Origin: Candidatus Aminicenantes bacterium
GTDB taxonomy: Bacteria; Acidobacteriota; Aminicenantia; Aminicenantales; Saccharicenantaceae
Length of the DNA: 64,000 nt
Assembly (NCBI GenBank): GCA_963725825.1
Contig: CAVSAI010000029.1
Location: 54,185-118,184, forward strand
Reading direction: 5' to 3'
The stretch's first letter is position 1. Each line of letters opens with the position of its first letter. Below the pieces are notes generated by a model, which had not been told where the DNA came from, ran no database searches, and was given only the letters and a program-made list of their open reading frames with translations. The translations under genes were made by a program, and so were the position numbers. Of this stretch, positions 1 through 64,000 are shown piece after piece.

Positions 1-792
1 TTGCCTGAAGGGCTTGTCCGCGAGCTCGTGGGCCACGTCGACACGGTCCTCGTTCTCGAGGACGGCTATCCGTTCATCGAGCGGCAGATCAAGGGCCTCT
101 TCGGCGTTCCCGGCAAGACGGTGCTGGGCAAGCTCAGCGGGGCCGTGCCGGCCTCGGGCGAGCTGACGCCGGACATCGTCCGCCGGGCGCTCGGCCGCGC
201 GCCCCTGCCGTCGCTCCCGGCGAGCGGCCTGCCGCTGGCGGGACGTCCGCCCCAGCTCTGCGTCGGCTGCCCTCACGCGGATACGTTCAAGGCCCTCAAC
301 AAGGCCCTCGAAGGGCATGCCGGTTCGAACGTCTTCAGCGACATCGGCTGCTACACGCTCGGCGCCCTGCCGCCCTACAACGCCATCCACAGCTGCGTCT
401 GCATGGGCGCGAGCATCGGCATGGCCCGCGGCGCCTCCGACGTCGGCCTTCATCCGGCCGTCTCGGTGATCGGCGATTCGACCTTCGCCCACTCGGGCAT
501 CACTCCGCTTCTCGGCGCGGCCACGGCAGACACCGACATGACCGTCATTATCCTCGACAACGCGACGACCGCCATGACCGGCGGCCAGCCGACCTACGGA
601 TCGGGCGAGCGCCTGCTCCGCATCATCGAGGGGCTCGGGGTGGCCAAGGAGCACATCCGGACGATCGAGCCGCTGCCGAAGTACCACGACAAGAACGTCC
701 AGGTCCTCAAGGACGAGATCGGGCACCGCGGGCTGTCCGTCGTCGTCGCCGTCCGCGAATGCGTCCAGGAACAGCGGAAGAAAAGGAGCTAG
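1..792 (+). CDS. iorA: Indolepyruvate ferredoxin oxidoreductase alpha subunit (IorA), C-terminal TPP-binding part; 5' end lies outside the window
   Basis: The ORF runs from the window edge to a stop at 790-792. CVGCPH motif and a TPP-binding GDS..H...N motif. It is immediately followed by the iorB-like gene. Confidence 0.8.
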   Translation: MPEGLVRELVGHVDTVLVLEDGYPFIERQIKGLFGVPGKTVLGKLSGAVPASGELTPDIVRRALGRAPLPSLPASGLPLAGRPPQLCVGCPHADTFKALNKALEGHAGSNVFSDIGCYTLGALPPYNAIHSCVCMGASIGMARGASDVGLHPAVSVIGDSTFAHSGITPLLGAATADTDMTVIILDNATTAMTGGQPTYGSGERLLRIIEGLGVAKEHIRTIEPLPKYHDKNVQVLKDEIGHRGLSVVVAVRECVQEQRKKRS

Positions 793-794
793 GC

Positions 795-1373
795 ATGAAG
801 CAGGACATCATCCTCGCGGGCGTCGGCGGCCAGGGCATCCTGTCCATCGCCTACGTCATCGACAACGCCGCGCTCGCCGACGGCCTGGCCTTCAAGCAGG
901 CGGAGGTCCACGGCATGGCCCAGCGGGGCGGGGCCGTCCAGTCCCACCTGCGCCTGTCCGACGGGACGATCTGGAGCGACCTCATCCCCAAGGGCGGGGC
1001 GGACATGATCCTGAGCGTCGAGCCGCTCGAAGCCGTCCGCTATTTCGATTTCCTCCGGCCGGACGGGATCGTCATCACCAGCTCGACGCCCTATCTGAAC
1101 ATCCCCGACTACCCCGACCTCGACAAGGTCCTCGAAGCGGTCCGCAAGGCGCCGCGGAGCGTCATCGTCGATTCCGAGAAGCTGGCCAAGGAGGCCGGCA
1201 CGGTCAAGGCCCAGAACATCGTCCTCCTCGGAGCGTCGTCGTCGTTCCTGATCCTCAAAGAGGCGAGCCTCCTCGGCACGATCGACGCCCTTTTCCGCGG
1301 CCGCGGCCCGACCGTCCTCGAAGCCAACCTCAAAGCCTTCGAGCTCGGCAAGAAAGCGGCCCTCGGCTCATGA
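795..1373 (+). CDS. iorB: Indolepyruvate ferredoxin oxidoreductase beta subunit (pyruvate/ketoisovalerate oxidoreductase gamma-like catalytic domain)
   Basis: Start MKQDIILAGVGGQGIL, the typical IorB N-terminus, with RBS aaaaggag upstream. Lies 2 nt after the iorA stop. Confidence 0.8.
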   Translation: MKQDIILAGVGGQGILSIAYVIDNAALADGLAFKQAEVHGMAQRGGAVQSHLRLSDGTIWSDLIPKGGADMILSVEPLEAVRYFDFLRPDGIVITSSTPYLNIPDYPDLDKVLEAVRKAPRSVIVDSEKLAKEAGTVKAQNIVLLGASSSFLILKEASLLGTIDALFRGRGPTVLEANLKAFELGKKAALGS

Positions 1374-3664
1374 CGACCTCATGGACCAGGACCCGGCGCG
1401 TCCTCGAACGCGCGGAGAAAGACGGCCGGAGCTTTCTGCTCGAACCGGAGGTCTATGAGATCCTGAGGGACGCCGGGATCGCGACCCCCCGCCACGCGTA
1501 CGTTCCCGCGGGTCAAAAGGTCGGCCGAAAGGACCTCCTGGCGCTGGGCACGGCCGAGGTCGTCGTCAAGATCGTCTCGCCGCTCGTCATCCACAAGTCC
1601 GACGTCGGAGGCGTCGCCTTCGCCAAGGCCGATCCGGCCGCCGTGTCCGAGGCCTGCGCGGCCATGCTCCGGACGGTCGTCGCGCGCAGCCGCGCCGCGG
1701 AGAGAAAGGCCGTCCGGGAGTCCGTCCGCGGCTTCCTTCTCGTCGAGAAGGTCGCCTTCGACGACGTCGGGTTCGGCTCGGAGATCCTCCTCGGCCTGCG
1801 GAATTCCCAGGACTTCGGCCCCGTCCTGACCATGGGCTCGGGCGGCCTCGACGTCGAATACATGAACGCGCGCCTCAAAGAGGGGAGGGCCGTGGCCATC
1901 TCCTCGGCCCATCTCCTGGACGAAGCGAATGCGAACGCGCTCATCGAGCCGCTGGCCTTTTTCGGCAAGCTGGCCGCGCCGTTCAGGGGCCGCAAGCCCC
2001 GCGTCTCGCCGAAGGTCCTGGTCGAGACGCTTCTCCGATTCCGCGACCTCGCCGCGGCGTTCTCGCCGTTTTCAACCGTCACGCCCTTCGTCCTCGAAGA
2101 AGCCGAGGTCAATCCGTTCGTCGTCCGGCGCGGCCGGCTCGTGCCTCTCGACGGCGTGTGCCGCTTCTCCCGGGCCAAAGCGGCGACGTCCGCCCGGCCG
2201 GTCGAGGCCGTCGGCCGGCTGCTCAAGCCGGCGTCGATCGGCATCATCGGCGTCTCGGAGAAGATGAATATCGGCCATGTCATCCTCAACAACATCCTCA
2301 AGGGCGGCTTCGCCGCCGCGAACGTCGTCGTGGTCAAGCCCGGCCTCGGATCTATCGAAGGCTGCCGCTGCGTCCCCACGGTCGAGGCCATGCCGGGGAC
2401 GGTCGATCTGTTCGTCCTGACGCTCGCCGCCGACCAATGCTACGACGTCATGAAGGACCTCGTCGACCACGGCAAGGCCCGCTCGGTCATCCTCATCGCG
2501 GGAGGGATGGGCGAGAAGGAGGGCGGGGCGTCGATCGAAGGCTGCATCCGCGACCTTCTCGGCGAGGGCCGGAAGAGCGGGAAGACGACGCCGGTCGTCA
2601 ACGGCGGCAACTGCCTGGGGATCGTGTCCAAGCCCGGTCTCTACGATACGCTCTTCATCCCCGACCACAAGCTGCCCCGCCCGAAGCGCGCCGGCTCGGC
2701 CTCGGCCATGATCAGCCAGAGCGGCGCCTTCATGATCTGCCGCATGAGCAAGATGCCGTCGATCGAGCCCCTCTACTCCGTTTCGCTGGGGAACCAGATC
2801 GACCTCACGGCCTCGGATTATTTGAATTATCTGAAGGACGATCCCGGGATCCGGACCTTCACCGTCTACATGGAGGGCTTCAAGCCCGGCGACGGATTGG
2901 CCTTCGCCCGGGCCATCCGCGAGATCACCGCGTCCGGCCGGTCCGTCCTCGTCTACAAGGCCGGGCGGAGCCCCGAGGGCCGGTCGGCGACCTCGAGCCA
3001 CACCGCCTCCGTCGCCGGGGACTACGGCGTCTTCAAGGCCTTGTGCGAGCAGGCCGGAGCCATCGTGGCCAACGATCTTTTCGAATTCGAAAGCTTCATG
3101 AAGGGCCTGGCTTGGCTCGAAGGGCGGGTCGTCCGGGGGCGGCGGGTCGGGCTCGTCAGCAACGCCGGGTTCGAGTGCGTCATGATGGCCGACAATCTCA
3201 AGGACGGCGCAGGCCTCGAACTGGCCGCGTTCGCCCCGGAGACGCGGGAGCGAATCCTGGGCAGCCTGCGGCCGCTCGGCATCGACAGGCTCCTCGACGT
3301 CCACAATCCCCTCGACGTGACCCCGGTCGCGGACGACGCCGCCTTCGGTGAGAGCACCCGGGCGTTCATCGAAGACCCCGGGGTCGACTGTGCCGTCATT
3401 TCCAACGTGCCTTTGACCAAGGCACTCCAAACGCTGCCGGCGGGGGAGGGGCACGGCGAGGACCTGACCCGGCCCGGCGCGTTCGCCGCGCGGACGATCG
3501 AGATCTTCCGCTCGACCTCAAAGCCCGTCGTCGTCAACATCGACGCGGGCGCGCTCTACGACCCCTTGGCGGACCATCTCGAAAAGGCCGGGATCCCGGT
3601 CTTCAGGCGGGCCGACGAGGCGGTCCGGTTTTTGAGGTTGTACGTCGACCGGCTAGTCCGCTGA
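1370..3664 (+). CDS. ADP-forming acyl-CoA synthetase (NDP-forming acetyl/aryl-CoA synthetase; ATP-grasp domain followed by CoA-binding/ligase domain)
   Basis: 764 aa. N-terminal ATP-grasp-like region (VVKIVSPLVIHKSDVGGV), then CoA-binding region (SIGIIGVSEKMNIGHVILNN...), then a succinyl-CoA-synthetase-like flavodoxin domain. ATGA overlap with the iorB stop, so the two are coupled. Confidence 0.75.
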   Translation: MTTSWTRTRRVLERAEKDGRSFLLEPEVYEILRDAGIATPRHAYVPAGQKVGRKDLLALGTAEVVVKIVSPLVIHKSDVGGVAFAKADPAAVSEACAAMLRTVVARSRAAERKAVRESVRGFLLVEKVAFDDVGFGSEILLGLRNSQDFGPVLTMGSGGLDVEYMNARLKEGRAVAISSAHLLDEANANALIEPLAFFGKLAAPFRGRKPRVSPKVLVETLLRFRDLAAAFSPFSTVTPFVLEEAEVNPFVVRRGRLVPLDGVCRFSRAKAATSARPVEAVGRLLKPASIGIIGVSEKMNIGHVILNNILKGGFAAANVVVVKPGLGSIEGCRCVPTVEAMPGTVDLFVLTLAADQCYDVMKDLVDHGKARSVILIAGGMGEKEGGASIEGCIRDLLGEGRKSGKTTPVVNGGNCLGIVSKPGLYDTLFIPDHKLPRPKRAGSASAMISQSGAFMICRMSKMPSIEPLYSVSLGNQIDLTASDYLNYLKDDPGIRTFTVYMEGFKPGDGLAFARAIREITASGRSVLVYKAGRSPEGRSATSSHTASVAGDYGVFKALCEQAGAIVANDLFEFESFMKGLAWLEGRVVRGRRVGLVSNAGFECVMMADNLKDGAGLELAAFAPETRERILGSLRPLGIDRLLDVHNPLDVTPVADDAAFGESTRAFIEDPGVDCAVISNVPLTKALQTLPAGEGHGEDLTRPGAFAARTIEIFRSTSKPVVVNIDAGALYDPLADHLEKAGIPVFRRADEAVRFLRLYVDRLVR

Positions 3665-3688
3665 GCCGCACTCCGAAGGGGCAGTCCC

Positions 3689-5035
3689 TTAGCGGTGCCT
3701 CTGCTGGAAGCGATGGGGGAAATCGAGCGGATTCGTGGTCGTGATCGGCCCCGTGTGGCAGACGGTGCACGAGGTCGGAGTGCCGCCGCCGTGGGCGCTG
3801 ACGACGCCGTTCAATCCTCCGCCCTTGGAGCTGCTGTGACAGACTTTGCAGCTGCCGAGGGGCATCACCTTGGACTGATACTGCAAGGCCTGGTAATTGT
3901 CCGAATCCTTGGTGGAGGGGATCTGGGCGTGCGCCGGGCCGTGGCAGGAGGGGCAGGAGAGGCCGCCGTGGCCGACGCCGTTGCGATAGAGGGAAGTGCC
4001 GGTATCGACCTCGGCCACGAAGGTATGGCAGTCCACGCACTTCGATTCGGTCTCCCAGGGCACTCGCCCGTTGGAGATCGTCAGACCGAGGTCGGTCAGG
4101 GAGCCGTGGCAGGTGGTGCAATTGCCGTCGGTCCCGTTCCCGTCGTGGGCCACGCTCCGGTTGGCCAGGGTGGTCGTCCCGGGATGGCAGTCGTAGCAGG
4201 CGATGGTCTGATTGTAGTGAAAGACGTGGATGGCATAGGACAGGTACTCGTCCGCCGAGCCCGGGCCGGTCGTCCCGAGAACGGGGCTGCCGTGGCACTT
4301 GGCGCACAGCACCGGGGCGCCGTCCGCGACGAACGTCGTCTCCGAGAGCTTGTCGTGGGCCGCGAGGACGGTCCCGATATCCACGTCGTTGATCGTCTGC
4401 CCGTGGCACTTGCCGCAGTTGATCTCGTCGGAGGTCTCGGCGGTCGTCCTCGTCCGGGCCAGCTCGGCGCCGGACGACGCGTCGCGGACGACGATCTCGG
4501 CGACCTGATAGGGGTCCCACGTCCCCGCGTCGTTGACCGGGACGACCGGGATGCCGTCGGCCTCGTAGCGCTGTCCCTTGAGGAGCATCGTTCCGGTGAG
4601 GCCGTTGTGGACGCCCGCGTCGACGAAGTTGAGGCCCGTGTCGTGGGCCAGATCGACGCCGAAAAGCCCGAAGGCGTTGTCCCAGAACTGGGCGTAGTTG
4701 CGGACCGGCTCCGTCGTCGCCTTGCCGTAGGAAAAGGTGTTGCCGACGATGCTGTATTCGAGGGTGACGCCGGTCGTCACGATCTCGGGCGGGTCGCCCC
4801 GCTTGACGACCTGGGCGAGGAGAGTGTTGTAGGGCGGCTGGAGGACGTCCGCATTGTAGGTCGGGTTGAGGAAGTGCATGCCCATCTCGCTCCAGGCGAG
4901 GACGACGTAGGACATCGAGGCGGCGGGGATGTCGACGGGCGTCACCACGTCTTTGTCCTCTGTGGAACAGGAGCCCAGAAAGGCGATCAGGGCCAGGATG
5001 ACAATCGCGGCTGCGGTCGGGCGGCGCTCAGGCAT
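3689..5035 (-). CDS. Octaheme c-type cytochrome lipoprotein
   Basis: Eight CXXCH motifs: CGKCH, CAKCH, CYDCH, CTTCH, CVDCH, CPSCH, CKVCH, CTVCH. N-terminal signal peptide with lipobox FLGSC. 447 aa. Confidence 0.85.
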   Translation of the reverse strand: MPERRPTAAAIVILALIAFLGSCSTEDKDVVTPVDIPAASMSYVVLAWSEMGMHFLNPTYNADVLQPPYNTLLAQVVKRGDPPEIVTTGVTLEYSIVGNTFSYGKATTEPVRNYAQFWDNAFGLFGVDLAHDTGLNFVDAGVHNGLTGTMLLKGQRYEADGIPVVPVNDAGTWDPYQVAEIVVRDASSGAELARTRTTAETSDEINCGKCHGQTINDVDIGTVLAAHDKLSETTFVADGAPVLCAKCHGSPVLGTTGPGSADEYLSYAIHVFHYNQTIACYDCHPGTTTLANRSVAHDGNGTDGNCTTCHGSLTDLGLTISNGRVPWETESKCVDCHTFVAEVDTGTSLYRNGVGHGGLSCPSCHGPAHAQIPSTKDSDNYQALQYQSKVMPLGSCKVCHSSSKGGGLNGVVSAHGGGTPTSCTVCHTGPITTTNPLDFPHRFQQRHR

Positions 5036-5109
5036 GCGTCTCTCCTTCCGGGATATTATTCACGGAAACCTCTTCTTTTGCAAACGCCCGGAGCCGCCAG
5101 TCCGTTTCC

Positions 5110-5138
5110 TTGTCTCTCCCGGACCGGCATGGTACAAT
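5110..5138 (+). promoter_or_regulatory. Candidate sigma70-type promoter (TTGTCT-17-TACAAT) driving the 5147 operon, possibly leaderless
   Basis: The -35 TTGTCT (5110-5115) and -10 TACAAT (5133-5138) are separated by a 17-nt spacer. The ATG at 5147 lies about 8 nt downstream of the -10 and has no Shine-Dalgarno. Confidence 0.35.
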
Positions 5139-5146
5139 CGGCCCGA

Positions 5147-6076
5147 ATGAGGAAGACCGTCCTTTTCGCCGCCTTTCTGGTCTGGTCCGGAGGAGCCGCC
5201 CTGATGAGCCAATCGACCCTTCCCGAAGCGCGGCTCCTCGCCGGGGCCATCCCGGCCCAGGCCGGGCCCTGGCTCTCCGAGGCCGACCAGGTCTTCGACG
5301 CGGACTCGATCTTCAGCTATATCGACGGCGCGGGCGAAGTCTATCGCTCGTATAACATGAAGCTCCTGGTGGCCCGGCGCTTCCACAAGGACGGCAAGCC
5401 CGACATCGTCGTGGACGCTTTCGACATGGGGTCCGCCGAGGACGCCTTCGGCGTCTTCACCCATGATCTCGACGGGGAGGCGGCCGGCATCGGCCAGGGC
5501 TCGACCTACAAGGCCGGGCTCCTGTCGTTCTGGAAGGACCGCTATTTCCTGTCCGTCTATACCGAGGAGGAGACCGCCGAGACGAAGGATCTCGTCCTCG
5601 AGCTCGGCAAGGCCATCGCCCGGGCCATCCCCGGGGAGGGGAAGAAGCCGGACATCCTGAACCTTCTTCCGCGGGACGGTCTGGAGGCGGGGCGAGTTTC
5701 CTTCTTCCACAATCACTCCGTCCTCAACTATCATTTTTTTGTCGCCGAGGCCGACGTCCTCGAGCTGCGGCAGACGGCGAAGGCCGTCCTGGCCGATTAC
5801 GCGGAAGGCGGGGTCCGCAGCCGCCTCCTTGTTATCGCTTATGCCGATCCGGAGTCGGCGGCCAGGGCGGGAAGGTCTTTCGTCGAGGCCTACATGCCGG
5901 AGGCGAAAGGGAAAGCCTCTTCCAAAACGGCGAACGGCCGGTGGACGGTCCTGCGGGTCCACGGCCGCTATATCGCCATTGTCTTCGATGAAGCCGCCGA
6001 AGGGAAGGCCCAGGCGCGCCTGGATGCCGTCGTCGCCTTGATCGACCGGCCGGACAAAGGAGGGACCTGCCGATGA
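5147..6076 (+). CDS. Secreted hypothetical protein (signal peptide; no family recognised)
   Basis: ATG at 5147 is in frame with the long ORF. N-terminal hydrophobic signal MRKTVLFAAFLVWSGGAALMS. The opposite-strand ORF 5060..5962 is R/G/P-rich and looks like antisense junk. 4-nt overlap with the next gene. Confidence 0.6.
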   Translation: MRKTVLFAAFLVWSGGAALMSQSTLPEARLLAGAIPAQAGPWLSEADQVFDADSIFSYIDGAGEVYRSYNMKLLVARRFHKDGKPDIVVDAFDMGSAEDAFGVFTHDLDGEAAGIGQGSTYKAGLLSFWKDRYFLSVYTEEETAETKDLVLELGKAIARAIPGEGKKPDILNLLPRDGLEAGRVSFFHNHSVLNYHFFVAEADVLELRQTAKAVLADYAEGGVRSRLLVIAYADPESAARAGRSFVEAYMPEAKGKASSKTANGRWTVLRVHGRYIAIVFDEAAEGKAQARLDAVVALIDRPDKGGTCR

Positions 6077-6963
6077 GCCGAAGAACGATCACGCGGAGGG
6101 ATTTCCTGAAGGTCGCGTCCGCGGCGCCGCTCGCCGGGGCGCTTGTTCCGGCGCTCAAGGGCTCGTCGGGGACTGCGGGCGAAAAGGTCCGGGTCGTCCT
6201 CGTCAGGGACGAAAACGCCCTGGACGCGTCAGGAGCGCCCAACGCCGAGGTCATCGGGAAGATGCTCGACGACGGGGTCCGGGCCCTCGTCGGTCAGCGA
6301 GACGCCGTCGAGGCCTGGAAGACGCTCGTCCGGCCCGAGGACGTCGTCGGCATCAAGACCAACGCCTGGGGCAAGCTGCCGACGCCGGCCGAGGTCGAAC
6401 AGGCCCTCAAGCGGCGGGTCATGGACGTCGGCGTCCCCGAGGGCAAGCTGTCCGTCGACGATCGGGGCGTGCTCAGGAATCCGATCTTCCAGGGCGCCAC
6501 CGCGTTGATCAACGCCCGCCCCGCCAGGACCCATCAATGGTCCGGCATGGGCACCTGCATCAAGAACTATATCCAATTCGTCCCCCGGCCCTCGGACTAC
6601 CACGGCGACACCTGCGCGGACTTGGCCGCGATCTGGGACCTGCCTCTCGTCAAGGGGAAAACCCGGCTCAACGTCCTGGTCATGCTCACCCCTTTGTTCA
6701 ACATGATCGGGACCCAGCAGTACAACAAGGACTTCGTCTGGCCGTACAAGGGCCTGATCGTCAGCCGGGACCCGGTGGCGGCCGACGCGACGGGATTGCG
6801 CGTGCTCGAAGCCAAGCGCCGCGAGGCTTTCAAGGACGACGGCCTTCTGAGGCCGACGCCGCACCACATTCAGCTGGCCGACACGCGCCATCACCTGGGT
6901 GTGAGCGACCCGGTCCGGATCGAGCTCGTCAAGCTCGGCTGGAGCGAGGGGATCCTGATCTAG
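6073..6963 (+). CDS. Tat-exported DUF362-family protein (putative Fe-S/cofactor-containing periplasmic protein)
   Basis: Twin-arginine motif SRRTITRRDFLKVASAAPLAGA at the N-terminus. Overall resemblance to DUF362-type proteins. ATGA overlap with the upstream gene. Confidence 0.55.
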   Translation: MSRRTITRRDFLKVASAAPLAGALVPALKGSSGTAGEKVRVVLVRDENALDASGAPNAEVIGKMLDDGVRALVGQRDAVEAWKTLVRPEDVVGIKTNAWGKLPTPAEVEQALKRRVMDVGVPEGKLSVDDRGVLRNPIFQGATALINARPARTHQWSGMGTCIKNYIQFVPRPSDYHGDTCADLAAIWDLPLVKGKTRLNVLVMLTPLFNMIGTQQYNKDFVWPYKGLIVSRDPVAADATGLRVLEAKRREAFKDDGLLRPTPHHIQLADTRHHLGVSDPVRIELVKLGWSEGILI

Positions 6964-7326
6964 ATGCCGATCTACGAGTATCGCTGCGCCGGCTGCCGCA
7001 AGAAGACGACCTTGCTGACGCTCGCCGTGAGCGCGGCGGTCGATCCGGTCTGCAGTCACTGCGGCGGCCGGAGCTTGACCAAGCTCGTCTCACGCGTGGC
7101 CATCATGAAGTCGGAGGAGAGCCGGCTCGAGACCCTGGCCGATCCCTCCTCGCTCGCCGGGCTCGACCAGAACGACCCGAGGAGCGTCGCCCGCTGGATG
7201 AAGAAGATGGGCCGGGAAATGGGCGAGGAGACCGGCGAGGACTTCGGCGAGGAAGTCGACAAGGCCATGGAGGAGGCGGAGCGGGAGAAAGAAGGCGGCG
7301 AAGGGGGAGGGGGAAGCGATGACTGA
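6964..7326 (+). CDS. FmdB-family zinc-ribbon putative regulatory protein
   Basis: MPIYEYRCAGC...CSHCGG, the classic FmdB CxxC...CxxC zinc ribbon, with an acidic C-terminal tail. Starts directly after the stop of the preceding gene. Confidence 0.75.
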   Translation: MPIYEYRCAGCRKKTTLLTLAVSAAVDPVCSHCGGRSLTKLVSRVAIMKSEESRLETLADPSSLAGLDQNDPRSVARWMKKMGREMGEETGEDFGEEVDKAMEEAEREKEGGEGGGGSDD

Positions 7327-8554
7327 GGTTCTCCTGTTCATCGGCGGCGTCGTTTTCGGCGCCCTGGTCGTCCTCGTCGTCCATGTCCTGCGGAAGAAGG
7401 ACACCCGGGAGATCGCCCGGGCCCTTGTCAGCGAGACCGAGGCCGAGAAGGTCCAGGACCTCGAGTCCCTCATGGGCCGCGTCCGGGACAGCTTCGGCGC
7501 CCTGTCCCAGGACGCCCTCAAGGCCAGCACCGGCGAGCTTCTCAAGCTGGCCCGGGAGCACCTCGACGGGCGGGTCCACCTCAGCGAGAAGGACCTCGAG
7601 ACCAAGAAACAGCTCATCGACCAGAACCTGTCCACGATGAAGGGCGATATCCATAAGATGCAGGAGCTCGTCTCGCGCCTCGAGAGCGAGCGGGCCCGCC
7701 AGTACGGCGAGCTCGACGTCCAGCTGAAGAACGCGGCCAGGGAGACCTCGCGCCTGCAGGACACGGCCGATCATCTCCGCCAGGCTCTGGTCAGCACCAA
7801 GGCCCGCGGGCAGTGGGGCGAGCGGATGGCCGAGGACGTTCTTCGGCTGGCCGGCTTCATCGAGGGCGTCAACTACCTCAAGCAGAGGCTACTGGACGCC
7901 GCGGCCTCGCGGCCCGATTACACCTTCTGGCTCCCCCAGGGGCTGAAGGTCAACATGGACGTCAAGTTCCCGCTCAACAGCTACCTCCGCTATCTCGAGT
8001 GCGAGAACGACGTGGCCCGGGAGACCCACAAAACGCAGTTCCTGCGCGACGTTCGGACCCGGATCAAGGAGGTCACGACCCGGGACTACATCAATCCGGA
8101 GGACAACACCCTGGATTACGTCCTCGTCTTCATCCCCAACGAGCAGGTCTACGCCTTCATCAACCAGAACGACCCCGAGATCATGGACGAGGCCCTGAAG
8201 GCCAAAGTCATCCTTTGCTCCCCGTTCACTCTGTTCGCCATCCTGGCCGTCATCCGCCAGTCGCTCGACAACTTCAGCATGGAGAAGACGGCCGGCGAGA
8301 TCCTGGGGCTGGTCAAGGCTTTCAAGAAGGAATGGGAAAAATTCTCGGACTCGATGGCCAAGATGGGCGAAAAGCTCGACGGCGCGCGCGAGGAATACCG
8401 GAAGATGACGACGACGCGGCACGACAAGCTCGACAGGTCCATCCAGAAGATCGAGGACCTGCAGCAGCTGAAAGGGATCGGGGAAGCGGTAGCGCTCGGC
8501 GAAGCCGAGATCGTCGCTCTCGAAGCGGGCGACGAAGAGGGGAAGCCGGACTAG
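7319..8554 (+). CDS. rmuC: DNA recombination protein RmuC
   Basis: N-terminal TM helix, long coiled-coil region, and conserved RmuC C-terminal region (DYVLVFIPNEQVYAF...ILCSPFTLFAIL). 8-nt overlap with the FmdB-like gene. Confidence 0.85.
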   Translation: MTEVLLFIGGVVFGALVVLVVHVLRKKDTREIARALVSETEAEKVQDLESLMGRVRDSFGALSQDALKASTGELLKLAREHLDGRVHLSEKDLETKKQLIDQNLSTMKGDIHKMQELVSRLESERARQYGELDVQLKNAARETSRLQDTADHLRQALVSTKARGQWGERMAEDVLRLAGFIEGVNYLKQRLLDAAASRPDYTFWLPQGLKVNMDVKFPLNSYLRYLECENDVARETHKTQFLRDVRTRIKEVTTRDYINPEDNTLDYVLVFIPNEQVYAFINQNDPEIMDEALKAKVILCSPFTLFAILAVIRQSLDNFSMEKTAGEILGLVKAFKKEWEKFSDSMAKMGEKLDGAREEYRKMTTTRHDKLDRSIQKIEDLQQLKGIGEAVALGEAEIVALEAGDEEGKPD

Positions 8555-9222
8555 GGGCGCGGGCCGAAGATCGCCGTCCCGATGCGGACGATCGTCGCGC
8601 CTTCCTCGACAGCCACCCGCCAGGAATGGGACATGCCCATGGACAAGTGCCTCATCTCGACGCCCGGCACGGCCCGCTGCCTGAGCGACTCGAAGACCCG
8701 GCGCGTCTCCCGGAAATAAGGCCGCGAATCCTCGGGATCGCCCTCGAACGGGCCCATGGTCATGAGGCCGAGGACGCGAAGGCCTGGCAGAGCGGCCAAC
8801 GCCCGGACCAGGGACTCGACGTCATCCGGCAGCACGCCAGCTTTTTGCTCCTCCCGGCCGCTGTTGACTTCGACGAGGACGTCCATTGTCTTTCCCGCAG
8901 CCGCGGCGCGCCTGTCGATCTCGCGGCCGAGGGCGATCGAGTCCACGGTCTCGACCAGATCGAAGATCTCGACGGCCTTTTTGGCCTTGTTCGACTGGAG
9001 ATGGCCGATGAGGTGCCAGCGGGCCCGTCCGCCGACTGCGGGAAAGACCTCCGCCGCCTCCCGGACGTAGTTCTCGCCGATCGTCCTGGCCCCGGCGTCA
9101 ACGGCCTCGAGGATCTCGGCCGCGGAACGGGTCTTGGCGGCGGCGACGAGCTCGACCCCCGGCGGCAGCTCGGAGAGGATGGCCTTGACGTTGGAGGCGA
9201 TCGTTCCGCTCATCGCGTCCAT
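8551..9222 (-). CDS. yggS: YggS-family pyridoxal phosphate homeostasis protein (PLP-binding, alanine racemase N-domain fold)
   Basis: [13 protein letters not shown]...GENYVRE...[12 protein letters not shown]...LSMGMSHS motifs. Confidence 0.85.
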
Positions 9223-9272
9223 TCTATCATAGCCCGCGATTTGCTATAATCGGCGGGCAGGGGATAAGATCC

Positions 9273-10304
9273 ATGACCATCCGCGAAGAGCTGGAAGAGA
9301 CCGAGAAGAAGTTCCTCTCCCCGAAGGCCTGCCTCAGCGCCCGGTCCAAAGGCCGCGCCCGCCCCGAAGCGCAGCACGTCCTCCGGACGGATTTCCAGCG
9401 CGACCGCGACCGGATCATCCACTCGAAGTCGTTCCGCCGCCTCAAGCACAAGACGCAGGTCTTCCTCTCGCCGTTCGGGGACCATTACCGGACGCGGCTG
9501 ACGCACTGTCTCGAGGTGTCCCAGATCGCCCGAACGATCGCCAAGGCCCTCCGTCTCAACGAGGACCTGACCGAGGCCATCGCCCTGGGTCACGATCTCG
9601 GCCATACTCCCTTTGGCCACTCCGGGGAGCAGACCCTGGCCAAGCTCCTGCCGCACGGCTTTCACCACGCCGATCAGAGCCTGCGCGTCGTCGAAAAGCT
9701 CGAGTACGAAGGCAAGGGGCTCAACCTGACCTTCGAAGTGCGGGACGGGATCCAGAGACACTCCAAGGGCCGGGGCGAGATCTTCGACGAGGACGTCGAG
9801 GACATGCCCTCGACCCTCGAAGGCCAGATCGTCCGCGTCTCCGACGTCATCGCCTATGTCAATCACGACATCGACGACGCCTTGCGCGCCGGGATCATCA
9901 AGGACGAAGATATCCCCGCGGGCCTGGTCAAGGTCCTGGGCAAGTGGAACGCGACGCGGATCGACCGGATGGTCATGGACGTCGTCGAGGCCAGCCTGGC
10001 GACGGAGCTCGAGCGGATCGCCATGAGCGACAGGATCATGAGGGCCGTGGTCGAGCTGCGGGAGTTCCTCTATCAAAACGTCTACTTCAACTCCACGGCC
10101 CGCGACGAGCTTCGCAAAACCGAGAAGATCATCGACGACCTGTTCGCCTATATCATGGAGCGTCCTCAGGATTATGTCCGGCCGTATCCCGCAGGCGACC
10201 CCGTCATCGTCCGGGTAGGGGACTTCATCGCCGGGATGACCGACCGCTACGCCATGTCCCTTTACGAGCAGATCTTCCTGCCCAAGGCCTGGCCGATCCT
10301 GTAA
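9273..10304 (+). CDS. dgt: dGTPase-like deoxyguanosinetriphosphate triphosphohydrolase (HD domain)
   Basis: [27 protein letters not shown]...[10 protein letters not shown]...[11 protein letters not shown], an HD phosphohydrolase signature. Confidence 0.85.
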
Positions 10305-10420
10305 GAGCTCGGCGACAGCCGCTGATCGGCGGCGCCTGTCCCGGCTTTGCCCGTCCCCCGTTTCATGCTATCATGCCCCCTTCGACGAGCATTCGCACGA
10401 TCGCCAAGGAGGACCAGCCC

Positions 10421-12250
10421 ATGCCCAGAATCGAAGACCTCCGCAAGATCGCCACCCGCCTCCGGATCCACTGCCTGCGGATGACCACGGCCGCCGGCTC
10501 GGGACACCCGACCTCCTGCCTGTCCGCGGCCGATCTTGCCTCCTGCCTGTTCTTTTCGGAGATGCGCTGGGACACCAAAGACCCGCACGACCCGGCCAAT
10601 GACGAGTTCGTGCTGTCCAAGGGCCATGCCGCGCCCCTCCTCTGGGCCGCCTACGCCGAGGCCGGGATCATTCCGCTCGGAAGCCTGCTCGACCTCAGGA
10701 AGATCACGAGCGACCTCGAAGGCCACCCGACCCCGCGGATGCCCTGGGTCAAGGCCGCGACAGGCTCGCTCGGCCAAGGCCTTTCGGTCGGAGCCGGGAT
10801 GGCCATCGCCCAGAGGCTCGACAAGTCCCCGGGCCGGACCTTCGTGCTCATGGGCGACGGAGAATGCGCCGAAGGCCAGGTCTGGGAAGCGGCCGCCGAT
10901 GCCGGCTTGTGGAAGCTTCGTAACCTCATCGCCGTGGTGGACGTCAACCGGCTCGGCCAATCGGGGCCGACCATGCATCAGCACCACCTGTCCGCTCTGG
11001 CCCGCAAGTTCCGGGCCTTCGGCTGGGAGGCCATCATCGTCGACGGCCACAAGATCGACAAGATCCTGGCGGCGCTCAAGCGAGCCGGTAAAAAGGGCCA
11101 GCCCACGGTCATCCTGGCCCGGACCATCAAGGGGAAAGGCGTGAGCTTCGTCGAGGACAAGAACGGCTGGCACGGCAGGCCTCTGAAGGCCGACGAGCTG
11201 GCCCGCGCCCTCGAGGAGATCGGCTGTCTTCCCAATATCGACTCGCGCCGGTTCATCCATAAGCCCAAGCCCTTCAAGAAAAGGGCCGTGGCCGCTTCGA
11301 CCGAGTTCCCGCCGACCGCGTACACGGAGAAGACGGCCACTCGCTTGGCCTACGGCAACGCCCTGCTCAAGCTCGGCAAGGTCGACCCTCTGGTCCTGGC
11401 CATCGACGGGGACGTCAAGAACTCGACCTACGCCGACAAGTTCTTCGAATCGTTCCCCGGCCGGTCCTTCGAGGCGTTCATCGACGAACAGAACATGATA
11501 AGCCTGGGCGTCGGGCTGGCGGCCAAGGGCTACGTCCCCTTCATCGCCACGTTCGCGGCCTTCCTGTCCCGGGCCCACGACCAGATCCGCATGGCCGCCT
11601 ACTCGTTCTCGAACATCAAGGTCTGCGGCTCGCATGTCGGGGTCAGCATCGGCGAGGACGGCCCGTCCCAGATGGGCCTCGAGGACCTGGCCATCTTCCG
11701 GCCGATCCCCGGGTGCGTCGTGCTCTACCCGAGCGACGCCGTGAGTTCGGAAGCCTGCGTCGCCGCGGCCGCCGCCCACAAAGGGATGTGCTACATCCGG
11801 ACGTCACGCCCGGCGACGGCTATTCTCTACGGTCCGGGCGAGACTTTCCCCATCGGGGGCTCGAAGGTCCTGCGGAAGACCGAGGGGGACGCGGTCACGG
11901 TCATCGCCGCCGGGATCACCGTCCACGAGGCGCTCAAGGCCTTCGAGGCGCTCCGCAAGGAAGGCATCGGCCTGCGCGTCATCGACGCCTATTCGGTCGC
12001 GCCCCTTGACAGCGAGGCGATCCTTCGCGAGGTCGCCGAAACGGGAGGCCGCGCCGTCGTCGTCGAGGACCATTACGCCGCCGGAGGGCTGGGCGAAGCC
12101 GTCGCCTCCGTCCTGACCGGGCGGGCCGCGCTCAGGCACCTCTGCATCCGCGAGCTGCCGCGGTCCGGGAAGCCGGACGAGCTCATGGAGCGGTTCGGCA
12201 TCAGCGCCTCGCACATCGCCCGCGCGGCCAGGGAGCTCCTCGGCCGTTGA
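10421..12250 (+). CDS. tkt: Transketolase (single-chain, about 610 aa)
   Basis: Start MPRIEDLRKIA with RBS aaggagga. GSGHPTS, GDGECAEG (TPP-binding) and the C-terminal transketolase domain. The long in-frame upstream extension in the ORF track is not used. Confidence 0.85.
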   Translation: MPRIEDLRKIATRLRIHCLRMTTAAGSGHPTSCLSAADLASCLFFSEMRWDTKDPHDPANDEFVLSKGHAAPLLWAAYAEAGIIPLGSLLDLRKITSDLEGHPTPRMPWVKAATGSLGQGLSVGAGMAIAQRLDKSPGRTFVLMGDGECAEGQVWEAAADAGLWKLRNLIAVVDVNRLGQSGPTMHQHHLSALARKFRAFGWEAIIVDGHKIDKILAALKRAGKKGQPTVILARTIKGKGVSFVEDKNGWHGRPLKADELARALEEIGCLPNIDSRRFIHKPKPFKKRAVAASTEFPPTAYTEKTATRLAYGNALLKLGKVDPLVLAIDGDVKNSTYADKFFESFPGRSFEAFIDEQNMISLGVGLAAKGYVPFIATFAAFLSRAHDQIRMAAYSFSNIKVCGSHVGVSIGEDGPSQMGLEDLAIFRPIPGCVVLYPSDAVSSEACVAAAAAHKGMCYIRTSRPATAILYGPGETFPIGGSKVLRKTEGDAVTVIAAGITVHEALKAFEALRKEGIGLRVIDAYSVAPLDSEAILREVAETGGRAVVVEDHYAAGGLGEAVASVLTGRAALRHLCIRELPRSGKPDELMERFGISASHIARAARELLGR

Positions 12251-13038
12251 GAGTCCGCCCCATCGTCCCCGCCGCGCTTGCGGCCGCCGTTCTCTTCGCC
12301 GCCGTCGCAGTCCTTCGACCCCTGACCGCCGCGCCGGCGCCCGGCCGGGAAACGCTCCAGGCCACGGTGACCACGGTCTATGACGGCGATACCGTCAAGG
12401 TCCGCATCGCGGGCCGGGCCGACGAACGGGTCCGCCTCATCGGCGTCGACAGTCCCGAGCTCGACGACGCCCGGGAAAACGTCAGGCTCATGGCCTTCCT
12501 GGCCAAGCGGTTCGCCTTCCAGCGCCTCTACCAGACCCGGGTGGAGCTTCTTCCCGGGCCCGAGGAGAGGGATTCGTACGGCCGGCTGCTCGCGTTCGTC
12601 CGGACGGCGGACGGCGGCATCTTCAATGTGACGCTCGTCCGCGAGGGCTACGCCACGGCCTTCCTCAAGTTCCCGTTCGACGACAAGCTGAGGACGGAGC
12701 TCAAGGCGGCCGAGACCGAGGCCCGCCAGGCCGGCCGGGGCCTTTGGGGCCGGGAGCCGTATCCGGTGATCCAGGCGGAGGAAGCGGGGCGCCACGTCGG
12801 GGAGGTCCTGACCGTGCGCTTTCGCTGCCTGCGGTCGTACAAGCGCGGCGGCTTTCGTCTCGTCGAAGCCGACGGCGCGGCCTTCGACGCGGCCATCCCC
12901 CTCGACGTTTTCCGGTCGCTTCCCGGGCCTCTCGATTTCGAGCGCGGCACGGTCGAGGCGACCGGGTTCGTCGAGCTCTACAAGGGCCGCCCGCAGATCA
13001 TGATCGGCGTCCCCGTCCAGCTCAAGCGCATCGATTGA
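12247..13038 (+). CDS. Secreted thermonuclease-family (SNase-like) nuclease
   Basis: Signal peptide. YDGDTVKV...RLIGVDSPE, a staphylococcal-nuclease-like motif. Start inferred as TTG overlapping the tkt stop. Confidence 0.65.
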   Translation: MRVRPIVPAALAAAVLFAAVAVLRPLTAAPAPGRETLQATVTTVYDGDTVKVRIAGRADERVRLIGVDSPELDDARENVRLMAFLAKRFAFQRLYQTRVELLPGPEERDSYGRLLAFVRTADGGIFNVTLVREGYATAFLKFPFDDKLRTELKAAETEARQAGRGLWGREPYPVIQAEEAGRHVGEVLTVRFRCLRSYKRGGFRLVEADGAAFDAAIPLDVFRSLPGPLDFERGTVEATGFVELYKGRPQIMIGVPVQLKRID

Positions 13039-13049
13039 AAGGAATCCCC

Positions 13050-14468
13050 ATGCCCTCGATGATCACGCCGCTCCTGCGGGCCGAGATCGAGACGGCCGTC
13101 GGCGCCGCGAACGCGTTTTCCGGCCCGGACAGGACCTTCGATTACGGACACGACGAATTTTCGATGAAGGAGATCGCCCATGAGCCGGACCTCGTCGTCC
13201 GGCCGGGGACGACCGCCGAGGTGGCGGCCGTGCTCAGGATCGCCAACGCGCACGGCATCCCGGTCACCCCGAGGGGCGGAGCGACCGGCCTCTGCGGCGG
13301 GTGCGTCCCGGTCCGCGGCGGCATCGTTCTCTCGCTCGAGCGGATGGACCGCGTCCTCGAGGTCGACGCCGACAATCAGATGGCCGTGACCGAGGCCGGC
13401 GTCCGGCTGTCCGGGTTCGCCAAGGCGGTCGAGGACGGGGGACTCTATTTCCCGCCGCACCCCGGTGACGAGAGCGCCATGATGGGCGGCCTCGTCGCCA
13501 CGAACGCGGGGGGCAGCCGGGCCGTCAAATACGGCACCATCCGCAATTATGTCCGCGGCCTGGAGCTGGTCACGGCCGCCGGTGACGTCCTGCGGCTGGG
13601 CGGCAAGCTCGAGAAATCGAGCACCGGGTACAATCTCATGCACCTCGTCGTCGGCTCGGAGGGCACGCTCGGCGTCGTCACTCAGGTCATCCTCCATCTC
13701 ATGGCCAGGCCGGGGATCATGCGCTCGCTCGTCGTGCCGTTCGAAGAGCTCGAGCCGGCCCTCGAGACGGTGCCGCTCATCATGAAGCGGGGCATCGTCC
13801 CGCTCGCCGTCGAGTTCCTCGAGGTCGAGCCCATCGCTCTGACCGAGGAGCACATCCGCAAGAAATGGCCGACCAAGCTGGGGAAGACGCACCTCCTGAT
13901 CATCCTCGACGCTCCATCCGACGAGGAGATGGACCGCCTGTCACAGGCCGTGGCCGAGGTCTGCGTCGAGAAGGGCGCGATCGACGTCTTCATCGCCGAT
14001 ACGCCGAGCAAGCAGGACGAGGTCCTGGCCATCCGCTCCAAGATCTATGACGCCATCAAGGCCGGGACGGTCGAGATCCTGGACATCGCCGTGCCTCGCG
14101 CGGAGGTGGCCGGCCACGTCCACAAGGTCCGTGAGGTCGCGGACAAGTACGGCATCTGGCTGCCGACCTTCGGCCACGCCGCGGACGGCAACGTCCACAC
14201 GCACATCATGAAAGCCCGCTACGAAAACGGGGCTATGGTGCCCGTGCCGGAGAGCGAATGGCGCCCGAAAGCCGACCCGGTCCGCGAGGAGCTCTTCCGC
14301 GACTGCAAGGCCCGCGGCGGGGTCATCTCCGGCGAGCACGGCATCGGCCTGGTCAAGAAACCCTATCTTTCGCTCGTCCTGGGCGAGCGCCAGATCGAGA
14401 TCATGCGCGGCATCAAGCGCGTCTTCGACCCCAACGGGATCATGAACCCCGGAAAAATATTCGACTGA
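13050..14468 (+). CDS. FAD-binding oxidoreductase (GlcD / D-lactate dehydrogenase family)
   Basis: Start MPSMITPLL. FAD-binding PCMH domain (GIPVTPRGGATGLCGG) and the C-terminal FAD-oxidase domain ending GEHGIGL...NPGKIF. Confidence 0.8.
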   Translation: MPSMITPLLRAEIETAVGAANAFSGPDRTFDYGHDEFSMKEIAHEPDLVVRPGTTAEVAAVLRIANAHGIPVTPRGGATGLCGGCVPVRGGIVLSLERMDRVLEVDADNQMAVTEAGVRLSGFAKAVEDGGLYFPPHPGDESAMMGGLVATNAGGSRAVKYGTIRNYVRGLELVTAAGDVLRLGGKLEKSSTGYNLMHLVVGSEGTLGVVTQVILHLMARPGIMRSLVVPFEELEPALETVPLIMKRGIVPLAVEFLEVEPIALTEEHIRKKWPTKLGKTHLLIILDAPSDEEMDRLSQAVAEVCVEKGAIDVFIADTPSKQDEVLAIRSKIYDAIKAGTVEILDIAVPRAEVAGHVHKVREVADKYGIWLPTFGHAADGNVHTHIMKARYENGAMVPVPESEWRPKADPVREELFRDCKARGGVISGEHGIGLVKKPYLSLVLGERQIEIMRGIKRVFDPNGIMNPGKIFD

Positions 14469-14517
14469 CGATTCCTCAGATCCAGGGTTTGCATTCTTGA
14501 TCGGCACGGAAGCCACC

Positions 14518-14745
14518 CCGCGCAGGGGTGTTCCTGGAGGAGCGGCGGAAAGCGGAGTCTTCGGAGCGACCCGTCAGAATCGAGGCTGAGCACTCGAAGC
14601 CACGATTCTGATAAATATCTTGAAAGAGGGGTCTTTTCGGATATTTCCCAGCACCGCTCCTCCGAGTCACTCCGGAGCGGTGCTGATGGTCGCTGCCAAG
14701 AGTCCGCTCCCTGCCGGCAGCAGGGTGGCTTTCTGCCGGTCGCAG
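14518..14745 (+). repeat. Copy 1 of a structured non-coding repeat element (three hairpins: 14575-14610, 14649-14685, 14714-14739)
   Basis: Alignable with 22613-22850 (shared blocks cgcaggg..gtgtt, cagaa..ttctg hairpin, taaatatc, cagc.ccgc..gcgg.gctg hairpin, tgatg.tcgct.c.aaga.tccgctccctgccgg). Substitutions between the copies preserve base pairing. Confidence 0.6.
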
Positions 14746-14822
14746 ACAGATTTGCTAGGCTGGGGCAATCGTGCTATGAATAGAGCATCGGGGGCGGTGA
14801 AATCCTGATCCGACAGGAGGAT

Positions 14823-15212
14823 ATGCTTATGGTCGAACGGATCACCGAGATCTACGTCATCCTGGAGAACAAGCCGTCGCAGCTGGGAGACCTCTGCAGC
14901 TTCCTGGCTGAGAACGAGATCAACGTTGACGCCATCGGCGTTTTCCACGACACGGCCAAGCTCGTCGTCCAGCAGCTCAACAAGGCGGTCAAGCTCCTGG
15001 CCAAGCTGAACTATACGACCGAGCTTCGCGACGTCCTCAGGGTCGACCTCGAGAACAGGCCAGGGGCCCTGGCTGAGCTCACGACCAAGCTCGGGGACGA
15101 GGGCATCAACATCGAATACTGCTACGGCACCCTGTCCCGGAAGGGAAACGGCGTAGCGCTTGTCCTGGACGTCTCGAATATCGACAAGGCTTGTCAGATC
15201 CTCGGGGTCTAG
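14823..15212 (+). CDS. ACT-domain-containing small protein
   Basis: 129 aa, two ACT-like segments. Strong RBS aggagg 7 nt upstream of the ATG. Confidence 0.65.
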   Translation: MLMVERITEIYVILENKPSQLGDLCSFLAENEINVDAIGVFHDTAKLVVQQLNKAVKLLAKLNYTTELRDVLRVDLENRPGALAELTTKLGDEGINIEYCYGTLSRKGNGVALVLDVSNIDKACQILGV

Positions 15213-15272
15213 GCCACGTCCGATCTCGCCTCCGGTCTTTACCGGTCTCCCTCTATGGGCTAAACTTGGGTC

Positions 15273-16499
15273 ATGCGGGACAAATCTGACCTGGCCGTCG
15301 TGGGCGCGGGCGCCGCGGGACTTGTGGCGGCGATCAGCGCGGCCCGTCGCGGCGCGTCGGTCACGGTCCTCGAGCGCCTGCCCTGGATCGGCAAGAAGCT
15401 CCTGGCGACAGGCGGGGGCCGGTGCAACCTCCTGAACGAGCGCCTGGCCGCCGCGGCGTTCACCGCGACTGACCCGAGCCTCGTCCCTTCGATCCTCGAG
15501 CGGTTCGGCGGCCCGGAGATCCGGGCTTTTTTCGAAGGTCTGGGCCTCCGCCTCCAGACCGACGAGACCGGCCGCGTCTACCCCGCGACGAACCAGGCCG
15601 CGTCCGTGCTCAAGGTCCTGGAGCTCGAGACGGCCAGGCTCGGGATCGACATCGCAACCCGGTTCGACGTGGAAAGGATCGGGTCCGCGGCCGGGAGCTT
15701 TAGGATCGGGGCCGCGGACGGCCGCAACGTCGAGGCGCGCGCCGTCGTCCTGGCGGGCGGCGGGAGATCCTTCCCGGCCCTCGGTTCAAACGGTTCGGGC
15801 CACGATCTTGCGGCCTCGTTCGGCCATCGCATCGTCAAGCCGGTCCCCAGCGGCGTTCCGCTCCTGGCCAAGGTCCGCATGTGCCATTTCCTTCAAGGCC
15901 AGCGGATGCGTGTCCGGATCGAGGCCCGGGTCGGAGGCCGCCGCACGCAGGAGGCCGAGGGGGAGCTTCTTTTCGCCCAATACGGGCTCTCGGGAACGGC
16001 CGCGCTCGACGTGAGCGAGGGTCTGTCGATAGCGTTGAACCGTGAAGGTCGCGTCGATACGACAGTCGTCGTCGATTTTCTTCCTTTCATGTCCGAGGAG
16101 GATGTCGCCGCGGAATTGACGCGCCGGCTGGCGGCCGGCTGGGCGCCCAAGGACCTCGTATCGGGGTTGCTGCCCGAGAAGTTCTGCTTGTTCCTGCCGC
16201 AGCTTCTCGGCGAGCTCGGCGATCGGCCCGGAGAGCGGGTCGACGCCGGGTCGGCGCGGAGGCTGGCCTCGCTGCTCAAGGCCCGGGAATTCCGGGTCCA
16301 AGGGACCCGGGGCTGGAACGAGGCCGAGTTCACCTCGGGCGGAGTAGACGCCGGGGAAGTGAAGCCCGGGACTCTCGAATCGAAGCTTCGGCGCGGCCTC
16401 TATCTCGCTGGCGAAGTCCTGGACGTCCAGGGCGGACGGGGAGGGTTCAACCTCGCCTGGGCATGGGCATCGGGGTTCGTCGCCGGCCTTGCGGAATAG
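15273..16499 (+). CDS. NAD(P)/FAD-dependent oxidoreductase (HI0933/BaiN-like flavoprotein family)
   Basis: DLAVVGAGAAGLVAA Rossmann motif, ...GKKLLATGGGRCNL..., C-terminal GEV..V.GGRGG.N motif. Confidence 0.8.
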   Translation: MRDKSDLAVVGAGAAGLVAAISAARRGASVTVLERLPWIGKKLLATGGGRCNLLNERLAAAAFTATDPSLVPSILERFGGPEIRAFFEGLGLRLQTDETGRVYPATNQAASVLKVLELETARLGIDIATRFDVERIGSAAGSFRIGAADGRNVEARAVVLAGGGRSFPALGSNGSGHDLAASFGHRIVKPVPSGVPLLAKVRMCHFLQGQRMRVRIEARVGGRRTQEAEGELLFAQYGLSGTAALDVSEGLSIALNREGRVDTTVVVDFLPFMSEEDVAAELTRRLAAGWAPKDLVSGLLPEKFCLFLPQLLGELGDRPGERVDAGSARRLASLLKAREFRVQGTRGWNEAEFTSGGVDAGEVKPGTLESKLRRGLYLAGEVLDVQGGRGGFNLAWAWASGFVAGLAE

Positions 16500-16537
16500 C
16501 CCGTTATGATCAGGCCGGGGAAAGGCGGGTGCTCGAG

Positions 16538-18892
16538 ATGATCAAAACAAGGAGCGTCGGCCGTCTCTTCCTGGCAGTCCTGGCCCTCACAGCCGCCTGC
16601 ACGCCGCGGGGCTATCAGGACCGGCTGCCCGCCCCGAGGCACGACCTCGTCTTCGACAGGCTCGCTTCGACCTGGGACGAGGGGATCCCGCTCGGGAACG
16701 GCATGATCGGCGCCCTCATTTGGAAGAAGGGCGCTTCGCTCCGGATATCGCTCGATAGGTCCGACCTCTGGGACCTCCGTCCCGTGGCCGAATTCGAGGG
16801 CCCCGAGTTCCGGTTCGACTGGGTCCGCGACCACGTCCTGAAGAACGACTACGACCCGGTCCACAGGATGGGCGACGCGCCCTACGACCGCGATCCGGCC
16901 CCGACCAAGATCCCCGCTGCGGCGCTCGAGTTCGATATTTCCCAGCTGGGCGAAGTGGAACAGGTCCGCCTGTCTCTCGCCGACGCGGTCTGCCAAGTGC
17001 GCTGGAAGAACGGGGCCAGGCTGACGGCCTTTGTCCACGCCACCGAGCCGGTCGGCTGGTTCCAATTCGAGGGCCTGCCCGCCGGGGTGAGGCCGAAGCT
17101 CGTCCCGCCCGCTTATGCCGCCCCCGTGCCCGCTTCCGACGCGGAGAAGAATTCGCTAAACCCGAGATCTCTGGCCAGCCTGGGCTATCCCAAACCCGAG
17201 CTCGAGGGCGACGAGACGTTGATCCGCTACCATCAGGAAGGCTGGGGCGGCATGAGCTACGACGTCGCCGTCGACTGGGGCCTGCCCAATGCCGGCGTTC
17301 TCACCGGGGCCTGGAGCATCGACTCTGTCTATCCCGGGACCGGGGCCGGTCCGGCGGCTTGGGGCCGGGCGACGGGGCTCGCCCCGAATGCGGCGGCCCA
17401 GGCGCTCAAGCGAACGCTCGTCCGGGATCTCGATTCCCATGCGGCTTGGTGGAGGTCTTTCTGGGCCAAGTCGACGATCCGGCTGCCCGATCCCGTCCTC
17501 GAGAAGCAGTGGTATCTCGAGATCTACAAATTCGGGGCCGCCTCGCGCCGCGGCGCGCCGCCGATCACGCTGCAGGCCGTCTGGACGGCCGACGACGGCA
17601 GCCTCCCGCCGTGGAAAGGCGACTACCACAACGACCTGAACACCCAGCTCAGCTATTGGCCCTGCTACAGCGGAAACCGCCTGGAAGAGGGCCTGGCCTT
17701 CCTCGACTGGCTCTGGGCCATCAAGCCGCGCTGCGAAGAATATACCAAGCGGTATTTCGGGGTCGACGGGCTCACCGTCCCGGGGGTGGCAGCGCTCGAC
17801 GGCGCGCCGATGGGCGGCTGGATCCAGTACTCGCTCGGGCCGACCGTTTCTGCCTGGCTGGCCCAGCACTTCTGGCTCCATTGGCGCTACAGCGGCGACC
17901 GGGCCTTCCTCGAGGAGCGGGCCTATCCTTATCTAAAGGGCGTGGCCGTGTTTCTCGACAACATCGCCGAGCGGCGGGCGGACGGCAAAAGAAAGCTGCC
18001 GCTGAGCTCGAGCCCGGAGATCAACGACAACAGGATCGACGCCTGGTTCAAAGAGACGACCAACTTCGATCTGTCCCTCATCCGCTGGCTCTACGGGGCG
18101 GCGGCCGTCATGGCCGACACGCTGGGCCTGGCAGAGGAGTCGTCAAGATGGCGGGCGATCCTCGGCGAGTGGCCCGAGCTGGCCCTGGCCGACGACGATG
18201 GACGTCTCCTCGTCGCCCCCGGCTATCCGCTCAAGGAGTCGCACCGGCATTTCTCCCACCTCATGGCCATCCATCCGCTCGGGCTCGTCGATTGGAGCGG
18301 GGGAGAGGCCGATCGGAGGACGATCCGCGCGTCGCTCGCGGAGCTCGACCGCCTCGGCCCGGACTGGTGGTGCGGCTATTCCTACAGCTGGCTGGGGAAC
18401 ATGGCGGCGAGGGCCATGGACGGCGACAAGGCCGCTCAGGCCCTCAGGACGTTCGCCCAATGCTTTTGTTTGCCCAATAGCTTCCACGCCAACGGCGACC
18501 AGACGAAGAGCGGCAAGTCGAAGATGACCTACCGGCCTTTCACGCTCGAAGGCAATTTCGCCTTCGCCTCCGGCATCCAGGAGATGCTGCTGCAGAGCCA
18601 TACGGACGTCATTCGCGTTTTCCCGGCGGTCCCGGCCGCATGGAGCGAGGTGTCGTTCGATTCCCTCAGGGCCGAAGGCGGTTTCCTCGTTTCGGCTGCG
18701 AAAAAGGCCGGGAAGCTTATCGAGGTCCGGGTCCGTTCAGAAAATGGCGGCCGGCTCCGGCTCGCGAATCCGTTCCCGGACGGGGCGTATAAGATCTCAG
18801 GCGCCGCAGGAGGTGCCGTTCATAACGCCGGGCCTATCATCGAAGCCGATATGCCGGCAGGCGTCGAGATCCGGCTGAAATCACGCCGATAG
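16538..18892 (+). CDS. Glycoside hydrolase family 95-like lipoprotein (alpha-L-fucosidase-like)
   Basis: Lipobox LTAAC. WKGDYHNDLNTQLSYWP and C-terminal EGNFAFASGIQEMLLQSH motifs resemble GH95. Family call made by eye. Confidence 0.55.
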   Translation: MIKTRSVGRLFLAVLALTAACTPRGYQDRLPAPRHDLVFDRLASTWDEGIPLGNGMIGALIWKKGASLRISLDRSDLWDLRPVAEFEGPEFRFDWVRDHVLKNDYDPVHRMGDAPYDRDPAPTKIPAAALEFDISQLGEVEQVRLSLADAVCQVRWKNGARLTAFVHATEPVGWFQFEGLPAGVRPKLVPPAYAAPVPASDAEKNSLNPRSLASLGYPKPELEGDETLIRYHQEGWGGMSYDVAVDWGLPNAGVLTGAWSIDSVYPGTGAGPAAWGRATGLAPNAAAQALKRTLVRDLDSHAAWWRSFWAKSTIRLPDPVLEKQWYLEIYKFGAASRRGAPPITLQAVWTADDGSLPPWKGDYHNDLNTQLSYWPCYSGNRLEEGLAFLDWLWAIKPRCEEYTKRYFGVDGLTVPGVAALDGAPMGGWIQYSLGPTVSAWLAQHFWLHWRYSGDRAFLEERAYPYLKGVAVFLDNIAERRADGKRKLPLSSSPEINDNRIDAWFKETTNFDLSLIRWLYGAAAVMADTLGLAEESSRWRAILGEWPELALADDDGRLLVAPGYPLKESHRHFSHLMAIHPLGLVDWSGGEADRRTIRASLAELDRLGPDWWCGYSYSWLGNMAARAMDGDKAAQALRTFAQCFCLPNSFHANGDQTKSGKSKMTYRPFTLEGNFAFASGIQEMLLQSHTDVIRVFPAVPAAWSEVSFDSLRAEGGFLVSAAKKAGKLIEVRVRSENGGRLRLANPFPDGAYKISGAAGGAVHNAGPIIEADMPAGVEIRLKSRR

Positions 18893-18897
18893 CCGCG

Positions 18898-21531
18898 CTA
18901 TTTCCCCGGATAAAGCAGGGCGTTCAGCAGGAACTTATACGTCCCGTGGGATTGGGCCCGGTTCTGGCACCTGATCCCGATCAGGATGATCCGGCCGTCC
19001 TTGTACTTCGTATCGACGACGGCGGCTTTCCGGGTCAGGTATTCCTCGCCGAGCAGCCAGCCGCTGAGCAGGACCTCGTCCTCGGGGTATGCGGCGACGA
19101 CCTTGCGGTCCCAGTCGAAGGACGGCGAGAAGGTGTTCAGGGCCAGGCTGTTGACGAACATGGCCGCAGCCTCCTTTGGCATGCCGTAGCCGATCGGGGT
19201 CTCGTTGTCGACCAGGATCCTGAGGATGGAGGTCGGGCAGAAGAACTTGGTCCGGTCGACGCCGGTGAGGGCATTGCGGGCCGGGGCGCCGAACTCGCTG
19301 ATGGCGAACTCCGAGGCGCCGTTGAGCGCGACCATGACGCCGCCCTTCTCGACAAAGGCCTTCAGGGCGTCGACGCCTTCCTGACCGATCCCGCCTTCGT
19401 ATTCGGGAGGGACCGGGCTCTGGCGGAACATCCGCGCCATGGGCGACTCCGCGCCTCCCGGTCCGCCTCCCGGGGCCGCCCCGGGCCGAGTGCCCTTGAT
19501 GGTGTTGGTGTTCTCATCGGCGAAGATGATGACGTCGAAATTCGCCCGCAGGTCGACCTTCTGGTCTTTGGCGCCCTTGATGTCGGCGTTGTGGAGCGTC
19601 TTATAAGGGATGGCCATGTCATCGAAGACGTAGCGCGTCCAACCTTCGTCCGCGTTGCCGCGCCACGACTGGAAGAGTCCGATGCGGGGGAACTTGACCG
19701 CGGCCTTTTCGAGCGCGGAGACGTCATCGACGTCGAGGACGGCCAGGTCCAACTTTTCGGCCAGCGCCGGGAGCGCCTTCTTCACCTCAGCCGAGTTCTT
19801 GACGATAAAGGCGCCGGCCTGGAGATCGTGGCCCTTGACCGAGGCCCTCGATCTCGTCCGCGAGATCTCGGCGCCGTCCTTGAGCAGAGCGATCGCCATG
19901 GCGTAGGACGCGTTGACCCGCGGGTCGAGGACGAAATAATCGCTCTTGCCCTGGGTCGGGACCTTGGGATAGGGCACGGACTCGATCTTTTCGAGCTTGG
20001 CCTCGAAGGGCTCGGCGACCTTGTCGCAGAGGACGCCCATCTGCAGGGGCAGCGTCCAGGCGGCGTTGTCGTAGGGCGGGACCGGAGGGCCGCCGGGATA
20101 TTGCCGCATGTCGGGGTATTTCTGCTTATCGAGGAGCGCCCAGGCAAAGGTCCGGTAGGGCTGGGCCGTTTTGACGACGAAGGACCCGGCGTTGTAGAAC
20201 CGGCCGCCGGCGATAAAATCGGCCTTGGCCTGATGGACCTCGACGCCGCCCGTCTTCAGGACCTCGAGCATCTTGAGCATCGTCGGGTAGTCCCGCTGGA
20301 CGGCCGGGATGACGAAGGCATAGGGCTGATCTCCGTCCAACTTTTCGACGGAATTCTTGTTCATCTTGAAGAAGTTGAACAGGATGTCCTCCTTATGGAG
20401 GGAGGCCGTCTTGAGCAGGCTTTGGGACAGCACGAGCTCATAGTCCACGATGTCGCGGAGCCGCCACGAGCCGCCGGGCCAGGGGTCGATGAAATCCATC
20501 CGCTTCTCGTAGAAGTCGGACTGGATCTCCGTGGGCTCGATGAAGATGGGGCTGGCGACGCGCACCGAGGCCGCCTCGCTGAGGCAGCTCAGGACGTTGT
20601 GGAGCCAGCCGGTGTCGTCGCAGGCCCCGATCCACCAGGCCGTGTAGGAGCGGCCGTTGACGATGCCGCTCATGCCGTGCTTCTGGAGCTCGTAGCTCAT
20701 CTCGGTGCCGATGAGGTTGACGCCGCGCCAGACCGACGGCTGGATGTTCGGCAGCGGCGGGTCCATAAATGGGGGCACGAAGAGCCGGGCGCCGTTGGAG
20801 CCCTGCTGGTGTTCGTCGAGGTGGATCTGGGGCAGCCAGTCCTGATAGAGGACCTTGGTCACGGCCCGGGTCTCGGGCAGGTTGAACATGTACCAGTCGC
20901 GGTTGTTGTCGTGGCCCGCATAGACGTGGTAGAGCCAGGGCATGTTGCCGCCCTCGTATTGGGTGCCGACGTATTTGCGGTACCAGTCGACGACCATCTG
21001 GTTGCCGTCGGGATTGTGGCTCGGAACAAGGAGGAGGATGACGTCGTTGAGGATCTTTCCGGCGTCGAAATCGGTCTGGCCGGTGACGAGGTCGTAGGCG
21101 AGCTCCATCGACATCTGGGAGGCCCCGATCTCGGTCGCGTGGAGCGAGCAGCTGATGAGGACGATCGCCTTGCCTTCCTTGGCCAGCTTGCGGGCCTCGT
21201 CGACCGACGTCACGCGGGGGTCGCGGAGCTTGTGCGTGATCTCCTTCCAGCGATCGAGCTTGGCCAGGTTCTCAGGTGTCGAGATCGCGGCCATGATGAT
21301 CGGCTTCTTCTGGACCGATTCGCCGATCGTGAACAGCTTGAGCTTGTTCGTCTCCTGGGCCAGCTTCTCGAAATAGGACTTGATCTGGGTATAATCGGCG
21401 AGCTTGCGGTCCTCGCCGACCTTGAAGCCGAGGAACTTGTCCGGCGGCGTCTGGGCCGCGAGAGGCCCGACGGCCAGGATGAGGGCGGTCAGGATGAGGG
21501 CGATCGGAATGAAGCGTCGGGATCTTTTCAC
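18898..21531 (-). CDS. Secreted M14-family zinc carboxypeptidase (large, multi-domain)
   Basis: Signal peptide. HATEIGASQ and PSHNPDG zinc-binding and catalytic motifs. 877 aa. Confidence 0.8.
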   Translation of the reverse strand: MKRSRRFIPIALILTALILAVGPLAAQTPPDKFLGFKVGEDRKLADYTQIKSYFEKLAQETNKLKLFTIGESVQKKPIIMAAISTPENLAKLDRWKEITHKLRDPRVTSVDEARKLAKEGKAIVLISCSLHATEIGASQMSMELAYDLVTGQTDFDAGKILNDVILLLVPSHNPDGNQMVVDWYRKYVGTQYEGGNMPWLYHVYAGHDNNRDWYMFNLPETRAVTKVLYQDWLPQIHLDEHQQGSNGARLFVPPFMDPPLPNIQPSVWRGVNLIGTEMSYELQKHGMSGIVNGRSYTAWWIGACDDTGWLHNVLSCLSEAASVRVASPIFIEPTEIQSDFYEKRMDFIDPWPGGSWRLRDIVDYELVLSQSLLKTASLHKEDILFNFFKMNKNSVEKLDGDQPYAFVIPAVQRDYPTMLKMLEVLKTGGVEVHQAKADFIAGGRFYNAGSFVVKTAQPYRTFAWALLDKQKYPDMRQYPGGPPVPPYDNAAWTLPLQMGVLCDKVAEPFEAKLEKIESVPYPKVPTQGKSDYFVLDPRVNASYAMAIALLKDGAEISRTRSRASVKGHDLQAGAFIVKNSAEVKKALPALAEKLDLAVLDVDDVSALEKAAVKFPRIGLFQSWRGNADEGWTRYVFDDMAIPYKTLHNADIKGAKDQKVDLRANFDVIIFADENTNTIKGTRPGAAPGGGPGGAESPMARMFRQSPVPPEYEGGIGQEGVDALKAFVEKGGVMVALNGASEFAISEFGAPARNALTGVDRTKFFCPTSILRILVDNETPIGYGMPKEAAAMFVNSLALNTFSPSFDWDRKVVAAYPEDEVLLSGWLLGEEYLTRKAAVVDTKYKDGRIILIGIRCQNRAQSHGTYKFLLNALLYPGK

Positions 21532-21623
21532 GGACGACCTCCTGCGGAAGATCGAAAGGTTTATCTATCACCGGGGGGAGAGGCCTGTCAAGGAGTGCTG
21601 GCGCCGCCCCCGCCGTTGGCGCG

Positions 21624-22313
21624 CTAGTCGCGCGACGAGCGCAGCAGGAACATGCGCAGCAGCTGAACGGCGGCCATGGTCGTGGCGGCGACGTAGGTCA
21701 GGGCCGCGGCGCTCAGGACCTTGCGGGCGCCGACCATCTCGTCGGGAGTGAGGAAACGCCGCTCTTCGAGCAGGGCCAGGGCCCGCTTCGAGGCGTTGAA
21801 TTCGACGGGAAGGGTGACGACCGAGAAGGCCACCGCCCCGGTGAAGAGCAGGATGCCGATGTCCATGAGGATGTTGGAGCTGCCCCTGCTGAAGATGAAC
21901 CCGACGAAGAAGAGCGGGAAGGCCAGGGTTGAGCCGAGGCTGGCGGCGGGATAGATGAGAGACCGCAAGGCCATCGGCTGGTAATGGTCGTGATGCTGGA
22001 GGGCGTGGCCCGTCTCATGGGCGGCGATGCCGAGGGCGGCGATCGACGCGCTGTCGTGAACGCCCTGGGACAGGCGAAGGACCTTCTTCCGGGGATCGTA
22101 GTGGTCGGTCAGATTGCCCGGCGTCTTTTCGATGGTGACTTCGCCGGCTCCGGCCGCCTGGAGCAGCTGATAGGCGGCCTGGGCCCCGGTCATGCGGGAT
22201 GATGCGGAGACCTGGCTGTATTTCCGGTAAGCCCCCTTGACCCTGGCCTGGGCATAGAAGGCCAGGATGAGGGCCGGGATGACAAGCAGGAACGTCGGAT
22301 CGCCGAATAACAT
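21624..22313 (-). CDS. YugP-family membrane zinc metallopeptidase
   Basis: HETGHALQH HExxH motif and TM segments. Start chosen at MLFGDPTF (22313) because of a strong aggagg RBS; the ORF-track start at 22340 lacks an RBS. Confidence 0.7.
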   Translation of the reverse strand: MLFGDPTFLLVIPALILAFYAQARVKGAYRKYSQVSASSRMTGAQAAYQLLQAAGAGEVTIEKTPGNLTDHYDPRKKVLRLSQGVHDSASIAALGIAAHETGHALQHHDHYQPMALRSLIYPAASLGSTLAFPLFFVGFIFSRGSSNILMDIGILLFTGAVAFSVVTLPVEFNASKRALALLEERRFLTPDEMVGARKVLSAAALTYVAATTMAAVQLLRMFLLRSSRD

Positions 22314-22359
22314 CTTGGCTGTCCTCCTGGGAACAGACATCCATTCTACCCCAATCCCA

Positions 22360-22365
22360 GGGAAA
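22360..22365 (+). promoter_or_regulatory. -10 box TATAAT preceding the SRP RNA
   Basis: Perfect TATAAT about 8-12 nt upstream of the proposed RNA 5' end. Confidence 0.35.
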
Positions 22366-22372
22366 AAGGTAT

Positions 22373-22610
22373 AATGGGGCCGGCCGTGCTAGACGGGGAG
22401 CTAGCGGTGCCCTGTGGCCCACAATCCGCTCAAGTGGGGTCGAATTCCCTGCCGAGGCTTCCCTCTTTCTGGCCGGTGCCCTTGCACGTGGCGCTGAAGG
22501 CTGGGGTCCTGCGCGAAGGGCTTCCCGCGAACTCCGTCAGGACCGGAAGGTAGCAGCGGCAACGGGACGGTTCTTGTGCGGCAGTCAACCTCGCCGGAGC
22601 CGGCGGCTCG
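22373..22610 (+). ncRNA. ffs: Signal recognition particle RNA (long, Alu-domain type); boundaries approximate
   Basis: GUCAGGACCGGAAGGUAGCAGC at 22535-22556 matches the conserved helix-8 motif, with GGAA tetraloop at 22545-22548. The closing pair is A-U, a compensatory swap relative to the E. coli U-A. 5' region GGGGUCGAAUUCCC (22434-22455) resembles the Alu-domain motif of Bacillus-type SRP RNA. Confidence 0.5.
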
Positions 22611-22612
22611 GG

Positions 22613-22850
22613 ACACGCAGGGAGAGTGTTGTCGGAGCAGGGTGCACGGTCATCCTACCGCAGCGAGCGAAGCGAGCGGAGGCGCAGAAATCCCCCGGAG
22701 ATACACAGAGGGGGATTTCTGCTAAATATCCGAGAAGAACTCTTTCTTTATTTTCTCCCAGCGCCGCCTCTCCGTGTTGCTCCGTGGCGGCGCTGATGTT
22801 CGCTTCGAAGACTCCGCTCCCTGCCGGTCCCCCTTCCCCCACGGGGGCTT
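22613..22850 (+). repeat. Copy 2 of the structured non-coding repeat element (hairpins 22685-22721, 22759-22795, about 22829-22847)
   Basis: Same block order as 14518-14745. Hairpin stems differ in sequence (cagaaatccccc/gggggatttctg vs cagaatcg/cgattctg; cagcgccgcc/ggcggcgctg vs cagcaccgctcc/ggagcggtgctg) but remain perfectly paired. Confidence 0.6.
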
Positions 22851-22906
22851 CGGAGCGAAAAACCTCACCGCCTTGAGAGGAAATTCGACAAGAGGGAACA
22901 AAGGAA

Positions 22907-23791
22907 TTAGAAGCCCGCTCCCTTGATTAGGGCCTCGATCTCCGCCCGGCCCTTCTCGTCGACGGGGAGAAGCGGCAGTCGGGTCGGCCCGCCGTAATAT
23001 CCCCTCAGATCCTGGGCGTGCTTGAGCCCGGCGATGCCGTAGACCTCGACCAGGGTCTTGTTGAGAGGGACGAGATCGAGCTGGAGGTTGCGGGCCTTGT
23101 CCTTCTGGCCTGACTTGAAGAGGCGGAAGAGCTCGGCGCACATCTCGGGCACTGCGTTGGCCACGGCCAGGATGGCTCCGCACGCCCCCATCTCGAGTCC
23201 GGGATAGACTACGGAACCCGAGCCGAGAAGGTAGTGAAAACCCGCGTGGACCTCGCGGACGACCTCAGCTAGGAAGGCGAGACTCCCGCCGCTCTCCTTG
23301 AGTCCGGCGATGTTCCTGTGCGAGGCGAGCTCGATGACCAAGCGGGGCTCGAGGGAGATGCCCGTGTTCTGGGGCATGTTGTAGACGAGGACCGGGTAAC
23401 GGCTGGCATCGGCCACGGCGAGGTAGTGCGCCCGGAGGGCCTCGCGGGTCATCTTAGACTTGAAATAGGAGGGCGGCCGGACGAGAACGGCAGCGATGCC
23501 ATGGGCCGGCAGGCTCGCCGTGAAGTCGATCGTCCCTTTGGTCGATTCGCGGGCCGTTCCGACGAGGACCTTTTTATCCGGAGATGCGGCTTCGAGAACG
23601 GCCTCGACGAGCTCGAGAGATTCCGCATCCGTAAGGGAGACGCTTTCCCCGGTCGACCCAAGGACGAGATATCCTGCGACCGCGGTCTCGTTGAGCTTGA
23701 GGATATTCTCCTTGAGCCTCGAGGCCGAGATCTCATCGCCCTTGAAGGGCGTCGTCAGCGCGACATAGATGCCTTCGAGCGGCTTGTTCAA
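22907..23791 (-). CDS. Dihydrodipicolinate synthase family protein (DapA/KDG-aldolase-like class I aldolase)
   Basis: GIYVALTTPF...GYLVLGSTGE...YNMP motifs. Confidence 0.8.
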   Translation of the reverse strand: MNKPLEGIYVALTTPFKGDEISASRLKENILKLNETAVAGYLVLGSTGESVSLTDAESLELVEAVLEAASPDKKVLVGTARESTKGTIDFTASLPAHGIAAVLVRPPSYFKSKMTREALRAHYLAVADASRYPVLVYNMPQNTGISLEPRLVIELASHRNIAGLKESGGSLAFLAEVVREVHAGFHYLLGSGSVVYPGLEMGACGAILAVANAVPEMCAELFRLFKSGQKDKARNLQLDLVPLNKTLVEVYGIAGLKHAQDLRGYYGGPTRLPLLPVDEKGRAEIEALIKGAGF

Positions 23792-24159
23792 TCCTGTTCT
23801 CCTTTGCGCTGCTCCCGGACGGCCCTCTCGATCTCCCGCAGCTCGGCTTCGCCGAGGCCGAAATAGTGGCCGACCTCGTGGAGGACCGTGTCGCGGACGT
23901 TGTCTTTGACCTCCTCGTCGGACCGCGAGATCGATTCGACGGGGCGCTGGTAAATGACGATGACGTCGGGAGCATAGTTTCCGTATGAGGCGGGGCTGCG
24001 GTGGGGGTAGGGGACCCCGTGGTAGAGGCCGAGGAGGTTCGTCCCTGGCGGGCAGTCGTCCTCGACCATGACGTTGACGTTGTCGATGAGTTTGCGGAAC
24101 TTCTTCGGGATCTCGTCCAGGGCCTCGGAGACGAGCTCTTCGAATCGCTCCCTGTCCAT
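23788..24159 (-). CDS. Small zincin-like metallopeptidase-family protein (HEVGH motif)
   Basis: 123 aa, start MDRERF. HEVGHYFGL motif. ATGA overlap with the downstream dapA-like gene. Confidence 0.5.
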   Translation of the reverse strand: MDRERFEELVSEALDEIPKKFRKLIDNVNVMVEDDCPPGTNLLGLYHGVPYPHRSPASYGNYAPDVIVIYQRPVESISRSDEEVKDNVRDTVLHEVGHYFGLGEAELREIERAVREQRKGEQD

Positions 24160-24203
24160 GGACGGCCGGAAAGGGCTCCGGCCGAAGGGACTTGGCCGCC
24201 GGC

Positions 24204-24725
24204 TCATTTCTCGATGCCTTCGCGGGCCTTGACGCCCTTGTCGAAGTAGTGTTTGACGTCCTTCATCTCGGTGACCAGGTCGGCCCGGTCGATGAACGAG
24301 TCCGGGGCGTAGCGCCCGGTCAGGACGAGCTCGACCGCCGCGGGACGCTTGTCGATGAAATCGAGAACGTCTCTCTCGGACAGGATCTTGAAATGGACGG
24401 CCGTATTGACCTCGTCGAGGACGACGATCCGGTAATCGCCCGAGAGCATGGCCTCGAGCGCCCGGGCCAGCCCGGCCCTGGCCAGTGAGACGTCCTGGTC
24501 GTCGGGCCCGTCCTTGACGGTGATGAAGCCCTCGCGTCCGAACTGTTCGATGCGGATGAGAGGAGCCAGCTTCTTCGCGGCCTCGATCTCGCCCGTCGGC
24601 TGAGCCTTGAGGAACTGGGCCACATAGGTCTTGAAGCCATGGCCCGCGGCCCGCAGCGCCAGGCCCAGGGCCGCCGTCGTCTTGCCCTTGCCGTTCCCCG
24701 TGTAGATTTGAAGATAGCCTGTCAT
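24204..24725 (-). CDS. cobO: Cob(I)yrinic acid a,c-diamide adenosyltransferase (CobO/BtuR family)
   Basis: YTGNGKGKTTAALG P-loop, ...VLDE..., about 174 aa. Start taken at MTGYLQIY; the start is uncertain. Confidence 0.8.
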   Translation of the reverse strand: MTGYLQIYTGNGKGKTTAALGLALRAAGHGFKTYVAQFLKAQPTGEIEAAKKLAPLIRIEQFGREGFITVKDGPDDQDVSLARAGLARALEAMLSGDYRIVVLDEVNTAVHFKILSERDVLDFIDKRPAAVELVLTGRYAPDSFIDRADLVTEMKDVKHYFDKGVKAREGIEK

Positions 24726-24806
24726 CGCGCCTATTGTTGAATAAACCCCCCGGCTTGTCAAAAAGCGGTCGTCGGCAAAACGGCCCGTCCATGCTATAAT
24801 CGGCGC

Positions 24807-26093
24807 ATGCTCGACCCGAAATATGTCCTGGAAAACCTTGAATCCGTTCAGAATAGGCTAGGGGCGCGAGGCCCACGGATCAGTCTGGACGAGTTCGTCC
24901 GCGTCTCCCGCGAAAAAAAGGACGTCCTCAAGAAGACCGAGGACCTCAGGGCCGTCAAGAACAAAGCGTCGGAAGAGGTTTCGCGGCTAAAGAAGGACGG
25001 CAAAGACGCCTCGACGATCATCGCCGACATGAGAAAGGTCGGCGACGAGATCGGCGCGCTCGAGGAGCGGCTTAAGGCCCTGGACGAAGAGCTCAAGTCG
25101 ACCCTTCTCAACATCCCCAATATCCCCCACGAATCCGTTCCCGTCGGGAAGAGTGCCGAGGACAACAAAGAGGCCCGGCGCTGGGGGAGCCGGCCGGAGT
25201 TCGCCTTTCAGCCGCAGGCCCATTGGGACGTCGGCGAGAAGCTCGGCATCCTCGACTTCGAGCGGGCGGCCAAGATCACCGGCTCGCGGTTCACGGTCTA
25301 CTTCGGCGCCGGGGCCCGGCTCGAGCGGGCCCTGATCAACTTCATGCTCGACCTCCACACCCGCGAGCGCGGCTTCACCGAAGTCCTGCCGCCGTTCATC
25401 GCCAACGCCGAGAGCCTGACCGGGACGGGCAACCTGCCCAAGTTCAAGGAGGATCTGTTCAAGCTCGAGGGCTTCGACTGGTACCTCATCCCGACGGCAG
25501 AGGTGCCGCTGACGAACATCTACCGGAACGAGATCCTCGACGGCGGCGTCCTGCCGACCCGCTTCGTGGCCTATACGCCCTGCTTCCGGAGCGAGGCGGG
25601 TTCTTACGGCAAGGACGTCCGGGGCCTCATCCGCCAGCACCAGTTCAACAAGGTCGAGATGATGATCTTCAGCCGGCCCGAGAGCTCCTTCGACGAGCTC
25701 GAATATATGACGGCTTCGGCCGAGGAGGTCCTGAAGCGACTCGGACTTCACCACCGGGTCGTGCTGCTCTGCACGGGCGACATGGGCTTCGCCAGCGCCA
25801 AGACCTACGACCTCGAGGTCTGGATGCCCAGCCGCGACGGCTTCATGGAGATCTCGTCCTGCTCGAACTGCCTGGATTTCCAGGCCCGGCGGGCCAACAT
25901 CCGGTTCAAGCGCGAGGCCAAGGGCCGGCCCGAGTTCGCCCATACGCTCAACGGCTCGGGCCTGGCCGTCGGCCGGACCGTCAGCGCCATCCTCGAGAAC
26001 TATCAGCAGGCGGATGGCTCGGTCGTCATCCCCGAGGCCCTGCGGCCGTTCATGGACGGTCTCGAGCGCATCTCATCAACAGCGAAAAAATAG
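24807..26093 (+). CDS. serS: Serine--tRNA ligase
   Basis: N-terminal coiled-coil arm and class II core motifs ([28 protein letters not shown]). Confidence 0.95.
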
Positions 26094-26099
26094 ATCGGC

Positions 26100-26189
26100 G
26101 GAGGGATGGCCGAGTGGTTGAAGGCGGCGGTCTTGAAAACCGCTTTCCGGTTCTCCGGAACGGGGGTTCGAATCCCTCTCCCTCCGCCA
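26100..26189 (+). tRNA. tRNA-Ser (anticodon UGA), type II with long variable arm, CCA encoded
   Basis: GGAGGGA acceptor pairs with UCCCUCC; D-arm GCCGAGUGGUUGAAGGC; anticodon loop CUUGAAA; T-arm GGUUCGAAUCC; ends G-CCA. Confidence 0.95.
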
Positions 26190-26200
26190 TTGTCGCTTTC

Positions 26201-26710
26201 TTGAGAGGCGTCAACGTCGGCGGCCATAATACGATCGCCATGGCCGCCCTCAAGTCCGCCTTCGAATCCATGGGCTTCAGCAACGTCAGGACGGTCCTGG
26301 CCAGCGGCAACGTCGTTTTCGAAGCACCCGGCAAAGACCCGAACCCGGACCAGACGATCTCACAGGGGCTCGAGAAAGCCTTCGGCTTTCCTGTCAAGGT
26401 CGTCCTGCGCACGGTCCGGGAGCTGCGGGCCATGGTCGACTCGGATCCCTTCAAGGGCATCCCGTCCGGCCCTGAAATCAAATTCTATGTGACATTCCTC
26501 GCCCAAAGGACCCCGGACCGCTCCCGCCTCCGTGTCCCGGCGCCGGCCAAGGGTGTCCGCATCATCCGGGTCACGCCGGGCGAGACCTTCAGCGCCGTGA
26601 CGCTTTCGCCGGGAGTGGGGACGCCCGACCTCATGGCTTTTCTGGACAAAGCCCTGGGAGACGCGGCCACCACTAGGAATTGGAATACTATCATTAGGAT
26701 CGCGGGTTAA
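26201..26710 (+). CDS. DUF1697-family protein
   Basis: LRGVNVGG...MA.LK..F...GF..V.T.LASGNVVF signature. The ORF begins inside the tRNA 3' end, and no ATG/GTG is available; the start is tentatively TTG at 26201. Confidence 0.55.
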   Translation: MRGVNVGGHNTIAMAALKSAFESMGFSNVRTVLASGNVVFEAPGKDPNPDQTISQGLEKAFGFPVKVVLRTVRELRAMVDSDPFKGIPSGPEIKFYVTFLAQRTPDRSRLRVPAPAKGVRIIRVTPGETFSAVTLSPGVGTPDLMAFLDKALGDAATTRNWNTIIRIAG

Positions 26711-26739
26711 GGCATCTTCAACGAAAGGGGACGCACGCA

Positions 26740-27084
26740 ATGGAACAAACCGCAATGCTCAGGGCTACTTCAAGTGCACCGAAGAAACGCTCCGTGTCCA
26801 AGCCGGTTCGGGCCGCAAGCAAGCTGACCGACCTCGCGAACATCGGCAAGACGACCGCGGCCAAGCTCGAGAAGATCGGCATCAGGACCTGCGAGGATTT
26901 CCTAAAGCGCGACCCATACGAGGTCTTCCACGAGTTGAAAACGAAGGTCGACCCGACGCTCTGCCGCTGCGCCCTGGCCGGCATCATCGGGGCCAAAACA
27001 GAGGAGCCCTGGCACAAGATCACCAAAAAAGCAGCGGCGGAGTACGAGCGGCGCCATCCGGGCCACCGCTGGGGGCCATGCTGA
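26740..27084 (+). CDS. TfoX C-terminal domain protein (helix-hairpin-helix; competence-regulator-like C-domain only)
   Basis: LTDLANIGKTTAAKLEKIGIRTCEDFLKRDPYEVFHELK...DPTLCRC.L.GII pattern. RBS aaagggga. Confidence 0.6.
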   Translation: MEQTAMLRATSSAPKKRSVSKPVRAASKLTDLANIGKTTAAKLEKIGIRTCEDFLKRDPYEVFHELKTKVDPTLCRCALAGIIGAKTEEPWHKITKKAAAEYERRHPGHRWGPC

Positions 27085-28166
27085 ACGTCATGAGAACCAT
27101 CGGGGCCCTTGTTTTGGTCCTTCTCGTCGGTCTCGCACCCGGCGTTGGCCAGAGCCCGCCATGGCGGGGGACGGTGCGGACGGTCAAAGGCGTGACCATC
27201 GTCGAGAACCCGAAGGAGCCGCTTTACCCGTCCTCCGTCTTCCGGTCGGCGGAAGAATACCAGATCCCTGGATCTGGACCCGGCTATGTCTTGGACAAAC
27301 CCTGCCAACTCGCGCTCGACCGAGACAATAATCTGTACGTTGTGGAGCAACGGGAAGGCCGAATTGAGATTTTCGACCCGAATGGCCACCTCGTGCGGAC
27401 GATCGGCCGAAGGGGCGCCGGGCCGGGTGAATTCGAAGGGTCCATCCGTTTAGATATCCGCGAGGATCTCCTTGTCTACTGTTCGCAGCACATGCGACTG
27501 ACCTCTTTCAGCCTGAGGGGGAGGTTCGTCGAGACGCGTAGCGCGATGGTTCGCTTCAGCGGGATGAGCCGTGACTCACAAGGGAATATCTATGGTACGG
27601 ACTCGAGCAGGGACTCGGCCGGCCAGATCCATTATCAAGTCTGCCGATATGACGCCAAACTTGAGAATCGCCGGGCCCTGGCTCCTCCGGTCAAGCAGCC
27701 GCCTCTCGGTTGGTATGGGATCGCCTCCCCGATCTTCATAGTCACGCGAAGCGATCGGATCGTCTACGGATTCCCCGAAAGCTATGAGTTCTTGCTTTTC
27801 GACCGCGAAGGCGCCCTGATCATGAAGGTCAGAAAGAACCATGAACCGGTCCCGATACCCCAGGAAGACCGCGAATATGTCCTTAAGCGCGGGAGCAATG
27901 TGTTCCCATCTGAGGTCCCGCGTTATTTCCCGCCATATGCCGGAATCGAAGCCGACGAGGATGGAAGGATCTTCGTCAAGATAGCGGGGACGCTGTCCCA
28001 TCTCATGACCTATGACGTTTTCGATCCGGAAGGGAAATTCCTCACGACGATCAAGCTCAAGACCATTGACAGTCCGCTCTGGGCTAACGGGCGCCTGTAC
28101 ACGATCGAGGAAGATGAGGAAGGCTACCGATTCATTCGCGTCTCCCGCGTGTCCTGGGATTATTGA
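27078..28166 (+). CDS. Secreted beta-propeller repeat protein (NHL / 6-bladed propeller-like)
   Basis: Signal peptide. Repeated GxxGxGPGEF-like blades. GC content is visibly lower than the neighbourhood. The start overlaps the TfoX-C stop. Confidence 0.55.
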   Translation: MLNVMRTIGALVLVLLVGLAPGVGQSPPWRGTVRTVKGVTIVENPKEPLYPSSVFRSAEEYQIPGSGPGYVLDKPCQLALDRDNNLYVVEQREGRIEIFDPNGHLVRTIGRRGAGPGEFEGSIRLDIREDLLVYCSQHMRLTSFSLRGRFVETRSAMVRFSGMSRDSQGNIYGTDSSRDSAGQIHYQVCRYDAKLENRRALAPPVKQPPLGWYGIASPIFIVTRSDRIVYGFPESYEFLLFDREGALIMKVRKNHEPVPIPQEDREYVLKRGSNVFPSEVPRYFPPYAGIEADEDGRIFVKIAGTLSHLMTYDVFDPEGKFLTTIKLKTIDSPLWANGRLYTIEEDEEGYRFIRVSRVSWDY

Positions 28167-28232
28167 CCCGGCCGCGCCGGTTTGGCTTTCCCCACGGACT
28201 CATGCTAGAATAACGCCACGTTTCCTGACCGC

Positions 28233-28326
28233 GGAGAGGTGCTGGAGTGGCTGATCAGGAACGCCTGCTAAGCGTTTGCCCTGGCTTAAACCGGGGCCGC
28301 GGGTTCGAATCCCGCCCTCTCCGCCA
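28233..28326 (+). tRNA. tRNA-Ser (anticodon GCU), type II, CCA encoded
   Basis: GGAGAGG acceptor pairs with CCUCUCC; anticodon loop CUGCUAA; long variable arm; T-arm GGGUUCGAAUCCCGC; ends G-CCA. Confidence 0.95.
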
Positions 28327-28559
28327 TTGATCTCCTCCGATGACCAGCATTTCGGGAAACGATCGAGATCGACTTCTTCAAGAAGTATTCGGCTTTCTAT
28401 AGCTATGTCTTCTTTATTATGAAGCCGGCCGGCTGAAACCCTCGATCCCGCCTTGACTTTGAGTTCATGTTCCCCTAGATTTGGGGGCGGATGTTTTCTT
28501 TCCTGGGCATTCTCCGTCCCGCCCCACAACTCCCGACGGAGAGGCGAAAGGTCACAGAC

Positions 28560-31500
28560 ATGACAATGATGCGTCGATTTCCGGCCGTCCTAGGCATCGC
28601 TCTTGTCCTGGCCGTCGTCGCGGCCGGCGCGTCCTGCGCCAAGAAGCCGCAAGGGCCCTCCTACGAGACCATCCTGAAGATGTTCGCCGACCCGCCGGCC
28701 GAATATCGCAGCGCCCCGCTCTGGGTCTGGAACGACCGGATGACCCGGGAAGAGATCAAGCGTGAGCTCGAGGACTTCAAGGCCCGCGGCATCGGCGGCG
28801 CCTTCATCCATCCCCGCCCCGGCCTCATCACGCCCTATCTCACGGACGAATGGTTCTCTCTATGCGCCTACGCCGTCGAAGTGGGCAAGGGCCTCGGCCT
28901 CAAGATCTGGCTCTACGATGAGAACTCCTACCCCTCGGGGTTCGCGGGCGGCCATGTCCCGGCGGCCATGCCCGACGCCGGCCGCGCGGGCTTGAGGATG
29001 CGGAAGTTCCAGGGGCGGCCTCCCGCGAAGTTCGAGACCGCTCCCCTCATCGTTCTGCGCCGGAGCCTGACCGGGCTCGAGGACGTCACCGGCAGGGCCT
29101 TGCCCCCGGGGTCCGATACGGCCGTTTATTATGTCTTCGATATCGTCCACTCCGCCCCGTCCCCGTGGCACGGCGGCTTCACCTACGTCGACATCATGCG
29201 CAAGGACGTCACTGAGAAGTTCCTCGACCTGACCCTCAACGCCTATAAAAATGTGATCGGCAAGGAGTTCGGCCTGACCGTTCCCGGCGTCTTCCAGGAC
29301 GAAGCCGAGATCTCCCCGGCCGGCGGCCTCGATGCTGTCAACTACACGCCCGCCCTCTTTCAGGCGTTTCAGGCGCGCTGGGGCTATGACCTCCGGCCCG
29401 AGCTCCCCGGGCTCTTCGAGGAGAACGGGAACTGGAAGCGCGTCCGCCACGACTTCTACGCGACGCTGCTCGATCTCTTCATCGAGAACTGGGCCAAGCC
29501 GTACTACGCCTATGCCACGGACAACAAACTCATCTTCACCGGGCACTATTGGGAGCACGAGTGGCCGCGGCCGCGCGTCTCCCCGGACAACCTGGCCATG
29601 GCCGCCTACGCCCATATGCCCGGCATCGACATCCTGATGAACGAATACGCGACCGGCCCGGACGCCCAGTTCGGCAACGACCGGGCCGTCCGTGAGATCC
29701 GCAGCTCCGCCAACCAGCGCGACCACGAGCGGACGATGTCCGAGACATACGGGGCCGGCGGCTGGGACATGACCTTCGCCGACCAGAAGAGGATCGGCGA
29801 CTGGGAATACGCGCTCGGGGTCAACTTCCTCAACCAGCACCTGTCCTACGCCACGATCATGGGGGCGCGCAAGCGCGACCACCCGCTCTCGTTCTCGGAC
29901 CACGAGCCCTGGTGGCCTTACTACAACACCCTGGCCGATTATTTCGGGCGGCTATCCGTGGCCATGAGCCTGGGCCGCCAGATGAACAAGATCGCCGTCA
30001 TCGAGCCGACGACGACGGCCTGGATGTACTATTCGCCCGCGGCGGAAACGGAAGATTTTCGTACGGTCGGCGCCGATTTCCAGGCCTTCGTCCATCTCCT
30101 CGAGTCCGAGCACATCGAGTACGACATCGTCAGCGAGAAGACGCTCCAGGAGTTCGGGTCGGTCGGCCACGCCAGACTGAACGTCGGCTCCCGCTCCTAC
30201 GGGCTCGTCGTCCTGCCGCCCGGTCTGCGCAACTTCGAGGACACGACCGTCACCCTCGTCCGCGACTACCTCATCCGGGACGGCAAGATCGTCTCGTGGG
30301 TGGCGCCGCCCGACTATATCAACGGTCTCCCGACCGAAGACCTGCGCGAGCTCCAGGCTTCATTCGGCGACCGCTGGGTCGACTCCGGGCCGGGCAGCGG
30401 CTTCGACAAGATCCGGCAGCTGAGCCCCCCCGCGATCGTGTTCTCCGGGCTCCAGACCGGGGCCAAGCTCTTTCATCAGAGGCGGGAGTTCGACCGCGGC
30501 CAACTCCTCTTCCTGGCCAACACCGAGGCCGAGGCGACGACGGCCGGGACCGCGGTCCTGGCCGGAGGGTCGGTCGAGGAATGGGACCCGTTCACGGGAA
30601 AGACCATTCCTTACCCCTTCGTGCGCCACGGCGACAGGGTCGAGATCGCCTTCTCCCTGCCGGCCAAAGGCAGCCTGCTTCTGTGCGTGAGGGACGAACG
30701 GACGAAGCCCGTGGCCGCGCCCGCTCTGACCTGGGAGGACGTCCCTGTTGAAGGGACCCTCAAGGCCGAGCCGCTGGCGCCGAACGTCCTGACGCTCGAC
30801 TATTGCGACCTGACGATCGCGGGCAAGACACAAAAAGACCTCTATTTCTACGACGCGCAGAGAAAGACCTTCCAGGCCAACGGGCTCGACCGCAACCCCT
30901 GGGACTCCGCCGTCCAGTACAAGACCAATATCCTCGACCTCGACAAGTTCACGGCCGATTCCGGCTTCGAAGCTGTTTTCTGGTTCCGGGCGGCCAAGGG
31001 CGATGCCCGGGACTTTGCGGACATCAGGGCTGTCGTCGAGCGGCCGCAACTTTTCCAGGTCTTCGTCAACGATAAGGAGGTCCGGCCCTTGCCGGGCGAA
31101 TGGTGGCTCGACCGGGCCTTCGGCATCTATCCGATAGGCGCCCATATCGTCGCCGGAAAGAACAAGATCACGGTCAAGGCCAGACCTTTCACCATCCACA
31201 GCGAGCTCGAACCGGTCTATCTCCTTGGAGATTTCAAGCTCTCCGGCGCCGCCCGCGGGTTCGAGCTCCATCCGCCCGCGCCTCTCGCGGCCGGCGCCTG
31301 GAGCGCCCAAGGCTGGCCCTTTTACGGATCGGGCGTCCGCTACGCGAGGACCTATACGATCCCGCTCGAGGCCGCGGGAGCTTCCTACCGTCTGCGCCTG
31401 GGCCCGTGGCTTGGGGCGACGGCCGAGGTCTTTGTCGGCGAAAAGCGGATCGGCTCGGCCGCCTTCCCGCCGTTTGAGGTTGATCTGACCGGCGCCCTGA

Positions 31501-31709
31501 CCGCGGGCTCGAACGAGGTCTCCGTGGTCGTATACGGGACGCTCCGGAATACCCTGGGGCCGTTCCACAACGATCCGCCCCTGGGCCGGGCCTGGCCCGG
31601 GTCTTTCCAACAGGGAGCCAAGGGAGGGCTGCCTCCGGGGTCGGAATACTCCTCGGTCGCCTACGGCCTGTTCGAAGATTTCAAGCTGATCAAGGGCACA
31701 GCGCGCTAA
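28560..31709 (+). CDS. Large lipoprotein, putative glycoside hydrolase (GH106-like TIM-barrel enzyme; family uncertain)
   Basis: Lipobox AGASC. N-terminal PLWVWNDRMTREEIKRELEDFKARGIGGAFIHPRPGLITPYL...KIWLYDENSYPSGFAGG and SETYGAGGWD motifs recall GH106-type proteins. 1049 aa. Confidence 0.5.
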   Translation: MTMMRRFPAVLGIALVLAVVAAGASCAKKPQGPSYETILKMFADPPAEYRSAPLWVWNDRMTREEIKRELEDFKARGIGGAFIHPRPGLITPYLTDEWFSLCAYAVEVGKGLGLKIWLYDENSYPSGFAGGHVPAAMPDAGRAGLRMRKFQGRPPAKFETAPLIVLRRSLTGLEDVTGRALPPGSDTAVYYVFDIVHSAPSPWHGGFTYVDIMRKDVTEKFLDLTLNAYKNVIGKEFGLTVPGVFQDEAEISPAGGLDAVNYTPALFQAFQARWGYDLRPELPGLFEENGNWKRVRHDFYATLLDLFIENWAKPYYAYATDNKLIFTGHYWEHEWPRPRVSPDNLAMAAYAHMPGIDILMNEYATGPDAQFGNDRAVREIRSSANQRDHERTMSETYGAGGWDMTFADQKRIGDWEYALGVNFLNQHLSYATIMGARKRDHPLSFSDHEPWWPYYNTLADYFGRLSVAMSLGRQMNKIAVIEPTTTAWMYYSPAAETEDFRTVGADFQAFVHLLESEHIEYDIVSEKTLQEFGSVGHARLNVGSRSYGLVVLPPGLRNFEDTTVTLVRDYLIRDGKIVSWVAPPDYINGLPTEDLRELQASFGDRWVDSGPGSGFDKIRQLSPPAIVFSGLQTGAKLFHQRREFDRGQLLFLANTEAEATTAGTAVLAGGSVEEWDPFTGKTIPYPFVRHGDRVEIAFSLPAKGSLLLCVRDERTKPVAAPALTWEDVPVEGTLKAEPLAPNVLTLDYCDLTIAGKTQKDLYFYDAQRKTFQANGLDRNPWDSAVQYKTNILDLDKFTADSGFEAVFWFRAAKGDARDFADIRAVVERPQLFQVFVNDKEVRPLPGEWWLDRAFGIYPIGAHIVAGKNKITVKARPFTIHSELEPVYLLGDFKLSGAARGFELHPPAPLAAGAWSAQGWPFYGSGVRYARTYTIPLEAAGASYRLRLGPWLGATAEVFVGEKRIGSAAFPPFEVDLTGALTAGSNEVSVVVYGTLRNTLGPFHNDPPLGRAWPGSFQQGAKGGLPPGSEYSSVAYGLFEDFKLIKGTAR

Positions 31710-31738
31710 GTTCCCGCGAAGCAAGGCAGAGACAAGGC

Positions 31739-33256
31739 ATGAACCACGCCGTCGGATTCGACAACGCCCATTACCTCCAGGAACAGAAGAGAGCCATCCT
31801 CGAACGGATGGGCCGTTTCACCAGCAAGCTCTACCTCGAATTCGGGGGCAAGCTTTTCTTCGACTACCACGCCGCCCGGGTCCTGCCCGGCTACGACCCC
31901 AACGTCAAGATGAAGCTGCTCCAGGAGCTCCGCAGCCGGGCCGATTTCCTTCTCTGCATCTACGCCGGGGACATCGAGCGGAAGAAGATGCGGGCGGATT
32001 TCGGCCACACCTACGACGTCGATGCCATGAAGCTCATCGACGACCTGCGCGAGTGGGGCATCCAGATCCGGGCCGTGGTCATCACCCGCTTCGACAACCA
32101 GCCGGCCGCCCGGATCTTCAAGAACAAGCTCGAGCGCCAGGGCATCCGCGTCTATACGCATCGCTTCACCAAAGGCTATCCGACCGACGTCGATGTCATC
32201 GTCAGCGACGAAGGCTACGGCGCGAACGACTACATCGAGACCGAGCACCCCCTCGTCATCGTCACCGGGCCGGGGCCCGGCAGCGGCAAGCTGGCCACCT
32301 GTCTTTCCCAGATCTATCACGAGTACCGCCGGGGCCTCGCTTCGGGCTACGCCAAGTTCGAGACCTTCCCGATCTGGAACCTGCCCCTTAAACACCCCGT
32401 CAACGTCGCCTATGAAGCGGCCACGGCCGACATTTGCGACTTCAACCTGGTCGACCCCTTCCATCTCGAAGCGTACGGCAAGGTTGCCGTCAACTACAAC
32501 CGGGACGTCGAGGTCTTTCCCGTCCTCAAGCGCATCCTCGAGAAGATCACCGGCGGGCCGTCTTTCTACAAGTCGCCGACCGACATGGGCTGCAACGCCG
32601 CCGGGTTCGGCATCACCGAGGACGCGGTCGTCCGCGAGGCGGCCAAGCAGGAGCTCATCCGGCGCTATTTTCGCTACGGCTGCGAGTACACCCTGGGCTT
32701 TGTCGAAAAGGAGACCGTTGAGCGGGCCGAGCTGCTGATGAGGGAGCTCGGCGTCAAGCCCGAGGACCGGCCCGTCGTCGTCGCCGCCCGCCGGGCGGCC
32801 GAGGAGGCCCGGGCCGCGGGGAAAGGGAACAAGGGCGTCTTCGTCGGCGCCGCGATCGAGCTCCATGACGGCACGATCGTCACGGGCAAGAACTCCCCCC
32901 TCATGCATGCCGCGGCGGCCCTGACCCTTAACGCCGTCAAGACGCTGGCCGGGATCCCGGACAAGATCCCGCTCCTCTCGCCCTCGATCGTCGAGTCGGT
33001 CGGAGCGCTCAAGACGAGCGTCTTCGGGGCCAAGTCCGTCAGCCTCGACCTGTCCGAGGTCCTCATCTGCCTGAGCATCAACGCCGCGGCCAATCCCACC
33101 GCCCACTTGGCCCTGGAGAAGATGAAGGAGCTCCAAGGCTCGGAGGTCCATATCACGCACATCCCGACGCCCGGGGACGATTCGGGGCTGCGGCGCTTCG
33201 GCATCAACCTGACGACCGACCCCAACTTCGCCAGCAAGCACCTGCTGGTGACCTGA
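31739..33256 (+). CDS. DUF1846 (UPF0371) family protein
   Basis: FDNAHYLQEQKRAILERM N-terminus and overall length (505 aa) are typical of DUF1846. Confidence 0.7.
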   Translation: MNHAVGFDNAHYLQEQKRAILERMGRFTSKLYLEFGGKLFFDYHAARVLPGYDPNVKMKLLQELRSRADFLLCIYAGDIERKKMRADFGHTYDVDAMKLIDDLREWGIQIRAVVITRFDNQPAARIFKNKLERQGIRVYTHRFTKGYPTDVDVIVSDEGYGANDYIETEHPLVIVTGPGPGSGKLATCLSQIYHEYRRGLASGYAKFETFPIWNLPLKHPVNVAYEAATADICDFNLVDPFHLEAYGKVAVNYNRDVEVFPVLKRILEKITGGPSFYKSPTDMGCNAAGFGITEDAVVREAAKQELIRRYFRYGCEYTLGFVEKETVERAELLMRELGVKPEDRPVVVAARRAAEEARAAGKGNKGVFVGAAIELHDGTIVTGKNSPLMHAAAALTLNAVKTLAGIPDKIPLLSPSIVESVGALKTSVFGAKSVSLDLSEVLICLSINAAANPTAHLALEKMKELQGSEVHITHIPTPGDDSGLRRFGINLTTDPNFASKHLLVT

Positions 33257-33267
33257 GGGAGGACGGC

Positions 33268-33864
33268 GTGAAGAGAGGCGAATCGAAGCGGATGAAAGCC
33301 CGGTACCGAACATTTAAAAAGCGGCACCCCATGCGCAGCGCCGCGCTTTTCCTGGGGCTCGCCGGGCTCGCCTATGCTCTCTCGTCGGCGGTGCTGGCCG
33401 TGGCCGGGTTCGTGCCGACGGCCCCAGTCATCGCCGGGATGGGCGTCGACAATTACTACGCCTGGCAGATGTTCTTCATTCTGCCGCTCGTCTTCGCCGT
33501 CTGGGTCCTGGCTTCAGGCGTCCTCCTGGCGCTCGGCAGGAAGGGGAGTCACCGGAGCGATGTTCTGGTCAAAACCTCCCGGGCGTGGGGCGGGCCGTTC
33601 CTCCTGGCCTGGGTCCCTCTGGCCGTCGAGGCGGGCTTTGCCGTTCTTGGCATGAGGCAGGCGGAGTGGGTGGACATCCTGTCAGCCCCCGGCCTCTGGC
33701 AGACGCTTTATCTCGGGGTCTACGCGGCGGCAGCCTTATGGGCCGTCTCGAGGTTCGTCCTGGCCGCGCGGACCATCCATAAAAGATCCTGGCCGTCGGC
33801 CATCCTGACCGGACTTGCCGCGTCGGCCGTGGCCGTCGGATTCTTCATGCTCTTTGTCCGCTGA
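33268..33864 (+). CDS. Hypothetical integral membrane protein
   Basis: GTG start with RBS gagggagg. Basic N-terminus followed by about 5 predicted TM helices. No family recognised. Confidence 0.45.
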   Translation: MKRGESKRMKARYRTFKKRHPMRSAALFLGLAGLAYALSSAVLAVAGFVPTAPVIAGMGVDNYYAWQMFFILPLVFAVWVLASGVLLALGRKGSHRSDVLVKTSRAWGGPFLLAWVPLAVEAGFAVLGMRQAEWVDILSAPGLWQTLYLGVYAAAALWAVSRFVLAARTIHKRSWPSAILTGLAASAVAVGFFMLFVR

Positions 33865-33916
33865 CGATAGATGCCCGGTGTCGAGACGAGAGAGCGGCGG
33901 CCGGAAGGGGGATGAT

Positions 33917-34378
33917 ATGCCTGAGAGCGATCGGGCCGCAGGGCTCGAGATCAGAGGATTTCGGATCGAAGACTACGACCGGGTCATGGCGCTCTGGACA
34001 GAGGGCGGCCTTCCCCTGAAGCCCCGGGGCCGGGACAGCCGGGAGAATGTCGTCCGCCAGATCGGGCTCCCGAACGTCTGTTTCCTCGTGGCGGAGGAAT
34101 CGAAGGGGGGCCGGGTGATCGGCACAGTCCTGGCCACTCACGACGGCCGCAAAGGCTGGATCAATCGCCTGGCCGTCGATCCTTCCGTTAGGAGAAAGGG
34201 GATCGGCGCGAAGCTCGTCGGGGCGGCCGAATCTTGGCTCGAATCACAGGGGATGGACATCCTGGCCTGCCTCATCGAGGAGGATAACGCCGTCTCCATG
34301 GCCGTCTTCGAGAAGCTCGGCTACAAGAAGCACCCGGAGATCATCTACTTCGCCAAGCGCAAATATCCCGGCGTTTAA
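33917..34378 (+). CDS. GNAT-family N-acetyltransferase
   Basis: RKGWINRLAVDPSVRRKGIGAKLV acetyl-CoA-binding motif. RBS ggaaggggg. Confidence 0.8.
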   Translation: MPESDRAAGLEIRGFRIEDYDRVMALWTEGGLPLKPRGRDSRENVVRQIGLPNVCFLVAEESKGGRVIGTVLATHDGRKGWINRLAVDPSVRRKGIGAKLVGAAESWLESQGMDILACLIEEDNAVSMAVFEKLGYKKHPEIIYFAKRKYPGV

Positions 34379-34407
34379 ACCCCGCGGCGGCGGTCAAAAG
34401 GATGTGA

Positions 34408-35484
34408 TCACGAGCTTGAACGCGCCTCGGCCGGTGGTGTGCCGCTTCGGCGAAGAGGCCCTGGGATGTCCGCGAGCTTGACCTCGGTCAGCCAGTCCTT
34501 GACCTCGAACCGGCCGCTTTCGAGCCAGCTCAAGGCGATGGGGTAATCGCCGGTGGCGAAGTTCGAGCTCGTCGTGATCCGCCGTTCGCTCCCGAGGCGG
34601 AGAAAGTTCACCGGGATATCCAGGTTGTGGACGGCCATGTTGACGAGCGTTCCCTTCTTGGCGAGCACCGACAGCCCGAGGTCGAAGCTGTCCCGGCCGC
34701 CGACGCTGTCGAAGACCGTGCCGAAGCCGTCCGGAGCGATCGTCCGGAGCTCGGCCGCAACAGCGGCGGCCGCCTTGCCTCGCGCGTCGACGACGGCGTC
34801 GAACCCCGCCCGCCGGGCCAGTTCGAAGGGACGGTCTGCGATATCGGTGACGACGACGCGGTTGGCGCCCAGGACCCGGGCTGCTTGCGCGATACCGTTC
34901 CCGGCGGGGCCCGCCCCCATCATCAGCACGGGGCGTCCCGCCTGGATCTCTCCTTGGTGGGCGACATGGACACAGACGGCCAGGATGTCCATCATCGCCG
35001 CTTCCCCGAAGCTCAGACGGTCCGGGATGATGTAACAGCCGCTGCCCCAGGCCGGGACGTATTCGGCATACGCTCCCGGATAGAAATCCCTCTTTCCCCA
35101 GCCCTGGCCGTGACCCATGTGGACCGTGTTCGGGCAGAGCTGGGTCCGGCCGGCTCGGCAATCGGGACAGGTCCCGCACACCTTCGAGCAGACCGGGGCG
35201 ACGCGCCGGCCGAGAAGCCCGGCGTTCTTCTCGTCGAGGACGGCCACGACCTCGCCGGCGTATTCGTGGCCGAGGACGATCCCGGGCGGATTGTCGACGT
35301 GCCGCCCGAGCGTGTGCATGGCCCAGGGATTCTCCCCGGCATAGTAGCGGAAATCGGAGCCGCAGACGCCGCAGGCCGCGACCTTGACGAGGACGAGGTC
35401 CGGGTCGCCGTAGGAATCGATCGGCCAGACCGGGATCTCGCGCAGCGCCATCCGCCCCGGCGATTCGAGGACGACGGCCTTCAT
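34408..35484 (-). CDS. Zinc-dependent alcohol dehydrogenase family (MDR; sorbitol/threonine dehydrogenase-like)
   Basis: GVCGSD..., GHEYAGEV, structural-zinc Cys cluster CGTCPDCRAGRTQLC, MMGAGPAGNG Rossmann motif. Confidence 0.85.
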   Translation of the reverse strand: MKAVVLESPGRMALREIPVWPIDSYGDPDLVLVKVAACGVCGSDFRYYAGENPWAMHTLGRHVDNPPGIVLGHEYAGEVVAVLDEKNAGLLGRRVAPVCSKVCGTCPDCRAGRTQLCPNTVHMGHGQGWGKRDFYPGAYAEYVPAWGSGCYIIPDRLSFGEAAMMDILAVCVHVAHQGEIQAGRPVLMMGAGPAGNGIAQAARVLGANRVVVTDIADRPFELARRAGFDAVVDARGKAAAAVAAELRTIAPDGFGTVFDSVGGRDSFDLGLSVLAKKGTLVNMAVHNLDIPVNFLRLGSERRITTSSNFATGDYPIALSWLESGRFEVKDWLTEVKLADIPGPLRRSGTPPAEARSSS

Positions 35485-35521
35485 CGTTGGCGGGATCGCA
35501 ACTTTTGTGATCATGGCTCTC

Positions 35522-36376
35522 CTAGACCCCCGAGTACGCCGAAAAGCCGCCGTCGACGGGGATGACGGCGCCGGTCACGAAAGACGATGCGTCGGAAACG
35601 AGCCAGACGAGGACTCCCGCCAGGTCGAGGGGCGCGCCGAAGCGGCCCATGGGAGTGTGGGCGATGACGGCTTGGCCTCTCGCAGTCAGGATTCCCGTCT
35701 TCTCGTCCGTGAGGAGGTAGCGGTTCTGGTCTGTTAGGAAAAAACCCGGAGCGATGGCGTTGACGCGGATTCCGGCCGGCGCGAGATGCGTCGCCAGCCA
35801 ACGGGTCAGATTGGAGACCCCCGCTTTGGCCGCCGAGTAAGCGACGACCTTGGTCAGAGGCCGCGAAGCCGTCATGGAGGAGATGTTGACGATCGTCCCG
35901 CCGCCGCTCTTCGCCATCTCCCGGCCGAAGGCCCGGCAGGGGAGCACAGTTCCGAGAAGGTTCAGGTCGAGGACCCGGCGAAAGGCTGCGATCTCGAGGT
36001 CGAAGAACGTTCTCGACGGGCTGGCGCCTGACAGGAAGTCCTGGGGCCCGGCGGTTTCCTGGGACGTGGTTGCCGTGGGCGCATTGCCCCCGGCCGCGTT
36101 GATCAGGATGTCGACACGCCCGAATTCGCCGAGGACCCGGCCGGCGGCGGTCGCGAGGCTCGCTTCGTCGAGGACATCGCAGGCCACACCGGTCGCCCGG
36201 CCGCCCGCGGCGACGATATGCTTGGCGGCCTCGATCGCCGCGCTCTCGCGAAGATCCAGGATGGCGACGGCGACACTGCGCCCGGCCAAGGCCACGGCCA
36301 TGGCCCGGCCGAGGACGCCTCCGCCGCCCGTGATGATAGCGGTCTTTCCCTTCAGCTCGAACAGGTCATCGGTCAT
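35522..36376 (-). CDS. SDR-family short-chain dehydrogenase/reductase
   Basis: TGGGGVLG cofactor motif, NAAG, S...YSAAK catalytic tetrad. Confidence 0.85.
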   Translation of the reverse strand: MTDDLFELKGKTAIITGGGGVLGRAMAVALAGRSVAVAILDLRESAAIEAAKHIVAAGGRATGVACDVLDEASLATAAGRVLGEFGRVDILINAAGGNAPTATTSQETAGPQDFLSGASPSRTFFDLEIAAFRRVLDLNLLGTVLPCRAFGREMAKSGGGTIVNISSMTASRPLTKVVAYSAAKAGVSNLTRWLATHLAPAGIRVNAIAPGFFLTDQNRYLLTDEKTGILTARGQAVIAHTPMGRFGAPLDLAGVLVWLVSDASSFVTGAVIPVDGGFSAYSGV

Positions 36377-37740
36377 GACAGCACCTCTTCAACGGCCTCG
36401 CCGAAGGCTTCGGCCGATTCGACCAGGGCCTCCTCGGCGATGATCAACGGCGGGGCGATCTTCAGACACTCCCCGGCTATCCCCACCGGCGCGAACATGA
36501 GCACACCCTTGCGCATGCTCGTGACATTGATGGCCAGGGCTGTCGCCGGGTCGGGGATCTTTGTCCCGGCCTTGACGACCTGGATCCCGGCGACTAAGCC
36601 CTTGCCGTGGAGGCAGCCGAGCCTCGAGGCATGACGGGTCTGGATCCGGGCGAGACGGGGCATGAGCACCCCCTCCATCCGGGCGGCCCGTTCGGCCAGT
36701 CCTTCGTCGAGGAGTATTCTGAGATTGGCGACGGCCGCGGCGACGGGCAAGGGGGAGGCCGAGTGCGTCGAGGTCATGGCCCCCGGCGGATAGAGCTCCA
36801 TGATGTCCTTGCGGCCGATGACGGCCGAGATGGGCAGGGACGAGGAGATGCCCTTGCCGCAGCAGATGAGGTCGGGCTTGACGCCGTAGTGCTCGTAACA
36901 GAACATCCTGCCGGTGCGGCCGAAGCCCGATTGGACCTCGTCGAAGATGGTGACGATGTCGTTCTCCCTGCAGAACGCTTCGAGCCGCCGGGCGTACTCG
37001 ACGGGCAGGAAATCGGGGCCGACGCCCTGGTAGCTTTCGGTCATGACCGCAGCGATCTCGGAGGGCGCGATCCCTTTCCCGGCCAGGCTGGATAAGAACA
37101 GGTCGAAGCCCGTGTCGGTGTTCTTGTAGCCGTCCGGGAACGGGACCTGGACAAAGGCGGGGTCGGGGACTCCCAGCCACTTCTTTTGGCCGTCCATCCC
37201 GCCCGCGAGCTGGGCGCCCATCGTCCGGCCGTGGAAGGCGTTCCGGAAAGAGACGATGCGGCTGCGGCGGGGACCATACTTTTCCAGAGCGTAGGTCCGG
37301 GCGAGCTTGATGGCGTTCTCCGTGGCCTCGCTTCCGGTGGAAAGAAGGAAAACCCGGTAGCCTTCCGGGTCCGGCGAGATCGATCGCAGCAAGCCGCAGA
37401 GCTCGGCCCGCTGTTCGTGGACGAAGACATAGCTGGCGAGAAGCTCCTGGTCGACGATCCGCTTCAGGGCCTCCCGGATCTCCCGCCGGCCGTGTCCTGC
37501 GTTGGCGACGAGGACGCAGCTCGACCAGTCGATCCAGCGGTTGCCCCACTTGTCGTAGACGGTGAAATCCTCCGCCTTGTGCCAGACGACGGGCGGCTGG
37601 CCGGCCATCGACCGCGGCTCGCTCGCGGCCAGGGCCTCGAAGAGAGGAACGGATTCAGGCACGGGGATCTTCGTCCGGATCGTCCGATGCTTCGTTTCGA
37701 CACGGGGTACCTCGACGGGGGTCAGGTCATAGACGGCCAT
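36373..37740 (-). CDS. Class III PLP-dependent aminotransferase
   Basis: FDEVQSGFGRTG...CCGKGISS (lysine in a typical class-III context). 455 aa. Overlaps the SDR gene by 4 nt. Confidence 0.85.
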   Translation of the reverse strand: MAVYDLTPVEVPRVETKHRTIRTKIPVPESVPLFEALAASEPRSMAGQPPVVWHKAEDFTVYDKWGNRWIDWSSCVLVANAGHGRREIREALKRIVDQELLASYVFVHEQRAELCGLLRSISPDPEGYRVFLLSTGSEATENAIKLARTYALEKYGPRRSRIVSFRNAFHGRTMGAQLAGGMDGQKKWLGVPDPAFVQVPFPDGYKNTDTGFDLFLSSLAGKGIAPSEIAAVMTESYQGVGPDFLPVEYARRLEAFCRENDIVTIFDEVQSGFGRTGRMFCYEHYGVKPDLICCGKGISSSLPISAVIGRKDIMELYPPGAMTSTHSASPLPVAAAVANLRILLDEGLAERAARMEGVLMPRLARIQTRHASRLGCLHGKGLVAGIQVVKAGTKIPDPATALAINVTSMRKGVLMFAPVGIAGECLKIAPPLIIAEEALVESAEAFGEAVEEVLS

Positions 37741-37744
37741 GGCT

Positions 37745-38816
37745 TTACCTCAGCCGGACCACGCGTCCGGCGGCCAGGCTCTCGTGGACGGCGACGGCGA
37801 TGCGCGTCGTTTCGAGCCCGTCCTCACCCGAAGCCCAGATTCCCCTGAGGTCGGCGAGGCGGCCGCCGGCCTTGAGAAAGGCGACGTTCTCCGCGAAATC
37901 CTCGATGCTCTCGACCCCGTAGCCGCGAAGGAGCCGCCGGCCCTGCCGGTCCGTGATTTCGCGTCTGAAGTTGTTGTTATAGGTGGCCATGCCTTCGCCG
38001 CCGATGCAGGAGCGGGTGCCGCGGTCCTGGCTGTCGCACTCGAAGACTGCCCTTCGTGCCGACGATCCGGAGCCCCTGGTTGACGATGGCCTCGAACTCG
38101 TTCGGCAGGATCCAGCTCGTGTCGAACGAAAAGGCCGCCCCGTTCGCGAAATCGACCTTGGCGTTGACGCAGTCGTAGGTGTCGATGCCGTGGTCGCGCA
38201 GGAGGGCGGCTTTCGTTCCGGTCGCATAGACGGTCTTCGCCTCCGACTTGAGGACCCAGCGCACGAGGTCGTAGAAGTGGACGCCCAGGAACCAGGCCGG
38301 GGACGATGCCGCGGCCCAGTGGGGGAACCACTCGGCGGGAACTTCGACGCGGTCCTCCATGTGGACGCTGCCGTAGAGGATGTCGCCGAGGTCGCCGTCC
38401 CCGACCCGCCGTTCGATCGCCCGGTGGTCGGGGTCGTAGCGCTTGTGGAAATCGACCTGGAGCAGGACGCCGGCTTCTCGGGCGGCCCGGACCATGGCCT
38501 CCGCGCCCTCGACGGTCACATCGAGCGGCTTTTCAACCAGGATGTGTTTGCCCGCGGCGGCGGCGTCGACGACGATATCGCGATGAAGATGGTCGGGGGT
38601 GGCCACGCTGACCGCATCGAGCGGCACGCGTTCGAGCATCTCGCGATGACCGGCGTAAACGGGGATCTTATAGCGGGCCCGAAGCGCCTCGGCCCGGGCC
38701 GGACTCGCTTCGGCGATGGCGGCCAGCTCGACGCCTTTGTCGCCGAGCTGGCTGAAGACATCCAGGTGAGTCTGTCCGAACTTTCCAGCCCCCACGACGG
38801 CGATCCTAACGGGCAT
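37745..38816 (-). CDS. Gfo/Idh/MocA-family oxidoreductase with an apparent frameshift near 38030-38045 (possible pseudogene or sequence error)
   Basis: N-terminal MPVRIAVVGAGKFGQ Rossmann motif through GTKGSLRV reads in one frame (38816 to about 38040). The family-typical C-terminal region (FECDSQ...YNNNF...) continues in the +1 frame to a stop at 37745. Confidence 0.6.
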
Positions 38817-40068
38817 GCTCCTGCTCCTTTCGTGCGGCGCCGCACCATCCCGCCAGAAACCTGGCCAGCACTTCGGCGGCCTGGACGATGTCGCCCATGT
38901 CGATCCGTTCGTCGAGGGAATGGGCCTGACCGAGGTCCCCGGCGCCGAAGACGAGGGCCGGCATGCCGCCCCGGTGAAAGAAGAGGCGGGCATCACATGA
39001 CGCGTTCCAGCCCTCGGCGGGATGCGGGCCCAAGACCTCCTCGGCCGCGGCGCGCAAGGCCCTGACGGCCGGGTGCCCGGCCGGGGTCTCGAAAGCCTCG
39101 TTGCGGAGACCGGAGAGATCGAAACGCGCGTGGTCGCGGGCCCAGGGCGTCGCCCGGTCGCGGATCAGGGCCCGGATCTCTTCCTCGATCCGCCGCGCTG
39201 TCCGATTGGGGAGGAACGCCACCCCGCCCTCGACAACGCATTCGCCCGGCACCGTCGAGGGCCAATCGCCCGCCCTGACCCGGCCGATGTTGACGACGAC
39301 CGGGCTCGGGTCGTCCGGGAAGCCCGGAGTTCCCCTCGATGCCTTCCGCAATGTCGATTCGTAGTCCTTGAGAAGAGCGACAAGACCGAGCATTTCGTCG
39401 AACGCGCTGACGCCTTCGCGATAGCGGCCCATGTGGACGGACCGCCCGTCGACCGTGAGCCGGAACCAGGCCGCCCCGCGGTTAGCGGAGCGGGGGACGA
39501 GGCCCGTCGGCTCGAGGACGACGGCGACGTCGGCCTTTCGACCCTCCGTAATAGCGGCGAGCGAGCCGTTCCCTCCCGCCTCCTCCTCGATGACGAATTG
39601 GGCTTCGATGTCGCCGGCAAGCCGAACGCCGAGGTCGCGGAGAGCCGCGAGCGCCAGCAGCAGCGTGACGACCTGCCCCTTGGCGTCGCAGGCCCCCCGG
39701 CCGCGGACGATGTCGTCCTCCGTCGTCGCGGCGAACATCCCGTCCGGGGCGGGAACGACGTCGGTGTGCGTATTGACGATGGCGCTTCGCCCTCCGTCCG
39801 CGCCGGCCAGCGTGACGAGGACATTCGGCCGTCCCCGATAGCTCTCATGGCCCGGGACAGGAGTATAGTCAGGGTCGGCGGTGATAGACTCCGCGACGGG
39901 CGCGAGCCTAGCAGGGAATCCGGAGCTCGAAAGGAGATCGAAAAGGAACTTCTGGACCCCCTCCTCGGCGCCGGTGGTGCTGCGAAACTCGATCAGGCGG
40001 CACAGCACGTCGCGGGCCCAATCCGCATGTCCGCTCAGGAACGGCCTCAACCCGTCTTCGAAGCCCAT
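38806..40068 (-). CDS. M20-family metallohydrolase (ArgE/DapE/ACY1-like deacylase)
   Basis: VNTHTDVV, GACDAKG, EEAGG metal-binding motifs. Overlaps the Gfo start by 11 nt. Confidence 0.8.
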   Translation of the reverse strand: MGFEDGLRPFLSGHADWARDVLCRLIEFRSTTGAEEGVQKFLFDLLSSSGFPARLAPVAESITADPDYTPVPGHESYRGRPNVLVTLAGADGGRSAIVNTHTDVVPAPDGMFAATTEDDIVRGRGACDAKGQVVTLLLALAALRDLGVRLAGDIEAQFVIEEEAGGNGSLAAITEGRKADVAVVLEPTGLVPRSANRGAAWFRLTVDGRSVHMGRYREGVSAFDEMLGLVALLKDYESTLRKASRGTPGFPDDPSPVVVNIGRVRAGDWPSTVPGECVVEGGVAFLPNRTARRIEEEIRALIRDRATPWARDHARFDLSGLRNEAFETPAGHPAVRALRAAAEEVLGPHPAEGWNASCDARLFFHRGGMPALVFGAGDLGQAHSLDERIDMGDIVQAAEVLARFLAGWCGAARKEQEHAR

Positions 40069-40163
40069 CGTCCGGCCGGCTCCTTTCGTCGATGTCGCCG
40101 CCCCTACTCTAGACGGTGGCCCGACGGCTTGTCAACCGGGATGAGGACCGGCGGTGTCCCGCG

Positions 40164-40192
40164 TTGACATCGGCGAGCGGCCGGCGATATAG
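40164..40192 (+). promoter_or_regulatory. Near-consensus sigma70 promoter TTGACA-17-TATAGT for the GH20 gene
   Basis: TTGACA at 40164-40169 and TATAGT at 40187-40192 with a 17-nt spacer. RBS aaaggag lies before the ATG at 40214. Confidence 0.5.
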
Positions 40193-40213
40193 TGCCGCAA
40201 AGGAGTCCTGCGG

Positions 40214-41926
40214 ATGCCCTCAACGATCGTCTCGCGTCTCTGGCCGGTCGTCATCGTCCTGGCCGTCGTCGGATCGGCCACCTGCCGGGAAAAGCCCGCC
40301 TCGGGCGCCGGGATATTGCGGCTGACGGGCTTTCACATCGACATGAACATCGCCCAGTTCCGCGGCCCCTATCTCAAGAGCGAGCTGAAGGCGCTCGCCG
40401 CCAAGGGCTACAACGCGATCCTCTGGGAGGTCGAGAACAACATCCGTTGGGAGACATGCCCCGAGTGCGTCTCTCCGGACGCCTTCACCAAGGCCGAGTT
40501 CAAGGACATCTTGGCCTACAGCCGCTCCCTCGGCCTCGAGCCGATCCCTTTGCTCCAGACGCTCGGCCACTGCGAGTACGTCCTCAAGAACGAACGTTAC
40601 AAGCCGCTGGCCGAGGTCCCGGAGAGGATCGACCAGTACTGCCCGCAGAATCCCGAGGTCGCGGCCTTTCTCACGAAATGGATCGAAGAGTACCTGGACG
40701 TCTTCGGCCCCGTCCGATACTTCCATCTGGGCGCCGACGAGGCCTATACTCTGGGCGAGTGCCCCCGCTGCCGGGCCTATGCCGCCGAGCATTCACTCTC
40801 CGAGCTGTTCATCGACCACATCAACACGATGAGCCGGCCGCTCATCGACCGGGGGATCCGGCCCGCGATCTGGGGCGACATGGTCCTCCACCACCCCGAG
40901 GCCCTCGAAAAGCTGTCGCGCAAGGTCCTGATCTTCGACTGGCTCTATGACCGGTATATCGGTTGCGGCACGGTCGAGGTATGGGGCCGGGGAAGCCTGA
41001 CCAAGGACGAGCTCGACCCGCCGGCCCTGGAGCGGTTCGGCGCCTTCATGTTCCCGCTCGGCGACGAGCCGGGACGCGATCCCGACCCGTTCTACACGTC
41101 GGATTTCCTGGCCGCGAACGGCTTCGACGTCGTCGTCTGCCCGAGCTCGAGCTGCTACGGCGACAGCGTGTTCGCTCCGCGGACTTTCTTCCACATGAGG
41201 AACACGGCCGACTCGTTCCGCAAGGGGTCGGCCGCTCGGCTCAAGGGCGCGGTCCTCACGAGCTGGACCGTCCACCTCTTCCCTTGGGAGCTCCAAGGGC
41301 CATCGATCGATCTGGCGAGTTCCGCGGCCGCGAACACCGGCGTGAGGCTGGAGGACTTTGAAAAAGCCTACGTCAGAGAGCATTTCGATATCGACGACCT
41401 GGGGTTCTTCGTTGCCGCCGGGCGGCTGGCGAGGAGGGGCCTCTTCAACTACGCCGGCGACCTCGGCTTCTTCAAGGACGCCCGCCCGGCGCCCCTGGGA
41501 TACGTCTCGGGACGGATCGAAGAGATGGCCAAGAGCGGGGAGCTGGAACAAGAGCTCGCCGAATGCGAGAGCCGGCTCGGCGAATATCGCCGGGGCCTGG
41601 ATCTTTTCCGGGCGTACGGGAGGCTCGCGAGATCCGGGCACAACGAGCTCGACGCCTGGACGCTTGCCGCCCGGAACCTCATCAACCGGGCCGAGGCCTC
41701 GAAGCTCCTCCTGACCGTCCGGATGGGGCAGGCCGGTCCCGGGGCCCAAGGTGAGGCCGCGCGGGTCCTGACCGAGCTTCGGGCGCTCCGGCGCGAGACG
41801 GAGGCGGCCGTCGCCGCCAAGATCAAGCCTTCGCGGACCGCGGAGATGATGGGCTGGATGTACGACTCCATGGAGGCCGCGCTGTCGCCGCTTGCCGGCC
41901 TTAATTCCGGGGAAAGCCGGAGATAG
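40214..41926 (+). CDS. Glycoside hydrolase family 20 beta-N-acetylhexosaminidase-like lipoprotein
   Basis: Lipobox SATC. GFHIDMNIAQF, and the HLGADEA catalytic motif of GH20. Confidence 0.8.
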   Translation: MPSTIVSRLWPVVIVLAVVGSATCREKPASGAGILRLTGFHIDMNIAQFRGPYLKSELKALAAKGYNAILWEVENNIRWETCPECVSPDAFTKAEFKDILAYSRSLGLEPIPLLQTLGHCEYVLKNERYKPLAEVPERIDQYCPQNPEVAAFLTKWIEEYLDVFGPVRYFHLGADEAYTLGECPRCRAYAAEHSLSELFIDHINTMSRPLIDRGIRPAIWGDMVLHHPEALEKLSRKVLIFDWLYDRYIGCGTVEVWGRGSLTKDELDPPALERFGAFMFPLGDEPGRDPDPFYTSDFLAANGFDVVVCPSSSCYGDSVFAPRTFFHMRNTADSFRKGSAARLKGAVLTSWTVHLFPWELQGPSIDLASSAAANTGVRLEDFEKAYVREHFDIDDLGFFVAAGRLARRGLFNYAGDLGFFKDARPAPLGYVSGRIEEMAKSGELEQELAECESRLGEYRRGLDLFRAYGRLARSGHNELDAWTLAARNLINRAEASKLLLTVRMGQAGPGAQGEAARVLTELRALRRETEAAVAAKIKPSRTAEMMGWMYDSMEAALSPLAGLNSGESRR

Positions 41927-41938
41927 GGGAGAGGGACC

Positions 41939-43057
41939 ATGGAGAAGGAACGGACCGGCCCGGCGACGGGCCGGGTCGCCTCGCTCGACGCCCTTCGCGG
42001 CTTCGACATGTTCTGGATCATCGGCGGCGACGCGATCTGCCGGACCCTGCCCGCGATCACAGACGCGCCCTGGGCGCGTTTCCTGGCCGGCCAGGTCGAG
42101 CACAAGCCCTGGGCCGGCTTCACTTTCTACGATCTCATCTTCCCGCTCTTTCTTTTCATCATCGGGGCCGTCTTCCCGTTCTCGCTGCTCAAGCGGGCCG
42201 AGAAAGGCGAAAGCCGGAAGACGATCTACCTCCATGTCGCGAAAAGGACCTTGCTTCTGATCCTGCTCGGGCTCATCGCGGGAGGGGTCCTGGGATTCGA
42301 TTTCGCGAACATGCGCTGGTCCGGAGTCCTTCAGCGGATCGGGATCTGCTATTTTCTGGTCGCGCTCCTGGTGCTCAACACCAAGGTCAAGACCCAGGTC
42401 GCGGTCTTCGTCGGCGTCCTCCTTCTCTATTGGGCCGCCCTGGCTCTTATCCCTGTCCCGGGACACGGCACCGGGCTGATGACGCCCGAAGGCTCTCTTC
42501 ATAGCTACATCGACCAGAAGGTCCTTCCCGGAAAGATCTCGGAGGAATTCTACGGTCCCGGCGACAGCCTCGGGGCCCTGTCAACCCTGCCCGCGGCCTG
42601 CTCGCTCCTCCTCGGCGTGTTCGCCGGGTATTGGCTGAAATCGAAGAGGAGCGGCCGGTCGAAGACCTTCGGGCTCGCCGTCGCGGGGATCGTCTGCCTG
42701 GCTGTCGGATATGTCTGGGGGCTTGCTTTTCCCATCATCAAGCACATCTGGACGAGCACGTACGTCCTTTGGGGCGGCGGCTGGTCCCTGCTTCTGATGG
42801 CCCTGTTCTATTGGCTCATCGACGTGAAGGGCTGGAGCCGCTGGGCCTTCTTCTTCGTCGTCATCGGGACCAACGCCATCCTCGTCTATTTCGGCCAGCA
42901 GGTCGTCGATTTCGACGCCATCGCCAAGTTCTTCCTGACCGGGGTCGAACGGTACGCGGGGATTCTCGCGCCGCTCGTCATCCCGCTGGGGGCCCTGGCC
43001 CTGAAGTGGGCCGGGCTCCTCTTTCTCCACCGCCGCCGGATCTATTTCAAGGTCTGA
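41939..43057 (+). CDS. Acyltransferase-3/HGSNAT-like (NagX/DUF5009-type) multipass membrane protein
   Basis: SLDALRGFDMFWIIGGD N-terminal motif and about 10 TM helices. Adjacent to the GH20 gene. Confidence 0.6.
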   Translation: MEKERTGPATGRVASLDALRGFDMFWIIGGDAICRTLPAITDAPWARFLAGQVEHKPWAGFTFYDLIFPLFLFIIGAVFPFSLLKRAEKGESRKTIYLHVAKRTLLLILLGLIAGGVLGFDFANMRWSGVLQRIGICYFLVALLVLNTKVKTQVAVFVGVLLLYWAALALIPVPGHGTGLMTPEGSLHSYIDQKVLPGKISEEFYGPGDSLGALSTLPAACSLLLGVFAGYWLKSKRSGRSKTFGLAVAGIVCLAVGYVWGLAFPIIKHIWTSTYVLWGGGWSLLLMALFYWLIDVKGWSRWAFFFVVIGTNAILVYFGQQVVDFDAIAKFFLTGVERYAGILAPLVIPLGALALKWAGLLFLHRRRIYFKV

Positions 43058-43138
43058 CCGGAGCCTTCGGCCTTCTTTATTTTCCGGTCGAAATACGATA
43101 AGATAACTAGGAATTCATCTCAGCAGGAGACGTGCCCC

Positions 43139-44317
43139 ATGAAACCCCGAGATATCGTCCCGGATGTCCAATACGTCGGCGCCGCGGACTTCGACCGCCG
43201 GATCTTCGATTCCCTCATCCCCCTGCCCGACGGCACGAGCTACAACTCGTATCTCATCCGCGGCCGGGAAAAGACGGCCCTCATCGACGCGGTCGAGCCG
43301 GCCAAGCTCCACGTGCTCGAAGCCTATCTGGCGGACGTCCCCAAGATCGACTATGTCATATCCAATCATACCGAGCAGGACCACTCCGGCGGCACCCCCT
43401 GGCTCCTCGCCCGCTATCCCGCGATCGAGGTCCTTTCGTCGGAGCCGGCCAAGCCGATGCTGGTCGATCATCTCGGCGTCGACGCGGCCAGGATCCGTAC
43501 GGTCGCTGACGGCGAACGGCTTGATCTCGGGGGCAAGACGCTCCGCTTCATCTACACGCCTTGGGTCCACTGGCCCGAGACGATGTCGACCTATCTCGAG
43601 GAGGACCGGATCCTCTTCAGCTGCGACTGGTTCGGCTCCCACATCGCCCAGACCGGGCTCTTCGTCGACGGCGTCGAGTGCATCATGGACGAAGCCAAGA
43701 GGTATTACGCCGAGATCATGATGCCCTTCCGGAAGATCATCCAGAAGAACCTCGACAAGATCAAGGACCTCGAGATCGAGCTCATCGCCCCGAGCCACGG
43801 CCCCATCCATCGGGTCCCGCAGTCCATCATCCAGGCCTATCGCGACTGGTCCGACGACCAGCCCCACAACACCGTCGTCATCCCTTGGGTGACCATGCAC
43901 GGCTCGACCGCTCTCATGGTCGATCGCCTTGTCACCGCCCTCGTCGAGCGCGGCATCCGCGTCTTCCCCTTCAACATGGCCTCGGCCGACATCGGCCAGC
44001 TGGCCATGGCTCTCGTCGACGCGGCGACGATCGTCGTGGCCACTCCGACCGTTCACGTTGGGCCGCATCCCGCGGTCTTCTACGCCGTCGTCCTGGCCAA
44101 CGCGTTGCGGCCCAAGGCCCGGTTCGCCTCGGTCATGGGCAGCTACGGCTGGGCCGGGAGGATGGTCGAGACGGTCGCGGCGGCCATGCCCAACCTCAAG
44201 GTCGAGATTTTGCCGCCTGTCATCGTCAAGGGTCTGCCGAAGCCGGCCGATCTCGAGAGGATCGACGCTCTCGCGGACGCGATCGCCGGGAAGCACAGGG
44301 AGCTGGGCCTGATCTAG
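43139..44317 (+). CDS. FprA-family flavodiiron protein (metallo-beta-lactamase plus flavodoxin domains)
   Basis: HTEQDHSGG di-iron motif, then a C-terminal flavodoxin-like domain. Confidence 0.85.
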   Translation: MKPRDIVPDVQYVGAADFDRRIFDSLIPLPDGTSYNSYLIRGREKTALIDAVEPAKLHVLEAYLADVPKIDYVISNHTEQDHSGGTPWLLARYPAIEVLSSEPAKPMLVDHLGVDAARIRTVADGERLDLGGKTLRFIYTPWVHWPETMSTYLEEDRILFSCDWFGSHIAQTGLFVDGVECIMDEAKRYYAEIMMPFRKIIQKNLDKIKDLEIELIAPSHGPIHRVPQSIIQAYRDWSDDQPHNTVVIPWVTMHGSTALMVDRLVTALVERGIRVFPFNMASADIGQLAMALVDAATIVVATPTVHVGPHPAVFYAVVLANALRPKARFASVMGSYGWAGRMVETVAAAMPNLKVEILPPVIVKGLPKPADLERIDALADAIAGKHRELGLI

Positions 44318-45375
44318 GACCGGCCGCGCTTAGCCAGAAAATCGACGATCTTGACGCTCCCCGAGGGGAGGGGATACTTCCCGATGTTCTTTGGGGCGAC
44401 CCAGCGGTGTTGCCGTCCGGCCTTGAAGCCCGAGCCGCTGATGCGGCAGCGGTAGGCGTGGAGCGTCGCTTCGAACCGGGTGTAGGCGTGGCGGACGGTC
44501 GTCAAGCTGCGGATGTCCTCGATCTCCGCGCCGAGCTCCTCCCGGATCTCGCGCCGCAGGGCGGCCGCCAGGCCCTCACCAGGCTCGACCTTTCCGCCAG
44601 GAAATTCCCAGAGCCCGGCCAGCAGGCCGCCGGCGGGCCTTTCCTGCAGGAGGACCCGCCCGTTTTTTTCGATGACGGCCACGACCACCTCGATCTTTTT
44701 GACGGCGAGCTTCCTCGGGAGGGGGATCGTCTCCTGCGTTCCCTCCTTTGCGGCCCGGCAGGACCGGCGGACCGGGCAGGCCAGGCACTGGGGGCTCCGG
44801 CTACGGCAGACGAGCGCGCCGAGCTCCATCATCGCCTGGTTGAAATCCCCCGGCGAGGAGGCCGGAAAGACCTTGTCGAGGAAGGCATGGAGCTCCTTGT
44901 CGACGCGCGGCTCCGCCTTTCCGCGGACGCCAAGGAGCCTCATCAGGACGCGGCGGACGTTGGCGTCCACGACGGGCCGCGGCCGGCCATAGGCCAGGCT
45001 CAGGACCGCGGCGGTCGTATAAGGGCCGAACCCGGGCAGGCGCCGCAGGGTCTCTTCGTCGTCGGGAAGGTCCCCGCCGTGTTCGCGGACGACCAGCTTG
45101 GCCGCCTGGTGCAGGTTTCGCGCCCTTTGGTAATAGCCCAGGCCCTGCCATTCCCGCAGGACCTTCCGCAGCGGGGCCCGGGCGAGGCTTCTTATGTCGG
45201 GGAAGACCTCGAGCCAGTGCTCGAAATAGGGGATGACGGCCGGAACGGTCGTCTGCTGGAGCATGATCTCGGAGACCCAGATCTTATAGGGGTCACGGCT
45301 CCGTCGCCAAGGCAGCTGCCGTCGATGGGCCCTGTACCAGACAAGGAGACTGTCGGCGAAGCTATTTCTTGTCAG
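44314..45375 (-). CDS. mutY: A/G-specific adenine glycosylase MutY (HhH-GPD plus C-terminal Nudix domain); apparent CTG start
   Basis: WVSEIMLQQT, 4Fe-4S loop C..C..C, C-terminal MutT-like domain. The N-terminus LTRNSFADSLLVWY aligns residue for residue with E. coli MQASQFSAQVLDWY. AGGAGA SD lies 8 nt upstream of the CTG at 45375, and no ATG/GTG/TTG is available. Confidence 0.8.
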   Translation of the reverse strand: MTRNSFADSLLVWYRAHRRQLPWRRSRDPYKIWVSEIMLQQTTVPAVIPYFEHWLEVFPDIRSLARAPLRKVLREWQGLGYYQRARNLHQAAKLVVREHGGDLPDDEETLRRLPGFGPYTTAAVLSLAYGRPRPVVDANVRRVLMRLLGVRGKAEPRVDKELHAFLDKVFPASSPGDFNQAMMELGALVCRSRSPQCLACPVRRSCRAAKEGTQETIPLPRKLAVKKIEVVVAVIEKNGRVLLQERPAGGLLAGLWEFPGGKVEPGEGLAAALRREIREELGAEIEDIRSLTTVRHAYTRFEATLHAYRCRISGSGFKAGRQHRWVAPKNIGKYPLPSGSVKIVDFLAKRGRS

Positions 45376-46756
45376 CGGGGCCCTCTCCTGTCTTCGGCGG
45401 CGCCGCCCTCCAATCCTTCTTGTCCTTGGGCCACTGCTGCAGGAATCCGGAGTCGACCTGGAAGAGGTAGCCGAGCCCCGGACTCTTGAGCGCGACCAGC
45501 TTCTTCGCCGCATCCTCGCTGCCGACGAGAAGGACGATCTCCTTTTCCTGGCCGACGGCGTCCTTCGTGCCGATCCGGATCTCCGCTCCGGGATCGAGCC
45601 CATAGGCGGCCAATGGTCCAGGCTCGTCGACGAATGCGGCGGCCTCGAGGCCCTCGACCTTGCGGATGAAGTCCTCGACCTTAAGCCGGTCGGCCTCTTC
45701 CCTGACCGGCCCCTCGAGAACCCATCTCTCGGTTTGGCCCGTCTTTTCCTTGACCGCGGCGATCTCGGCGCCGTTTCGCTTCAGGGCGATCCTGTCGGCG
45801 TCCATGGCATAGAAATCGGCGACCCTCTTTTCCCTCATCTCGTCGACCTTGCGATCGAGGTCGGCGAGAACGGTCCCTTCGAAGGTGATGATCTTGGGGG
45901 ATTGGGAGGTCATGGCGTAGGAGTTTTCGCCTTCCTTGTGCAGCGAGAAGACGATCTCCTGGTTCGCGGCCGGGAGGGACAGGGCGACTTCATACTCGGG
46001 TTTGTCGAGGCCGAACTCCTTGAGCGTCGCGGCCGACTTTTCCTCGGCCACGAAGGCCTTGGCCCTGAGCCCGGAGAGGGCATCCAGGAGCGAGTCGACC
46101 AGGCCCTTGGCCGCGAGCGAGCTCACCGGGGTTTTGAGGAGCCACCCCGACCCCTCGCGGACCGCCTGCCAGGCGACGTTCTTGGCCTTGACCCGGATCC
46201 CCATGACGTCCGCTGTCGTGAACTTGAAAACATCCTTCTGACGGAAGTCGAAGATCGTCTTGTCGAGCGCCGCCTTCAGGCTCGATGAGAGAAGAACGAT
46301 CCGCGGGTCGTCCGCTCTCTTGGCGAAGAGGGACTTGTCGAGCGGGTTCTCCATGCCGACGAGGAGGTGCACAGGCGCTTGCTTCCCCTTGACCCATATC
46401 GAGACCTCCGTTTTCGGGATCTCATAGGCCGCGGGGTCCTTGGCCTCCTTCTCGACGACACGCTCGATGCGAAGCGAAGTCAGCGCGCTGACGAGACTTC
46501 CGGCCTCGTACTCATCAGCGGCGGCCTGGATCGGGGCGGTCAGGCGCCATGGCCCGGCCTCGTCCCTCTCGAGGGTCAGGGGCTGGCCGTCGCGGACGAG
46601 ACTCACTTTGACGACATCCCCGGGCGTCAGGCTGATGAGCGTGTTCGAGGTCTCCTCGGCCGCCTTTTTCTTCTCGCCCCGGGACTCGAAATAGGCGACC
46701 AGCGCGACGAGAAGGACCAGGACAGCGAGGAGGACAAAGGTCGTCTTGAATCTCAC
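45362..46756 (-). CDS. DUF4340-family protein (accessory component of GldG-type ABC system)
   Basis: N-terminal TM anchor. Sits in an operon with the GldG-like gene, overlapping it by 4 nt. Confidence 0.55.
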   Translation of the reverse strand: MRFKTTFVLLAVLVLLVALVAYFESRGEKKKAAEETSNTLISLTPGDVVKVSLVRDGQPLTLERDEAGPWRLTAPIQAAADEYEAGSLVSALTSLRIERVVEKEAKDPAAYEIPKTEVSIWVKGKQAPVHLLVGMENPLDKSLFAKRADDPRIVLLSSSLKAALDKTIFDFRQKDVFKFTTADVMGIRVKAKNVAWQAVREGSGWLLKTPVSSLAAKGLVDSLLDALSGLRAKAFVAEEKSAATLKEFGLDKPEYEVALSLPAANQEIVFSLHKEGENSYAMTSQSPKIITFEGTVLADLDRKVDEMREKRVADFYAMDADRIALKRNGAEIAAVKEKTGQTERWVLEGPVREEADRLKVEDFIRKVEGLEAAAFVDEPGPLAAYGLDPGAEIRIGTKDAVGQEKEIVLLVGSEDAAKKLVALKSPGLGYLFQVDSGFLQQWPKDKKDWRAAPPKTGEGPADKK

Positions 46757-48342
46757 AGCGACCTCCTCCGGACCCAGACGGAGATCCCCAGCAGCAGGAC
46801 GGCGAGGGGCAGGATGACGATGCTGACGAGGAACAGGAGCCGCCCCTGGGAGGGCGTCAGCTGGATCGTCCTCGGCGCTTGGGTCTTGGGCTGGATGGCG
46901 ATGAGATCGGATTCCTCTGTCAGCCAGTTGACCACGTTGAGGAAGAAATTGCCGTTCCCGGACAGGCCGTAATAGCGGTTCTTGACGAAGTCGGAGTCGC
47001 CGATGACGGCCAGCCGGGCCTCCCTCTCGGACGCCTCGGCCTTGGCGGCCGTTTCGGCCGGGGCCGGCTCGCCCGGCTTGGCAGGTGTCGAGGCGCCGGC
47101 CGCGGGCTTGGTCTTGAACGACTCGACCGCGGCCAGGCCAATCGGTCCCTGCCTGTCCTTGGCCGCGTTGAACTTGGCCTCTTTCTGGTCGAGCTCCCGC
47201 TCGGACCAGGAGTTGGGGCTCGTCTTGGCCAGCTCGGTCAGGGTCGCGCCCTCGGGCTTGGTATCGGAGATCTCGACAGAGCGCGCATAAGGAAAGAACG
47301 TCGCGTAAGAGAATTTTGAAGTGATGGGGTGGGGCTCATAGGCGCTGACGACCGGCATGAAATAATCCCCGCCGAGGAGCCGCGACACCGTGTCGACGAC
47401 AATGTCGTTCTCGAGCTTGAATCCATAGCCCGCCAGGAACGCGGGCAGTGTCGTGGCCGTCTCCGGATCGACCATGAAGAGGCAGCGCCCGCCGTCCGTG
47501 AGATAGGTCCGGATCGTCTCGTATTCATTCGGCAGGAGGTCCTTCTGCGGGCCTGGAACGACCAGCAGGGCGCAGTCCTTGGGGAACCGGTCGGCCAGAG
47601 CCAGGCTCTGTTTCTTGACCTCGTAGCCGAGCTTTTCGAGCTCGCCCTTGACCGTCGAGAAGCCGTTGTCTCCCGTTTCGTCGATGGACTCCTCACCGTG
47701 GCCCTCGAGGAAGTAGATGACCTTCTTCTGGGTGCGGGTGGCCTTGATCAGGGCGTTGGTGACGTCTTCCTCGGTCGTCGTCGTGATGCGGCTTTCCTTG
47801 TCCCCGGCCTCGATGACGGTCGTCCCGTCCTGGGTGATGCCATAGCGCTTGACCAGGCCCGGGTTCTTGTCCGGGTCGATGAACTCGTAAGAGATCCGGG
47901 GGGAGTGGTAGGCGTAGATCTTGAGCAGGCTTTCCATGGCCGCCCGGCCGGGGTTGCCCTCGCGGAAAAAGCCCTTGAACGTGATGTCCGTTTTGAGGGC
48001 CTTGAGCACGGTGACCGACTGGTCGGACAAGCTGTGGAGCTTGGCCGCCGTGAAGTCCGCCCGATAGTTGTGCTTGGACAGGAAATAGTTGGCCAGGCCG
48101 AGGATGGCCAGGACGAGTACCACGACAAGGACAAGGTTCCCCGAGTAGAGGAGGGATCTGCGCTGGAATCTCCGCCTGAGCGCGTCCCGGTTGAGGACGA
48201 TGTAGGCGAAAATGGCGATCAGGCCAAGGACCAGGGCGCCCAGGGCGAGCGACTTCTTTTGCGGCCAGACGATCCAGCCGATGAGTCCGGCGGCGATGAG
48301 AACCAGAGCGGCCGTGTTGAGGTTCTTCTTCAAGGCGTCCAT
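46753..48342 (-). CDS. GldG-family ABC-transporter auxiliary protein
   Basis: N- and C-terminal TM segments and the characteristic size (529 aa). Located downstream of the ABC-2 permease and ATPase genes. Confidence 0.65.
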   Translation of the reverse strand: MDALKKNLNTAALVLIAAGLIGWIVWPQKKSLALGALVLGLIAIFAYIVLNRDALRRRFQRRSLLYSGNLVLVVVLVLAILGLANYFLSKHNYRADFTAAKLHSLSDQSVTVLKALKTDITFKGFFREGNPGRAAMESLLKIYAYHSPRISYEFIDPDKNPGLVKRYGITQDGTTVIEAGDKESRITTTTEEDVTNALIKATRTQKKVIYFLEGHGEESIDETGDNGFSTVKGELEKLGYEVKKQSLALADRFPKDCALLVVPGPQKDLLPNEYETIRTYLTDGGRCLFMVDPETATTLPAFLAGYGFKLENDIVVDTVSRLLGGDYFMPVVSAYEPHPITSKFSYATFFPYARSVEISDTKPEGATLTELAKTSPNSWSERELDQKEAKFNAAKDRQGPIGLAAVESFKTKPAAGASTPAKPGEPAPAETAAKAEASEREARLAVIGDSDFVKNRYYGLSGNGNFFLNVVNWLTEESDLIAIQPKTQAPRTIQLTPSQGRLLFLVSIVILPLAVLLLGISVWVRRRSL

Positions 48343-48345
48343 GTC

Positions 48346-49112
48346 CTATCTCCAACGCCGCGACTGGATGACCGAGTGGGCCAGGAACAGGCCGAAAAAG
48401 GAGAACGTCAGGTAGTAGACAATGTCCTTCGTGTCCAGGATGCCGCGGGTCATGTCCTCGAAATGTCCGGAGAAGGAGAGATAGCCGAGGACCGTCCTCC
48501 AGCTCCCGCCTCCGGTCGAGGTGACCCAGTTGAGGACGAGGAGCAGGAGCAGGGTGACGACCGTCAGGAAGGCGGCGACGATCTGGTTCTCGGTGAGGGA
48601 CGAGAAGAAGAGGCCGATGGCGATGAACAGCGCGCCCATGAGGAAAAGGCCCAGATAGCCGGTGAGCCAGGGCGCGAGCTCGGGATTGCCGTAGGTGAAG
48701 GCGAAGATGGACAGGAGGGCGGTCAGCCCGAGCATGATCGTCCACATGACCAGAGCGGCGATGTACTTGCCGAGAACGATCTCGCCGACCGAGAGGGGCG
48801 AGGTGAACAGGAGCTCGTCGGTGCCGCTCTTCTTCTCCTCCGCCAGGAGCCGCATGGTCAGAAGCGGGGCGACGAGGATGAGAATGACGGTCATGTTGTG
48901 GAACAGGGGCGAGAAAACCATCTCGTTGATGTTGACCTGCTGGGCGTAGTAGGGGTTTTGCATCATCTGCATGGCCGCGGCGTTGAACCACGAGATCAGG
49001 CTGTAGAAGAAGAACCCGACCAGCAGGAGAAAACCGGCGATGACGACGTAGGCGATGGGCGAGCTGAAGTAGGCCCGCACTTCCTTTTTGACGAGAGACC
49101 AGATGTTCCTCA

Positions 49113-49113
<1 letters not shown>
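48346..49113 (-). CDS. ABC-2 type transporter permease (GldF-like)
   Basis: Start MRNIWSLVKKE. Six TM helices. The start overlaps the ATPase stop (TAATG). Confidence 0.75.
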
Positions 49114-50033
<920 letters not shown>

Positions 50034-50085
50034 GTTCACCTCCGCTATAAGGTTCTCGAACCACCGACCGGCCGGGGGCGTTGCG

Positions 50086-52032
50086 TCACATGCGCTCGGG
50101 CGGGGGGATGCCCATGAGCCCCAAGGCGGCGTGAAGCTGCTCCCTGACCGTCCGGAGGACCAGGAGCCGGAAGGCGCGGACCTCCAGGTTCTCTTCCGCG
50201 AGGATCGGATATTTGTGGTAATAGCCGTTGAATTTCTGGCACAGGAGGAAGGCGAATTTGGCCAGATGGGAGAATTCGAGGGCGGCGACCGACCGGAGAA
50301 CCTCCTCTTCGAGAGAGGCCGCCGTTTGGATGAGGTCCCAGAAGTCGGCCGTCTCTTGGTCGGAAAGCCCCGCGGGGACAAGGGCCGCGCCGCCAGCCGG
50401 CGGAACGATGTCGGCTTCGGCCAGGCCAAACCGCTCCTGAAGCTTGCGGAAGATGCTGGCCAGCCGGACCGCCGTGTACTGCAGGTAGGGTCCGGTTTCG
50501 CCCTCAAAGCTCAGGGCCTCCTCGAAATCGAAGACGATGACCGAGTTCCGGGCGAACTTGAGCATGAAATAGCGCAGCGCCCCCGTGGCGATCTCCCTGG
50601 CCGTCTTCCTCCGCTCGTCCTCGGCCCGGTCCGGGTCCCGCTTCTCGATCTCGGCCAGGGCCTTGGCCTCCAGCCGGTCGAGGAGGTCGTCCGCCTTGAC
50701 GCCGAGCCCTTTGCGGCCCGAAACCTCGAGGAAAGCGCGGTCCTTTTCCTCGTCCGACGCGGCGTAGCCGAGCTCGCTCAGGCTCTTGGGCGACAGCGCG
50801 ACCATCTCATAGGAGAAGTGGACGGACTTGGCCGCCTGGGCCTCGAACTTGAGCGAGCGCAGTCCCTGGACGACGACCTTCTGAAGATAGGACTGGCGCG
50901 TGTCGATGACGTTGTAGACCTTGGTCGCCCCGCCGAAGGCCGGAAAACCCGAGGTCGGGTTCGGGGTCGAGATCCACAAGGTCCGCCCGTTCTCTTCGGC
51001 AAAGGGCTCATAGAAGAAGTCGCGGCCGAGCAGGCCGAACTTCCAGAGCTGATAGGCGATGTCCTTGCCGACGTAGGTCACGGTGCCGTCCGACCGGACG
51101 ATGACCTTCTCCCGCTCCTCGTCCTCCTCGAGGCGCATGACCCAGCAGCCTTTGTTCTCGCCCTCGGCGGCGAGATAGATGGCCTGCCTCCCCTTGAGGA
51201 GCTCGAAGGCCTTGTCCCAGAACTTCAAGTGGAGGATAGTGCTCTCGCACGGCAGGACGTCATAAAAGACGCCCAGCCGGGTCATCGTCGCCAGGTGGGC
51301 CTTGACGACGCGGCGCGAGACATAGCGGGACAGCCCGTATTCGGGATCGAGGCCGTGCTCGATCCTCTTCATGATGTCCGACTTGCGGGCCTGGGCCTCG
51401 GGGTGCCCGGCGAGATAGGCGGAGACCCGGGCATAGAGGTCCCAGCAGTAATAGTCGAACTTGCCGGGCAGGCGCTCAAGGTCCTCGACGGTCTTCCTCT
51501 CGAGCTCCATGAAGCCGAAGACAACGTCGACCACCTGGACGCCGGTGTCGTCGATGTAGTTCTGGACCTCGACCTTCTCGCCCTTGTAGCGCAGGCAGCG
51601 GGCCAGGGTGTCGCCGAGGCAGGCGTTGCGGAGATGGCCGATGTGGGCCGCCTTGTTCGGGTTGATGTTCGTGTGCTCGATGATGATCTTGCCCTCTTCG
51701 GGGGCGAGCGAGGTCCGGCCGGCCGTGCGCACGGCTTCGGCCAGAACGGCGCCTTTATCGAGCCAGATGTTGAGGAAGCCGCCGCCGGCGACCTCGGCTT
51801 TGGTGATGCCGTCGACCGAGGCGAGGAGGGGAGCCGCCTCCTGGGCGATCACGCGGGGGGCCTTCTTGAGCTTCTTGGCCAGCTGAAAGGGGAAGGTCAG
51901 GGCCAGGTCGCCCATCTTCGGGTCCGGCGTCGGGGTCATGTCGAGGTCCATGAGGGCAACGGGGAAGACGGCCTTCAGCCGCTCGTAAATCGCTTCTTTT
52001 AAACGGGATTTAAAGGCGATCATAATTGGCAA
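50086..52032 (-). CDS. argS: Arginine--tRNA ligase
   Basis: HIGH-like motif (NPNKAAHIGH), DALR anticodon-binding domain, C-terminus ...PPERM. Confidence 0.95.
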   Translation of the reverse strand: MPIMIAFKSRLKEAIYERLKAVFPVALMDLDMTPTPDPKMGDLALTFPFQLAKKLKKAPRVIAQEAAPLLASVDGITKAEVAGGGFLNIWLDKGAVLAEAVRTAGRTSLAPEEGKIIIEHTNINPNKAAHIGHLRNACLGDTLARCLRYKGEKVEVQNYIDDTGVQVVDVVFGFMELERKTVEDLERLPGKFDYYCWDLYARVSAYLAGHPEAQARKSDIMKRIEHGLDPEYGLSRYVSRRVVKAHLATMTRLGVFYDVLPCESTILHLKFWDKAFELLKGRQAIYLAAEGENKGCWVMRLEEDEEREKVIVRSDGTVTYVGKDIAYQLWKFGLLGRDFFYEPFAEENGRTLWISTPNPTSGFPAFGGATKVYNVIDTRQSYLQKVVVQGLRSLKFEAQAAKSVHFSYEMVALSPKSLSELGYAASDEEKDRAFLEVSGRKGLGVKADDLLDRLEAKALAEIEKRDPDRAEDERRKTAREIATGALRYFMLKFARNSVIVFDFEEALSFEGETGPYLQYTAVRLASIFRKLQERFGLAEADIVPPAGGAALVPAGLSDQETADFWDLIQTAASLEEEVLRSVAALEFSHLAKFAFLLCQKFNGYYHKYPILAEENLEVRAFRLLVLRTVREQLHAALGLMGIPPPERM

Positions 52033-52142
52033 TCATTATAGCAAAAAGTGTTCAGAGGGCAAGCTCGGTCGGCGCACAGCGGACTTGCGGGTGGCCTCGA
52101 GTTGTGATAATTTTGGGATTCGTTTCGAGAAAGGAAGTCACC

Positions 52143-53234
52143 ATGAAGAAGACACGCTTCAACGAGCTTCACAAGAAGCTCGGCGGCAAGATGATCGAAT
52201 TCGTCGGCTGGGAGCTCCCGGTCGAATATTCGGGCATCATCCCCGAGCATATGGCCGTGCGGACGAAAGCCGGGCTCTTCGACGTCAGCCACATGGGCGA
52301 GGTCCTGGTCACAGGCAAGGACGCTCTGGCCTATGTCCAGTGGCTGACTCCGAACGACGCCGCCAAGCTCGTTCCCGGCCAGGTCCAGTACACCGCCCTG
52401 ATGACCCCGGAGTCGACCTTCGTCGACGACATGCTCGTCTACTGCATGGGGCCCGAGGAATATTTCCTCGTCGTCAATGCGGCCAACGACGACAAGGATT
52501 TCGCCTGGATCGCCGGCCACACCAAGGGCTTCGCGGTCAAGGTCGAGCACCAGAGTGACGCCTATTCCCAGCTCGCCCTCCAAGGCCCGCTGGCCGAAAA
52601 GATCCTCCAACCTCTCACCGACATCGACCTGGCCGGAATGAAGTCCTTCCATTGGGCCAAGGGCAAGGTCGCCGGCAAGGCCTGCCTGGTCTCGCGGACG
52701 GGCTACACGGGCGAGGACGGCTTCGAGATCTACACGACGGACCCGGACCCCGGCATCGTCTGGACGACCCTCATCGAGACCGGCAAGCCGCTGGGCCTTC
52801 TGCCCATCGGCCTCGGCGCGCGCGACACCCTGCGCCTCGAATCGAAGCTCATGCTCTACGGCAACGACATCACGGACAAGACGACCGTGCTCGAAGCCGA
52901 CCTCAAATGGATCGTCAAGCTCGAGAAGGGCGATTTCCTCGGCAAGCCTGTCATCGTCAAGCAGCTGGCCGAAGGATTGACCCGTAAGCTCGTCGGCTTC
53001 GAATTGGCCGAGCCGGGCGTTGCCAGGCCCCACTATCCCGTCTTCTACAAGGACCGGAAGGTGGCCGACGTCGCCTCGGGGACCTTCTCGCCGCTGCTCA
53101 AGAAGCCCATCGGCCTCGTCTACCTGCCGATCGACGGCACGGCCGTCGGGACGGAATTCGAGGTCGAGATCCGGGGCAAGAGAACCAAGGCCCGCGTCGT
53201 CCCCACGCCCTTCTACAAAAGGGCCAAGAAATAA
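52143..53234 (+). CDS. gcvT: Glycine cleavage system T protein (aminomethyltransferase)
   Basis: Start MKKTRFNELH with RBS gaaaggaag. Typical GcvT motifs (GLFDVSHMG, TGYTGEDGFE). Confidence 0.92.
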   Translation: MKKTRFNELHKKLGGKMIEFVGWELPVEYSGIIPEHMAVRTKAGLFDVSHMGEVLVTGKDALAYVQWLTPNDAAKLVPGQVQYTALMTPESTFVDDMLVYCMGPEEYFLVVNAANDDKDFAWIAGHTKGFAVKVEHQSDAYSQLALQGPLAEKILQPLTDIDLAGMKSFHWAKGKVAGKACLVSRTGYTGEDGFEIYTTDPDPGIVWTTLIETGKPLGLLPIGLGARDTLRLESKLMLYGNDITDKTTVLEADLKWIVKLEKGDFLGKPVIVKQLAEGLTRKLVGFELAEPGVARPHYPVFYKDRKVADVASGTFSPLLKKPIGLVYLPIDGTAVGTEFEVEIRGKRTKARVVPTPFYKRAKK

Positions 53235-53260
53235 CGAGTCCAATTCCCTAGGAGGCACGT

Positions 53261-53647
53261 ATGTACCCGAACGCTTTCCGTTACACCAAGGACCACGAAT
53301 GGATCAAGGTCGAGGGCGATGAGGCCGTCGTCGGCATCACCGATTTCGCTCAGAACCAGCTCGGCGACATCATTTACGTCGAGCTGCCGGCCGTGGGCAA
53401 GGAGCTGGCCGCCCACCAGTCGCTCGGCGTCGTCGAATCCGTCAAGTCCGTCTCCGACGTCTACGCCCCTGTCCCCGGCGTCGTCACGGCCGTGAACGAG
53501 GCGCTGGCCCAGACGGCCGATCTTCTCAACAAGGACCCCCACGGCCAGGGCTGGATCGTCCGCATCCGGATGAAGGACAAGAAGGACGTCGAAAGCCTTT
53601 TCCAGGCCGGCGACTACGAGAAATTCCTGGAGGGGCTCGAACACTGA
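53261..53647 (+). CDS. gcvH: Glycine cleavage system H protein
   Basis: VESVKSVSDVY lipoyl-lysine motif. 128 aa. Confidence 0.95.
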   Translation: MYPNAFRYTKDHEWIKVEGDEAVVGITDFAQNQLGDIIYVELPAVGKELAAHQSLGVVESVKSVSDVYAPVPGVVTAVNEALAQTADLLNKDPHGQGWIVRIRMKDKKDVESLFQAGDYEKFLEGLEH

Positions 53648-53678
53648 GGCCGCGGCCGGCCTGATAGGGGATCCTCCC

Positions 53679-55025
53679 ATGAGCTATATCTCTCTCAGCG
53701 ACAAAGACAAGGCCGAGATGCTGGCCCGGACCGGCGCGGCCTCCGTGGACGACCTCTTTTGCTGCATTCCCGAGGCCGTCCGGCTCAAAGGGCTGCTCGA
53801 TCTGCCCGCGGCCCAGTCGGAGCTCGAGCTCGTCCGGACCTTCGACGCTGTCGGCGGCAAGAACGCCTACGGCGGCCACCTCTCCTTTCTCGGCGGCGGG
53901 GCCTACGATCACTTCATCCCGACGGTCGTCGATTACCTGAGCTCGCGCGGCGAGTTCGTCAGCCCTTACACGCCCTACCAGCCCGAGGTCAGCCAAGGCA
54001 CGCTCCACCTCATGTTCGAGTTCCAGACCCTGGTCTGCCAGCTCACCGGGCTCGACATCGCCAACGACTCCCTCTACGACGGATCGACGGGCGCGGCCGA
54101 GGCCGTCCTGATGGCCCACCGGGTCACGAGCCGGAACAAGGTCCTGGTGGCCCGCTCTCTCCATCCGCAGTACCGTGAGGTCGTCCGGACCTACATCAGG
54201 AACCTCGGCATCGAGGCGGTCGAAGTCGGGTTCGGCCCCGACGGCCGGATGGACGCGGCCGATCTCGGCCGCTCGCTCGACGACAAGACGGCCGCCGTCG
54301 TTTTCCAATCTCCGAACTTCTTCGGGGTCGTCGAAGACGTCCAGGCCCTCTCCGACGCGGCCCACGGGGCCAAGGCCCTCTCGGTGGCTGTCGTCGCCGA
54401 GGCCCTGTCCCTGGCCCTCCTCGAGGCCCCGGGGAAGCTCGGGGCCGATATCGTCACCGGCGAGGCCCAATCGCTCGGCCTTCCGGTAAGCTTCGGCGGG
54501 CCCTACCTCGGCTTCATGGCCTGCAAGAAGGAATTTCTCAGGCAGATGCCCGGACGGATCACCGGCCAGACGGTCGACAAGGAGGGCCGGCGGGGCTTCG
54601 TCCTGACGCTGTCCACCCGCGAGCAGCACATCCGCCGCGAGCGGGCCACGTCGAACATCTGCTCGAACCAGGCCCTCTGCGCCCTGAGGGCGACGATCTT
54701 CATGGAGACCATGGGCAAGCGGGGGATGAGGGAGCTGGCCTGGCAGAACGCCCAGAAGGCGGCCTATGCGGCCGACAAGCTCGGCGCGGTCCCCGGGGTG
54801 AAAAGGAAATTCACCGGGCCGGTGTTCAATGAATTCGCCGTCGAGCTCTCCAAGCCCTGGGCCGCGGTCGACGCCGCGCTCCGGGCCAAAGGCATCGTCG
54901 CCGGCTACGGCCTCGGAGCCGAGTATCCTGAGACCGGGAACGCCGCCCTCGTCTGCGTCACCGAGATGCGGACCAAGGACGAGATCGACCGGCTGGCCCG
55001 GACGCTCCAGGAGGTCCTGTCATGA
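53679..55025 (+). CDS. gcvPA: Glycine dehydrogenase (decarboxylating) subunit 1
   Basis: SPYTPYQPEVSQG...LYDGSTG motifs. Confidence 0.92.
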   Translation: MSYISLSDKDKAEMLARTGAASVDDLFCCIPEAVRLKGLLDLPAAQSELELVRTFDAVGGKNAYGGHLSFLGGGAYDHFIPTVVDYLSSRGEFVSPYTPYQPEVSQGTLHLMFEFQTLVCQLTGLDIANDSLYDGSTGAAEAVLMAHRVTSRNKVLVARSLHPQYREVVRTYIRNLGIEAVEVGFGPDGRMDAADLGRSLDDKTAAVVFQSPNFFGVVEDVQALSDAAHGAKALSVAVVAEALSLALLEAPGKLGADIVTGEAQSLGLPVSFGGPYLGFMACKKEFLRQMPGRITGQTVDKEGRRGFVLTLSTREQHIRRERATSNICSNQALCALRATIFMETMGKRGMRELAWQNAQKAAYAADKLGAVPGVKRKFTGPVFNEFAVELSKPWAAVDAALRAKGIVAGYGLGAEYPETGNAALVCVTEMRTKDEIDRLARTLQEVLS

Positions 55026-56479
55026 TCAAAGAGATCCGCGAACCCCTCATTTTCGAGATCAGCGCGGCGGGCAAGCGGGCGTCCGAGCTGCCTCCGCTCG
55101 ACGTCCCGGCGAAGAAGGACCTGCTGGCCGGAGTGGCCCTCCGCCGCGAGATCGGGGATTTCCCCGAAGTCTCCGAGACCGAGATCACCCGGCACTTCAC
55201 CCGGCTTTCGACAAAGAATTATTGCGTCGACATGGGCCTCTATCCGCTCGGCTCCTGCACGATGAAGTACAACCCCAAGATCAACGAGCGCCTCGCCGCC
55301 CACCCCGCGTTCGCCGGCTCGCACCCGCTTGCGCCGGCCGACCTCGTCCAGGGGAACCTCGAGGTCCTGAAAAAGCTCGAGACTTTTCTTTGCGAGATCG
55401 CCGGCATGGACGCCTTCACCCTCCAGCCGGCGGCGGGCGCCCACGGCGAGCTCACCGGCATGATGCTCATCCGGGCGGCCCTCGAAGCCCGGGGCGACGC
55501 CCGGAAGTACGTCCTCATCCCGGACTCGGCCCACGGGACCAACCCGTCCTCGGCCCACATCTGCGGCTACACGGTCAAGGAGATCAAATCCAACGAGAAG
55601 GGCACGATCGACCTGGCCTCGCTCGAAGAGGCCATGACCGAAGAGGTCGCCGCGCTCATGGTGACCAACCCCAACACGCTCGGCGTCTTCGAGTCCGACA
55701 TCTGCCGCATCGCCGAGATCGTCCACGCCAAGGGCGCCTTCGTCTACATGGACGGGGCCAACATGAACGCCCTGACCGGCATCGTCCGGCCGGGCGACAT
55801 GGGCGTCGACGTCATGCACATCAATCTCCACAAAACGTTCTCGACCCCGCACGGCGGGGGAGGCCCGGGCTCCGGGCCGGTGGGCGTCAAGAAGGAGCTG
55901 GCGCCCTTCCTCCCCGTCCCGGTCATCATGGAAAAGGCCGGGCGGTACACGCTGGACTTCGACCGGCCCCGGTCGATCGGCCGCGTCCGGGCCTATTTCG
56001 GCAATTTCTCGGTCGTCGTCCGGGCCCTGTGCTATATCCTGACCCTCGGGCCCAAGGGCGTCCGGGAGATCGCCGAGTTCGCCGTCCTCAACGCCAACTA
56101 CATCCGCAAGAGCCTCGAAGGGGAGTACTACCTCAAGTACACCACGGCGTCGATGCACGAGTGCGTCTTCTCCGACAAGTTCCAGAAGGAGTTCGGGGTG
56201 ACCAACCTCGACATCTCCAAGAGGCTCATCGACTACGGCATGCACCCGCCGACGATGTCCTTCCCGCTCATCGTCCACGGCGCCCTGATGATCGAGCCGA
56301 CCGAGACCGAGAGCCGCCGCGACCTGGACCTGTTCATCGACGCCATGAAGGCCATCGCCAAGGAGGCCAAGGAGAGCCCCGAGATCCTCCACGAGGCGCC
56401 TCACGTCACTTATGTCGGCCGGCTCGACGAAGTGGCTGCCGCCAAGTTCCCGGTCCTGCGCTGGGAGAAGAAGTCCTAG
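55022..56479 (+). CDS. gcvPB: Glycine dehydrogenase (decarboxylating) subunit 2
   Basis: NLHKTFSTPHGGGGPG PLP-lysine motif. 4-nt overlap with gcvPA. Confidence 0.92.
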   Translation: MIKEIREPLIFEISAAGKRASELPPLDVPAKKDLLAGVALRREIGDFPEVSETEITRHFTRLSTKNYCVDMGLYPLGSCTMKYNPKINERLAAHPAFAGSHPLAPADLVQGNLEVLKKLETFLCEIAGMDAFTLQPAAGAHGELTGMMLIRAALEARGDARKYVLIPDSAHGTNPSSAHICGYTVKEIKSNEKGTIDLASLEEAMTEEVAALMVTNPNTLGVFESDICRIAEIVHAKGAFVYMDGANMNALTGIVRPGDMGVDVMHINLHKTFSTPHGGGGPGSGPVGVKKELAPFLPVPVIMEKAGRYTLDFDRPRSIGRVRAYFGNFSVVVRALCYILTLGPKGVREIAEFAVLNANYIRKSLEGEYYLKYTTASMHECVFSDKFQKEFGVTNLDISKRLIDYGMHPPTMSFPLIVHGALMIEPTETESRRDLDLFIDAMKAIAKEAKESPEILHEAPHVTYVGRLDEVAAAKFPVLRWEKKS

Positions 56480-57328
56480 ATGTCCGTCCAGGACCTGATC
56501 CTCGGTCTGCACCGGTTCTGGGCCGGCCAGGGCTGCTATCTGGCGCAGACCTACGACGTCGAGGTCGGCGCCGGGACGATGACCCCGGACACGTTCTTCC
56601 GCGTACTCGACAAGCGCAGCTGGCGTGTCGGCTATGTCCAGCCTTCAAGGCGTCCCGACGACGGGCGCTACGGCGAGAACCCCAACCGGGTCCAGAAGCA
56701 CTTCCAGTACCAGGTCATCATGAAGCCTTCGCCGGCCGCGATCCAGGACATCTACGTCCAGAGCCTGCGCTCGCTCGGCGTCGTTCTCGAGGACCACGAC
56801 CTCCGCTTCGACGAGGACAACTGGGAATCGCCGACGATCGGCGCCTGGGGGGTCGGCTGGCAGGTCCTGCTCGACGGGCTCGAGATCACCCAATTCACCT
56901 ACTTCCAGCAGTGCGGCGGCATCGACCTCGCGCCGGTCCCCGTCGAGATCACCTACGGCCTCGAACGGCTGGAGATGTTCCTCGAACAGAAGGACGACAT
57001 CTACGATCTCGACTGGTCGGCCGACGTCAGCTACCGCGACCTGCGGCTCCGCGAGGAAAAGGAATTCTCCGAATACAACTTTACGGCCGCCTCGGTGACC
57101 ATGCTCCGCCACGCGTTCGCCGCGAGCCACAAAGAGGCGGGCCGGCTGATCGCCAAAGACCTCCTCTTGCCGGCGTACGACATGTGCCTGAAGTGCTCCC
57201 ACAGCTTCAACCTGCTCGATTCCCGCGGGGCCGTCAGCGTCACCGAGCGGGTCAAGATGATCTCCCAGATCCGCGCCCTGGTCAACGACATCGCCCGGCG
57301 ATACACCGGCGGGAAGGACGGCGCCTGA
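56480..57328 (+). CDS. glyQ: Glycine--tRNA ligase alpha subunit
   Basis: Highly conserved GlyQ sequence ([27 protein letters not shown]). Starts the nucleotide after the gcvPB stop. Confidence 0.95.
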
Positions 57329-59421
57329 TGGAATTCCTTCTCGAGCTGCTGACCGAGGAGCTTCCGGCCTCCCATATCCGCGCGGCCTTCGAGCAGCTCG
57401 AGAGCGGCTTCCGCAAGGAGCTTGTCGAGGCCCGCATCGAGATCGGCTCGCTCGAGATTCTGGCGACGCCCCGGCGCCTCGTCGTCGCCGCCGATCTCGC
57501 CGAGGGCCAGGAGGATCGGGAGGAGCTGGTCACGGGGCCGCCCCTGGCCATCGCCAAAGGACCTGACGGCGCCCTGACCGCGGCCGGAAAGGGATTCGCG
57601 AGATCCCAGGGCGTCGACGAGAGCCTGCTCGAGGCCGTGCGGACGCCCAAAGGCGAATACCTCGGCTTCCGCCGCAGGGCCAAGGGGACGCCGACCGCGG
57701 AGATCCTGGCGGCCGCCGTGCCCCGCGTCCTGGGCTCTCTCTCGTTCCCCAAGATGATGCGCTGGGGATCGAGTCCTTTCCGCTTCTCCCGGCCCATCCA
57801 CGGCCTGCTCTGCATCTTCGGGGGCTTGCCCGTCGCGACATCGTTCGAGGGCTTCCAGGCTTCCGACGGGACGGTCGGCCACCGGATCGCATCGCCCGGC
57901 CCGATCAAGGTCAAGGATCTCGCCTCCTACCGGGAAGCCCTGGCAAAGAGCTTCGTCGTCATCGACCCGGCCGACCGCAAGAAGATGATCCAGACCCAGA
58001 TCGAAGCCGCCCTGGCCCCGCTCAAGGCCAAGGTCTTCCCGGACGCGGAGCTCGTCGACGACCTGACCCTCAACGTCGAGCACCCGCTGGTCATCTTCGG
58101 CGCCTTCCCCGAAGCCTACCTCAGCCTGCCGCTCGAGGTCCTGGCCACGGCCATGCGCGAAGGCCAGAAGCTCTTCTCCGTCGTCCGCGACAGGAAGCAG
58201 CTGGCCTGCTTCCTGGGGGTGGCCGACGCTCCCGCCGATGCCAAAGGCCTGATCAGGCGAGGGAACGAGCGCGTCCTCAGGGCCCGCCTCGCGGACGCCC
58301 GGTTCTTCTGGGACCAGGACCGCAAGATCCCCTTATGCGACAGGGCCGCCGGCTTGAAGAACGTCATCTTCCAGGAGAAGCTCGGCACGTATGAGGACAA
58401 GACCCAGCGCCTGAAGAAGATCGCCGGCTATCTTTGCGACAAGCTGGGGGCGTCCGAAGTCAGGGAGGACGCGGTCGAGGCGGCTTCGCTCTGCAAGGCG
58501 GATCTGCTGACCGACATGGTCAAGGAGTTCTCGGGCCTTCAGGGCCGCATGGGCGGTCTCTACGCCAAGGAGGAAGGTCTTCCGGCCGCCGTTCACCAGG
58601 CGATCTACGAGCACTACCAGCCGGGGAGCCTCGAGGACGCCTCGCCGGCTTCCGTCGCGGGAGCGGTCCTCTCGATCGCGGACAAGATGGATTCGGTTGT
58701 CGGCGCGATCGGCGTCGGCCTCCAGGTCAGCGGTTCGAGCGATCCCTTCGGCCTGCGCCGCAACGCCCACGGCGTCTGCAAGGTCGCGCTGGACCGAAAG
58801 CTCCGGTTCTCCTTCCCGCTGCTCATCGACCGCGTTCTCGCGGCCTATGGCGACCGCCTGACCGTCGGGCGCGCGGAAGTCAAGGCCGCCTGCCTCGATT
58901 TCTTTGCCGGGCGGCTTCGCTTCATCCTGGAGAAGAAGGGCTACCGCTACGACCTCGTCGGGGCGGCCCTCGGTCCCGGCGTCGACCAGATCGTCGACGT
59001 CCTCGCCCGGGTCGAAGCCTTGGACGCCCTCAAATCCAGTCCCCAGTTCGAGCCGTTCATCCTCATGGCCAAGAGGATCAACAACATCCTGAAGGGCGTC
59101 GTCGCGGCCAAGATCAATCCCGACCTCTTCGTCGAAAAAGAGGAGGGAGAGCTCTACTCGACGCTCTCGATCGTCAAGAGCAACGCCCAGCCGATGATCG
59201 CCCGGGGGGATTTCGCCCGGGCCCAGGGCATCATCTTCAAGCTCCAGCCCGTGTTGAACACCTTTTTCGACAAGGTCCTGGTGATGGCCGAGGACAAGAA
59301 GATCCGGCAGAACCGGCTTGGACTCCTGCAATCCATTTCCAAGATGCTCCTGGGATTCGCGGACTATTCCCAGGTCGTGGTCGAAGGGGAGAAGCCGGCC
59401 AAGTCCAAAGCTGCGCGCTAG
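57328..59421 (+). CDS. glyS: Glycine--tRNA ligase beta subunit
   Basis: [16 protein letters not shown]-terminus. 697 aa. Overlaps the glyQ stop (TGATG). Confidence 0.9.
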   Translation: MEFLLELLTEELPASHIRAAFEQLESGFRKELVEARIEIGSLEILATPRRLVVAADLAEGQEDREELVTGPPLAIAKGPDGALTAAGKGFARSQGVDESLLEAVRTPKGEYLGFRRRAKGTPTAEILAAAVPRVLGSLSFPKMMRWGSSPFRFSRPIHGLLCIFGGLPVATSFEGFQASDGTVGHRIASPGPIKVKDLASYREALAKSFVVIDPADRKKMIQTQIEAALAPLKAKVFPDAELVDDLTLNVEHPLVIFGAFPEAYLSLPLEVLATAMREGQKLFSVVRDRKQLACFLGVADAPADAKGLIRRGNERVLRARLADARFFWDQDRKIPLCDRAAGLKNVIFQEKLGTYEDKTQRLKKIAGYLCDKLGASEVREDAVEAASLCKADLLTDMVKEFSGLQGRMGGLYAKEEGLPAAVHQAIYEHYQPGSLEDASPASVAGAVLSIADKMDSVVGAIGVGLQVSGSSDPFGLRRNAHGVCKVALDRKLRFSFPLLIDRVLAAYGDRLTVGRAEVKAACLDFFAGRLRFILEKKGYRYDLVGAALGPGVDQIVDVLARVEALDALKSSPQFEPFILMAKRINNILKGVVAAKINPDLFVEKEEGELYSTLSIVKSNAQPMIARGDFARAQGIIFKLQPVLNTFFDKVLVMAEDKKIRQNRLGLLQSISKMLLGFADYSQVVVEGEKPAKSKAAR

Positions 59422-59430
59422 GCGGCCCGT

Positions 59431-59865
59431 TCAGGCGCCGAGCTCGCCGGTCTTAGGCGGGGCGGCCGGGGCCGGCGGCTCGACACATTTCATTTCCAGC
59501 GAGACGATCTTGATCAAGGTCTGCGGGACGTTCTGGCCCTTTTCGAGCCCATAAGGGTTGAACTGGACGCCGGCCTGATATTTATAGCTCTTGCCGGCAT
59601 TGAAGGTCGACCAGCGGACACGGCCCCTGAGGTCGAGGGGCACGCGTTCCCCCGGGATCGACAGCTGGATGGATATCCTCGACTTGAACTTGAGGGGTTT
59701 CTGGGTCAGGAAGCGGACGCCGCCTCGGCTGAGATCGAGGACCGGACAGAACTCCTCGTCGGTCCGGGCCTTGGACGAAAAGAGGCCTTCTTTCCTGTAA
59801 GAGACCGTTGCCCCGGGGATCGTGAACCGCTGACAGAGACGTCGTTCGACTTCCTTATCGCCCAT
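59431..59865 (-). CDS. PilZ-domain protein (c-di-GMP-binding-like)
   Basis: RxxxR-like segment near the N-terminus and LDLSRGGVRF (DxSxGG) motif. Confidence 0.6.
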   Translation of the reverse strand: MGDKEVERRLCQRFTIPGATVSYRKEGLFSSKARTDEEFCPVLDLSRGGVRFLTQKPLKFKSRISIQLSIPGERVPLDLRGRVRWSTFNAGKSYKYQAGVQFNPYGLEKGQNVPQTLIKIVSLEMKCVEPPAPAAPPKTGELGA

Positions 59866-59984
59866 CTCGGTCCTCCGTTCTTTCAGGCCAATCCCGCGGC
59901 CTGCGGGCCGGAGGCTGTCCGCCGGCAGCCTCCTCCATGCCGAAGATATAGCAGAGGCCGGGTTCCGAAGTCAAATCGGGCCCC

Positions 59985-61058
59985 CTAGTCCTTGAGGATG
60001 ACGGCCCGGGACGGAGGGAGGGACAGGGAGGCCCGGGCCGAGACGGACTGTCCGGCGGAGGTCGTCCTGGAATACGCGAACGACAGGACGCTGACCTTCT
60101 GGTAGGACGGTGCCGCGGGTTTCGGCGGCCTCTTGGAGACCAGGTCCTTGATCGCCTTGTAGGCCAGGGCGAGGGCGTCCACGATATTGACGCCGCTCAT
60201 CAGGGGATCGTTCTTCGGGGGCGGCATATAAGGCTTCTGCCCCTGCATGAGCGGCCCGCCGAGAGGGAAGGTGAAGGGGACTGGCTTGGCCGCGATCTTG
60301 CGGCTTCTCAGCACCAGCTTGCCGTCGATGTAGACCGAGATCTCGCCTTCCTGGATGGGCCTCAGCGGCACGGTCGGCGGGGGCGTGAAGCTCTCTTCGG
60401 AGGCCGGGGCCCGCGACGGGGCGATGTCGGCGATATCGACCTTGACGCGCACCGGCTTGCGGACGACGAGATCGCCGGCCTTGAGGTCGAGAACGAATTC
60501 GTACGTGTCCGAGCGCGTGAAGAGGTCCCGCAGAGGGATGGTCAAGATGTGGAACCCCTTCGGCCAATAGCCGCCCTCAAGGATGTAGGGACCGAGCGAG
60601 ATCCGGTAGAAGGCCTCGTTCAGGAGCTCGAGGCCGACGTCGACCGAGGCCGGGAGTCCCGTCGCCGGGGTCTTCGAGTACGAGAGGAGGTTGAGGTCGT
60701 AGACGAGCGGATAGACCCGCTTCCAGGAGGCCCAGAAGGCGAGGAAGTCGCGAAGCGTATATTCGTCGAGGAAGCCGAAGTCGGGGTCGTTATCCAGGTA
60801 GGTCTCGAAGTAATCCGAAACGAGGGCCGTTTCGCCGTCCTTGTCACCGAGCTTGGCCGCAAGGAAGGGCAGGATGACGGCTGCCGTCTGCTTGTCTTCG
60901 GGCTCGAGCTTCTTGGATTCAACGGAGAGAAAATCCCAGGCGGCCCGGTAGTCGGGGTTGCGGCCGAGGCGGGCGTTGAGGTCCGTCTTCCAGTCGGCCC
61001 GGAGGCCGGCCGCAAGCGCGAGGGCCATGAGGAGACCGGCGGCTGCTCTCTTAATCAT
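59985..61058 (-). CDS. Secreted hypothetical protein co-transcribed with the TonB-like gene
   Basis: Start MIKRAAAGLLMALALAAGLRA (signal peptide). The upstream TonB gene overlaps by 8 nt. No family recognised. Confidence 0.5.
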   Translation of the reverse strand: MIKRAAAGLLMALALAAGLRADWKTDLNARLGRNPDYRAAWDFLSVESKKLEPEDKQTAAVILPFLAAKLGDKDGETALVSDYFETYLDNDPDFGFLDEYTLRDFLAFWASWKRVYPLVYDLNLLSYSKTPATGLPASVDVGLELLNEAFYRISLGPYILEGGYWPKGFHILTIPLRDLFTRSDTYEFVLDLKAGDLVVRKPVRVKVDIADIAPSRAPASEESFTPPPTVPLRPIQEGEISVYIDGKLVLRSRKIAAKPVPFTFPLGGPLMQGQKPYMPPPKNDPLMSGVNIVDALALAYKAIKDLVSKRPPKPAAPSYQKVSVLSFAYSRTTSAGQSVSARASLSLPPSRAVILKD

Positions 61059-61995
61059 TGTAGACGAACTCGAAGTTGATCTCGAGAAGGTCGCCGGGGA
61101 AATCAGCGGGGAGAGGAGGGAAGGGGAGCGAGGCCCTGATGGCATCGAGGGCGGCCCGGTCTAGCGCCTCGAGGCTGGTGCCCTCGAGGATCTCGATCGA
61201 ATCGAGCTCGCCGGTTTTCTTGATCACGACGATCATGCTGATCTTGGCCGCTTCGGGAACTTCCGGCACCGCCGGGAGGGCCCAATTGAGCTGGAGCCGG
61301 TCGATGACCTTGGTCGCCCAAGGCAGAAGATCGTAGCCTTTGAGGGGAATGGACATCCCGACGCGCTGGCGGCCCCCTCCGCCTCCGCCGCCCCCTCGGC
61401 CGGTCCCCCTTCCCCCTGTTCCGTACCCGCCGACGCCGCCGCCATAGGCTCCGCGGTTGTATTTCGAAAAGTCGGGGAGGGGAGCGCCCGTCCCGATGCC
61501 CGGAGGACCAGGGGGGGTCCCCGGCGGGGCCAGGGGGATAGTCAGGTCGGACTTTCCGTGAATGGCCATCGACTCCTGGAATCGCGAGGACAGGGACGGG
61601 ATGGCGGAACCCGATCCTGGCGGCGGGACCGTTCCCCCGCCGGCCGGCTGCGCCGGCTGCGCCGGGGCGGGCTCGGGCTCCACTCTGGCCACCTCCGGCT
61701 TCGGCGCGGGCCTCGATGGTGCCGCGGCCCCCCGGCCTTCCCCCGGGACCTCATCGAGCCCATGGCCCCCGACGATCCTCGGGATCGTCATGTTGAGAGG
61801 GGGGACGAGCATGACCGGCTGGACCTGTTCTCTGGCGAAGGGAAGGACCTTGACCGTGAAACGGCCGAAAACGATCAGGAAGCCCAGGACCGCATGGACC
61901 AATACGGTAACGAGAATGCCGATGGCCCTATCGCGGCCCGACGGCTTTTCTTCTTTCGGCTTGACGAGCGAATCCTCAAACATGGGTGAGATCAT
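61051..61995 (-). CDS. TonB-family energy transducer (TM anchor, Pro/Gly-rich spacer, C-terminal TonB domain)
   Basis: N-terminal TM helix, PAPAQPAQP and GGGG-rich linker, C-terminal ...ISMIVVIKKTGELDSIEILEGTS..LDRAALDAIRAS. Confidence 0.7.
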   Translation of the reverse strand: MISPMFEDSLVKPKEEKPSGRDRAIGILVTVLVHAVLGFLIVFGRFTVKVLPFAREQVQPVMLVPPLNMTIPRIVGGHGLDEVPGEGRGAAAPSRPAPKPEVARVEPEPAPAQPAQPAGGGTVPPPGSGSAIPSLSSRFQESMAIHGKSDLTIPLAPPGTPPGPPGIGTGAPLPDFSKYNRGAYGGGVGGYGTGGRGTGRGGGGGGGGRQRVGMSIPLKGYDLLPWATKVIDRLQLNWALPAVPEVPEAAKISMIVVIKKTGELDSIEILEGTSLEALDRAALDAIRASLPFPPLPADFPGDLLEINFEFVYND

Positions 61996-62116
61996 CCAGG
62001 CAGTCCATTATATTACAATCCCGGTCAGGCCCGAAGAGTTACAAAGGGCGCTCGTTGCCATTCCCTCGTTGGGGCGCATCGTCATATTCGTTACCGGATC
62101 CCATCCGGGGAATGGC

Positions 62117-64000
62117 TCAAGCGCCCTGGATGGCCGAGCGGGGAGAGGCAAGAAGGTAGACGAAGCAAAGGGCGTTGAGGAGGGTCAGGCGGAGGAGCAG
62201 GGCGGGGATGCCGAAAAGGGGAATGATCAGGGTCGAAGCCAGAATGACCCCGGCGAAAGAGGCCAGGAGGTCGACACCGTAGCCGAGGCCCGGGTGGGGG
62301 ACTTCCGGAAGAAGCTGCCTGTTGACCGCCACGAAGAGGTATCCCCCGAGGATGCCGAAGCCGAACAGAATGGCTGTCGAGGCAGGCTCGCCTCCGGCCC
62401 CCGAAACGACCCTGGAAGTGAGGAGTAGGAGGAGCACGAACGAACCCTGGATGACGGCCAGGTCGAGGCCCCCCGATCGTCTCCGGGACCCGGCCGCGAA
62501 CGACCCGGCGGCCAGCCCGGCCATGAACAGCGCGAGAAGCAGAGGGATCTTTCCGTAGACGAAGCCGAAGCGGGCCTGAAAGGCGACGAATACGGCCAGT
62601 TCCACGGTTATCGAGGTGAAGCCCATCACGGCCAGCGGGACGAGCAGGCGTGCCGCAGAGCGACGCCTGAAAATCGCCAGCAGAAGGAGGACCAGAGCGA
62701 AGGCAGCCAGCGGAGCGTCCAGCATCCAGCCTGGACCGATGCGGCCGGCCGCGCGAAGGAGCCGCGACTCGACTCCTCGGAACTGTCCTGCCCACAGGAC
62801 CGAATGGAAATAATAGCTGACGGGGACGAGGTCGCGATTGATCCTCGCGCCAGGCGCGGATAGCTTGCGGGCCAGGTATTCGACGCGACCCGGATCGAGC
62901 CTGGCAGGGAGCATGCCCGGGCTGACGTAACGCAGGTCCAGGCCGAGCCTGACGATGGAGGCCGAAAGCCGGCCGGGGTCGATCGACAGCGGGCCGTCGG
63001 AGGCCAGAAAGACGCAATTGGCGCCGGGGACGGCCACGACGCTCGGGAAGACGCCCCGGAGAGTCGCCGCGAGCGAGCCCAAGAACTGCCCCAGAGCGTC
63101 GCTGATATAGTTCTCGGCGGAGGGCACGGTGAACCCGAAAACTCCCCCCGGCCGGAGCTTTTGCCTCACTTGGAGAAAGAATTCCCGGGTGTAATAGCGA
63201 TTGACCTGGGCGGTCGCCGGCTCCGGCAGGCTGAGGAGGATCGCATCGTAGCGCTCGTCCGTCGCGGCGACAAATGAGCGGCCGTCGCGATAGAAGATGC
63301 GGACCCTCGGGTCGTCAAGAGCCTCCCGATCAGGGCCGGCCAGGAGCCTTTTAGCCTGTCGGATCACCTCCGGGTCGAGCTCGACGCAGTCGACACGCGT
63401 CCCGGGATACTTCAGAGCCTCGGCGGCGCCCCCGCTGGCGCCGCCCCCGACGAGAAGGACGCTTCCCGGCGGGTCCCGCTGCAGCAGGGCGAAGTGGATC
63501 GATTCCTCGGCCGCCCCTTCGTCGGGATGGGAGAAGACGGCCAGGCCGTTGTCAAAGAACGTGAGCTGCTCTTCATTCCGGACGACCTGGAGCTTGCCAT
63601 ATGGCGTATCCCGGGCCTCGATCAGGCGGAGGGGATCCCAGGCCGCCTTCTGGGCCGGGAGATCGAATCCGGCCAGGACAGCAGCCAGCACGACGGCCGC
63701 CGCCGGCAGGACCTTCCACCGGCCGGGCTTCATCGTGACCACGACCATGGCCGCGGCCGCCGCGCCGACGATGGCGGCCCCCTGCCAATTCGAAAGCCTC
63801 GGAATGAGCACGAAGTTGACGACGAGGCCGGCCGCCGCCGACCCGGCCGACTCGAGGATATAGACTGCCGGTACGCCGCCGCCGTGGGACCCTGCGTTGA
63901 GGGCGAACGAGTGACCCAGGGGAAAGCTCAGAAAGAGGCTGAATACGAGGGCGAATCCCAAAGCGGGTACGAGGCCCGTCAGCTCGGCCGGAAGGATGCC
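62117..64000 (-). CDS. Spermidine-synthase-family aminopropyltransferase fused to multi-helix membrane domains; 5' end (N-terminus) outside the window
   Basis: Central SpeE-like domain (LLVGGGASGG...DCVELDPEV...YDAILLSLPEP) flanked by hydrophobic TM-rich segments. The reading frame stays open to the window edge. Confidence 0.65.
   Translation of the reverse strand, partial: GILPAELTGLVPALGFALVFSLFLSFPLGHSFALNAGSHGGGVPAVYILESAGSAAAGLVVNFVLIPRLSNWQGAAIVGAAAAAMVVVTMKPGRWKVLPAAAVVLAAVLAGFDLPAQKAAWDPLRLIEARDTPYGKLQVVRNEEQLTFFDNGLAVFSHPDEGAAEESIHFALLQRDPPGSVLLVGGGASGGAAEALKYPGTRVDCVELDPEVIRQAKRLLAGPDREALDDPRVRIFYRDGRSFVAATDERYDAILLSLPEPATAQVNRYYTREFFLQVRQKLRPGGVFGFTVPSAENYISDALGQFLGSLAATLRGVFPSVVAVPGANCVFLASDGPLSIDPGRLSASIVRLGLDLRYVSPGMLPARLDPGRVEYLARKLSAPGARINRDLVPVSYYFHSVLWAGQFRGVESRLLRAAGRIGPGWMLDAPLAAFALVLLLLAIFRRRSAARLLVPLAVMGFTSITVELAVFVAFQARFGFVYGKIPLLLALFMAGLAAGSFAAGSRRRSGGLDLAVIQGSFVLLLLLTSRVVSGAGGEPASTAILFGFGILGGYLFVAVNRQLLPEVPHPGLGYGVDLLASFAGVILASTLIIPLFGIPALLLRLTLLNALCFVYLLASPRSAIQGA

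Follow-up and report, generated by a model that had tools for sequence, protein, structure and literature searches.

The locus and its two related regions

The DNA analysed here, in the following called the window, is a stretch of 64 kb from a genome of Candidatus Aminicenantes, and two of its regions, at 14518-14745 and 22613-22850, had been described in an earlier note as the two copies of a structured non-coding element. Copy 1 lies between the gene of a FAD-oxidase and that of an ACT-domain protein, and copy 2 lies at the SRP RNA gene, the 3' end of which is at about 22644-22649 according to Rfam and to the comparison with the related locus L020, whose SRP RNA is about 97% identical; the repeat of copy 2 begins about 8-13 nt downstream of this end. 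At the Rfam gathering score, the window contains only the SRP RNA and two tRNAs, and the best sub-threshold match on the element itself has an E value of at least 0.11 in a search that extended to E <= 10.

Several other observations were made in the window. tRNA-Ser genes are found at 26100-26189 (anticodon TGA) and 28233-28326 (anticodon GCT), the first of them directly after a 428-aa ORF (24807-26093) in a gene order that is common to L020. The stretch 18898-21627 is covered by two long, overlapping ORFs, one of 893 aa on the plus strand (18946-21627, no Pfam match) and one of 877 aa on the minus strand (18898-21531); judging by the codon-position GC (GC3 0.90) and by homologues in other loci, it is the latter that is more likely to be the real gene. 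The sequence AATCGTGCTATGAATAG at 14767-14783, which precedes the start of the ACT-domain gene by about 40 nt, is kept in three of four orthologous loci (L198, L199 and L201), the spacers of which are otherwise unalignable, and it is probably a promoter or operator of that gene. A sub-threshold match to the Rfam Hsp17 RNA thermometer at 14787-14831 (22.3 bits, with a gathering score of 45, and an E value of 0.11) overlaps the ribosome-binding site and the start of the same gene and is probably due to chance.

The similarity of the two regions that had been claimed is real, as the pairwise alignment has 74% identity over about 340 columns, and both regions fold much more stably than their shuffled counterparts (z = -4.3 and -4.2). 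It also holds that the stem sequences differ between the copies with the pairing intact: the stems 14649-14660/14674-14685, 22684-22696/22710-22722 and 22759-22768/22786-22795 are all 100% complementary. The linker TTCTGMTAAATATC and the run TCCGCTCCCTGCCGG have two occurrences each within the 64-kb window, and no more.

An 88-nt unit in head-to-head doublets

The two hairpins that had been seen in each copy do exist, but both belong to one 88-nt unit and are inverted relative to each other. Reverse-complementing the first hairpin together with the TAAATATC linker gives the GATATTT head together with the second hairpin, and each of the window copies is thus a head-to-head inverted doublet. The unit was defined from the flanks of 72 genome loci that were found with the tail 20-mer AAGANTCCGCTCCCTGCCGG. 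It consists, in this order, of the head GATATTTCCCAG, a variable stem of 12 bp, a conserved loop of 13 nt (CTCCGAGnnGCTCCG) and the tail GATGGTCGCTCCnAAGAnTCCGCTCCCTGCCGG; the hairpin core has 37 nt, the whole conserved unit 88 nt, and the lead on the 5' side of the head is weakly conserved and often reads AAGACTCnnTTC. When the window was searched with R1, which is a covariance model of the single 88-nt unit, four units were found and nothing else (Table 1), and what had been regarded as a two-copy element turned out to be represented by four units in the window and by many in related genomes.

Table 1. Units of the repeat and adjoining features at the two window copies (E, E value of the R1 search)
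Feature	Position	Strand	Remarks
Copy-1 composite, whole	14510..14731		imperfect palindrome of 222 nt, outer arms AAGCCACCCCGC / GCAGGGTGGCTT around the head-to-head doublet
Copy-1 left unit	14542..14629	-	R1 71.5 bits, E 1.1e-18, full length 1-88; tail degenerate
Copy-1 right unit	14630..14717	+	R1 105 bits, E 1.9e-28
SRP RNA gene (bacterial large SRP)	22384..22649	+	Rfam RF01854, 153.9 bits (gathering score 60); context, outside the repeat
Copy-2 left unit	22657..22740	-	R1 40.4 bits, E 1.3e-09; tail truncated and degenerate; hairpin 22684-22722
Copy-2 right unit	22739..22827	+	R1 91.2 bits, E 2e-24; hairpin 22759-22795
O-arm module after the copy-2 doublet	22828..22885	+	TCCCCCTTCCCCCACGGGGGCTTCGGAGCGAAAAACCTCACCGCCTTGAGAGGAAA; aligns with the right arm of four composites of about 350 nt in one MAG

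The right unit of copy 1 has the head GATATTTCCCAG, the 12-bp stem 14649-14660/14674-14685, the loop TCCGAGTCACTCC and the tail GATGGTCGCTGCCAAGAGTCCGCTCCCTGCCGG, and the left unit includes the earlier first hairpin (14574-14611) and the TAAATATC linker, which is the unit head in reverse complement. The inverted arms of this copy are 92% complementary at 14510-14521/14720-14731 and 79% complementary at 14543-14571/14688-14716, and the left outer module of the composite occurs without units in the relative L199. The box "cgcaggg...gtgtt" that had been taken to be shared by the copies is not homologous: in copy 2 it lies inside the SRP RNA gene and is common to a relative that has no doublet at that site, and in copy 1 it is an outer repeat module. 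A third GC hairpin had also been listed, and it is present in copy 2, but as a separate repeat module, the O-arm, which flanks many units and which in copy 2 also aligns with the O-arm palindrome found by itself behind the SRP RNA of L020.

Copy number, distribution and arrangement

Among species-representative genomes, the tail 20-mer AAGANTCCGCTCCCTGCCGG matches 72 loci, about 64 of which are in MAGs of the Aminicenantes/Acidobacteriota type, and the highest number of exact matches in a single MAG is 11 (a MAG of 4.1 Mb). A search of metagenomes with a second motif gave at least 120 loci, and in viral contigs this motif had no match, for which reason a phage or plasmid origin of the unit was rejected. 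With R1, 101 units were detected in 479 kb of genome loci in addition to the four of the window, and at least 131 in 574 kb of metagenomic DNA among the loci listed for the second motif; taken together, about 1.1 Mb of Aminicenantes DNA from motif-targeted loci, genomic and metagenomic, contains at least 236 units, counted among the matches listed.

Among these matches, the units form 175 clusters. In 115 of these a unit stands by itself and in 9 the arrangement is tandem; of the inverted doublets, as known from REPINs, 50 are head-to-head and a single one is tail-to-tail, and both window copies are head-to-head. Units also form mosaics with other modules, namely the O arm (TCCCC..GGGGATCTTCGAGGC..GCCTCGAGAGGGA), a P module (AGGGAACACCCCGAG) and truncated half-units. 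The units exist singly, in head-to-head pairs, or nested inside other palindromic modules.

Nearly all units in the loci listed are intergenic, in both orientations, and the genes beside them are housekeeping genes with no relation to one another (DPP-IV peptidase, SDR, sigma-54 activator, ABC ATPase, ECF sigma factor, NlpC/P60, Ffh, Xer-like recombinase and rplQ). Convergent, tandem and divergent intergenic regions with units number 39, 62 and 24 in these loci vs 148, 477 and 126 in the baseline, which means that convergent regions are mildly enriched (31% vs 20%) and that divergent regions are not avoided. As the enrichment in convergent regions is mild, divergent regions are not avoided, and scans for the consensus of promoters and terminators were empty, a role as terminator or promoter was rejected.

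Some sites are occupied across genera by a unit in the same orientation. A unit follows rplQ in six loci, co-directional and at a distance of 4-130 nt, and the xer-like gene in at least three, co-directional and 60-70 nt away in three loci, and the hosts of these same-site units have Ffh proteins that are 74-87% identical. Copies at such sites can thus persist for a long time or be re-acquired, but a function for the host would agree with these sites equally well, and a secondary role in the host is possible; copies downstream of the same genes across genera may serve, for example, as 3'-end hairpins. It is common for units to lie right at the 3' end of a stable-RNA gene, examples being the SRP RNA of the window and the tRNA genes of L041 (2739-3791), in which a pair of tRNA genes is followed after 10 nt by a doublet and a third tRNA gene is preceded, at a distance of 11 nt, by two more units. 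A general link to structured-RNA genes was rejected, as most doublets have no RNA gene nearby.

Covariation of the stem

A covariance-model search and a covariation check, of the kind that had been proposed in the earlier note, yielded many copies in related genomes and a strong covariation across the 12 stem pairs. Compensatory double changes were found in 12 of the 12 pairs, and 36 distinct perfect stems occur among the units of the matches listed. In a set of 123 distinct metagenomic units from the matches listed, which is independent because it was kept out of model building, 92.6% of the cells are paired vs 71.3% in shuffles, double-change cells number 297 vs 80, and slid controls reach at most 52.7% pairing. 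The stem sequence is free and Watson-Crick pairing is kept, and the flanks and the 13-nt loop are conserved.

The claim that selection acts on the secondary structure of a nucleic acid and not on a peptide is confirmed by this metagenomic set. A small peptide encoded by the overlapping ORFs 14620-14808 and 22574-22876 can be considered practically out of the question. These ORFs can be aligned in frame as had been stated, and the match of 24 residues (63% identity) would be what one expects of a peptide, but it is limited to these residues, all of which are inside the repeat unit, and the substitutions keep base pairs, not residues. The unit further occurs on both strands, truncated, nested and in more than 200 unrelated contexts among the matches listed, and this presence in both orientations and many contexts leaves the peptide unsupported.

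Besides the stem there is an isolated pair in the tail. The two bases on either side of AAGA (positions 68 and 73 of the unit model, 14697/14702 and 22807/22812 in the window) covary as a Watson-Crick pair in 157 of 173 units of the matches listed, the combinations being GC in 88, CG in 45, TA in 23, AT in 1 and other in 16 units, and the bases next to this pair cannot lengthen a helix.

The mismatches that do occur bear on the question of which nucleic acid is folded. Functional RNA helices favour wobble pairs. In 149 unique stems among the matches listed, the mismatches were G.T in 36, A.C in 67 and other in 72 cases, and on neither strand are wobble pairs seen more often than mismatches of the transversion type. 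The missing preference for wobble fits a need for true Watson-Crick pairs, as in a DNA hairpin or cruciform, or a folding of both strands. A folding of the complementary strand had been considered on the basis of 61 motif-selected units with 26 A.C vs 3 G.U; in unique stems the numbers became 32 vs 21 and then 67 vs 36, and the proposal was withdrawn. The asymmetry of A.C over G.T that remains after de-duplication is weak.

Presence and absence at orthologous sites

The gene order from the FAD-oxidase to the ACT-domain gene is kept in four relatives, the ACT proteins of which are 86-94% identical, and in all four the region between these genes has no unit and a length of 107-328 nt vs 354 nt in the window. 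At the SRP site of L020, the O-arm palindrome follows the SRP RNA and there is no doublet; a doublet is found 2.1 kb away. As the orthologous sites in close relatives are empty, both window copies are presence/absence polymorphisms, and closely related genomes have gained or lost units relative to each other.

These empty sites also have to be considered for the reading that had been favoured before, which is that of a structured RNA family, either as sRNA genes or as modules of 3'-UTRs and operon ends, in which the hairpin and the C/U-rich tail would be active in the transcript, e.g. by stabilising 3' ends, by attenuation or by pairing with targets. The strong covariation of the stem and the conserved loop are what such an RNA would have, the co-directional units after rplQ (six loci) and the xer-like gene (three) would agree with it, a GC hairpin and a T-rich run often come after the tail (e.g. 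...GGGGTCTTTCGG), and the excess of A.C over G.T in the matches listed (67 vs 36) could mean that wobble is tolerated on the complementary strand. The orientation of single units is inconsistent, however, since co-directionality was seen for 24 of 48 genes on the head side and for 29 of 45 on the tail side, and 50 of the 175 clusters in the matches listed are inverted doublets. Also the wobble pairs, which in these matches are on neither strand commoner than transversion-type mismatches, speak against an RNA, and consensus scans predicted a sigma-70 promoter or an intrinsic terminator at neither window copy. There is no match to an Rfam family, the copy number far exceeds that of known multicopy sRNAs, and both window copies are missing at the orthologous sites. 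With this copy number, both orientations, inverted doublets, no wobble enrichment, no promoter or terminator and empty sites, the small RNA or structured 3'-UTR is left unsupported and is judged unlikely. The family is judged to be one of interspersed palindromic DNA repeats and not a two-copy regulatory RNA.

Mobility and the search for a mobilising gene

Four composites of about 350 nt with arms of about 150 nt occur in one contig, and they are about 90-95% alike in spite of unrelated flanks. No direct repeat that could be a target-site duplication was found at the edges of these 4 composites and of 7 type-1 doublets, edges that are only approximate. At L090 (5057-6440), two minus-strand and three plus-strand units bracket an insert of 916 nt, and L037 has a plain doublet at that site. 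The product of the insert is a 164-aa protein that carries a signal peptide and has no match in Pfam; the insert might be cargo, or it might have entered the centre of the doublet.

A classical MITE, that is, an internally deleted insertion sequence with terminal inverted repeats on which a DDE transposase from elsewhere in the genome acts by cut-and-paste, would be compatible with the inverted repeat of 176-350 nt, with the several near-identical copies in one contig, and with the inverted unit arrays around the 916-nt insert of L090 in place of the plain doublet of L037. On the other hand, target-site duplications are seen at 0 of 11 aligned copies, about half of the units are single, and free stems with invariant flanks are unlike the terminal inverted repeats of the DDE type. 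There is no transposase between or beside units in about 1.1 Mb, nor was a full-length insertion sequence with unit ends found in this DNA around the units, and the insert of L090 codes for nothing but the signal-peptide protein. A MITE of this kind is thus very unlikely. What the earlier note had named as the mark of an ordinary MITE, dozens of copies with terminal inverted repeats and target-site duplications, is seen in part, with the copy number and the inverted-repeat architecture being there and the duplications not.

Clustering of about 1100 ORFs from 184 loci gave no recurrent ORF family near the units other than housekeeping families, which led to the rejection of an autonomous element. 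No transposase is bracketed by units either, the bracketed genes being that of an M28 peptidase and that of the secreted 164-aa protein without assignment. With the E. coli RayT as query (L193), a single ORF was picked, on the minus strand of L123 (2712-3323), with a Pfam Y1_Tnp score of 38.1 bits and a stop codon 53 nt from a unit. This Y1 gene is bracketed by a different palindrome, GGGGACAyGTACC..GGTACrTGTCCCC. Each of the four Aminicenantes orthologues of the RAYT gene (L194-L197; 67-73% identity; Y1_Tnp) has 2-8 copies of that palindrome on its flanks, and within 3 kb of these four genes there is no unit (the best covariance-model match has 12.9 bits). Near units the palindrome is rare, with 20 copies in 1.1 Mb. 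As the RAYT genes, that of L123 and its four orthologues, are flanked by the other palindrome and not by the unit, the 88-nt unit is not the REP of the lineage RAYT, and this RAYT was rejected as mobiliser of the units.

The RAYT of the lineage is a single-copy, RAYT-like Y1 transposase of 203 aa with the HUH motif NHVHF and the catalytic Tyr in RYVELNP, and its palindrome has 29 nt (GGGGACAyGTACC-nnn-GGTACrTGTCCCC); gene and palindromes are located at L123:2662-3437 and at about 2560-3760 in L194-L197, and in the 64-kb window the palindrome does not occur. Together they look like a genuine REP-RAYT system that is distinct from the 88-nt unit.

Interpretation and implications

It is likely that the feature is a head-to-head inverted doublet of an 88-nt unit from a family of interspersed, mosaic, intergenic palindromic repeats that is restricted to Aminicenantes and is of the REP/REPIN/BIME/MITE-like type. 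The hairpin may be formed by single-stranded or cruciform DNA, possibly also by RNA when transcribed, and it would then be read by a trans-acting protein together with the invariant flanks and the loop. Such a recognition would explain why pairing is perfect and the stem sequence free, and it might be the way in which the element is copied or maintained. The recognising enzyme would have to be one other than the lineage RAYT.

A more specific reading of the unit, which is conceivable and at the same time doubtful, regards it as a recognition module, either of a single-strand DNA enzyme other than RAYT or as a host-domesticated RNA or DNA element that is bound by a conserved Aminicenantes protein at operon ends. 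In the first version, the enzyme would read the hairpin, the loop CTCCGAGnnGCTCCG and the tail with the isolated pair around AAGA, and would insert units at the apex of existing palindromes. The loop and the tail, both invariant, and the pair that covaries in isolation suggest that there is a specific protein partner, and if the unit is such a module, it is this partner that is reflected in the invariance of the 35-nt single-stranded segments across genera.

For the family of repeats itself, there are practical consequences. The repeats imitate structured RNAs in that they fold well (z about -4) and have compensatory changes, and if they are not masked they will give rise to false RNA calls in Aminicenantes bins; with the covariance model and the consensus the units can be masked. 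With the family, an uncultured lineage that is abundant in sediments gains a further class of repeats, and its genomes contain, besides a REP-RAYT system, a hairpin repeat that is unrelated to it. The units can be used as presence/absence markers between close strains. No paper was found in which Aminicenantes are joined with REP-type repeats.

Comparison with known elements

With MITEs and the known intergenic repeats (Correia/NEMIS, ERIC/IRU, RUP, BOX, RIME), the family shares a length of 100-350 nt, the doublet with terminal inverted repeats, the intergenic position and the multiple near-identical copies per genome, and it is modular as are BOX and RIME. It differs from them in that no target-site duplication and no parent insertion sequence was found in about 1.1 Mb around the units, that half of the units are single half-elements, and that the stem sequence is free with the pairing kept.

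The ends of IS200/IS605-type elements and of PATEs are hairpins that are read as single-stranded DNA by Y1 HUH transposases. The unit is similar to these in the apparent recognition of a hairpin with short conserved flanks, and the absence of duplications and of wobble tolerance fits a structure at the DNA level. Differences are that no Y1 gene is associated with the unit, that units pair in inverted and not in direct orientation, and that no cleavage site or guide pairing could be identified, the pair around AAGA being a candidate for it at best.

Of the options given in the earlier note, it is the third, a REP- or MITE-like element, that is favoured by the evidence, and a close comparison is with repetitive extragenic palindromes and their doublets, known as REP, REPIN and BIME (Bertels & Rainey 2011, PMC3116915; PMC3733652). 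In classical REPs the hairpin foot carries a conserved tetranucleotide, GTAG or CGTC (PMC3733652), whereas the stem-foot consensus of the unit is TTTCC/CAG...CTG/ATGG (on the other strand CCAT/CAG...CTG/GGAAA) and contains neither. REPs have 20-40 nt, whereas the unit is bigger and more elaborate, having 88 nt with long invariant single-stranded flanks and loop, and the RAYT genes of the lineage are flanked by a different palindrome and not by the unit. REP super-families with alternative complementary stems, a predominance of head-to-head dimers and frequent heterodimers have been described, and whole families, those of the CGTC type, have no transposase of their own (Di Nocera et al. 2013, PMC3733652). 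Like these, the 88-nt unit is extragenic and, in the motif-targeted loci, present in high copy number, it has a hairpin core (12-bp stem, 13-nt loop) with alternative complementary stems, it forms predominantly head-to-head dimers that are often heterodimers, and it shares with REPs and BIMEs the mosaics with short modules, the lack of target-site duplications and the occurrence of some copies at orthologous sites.
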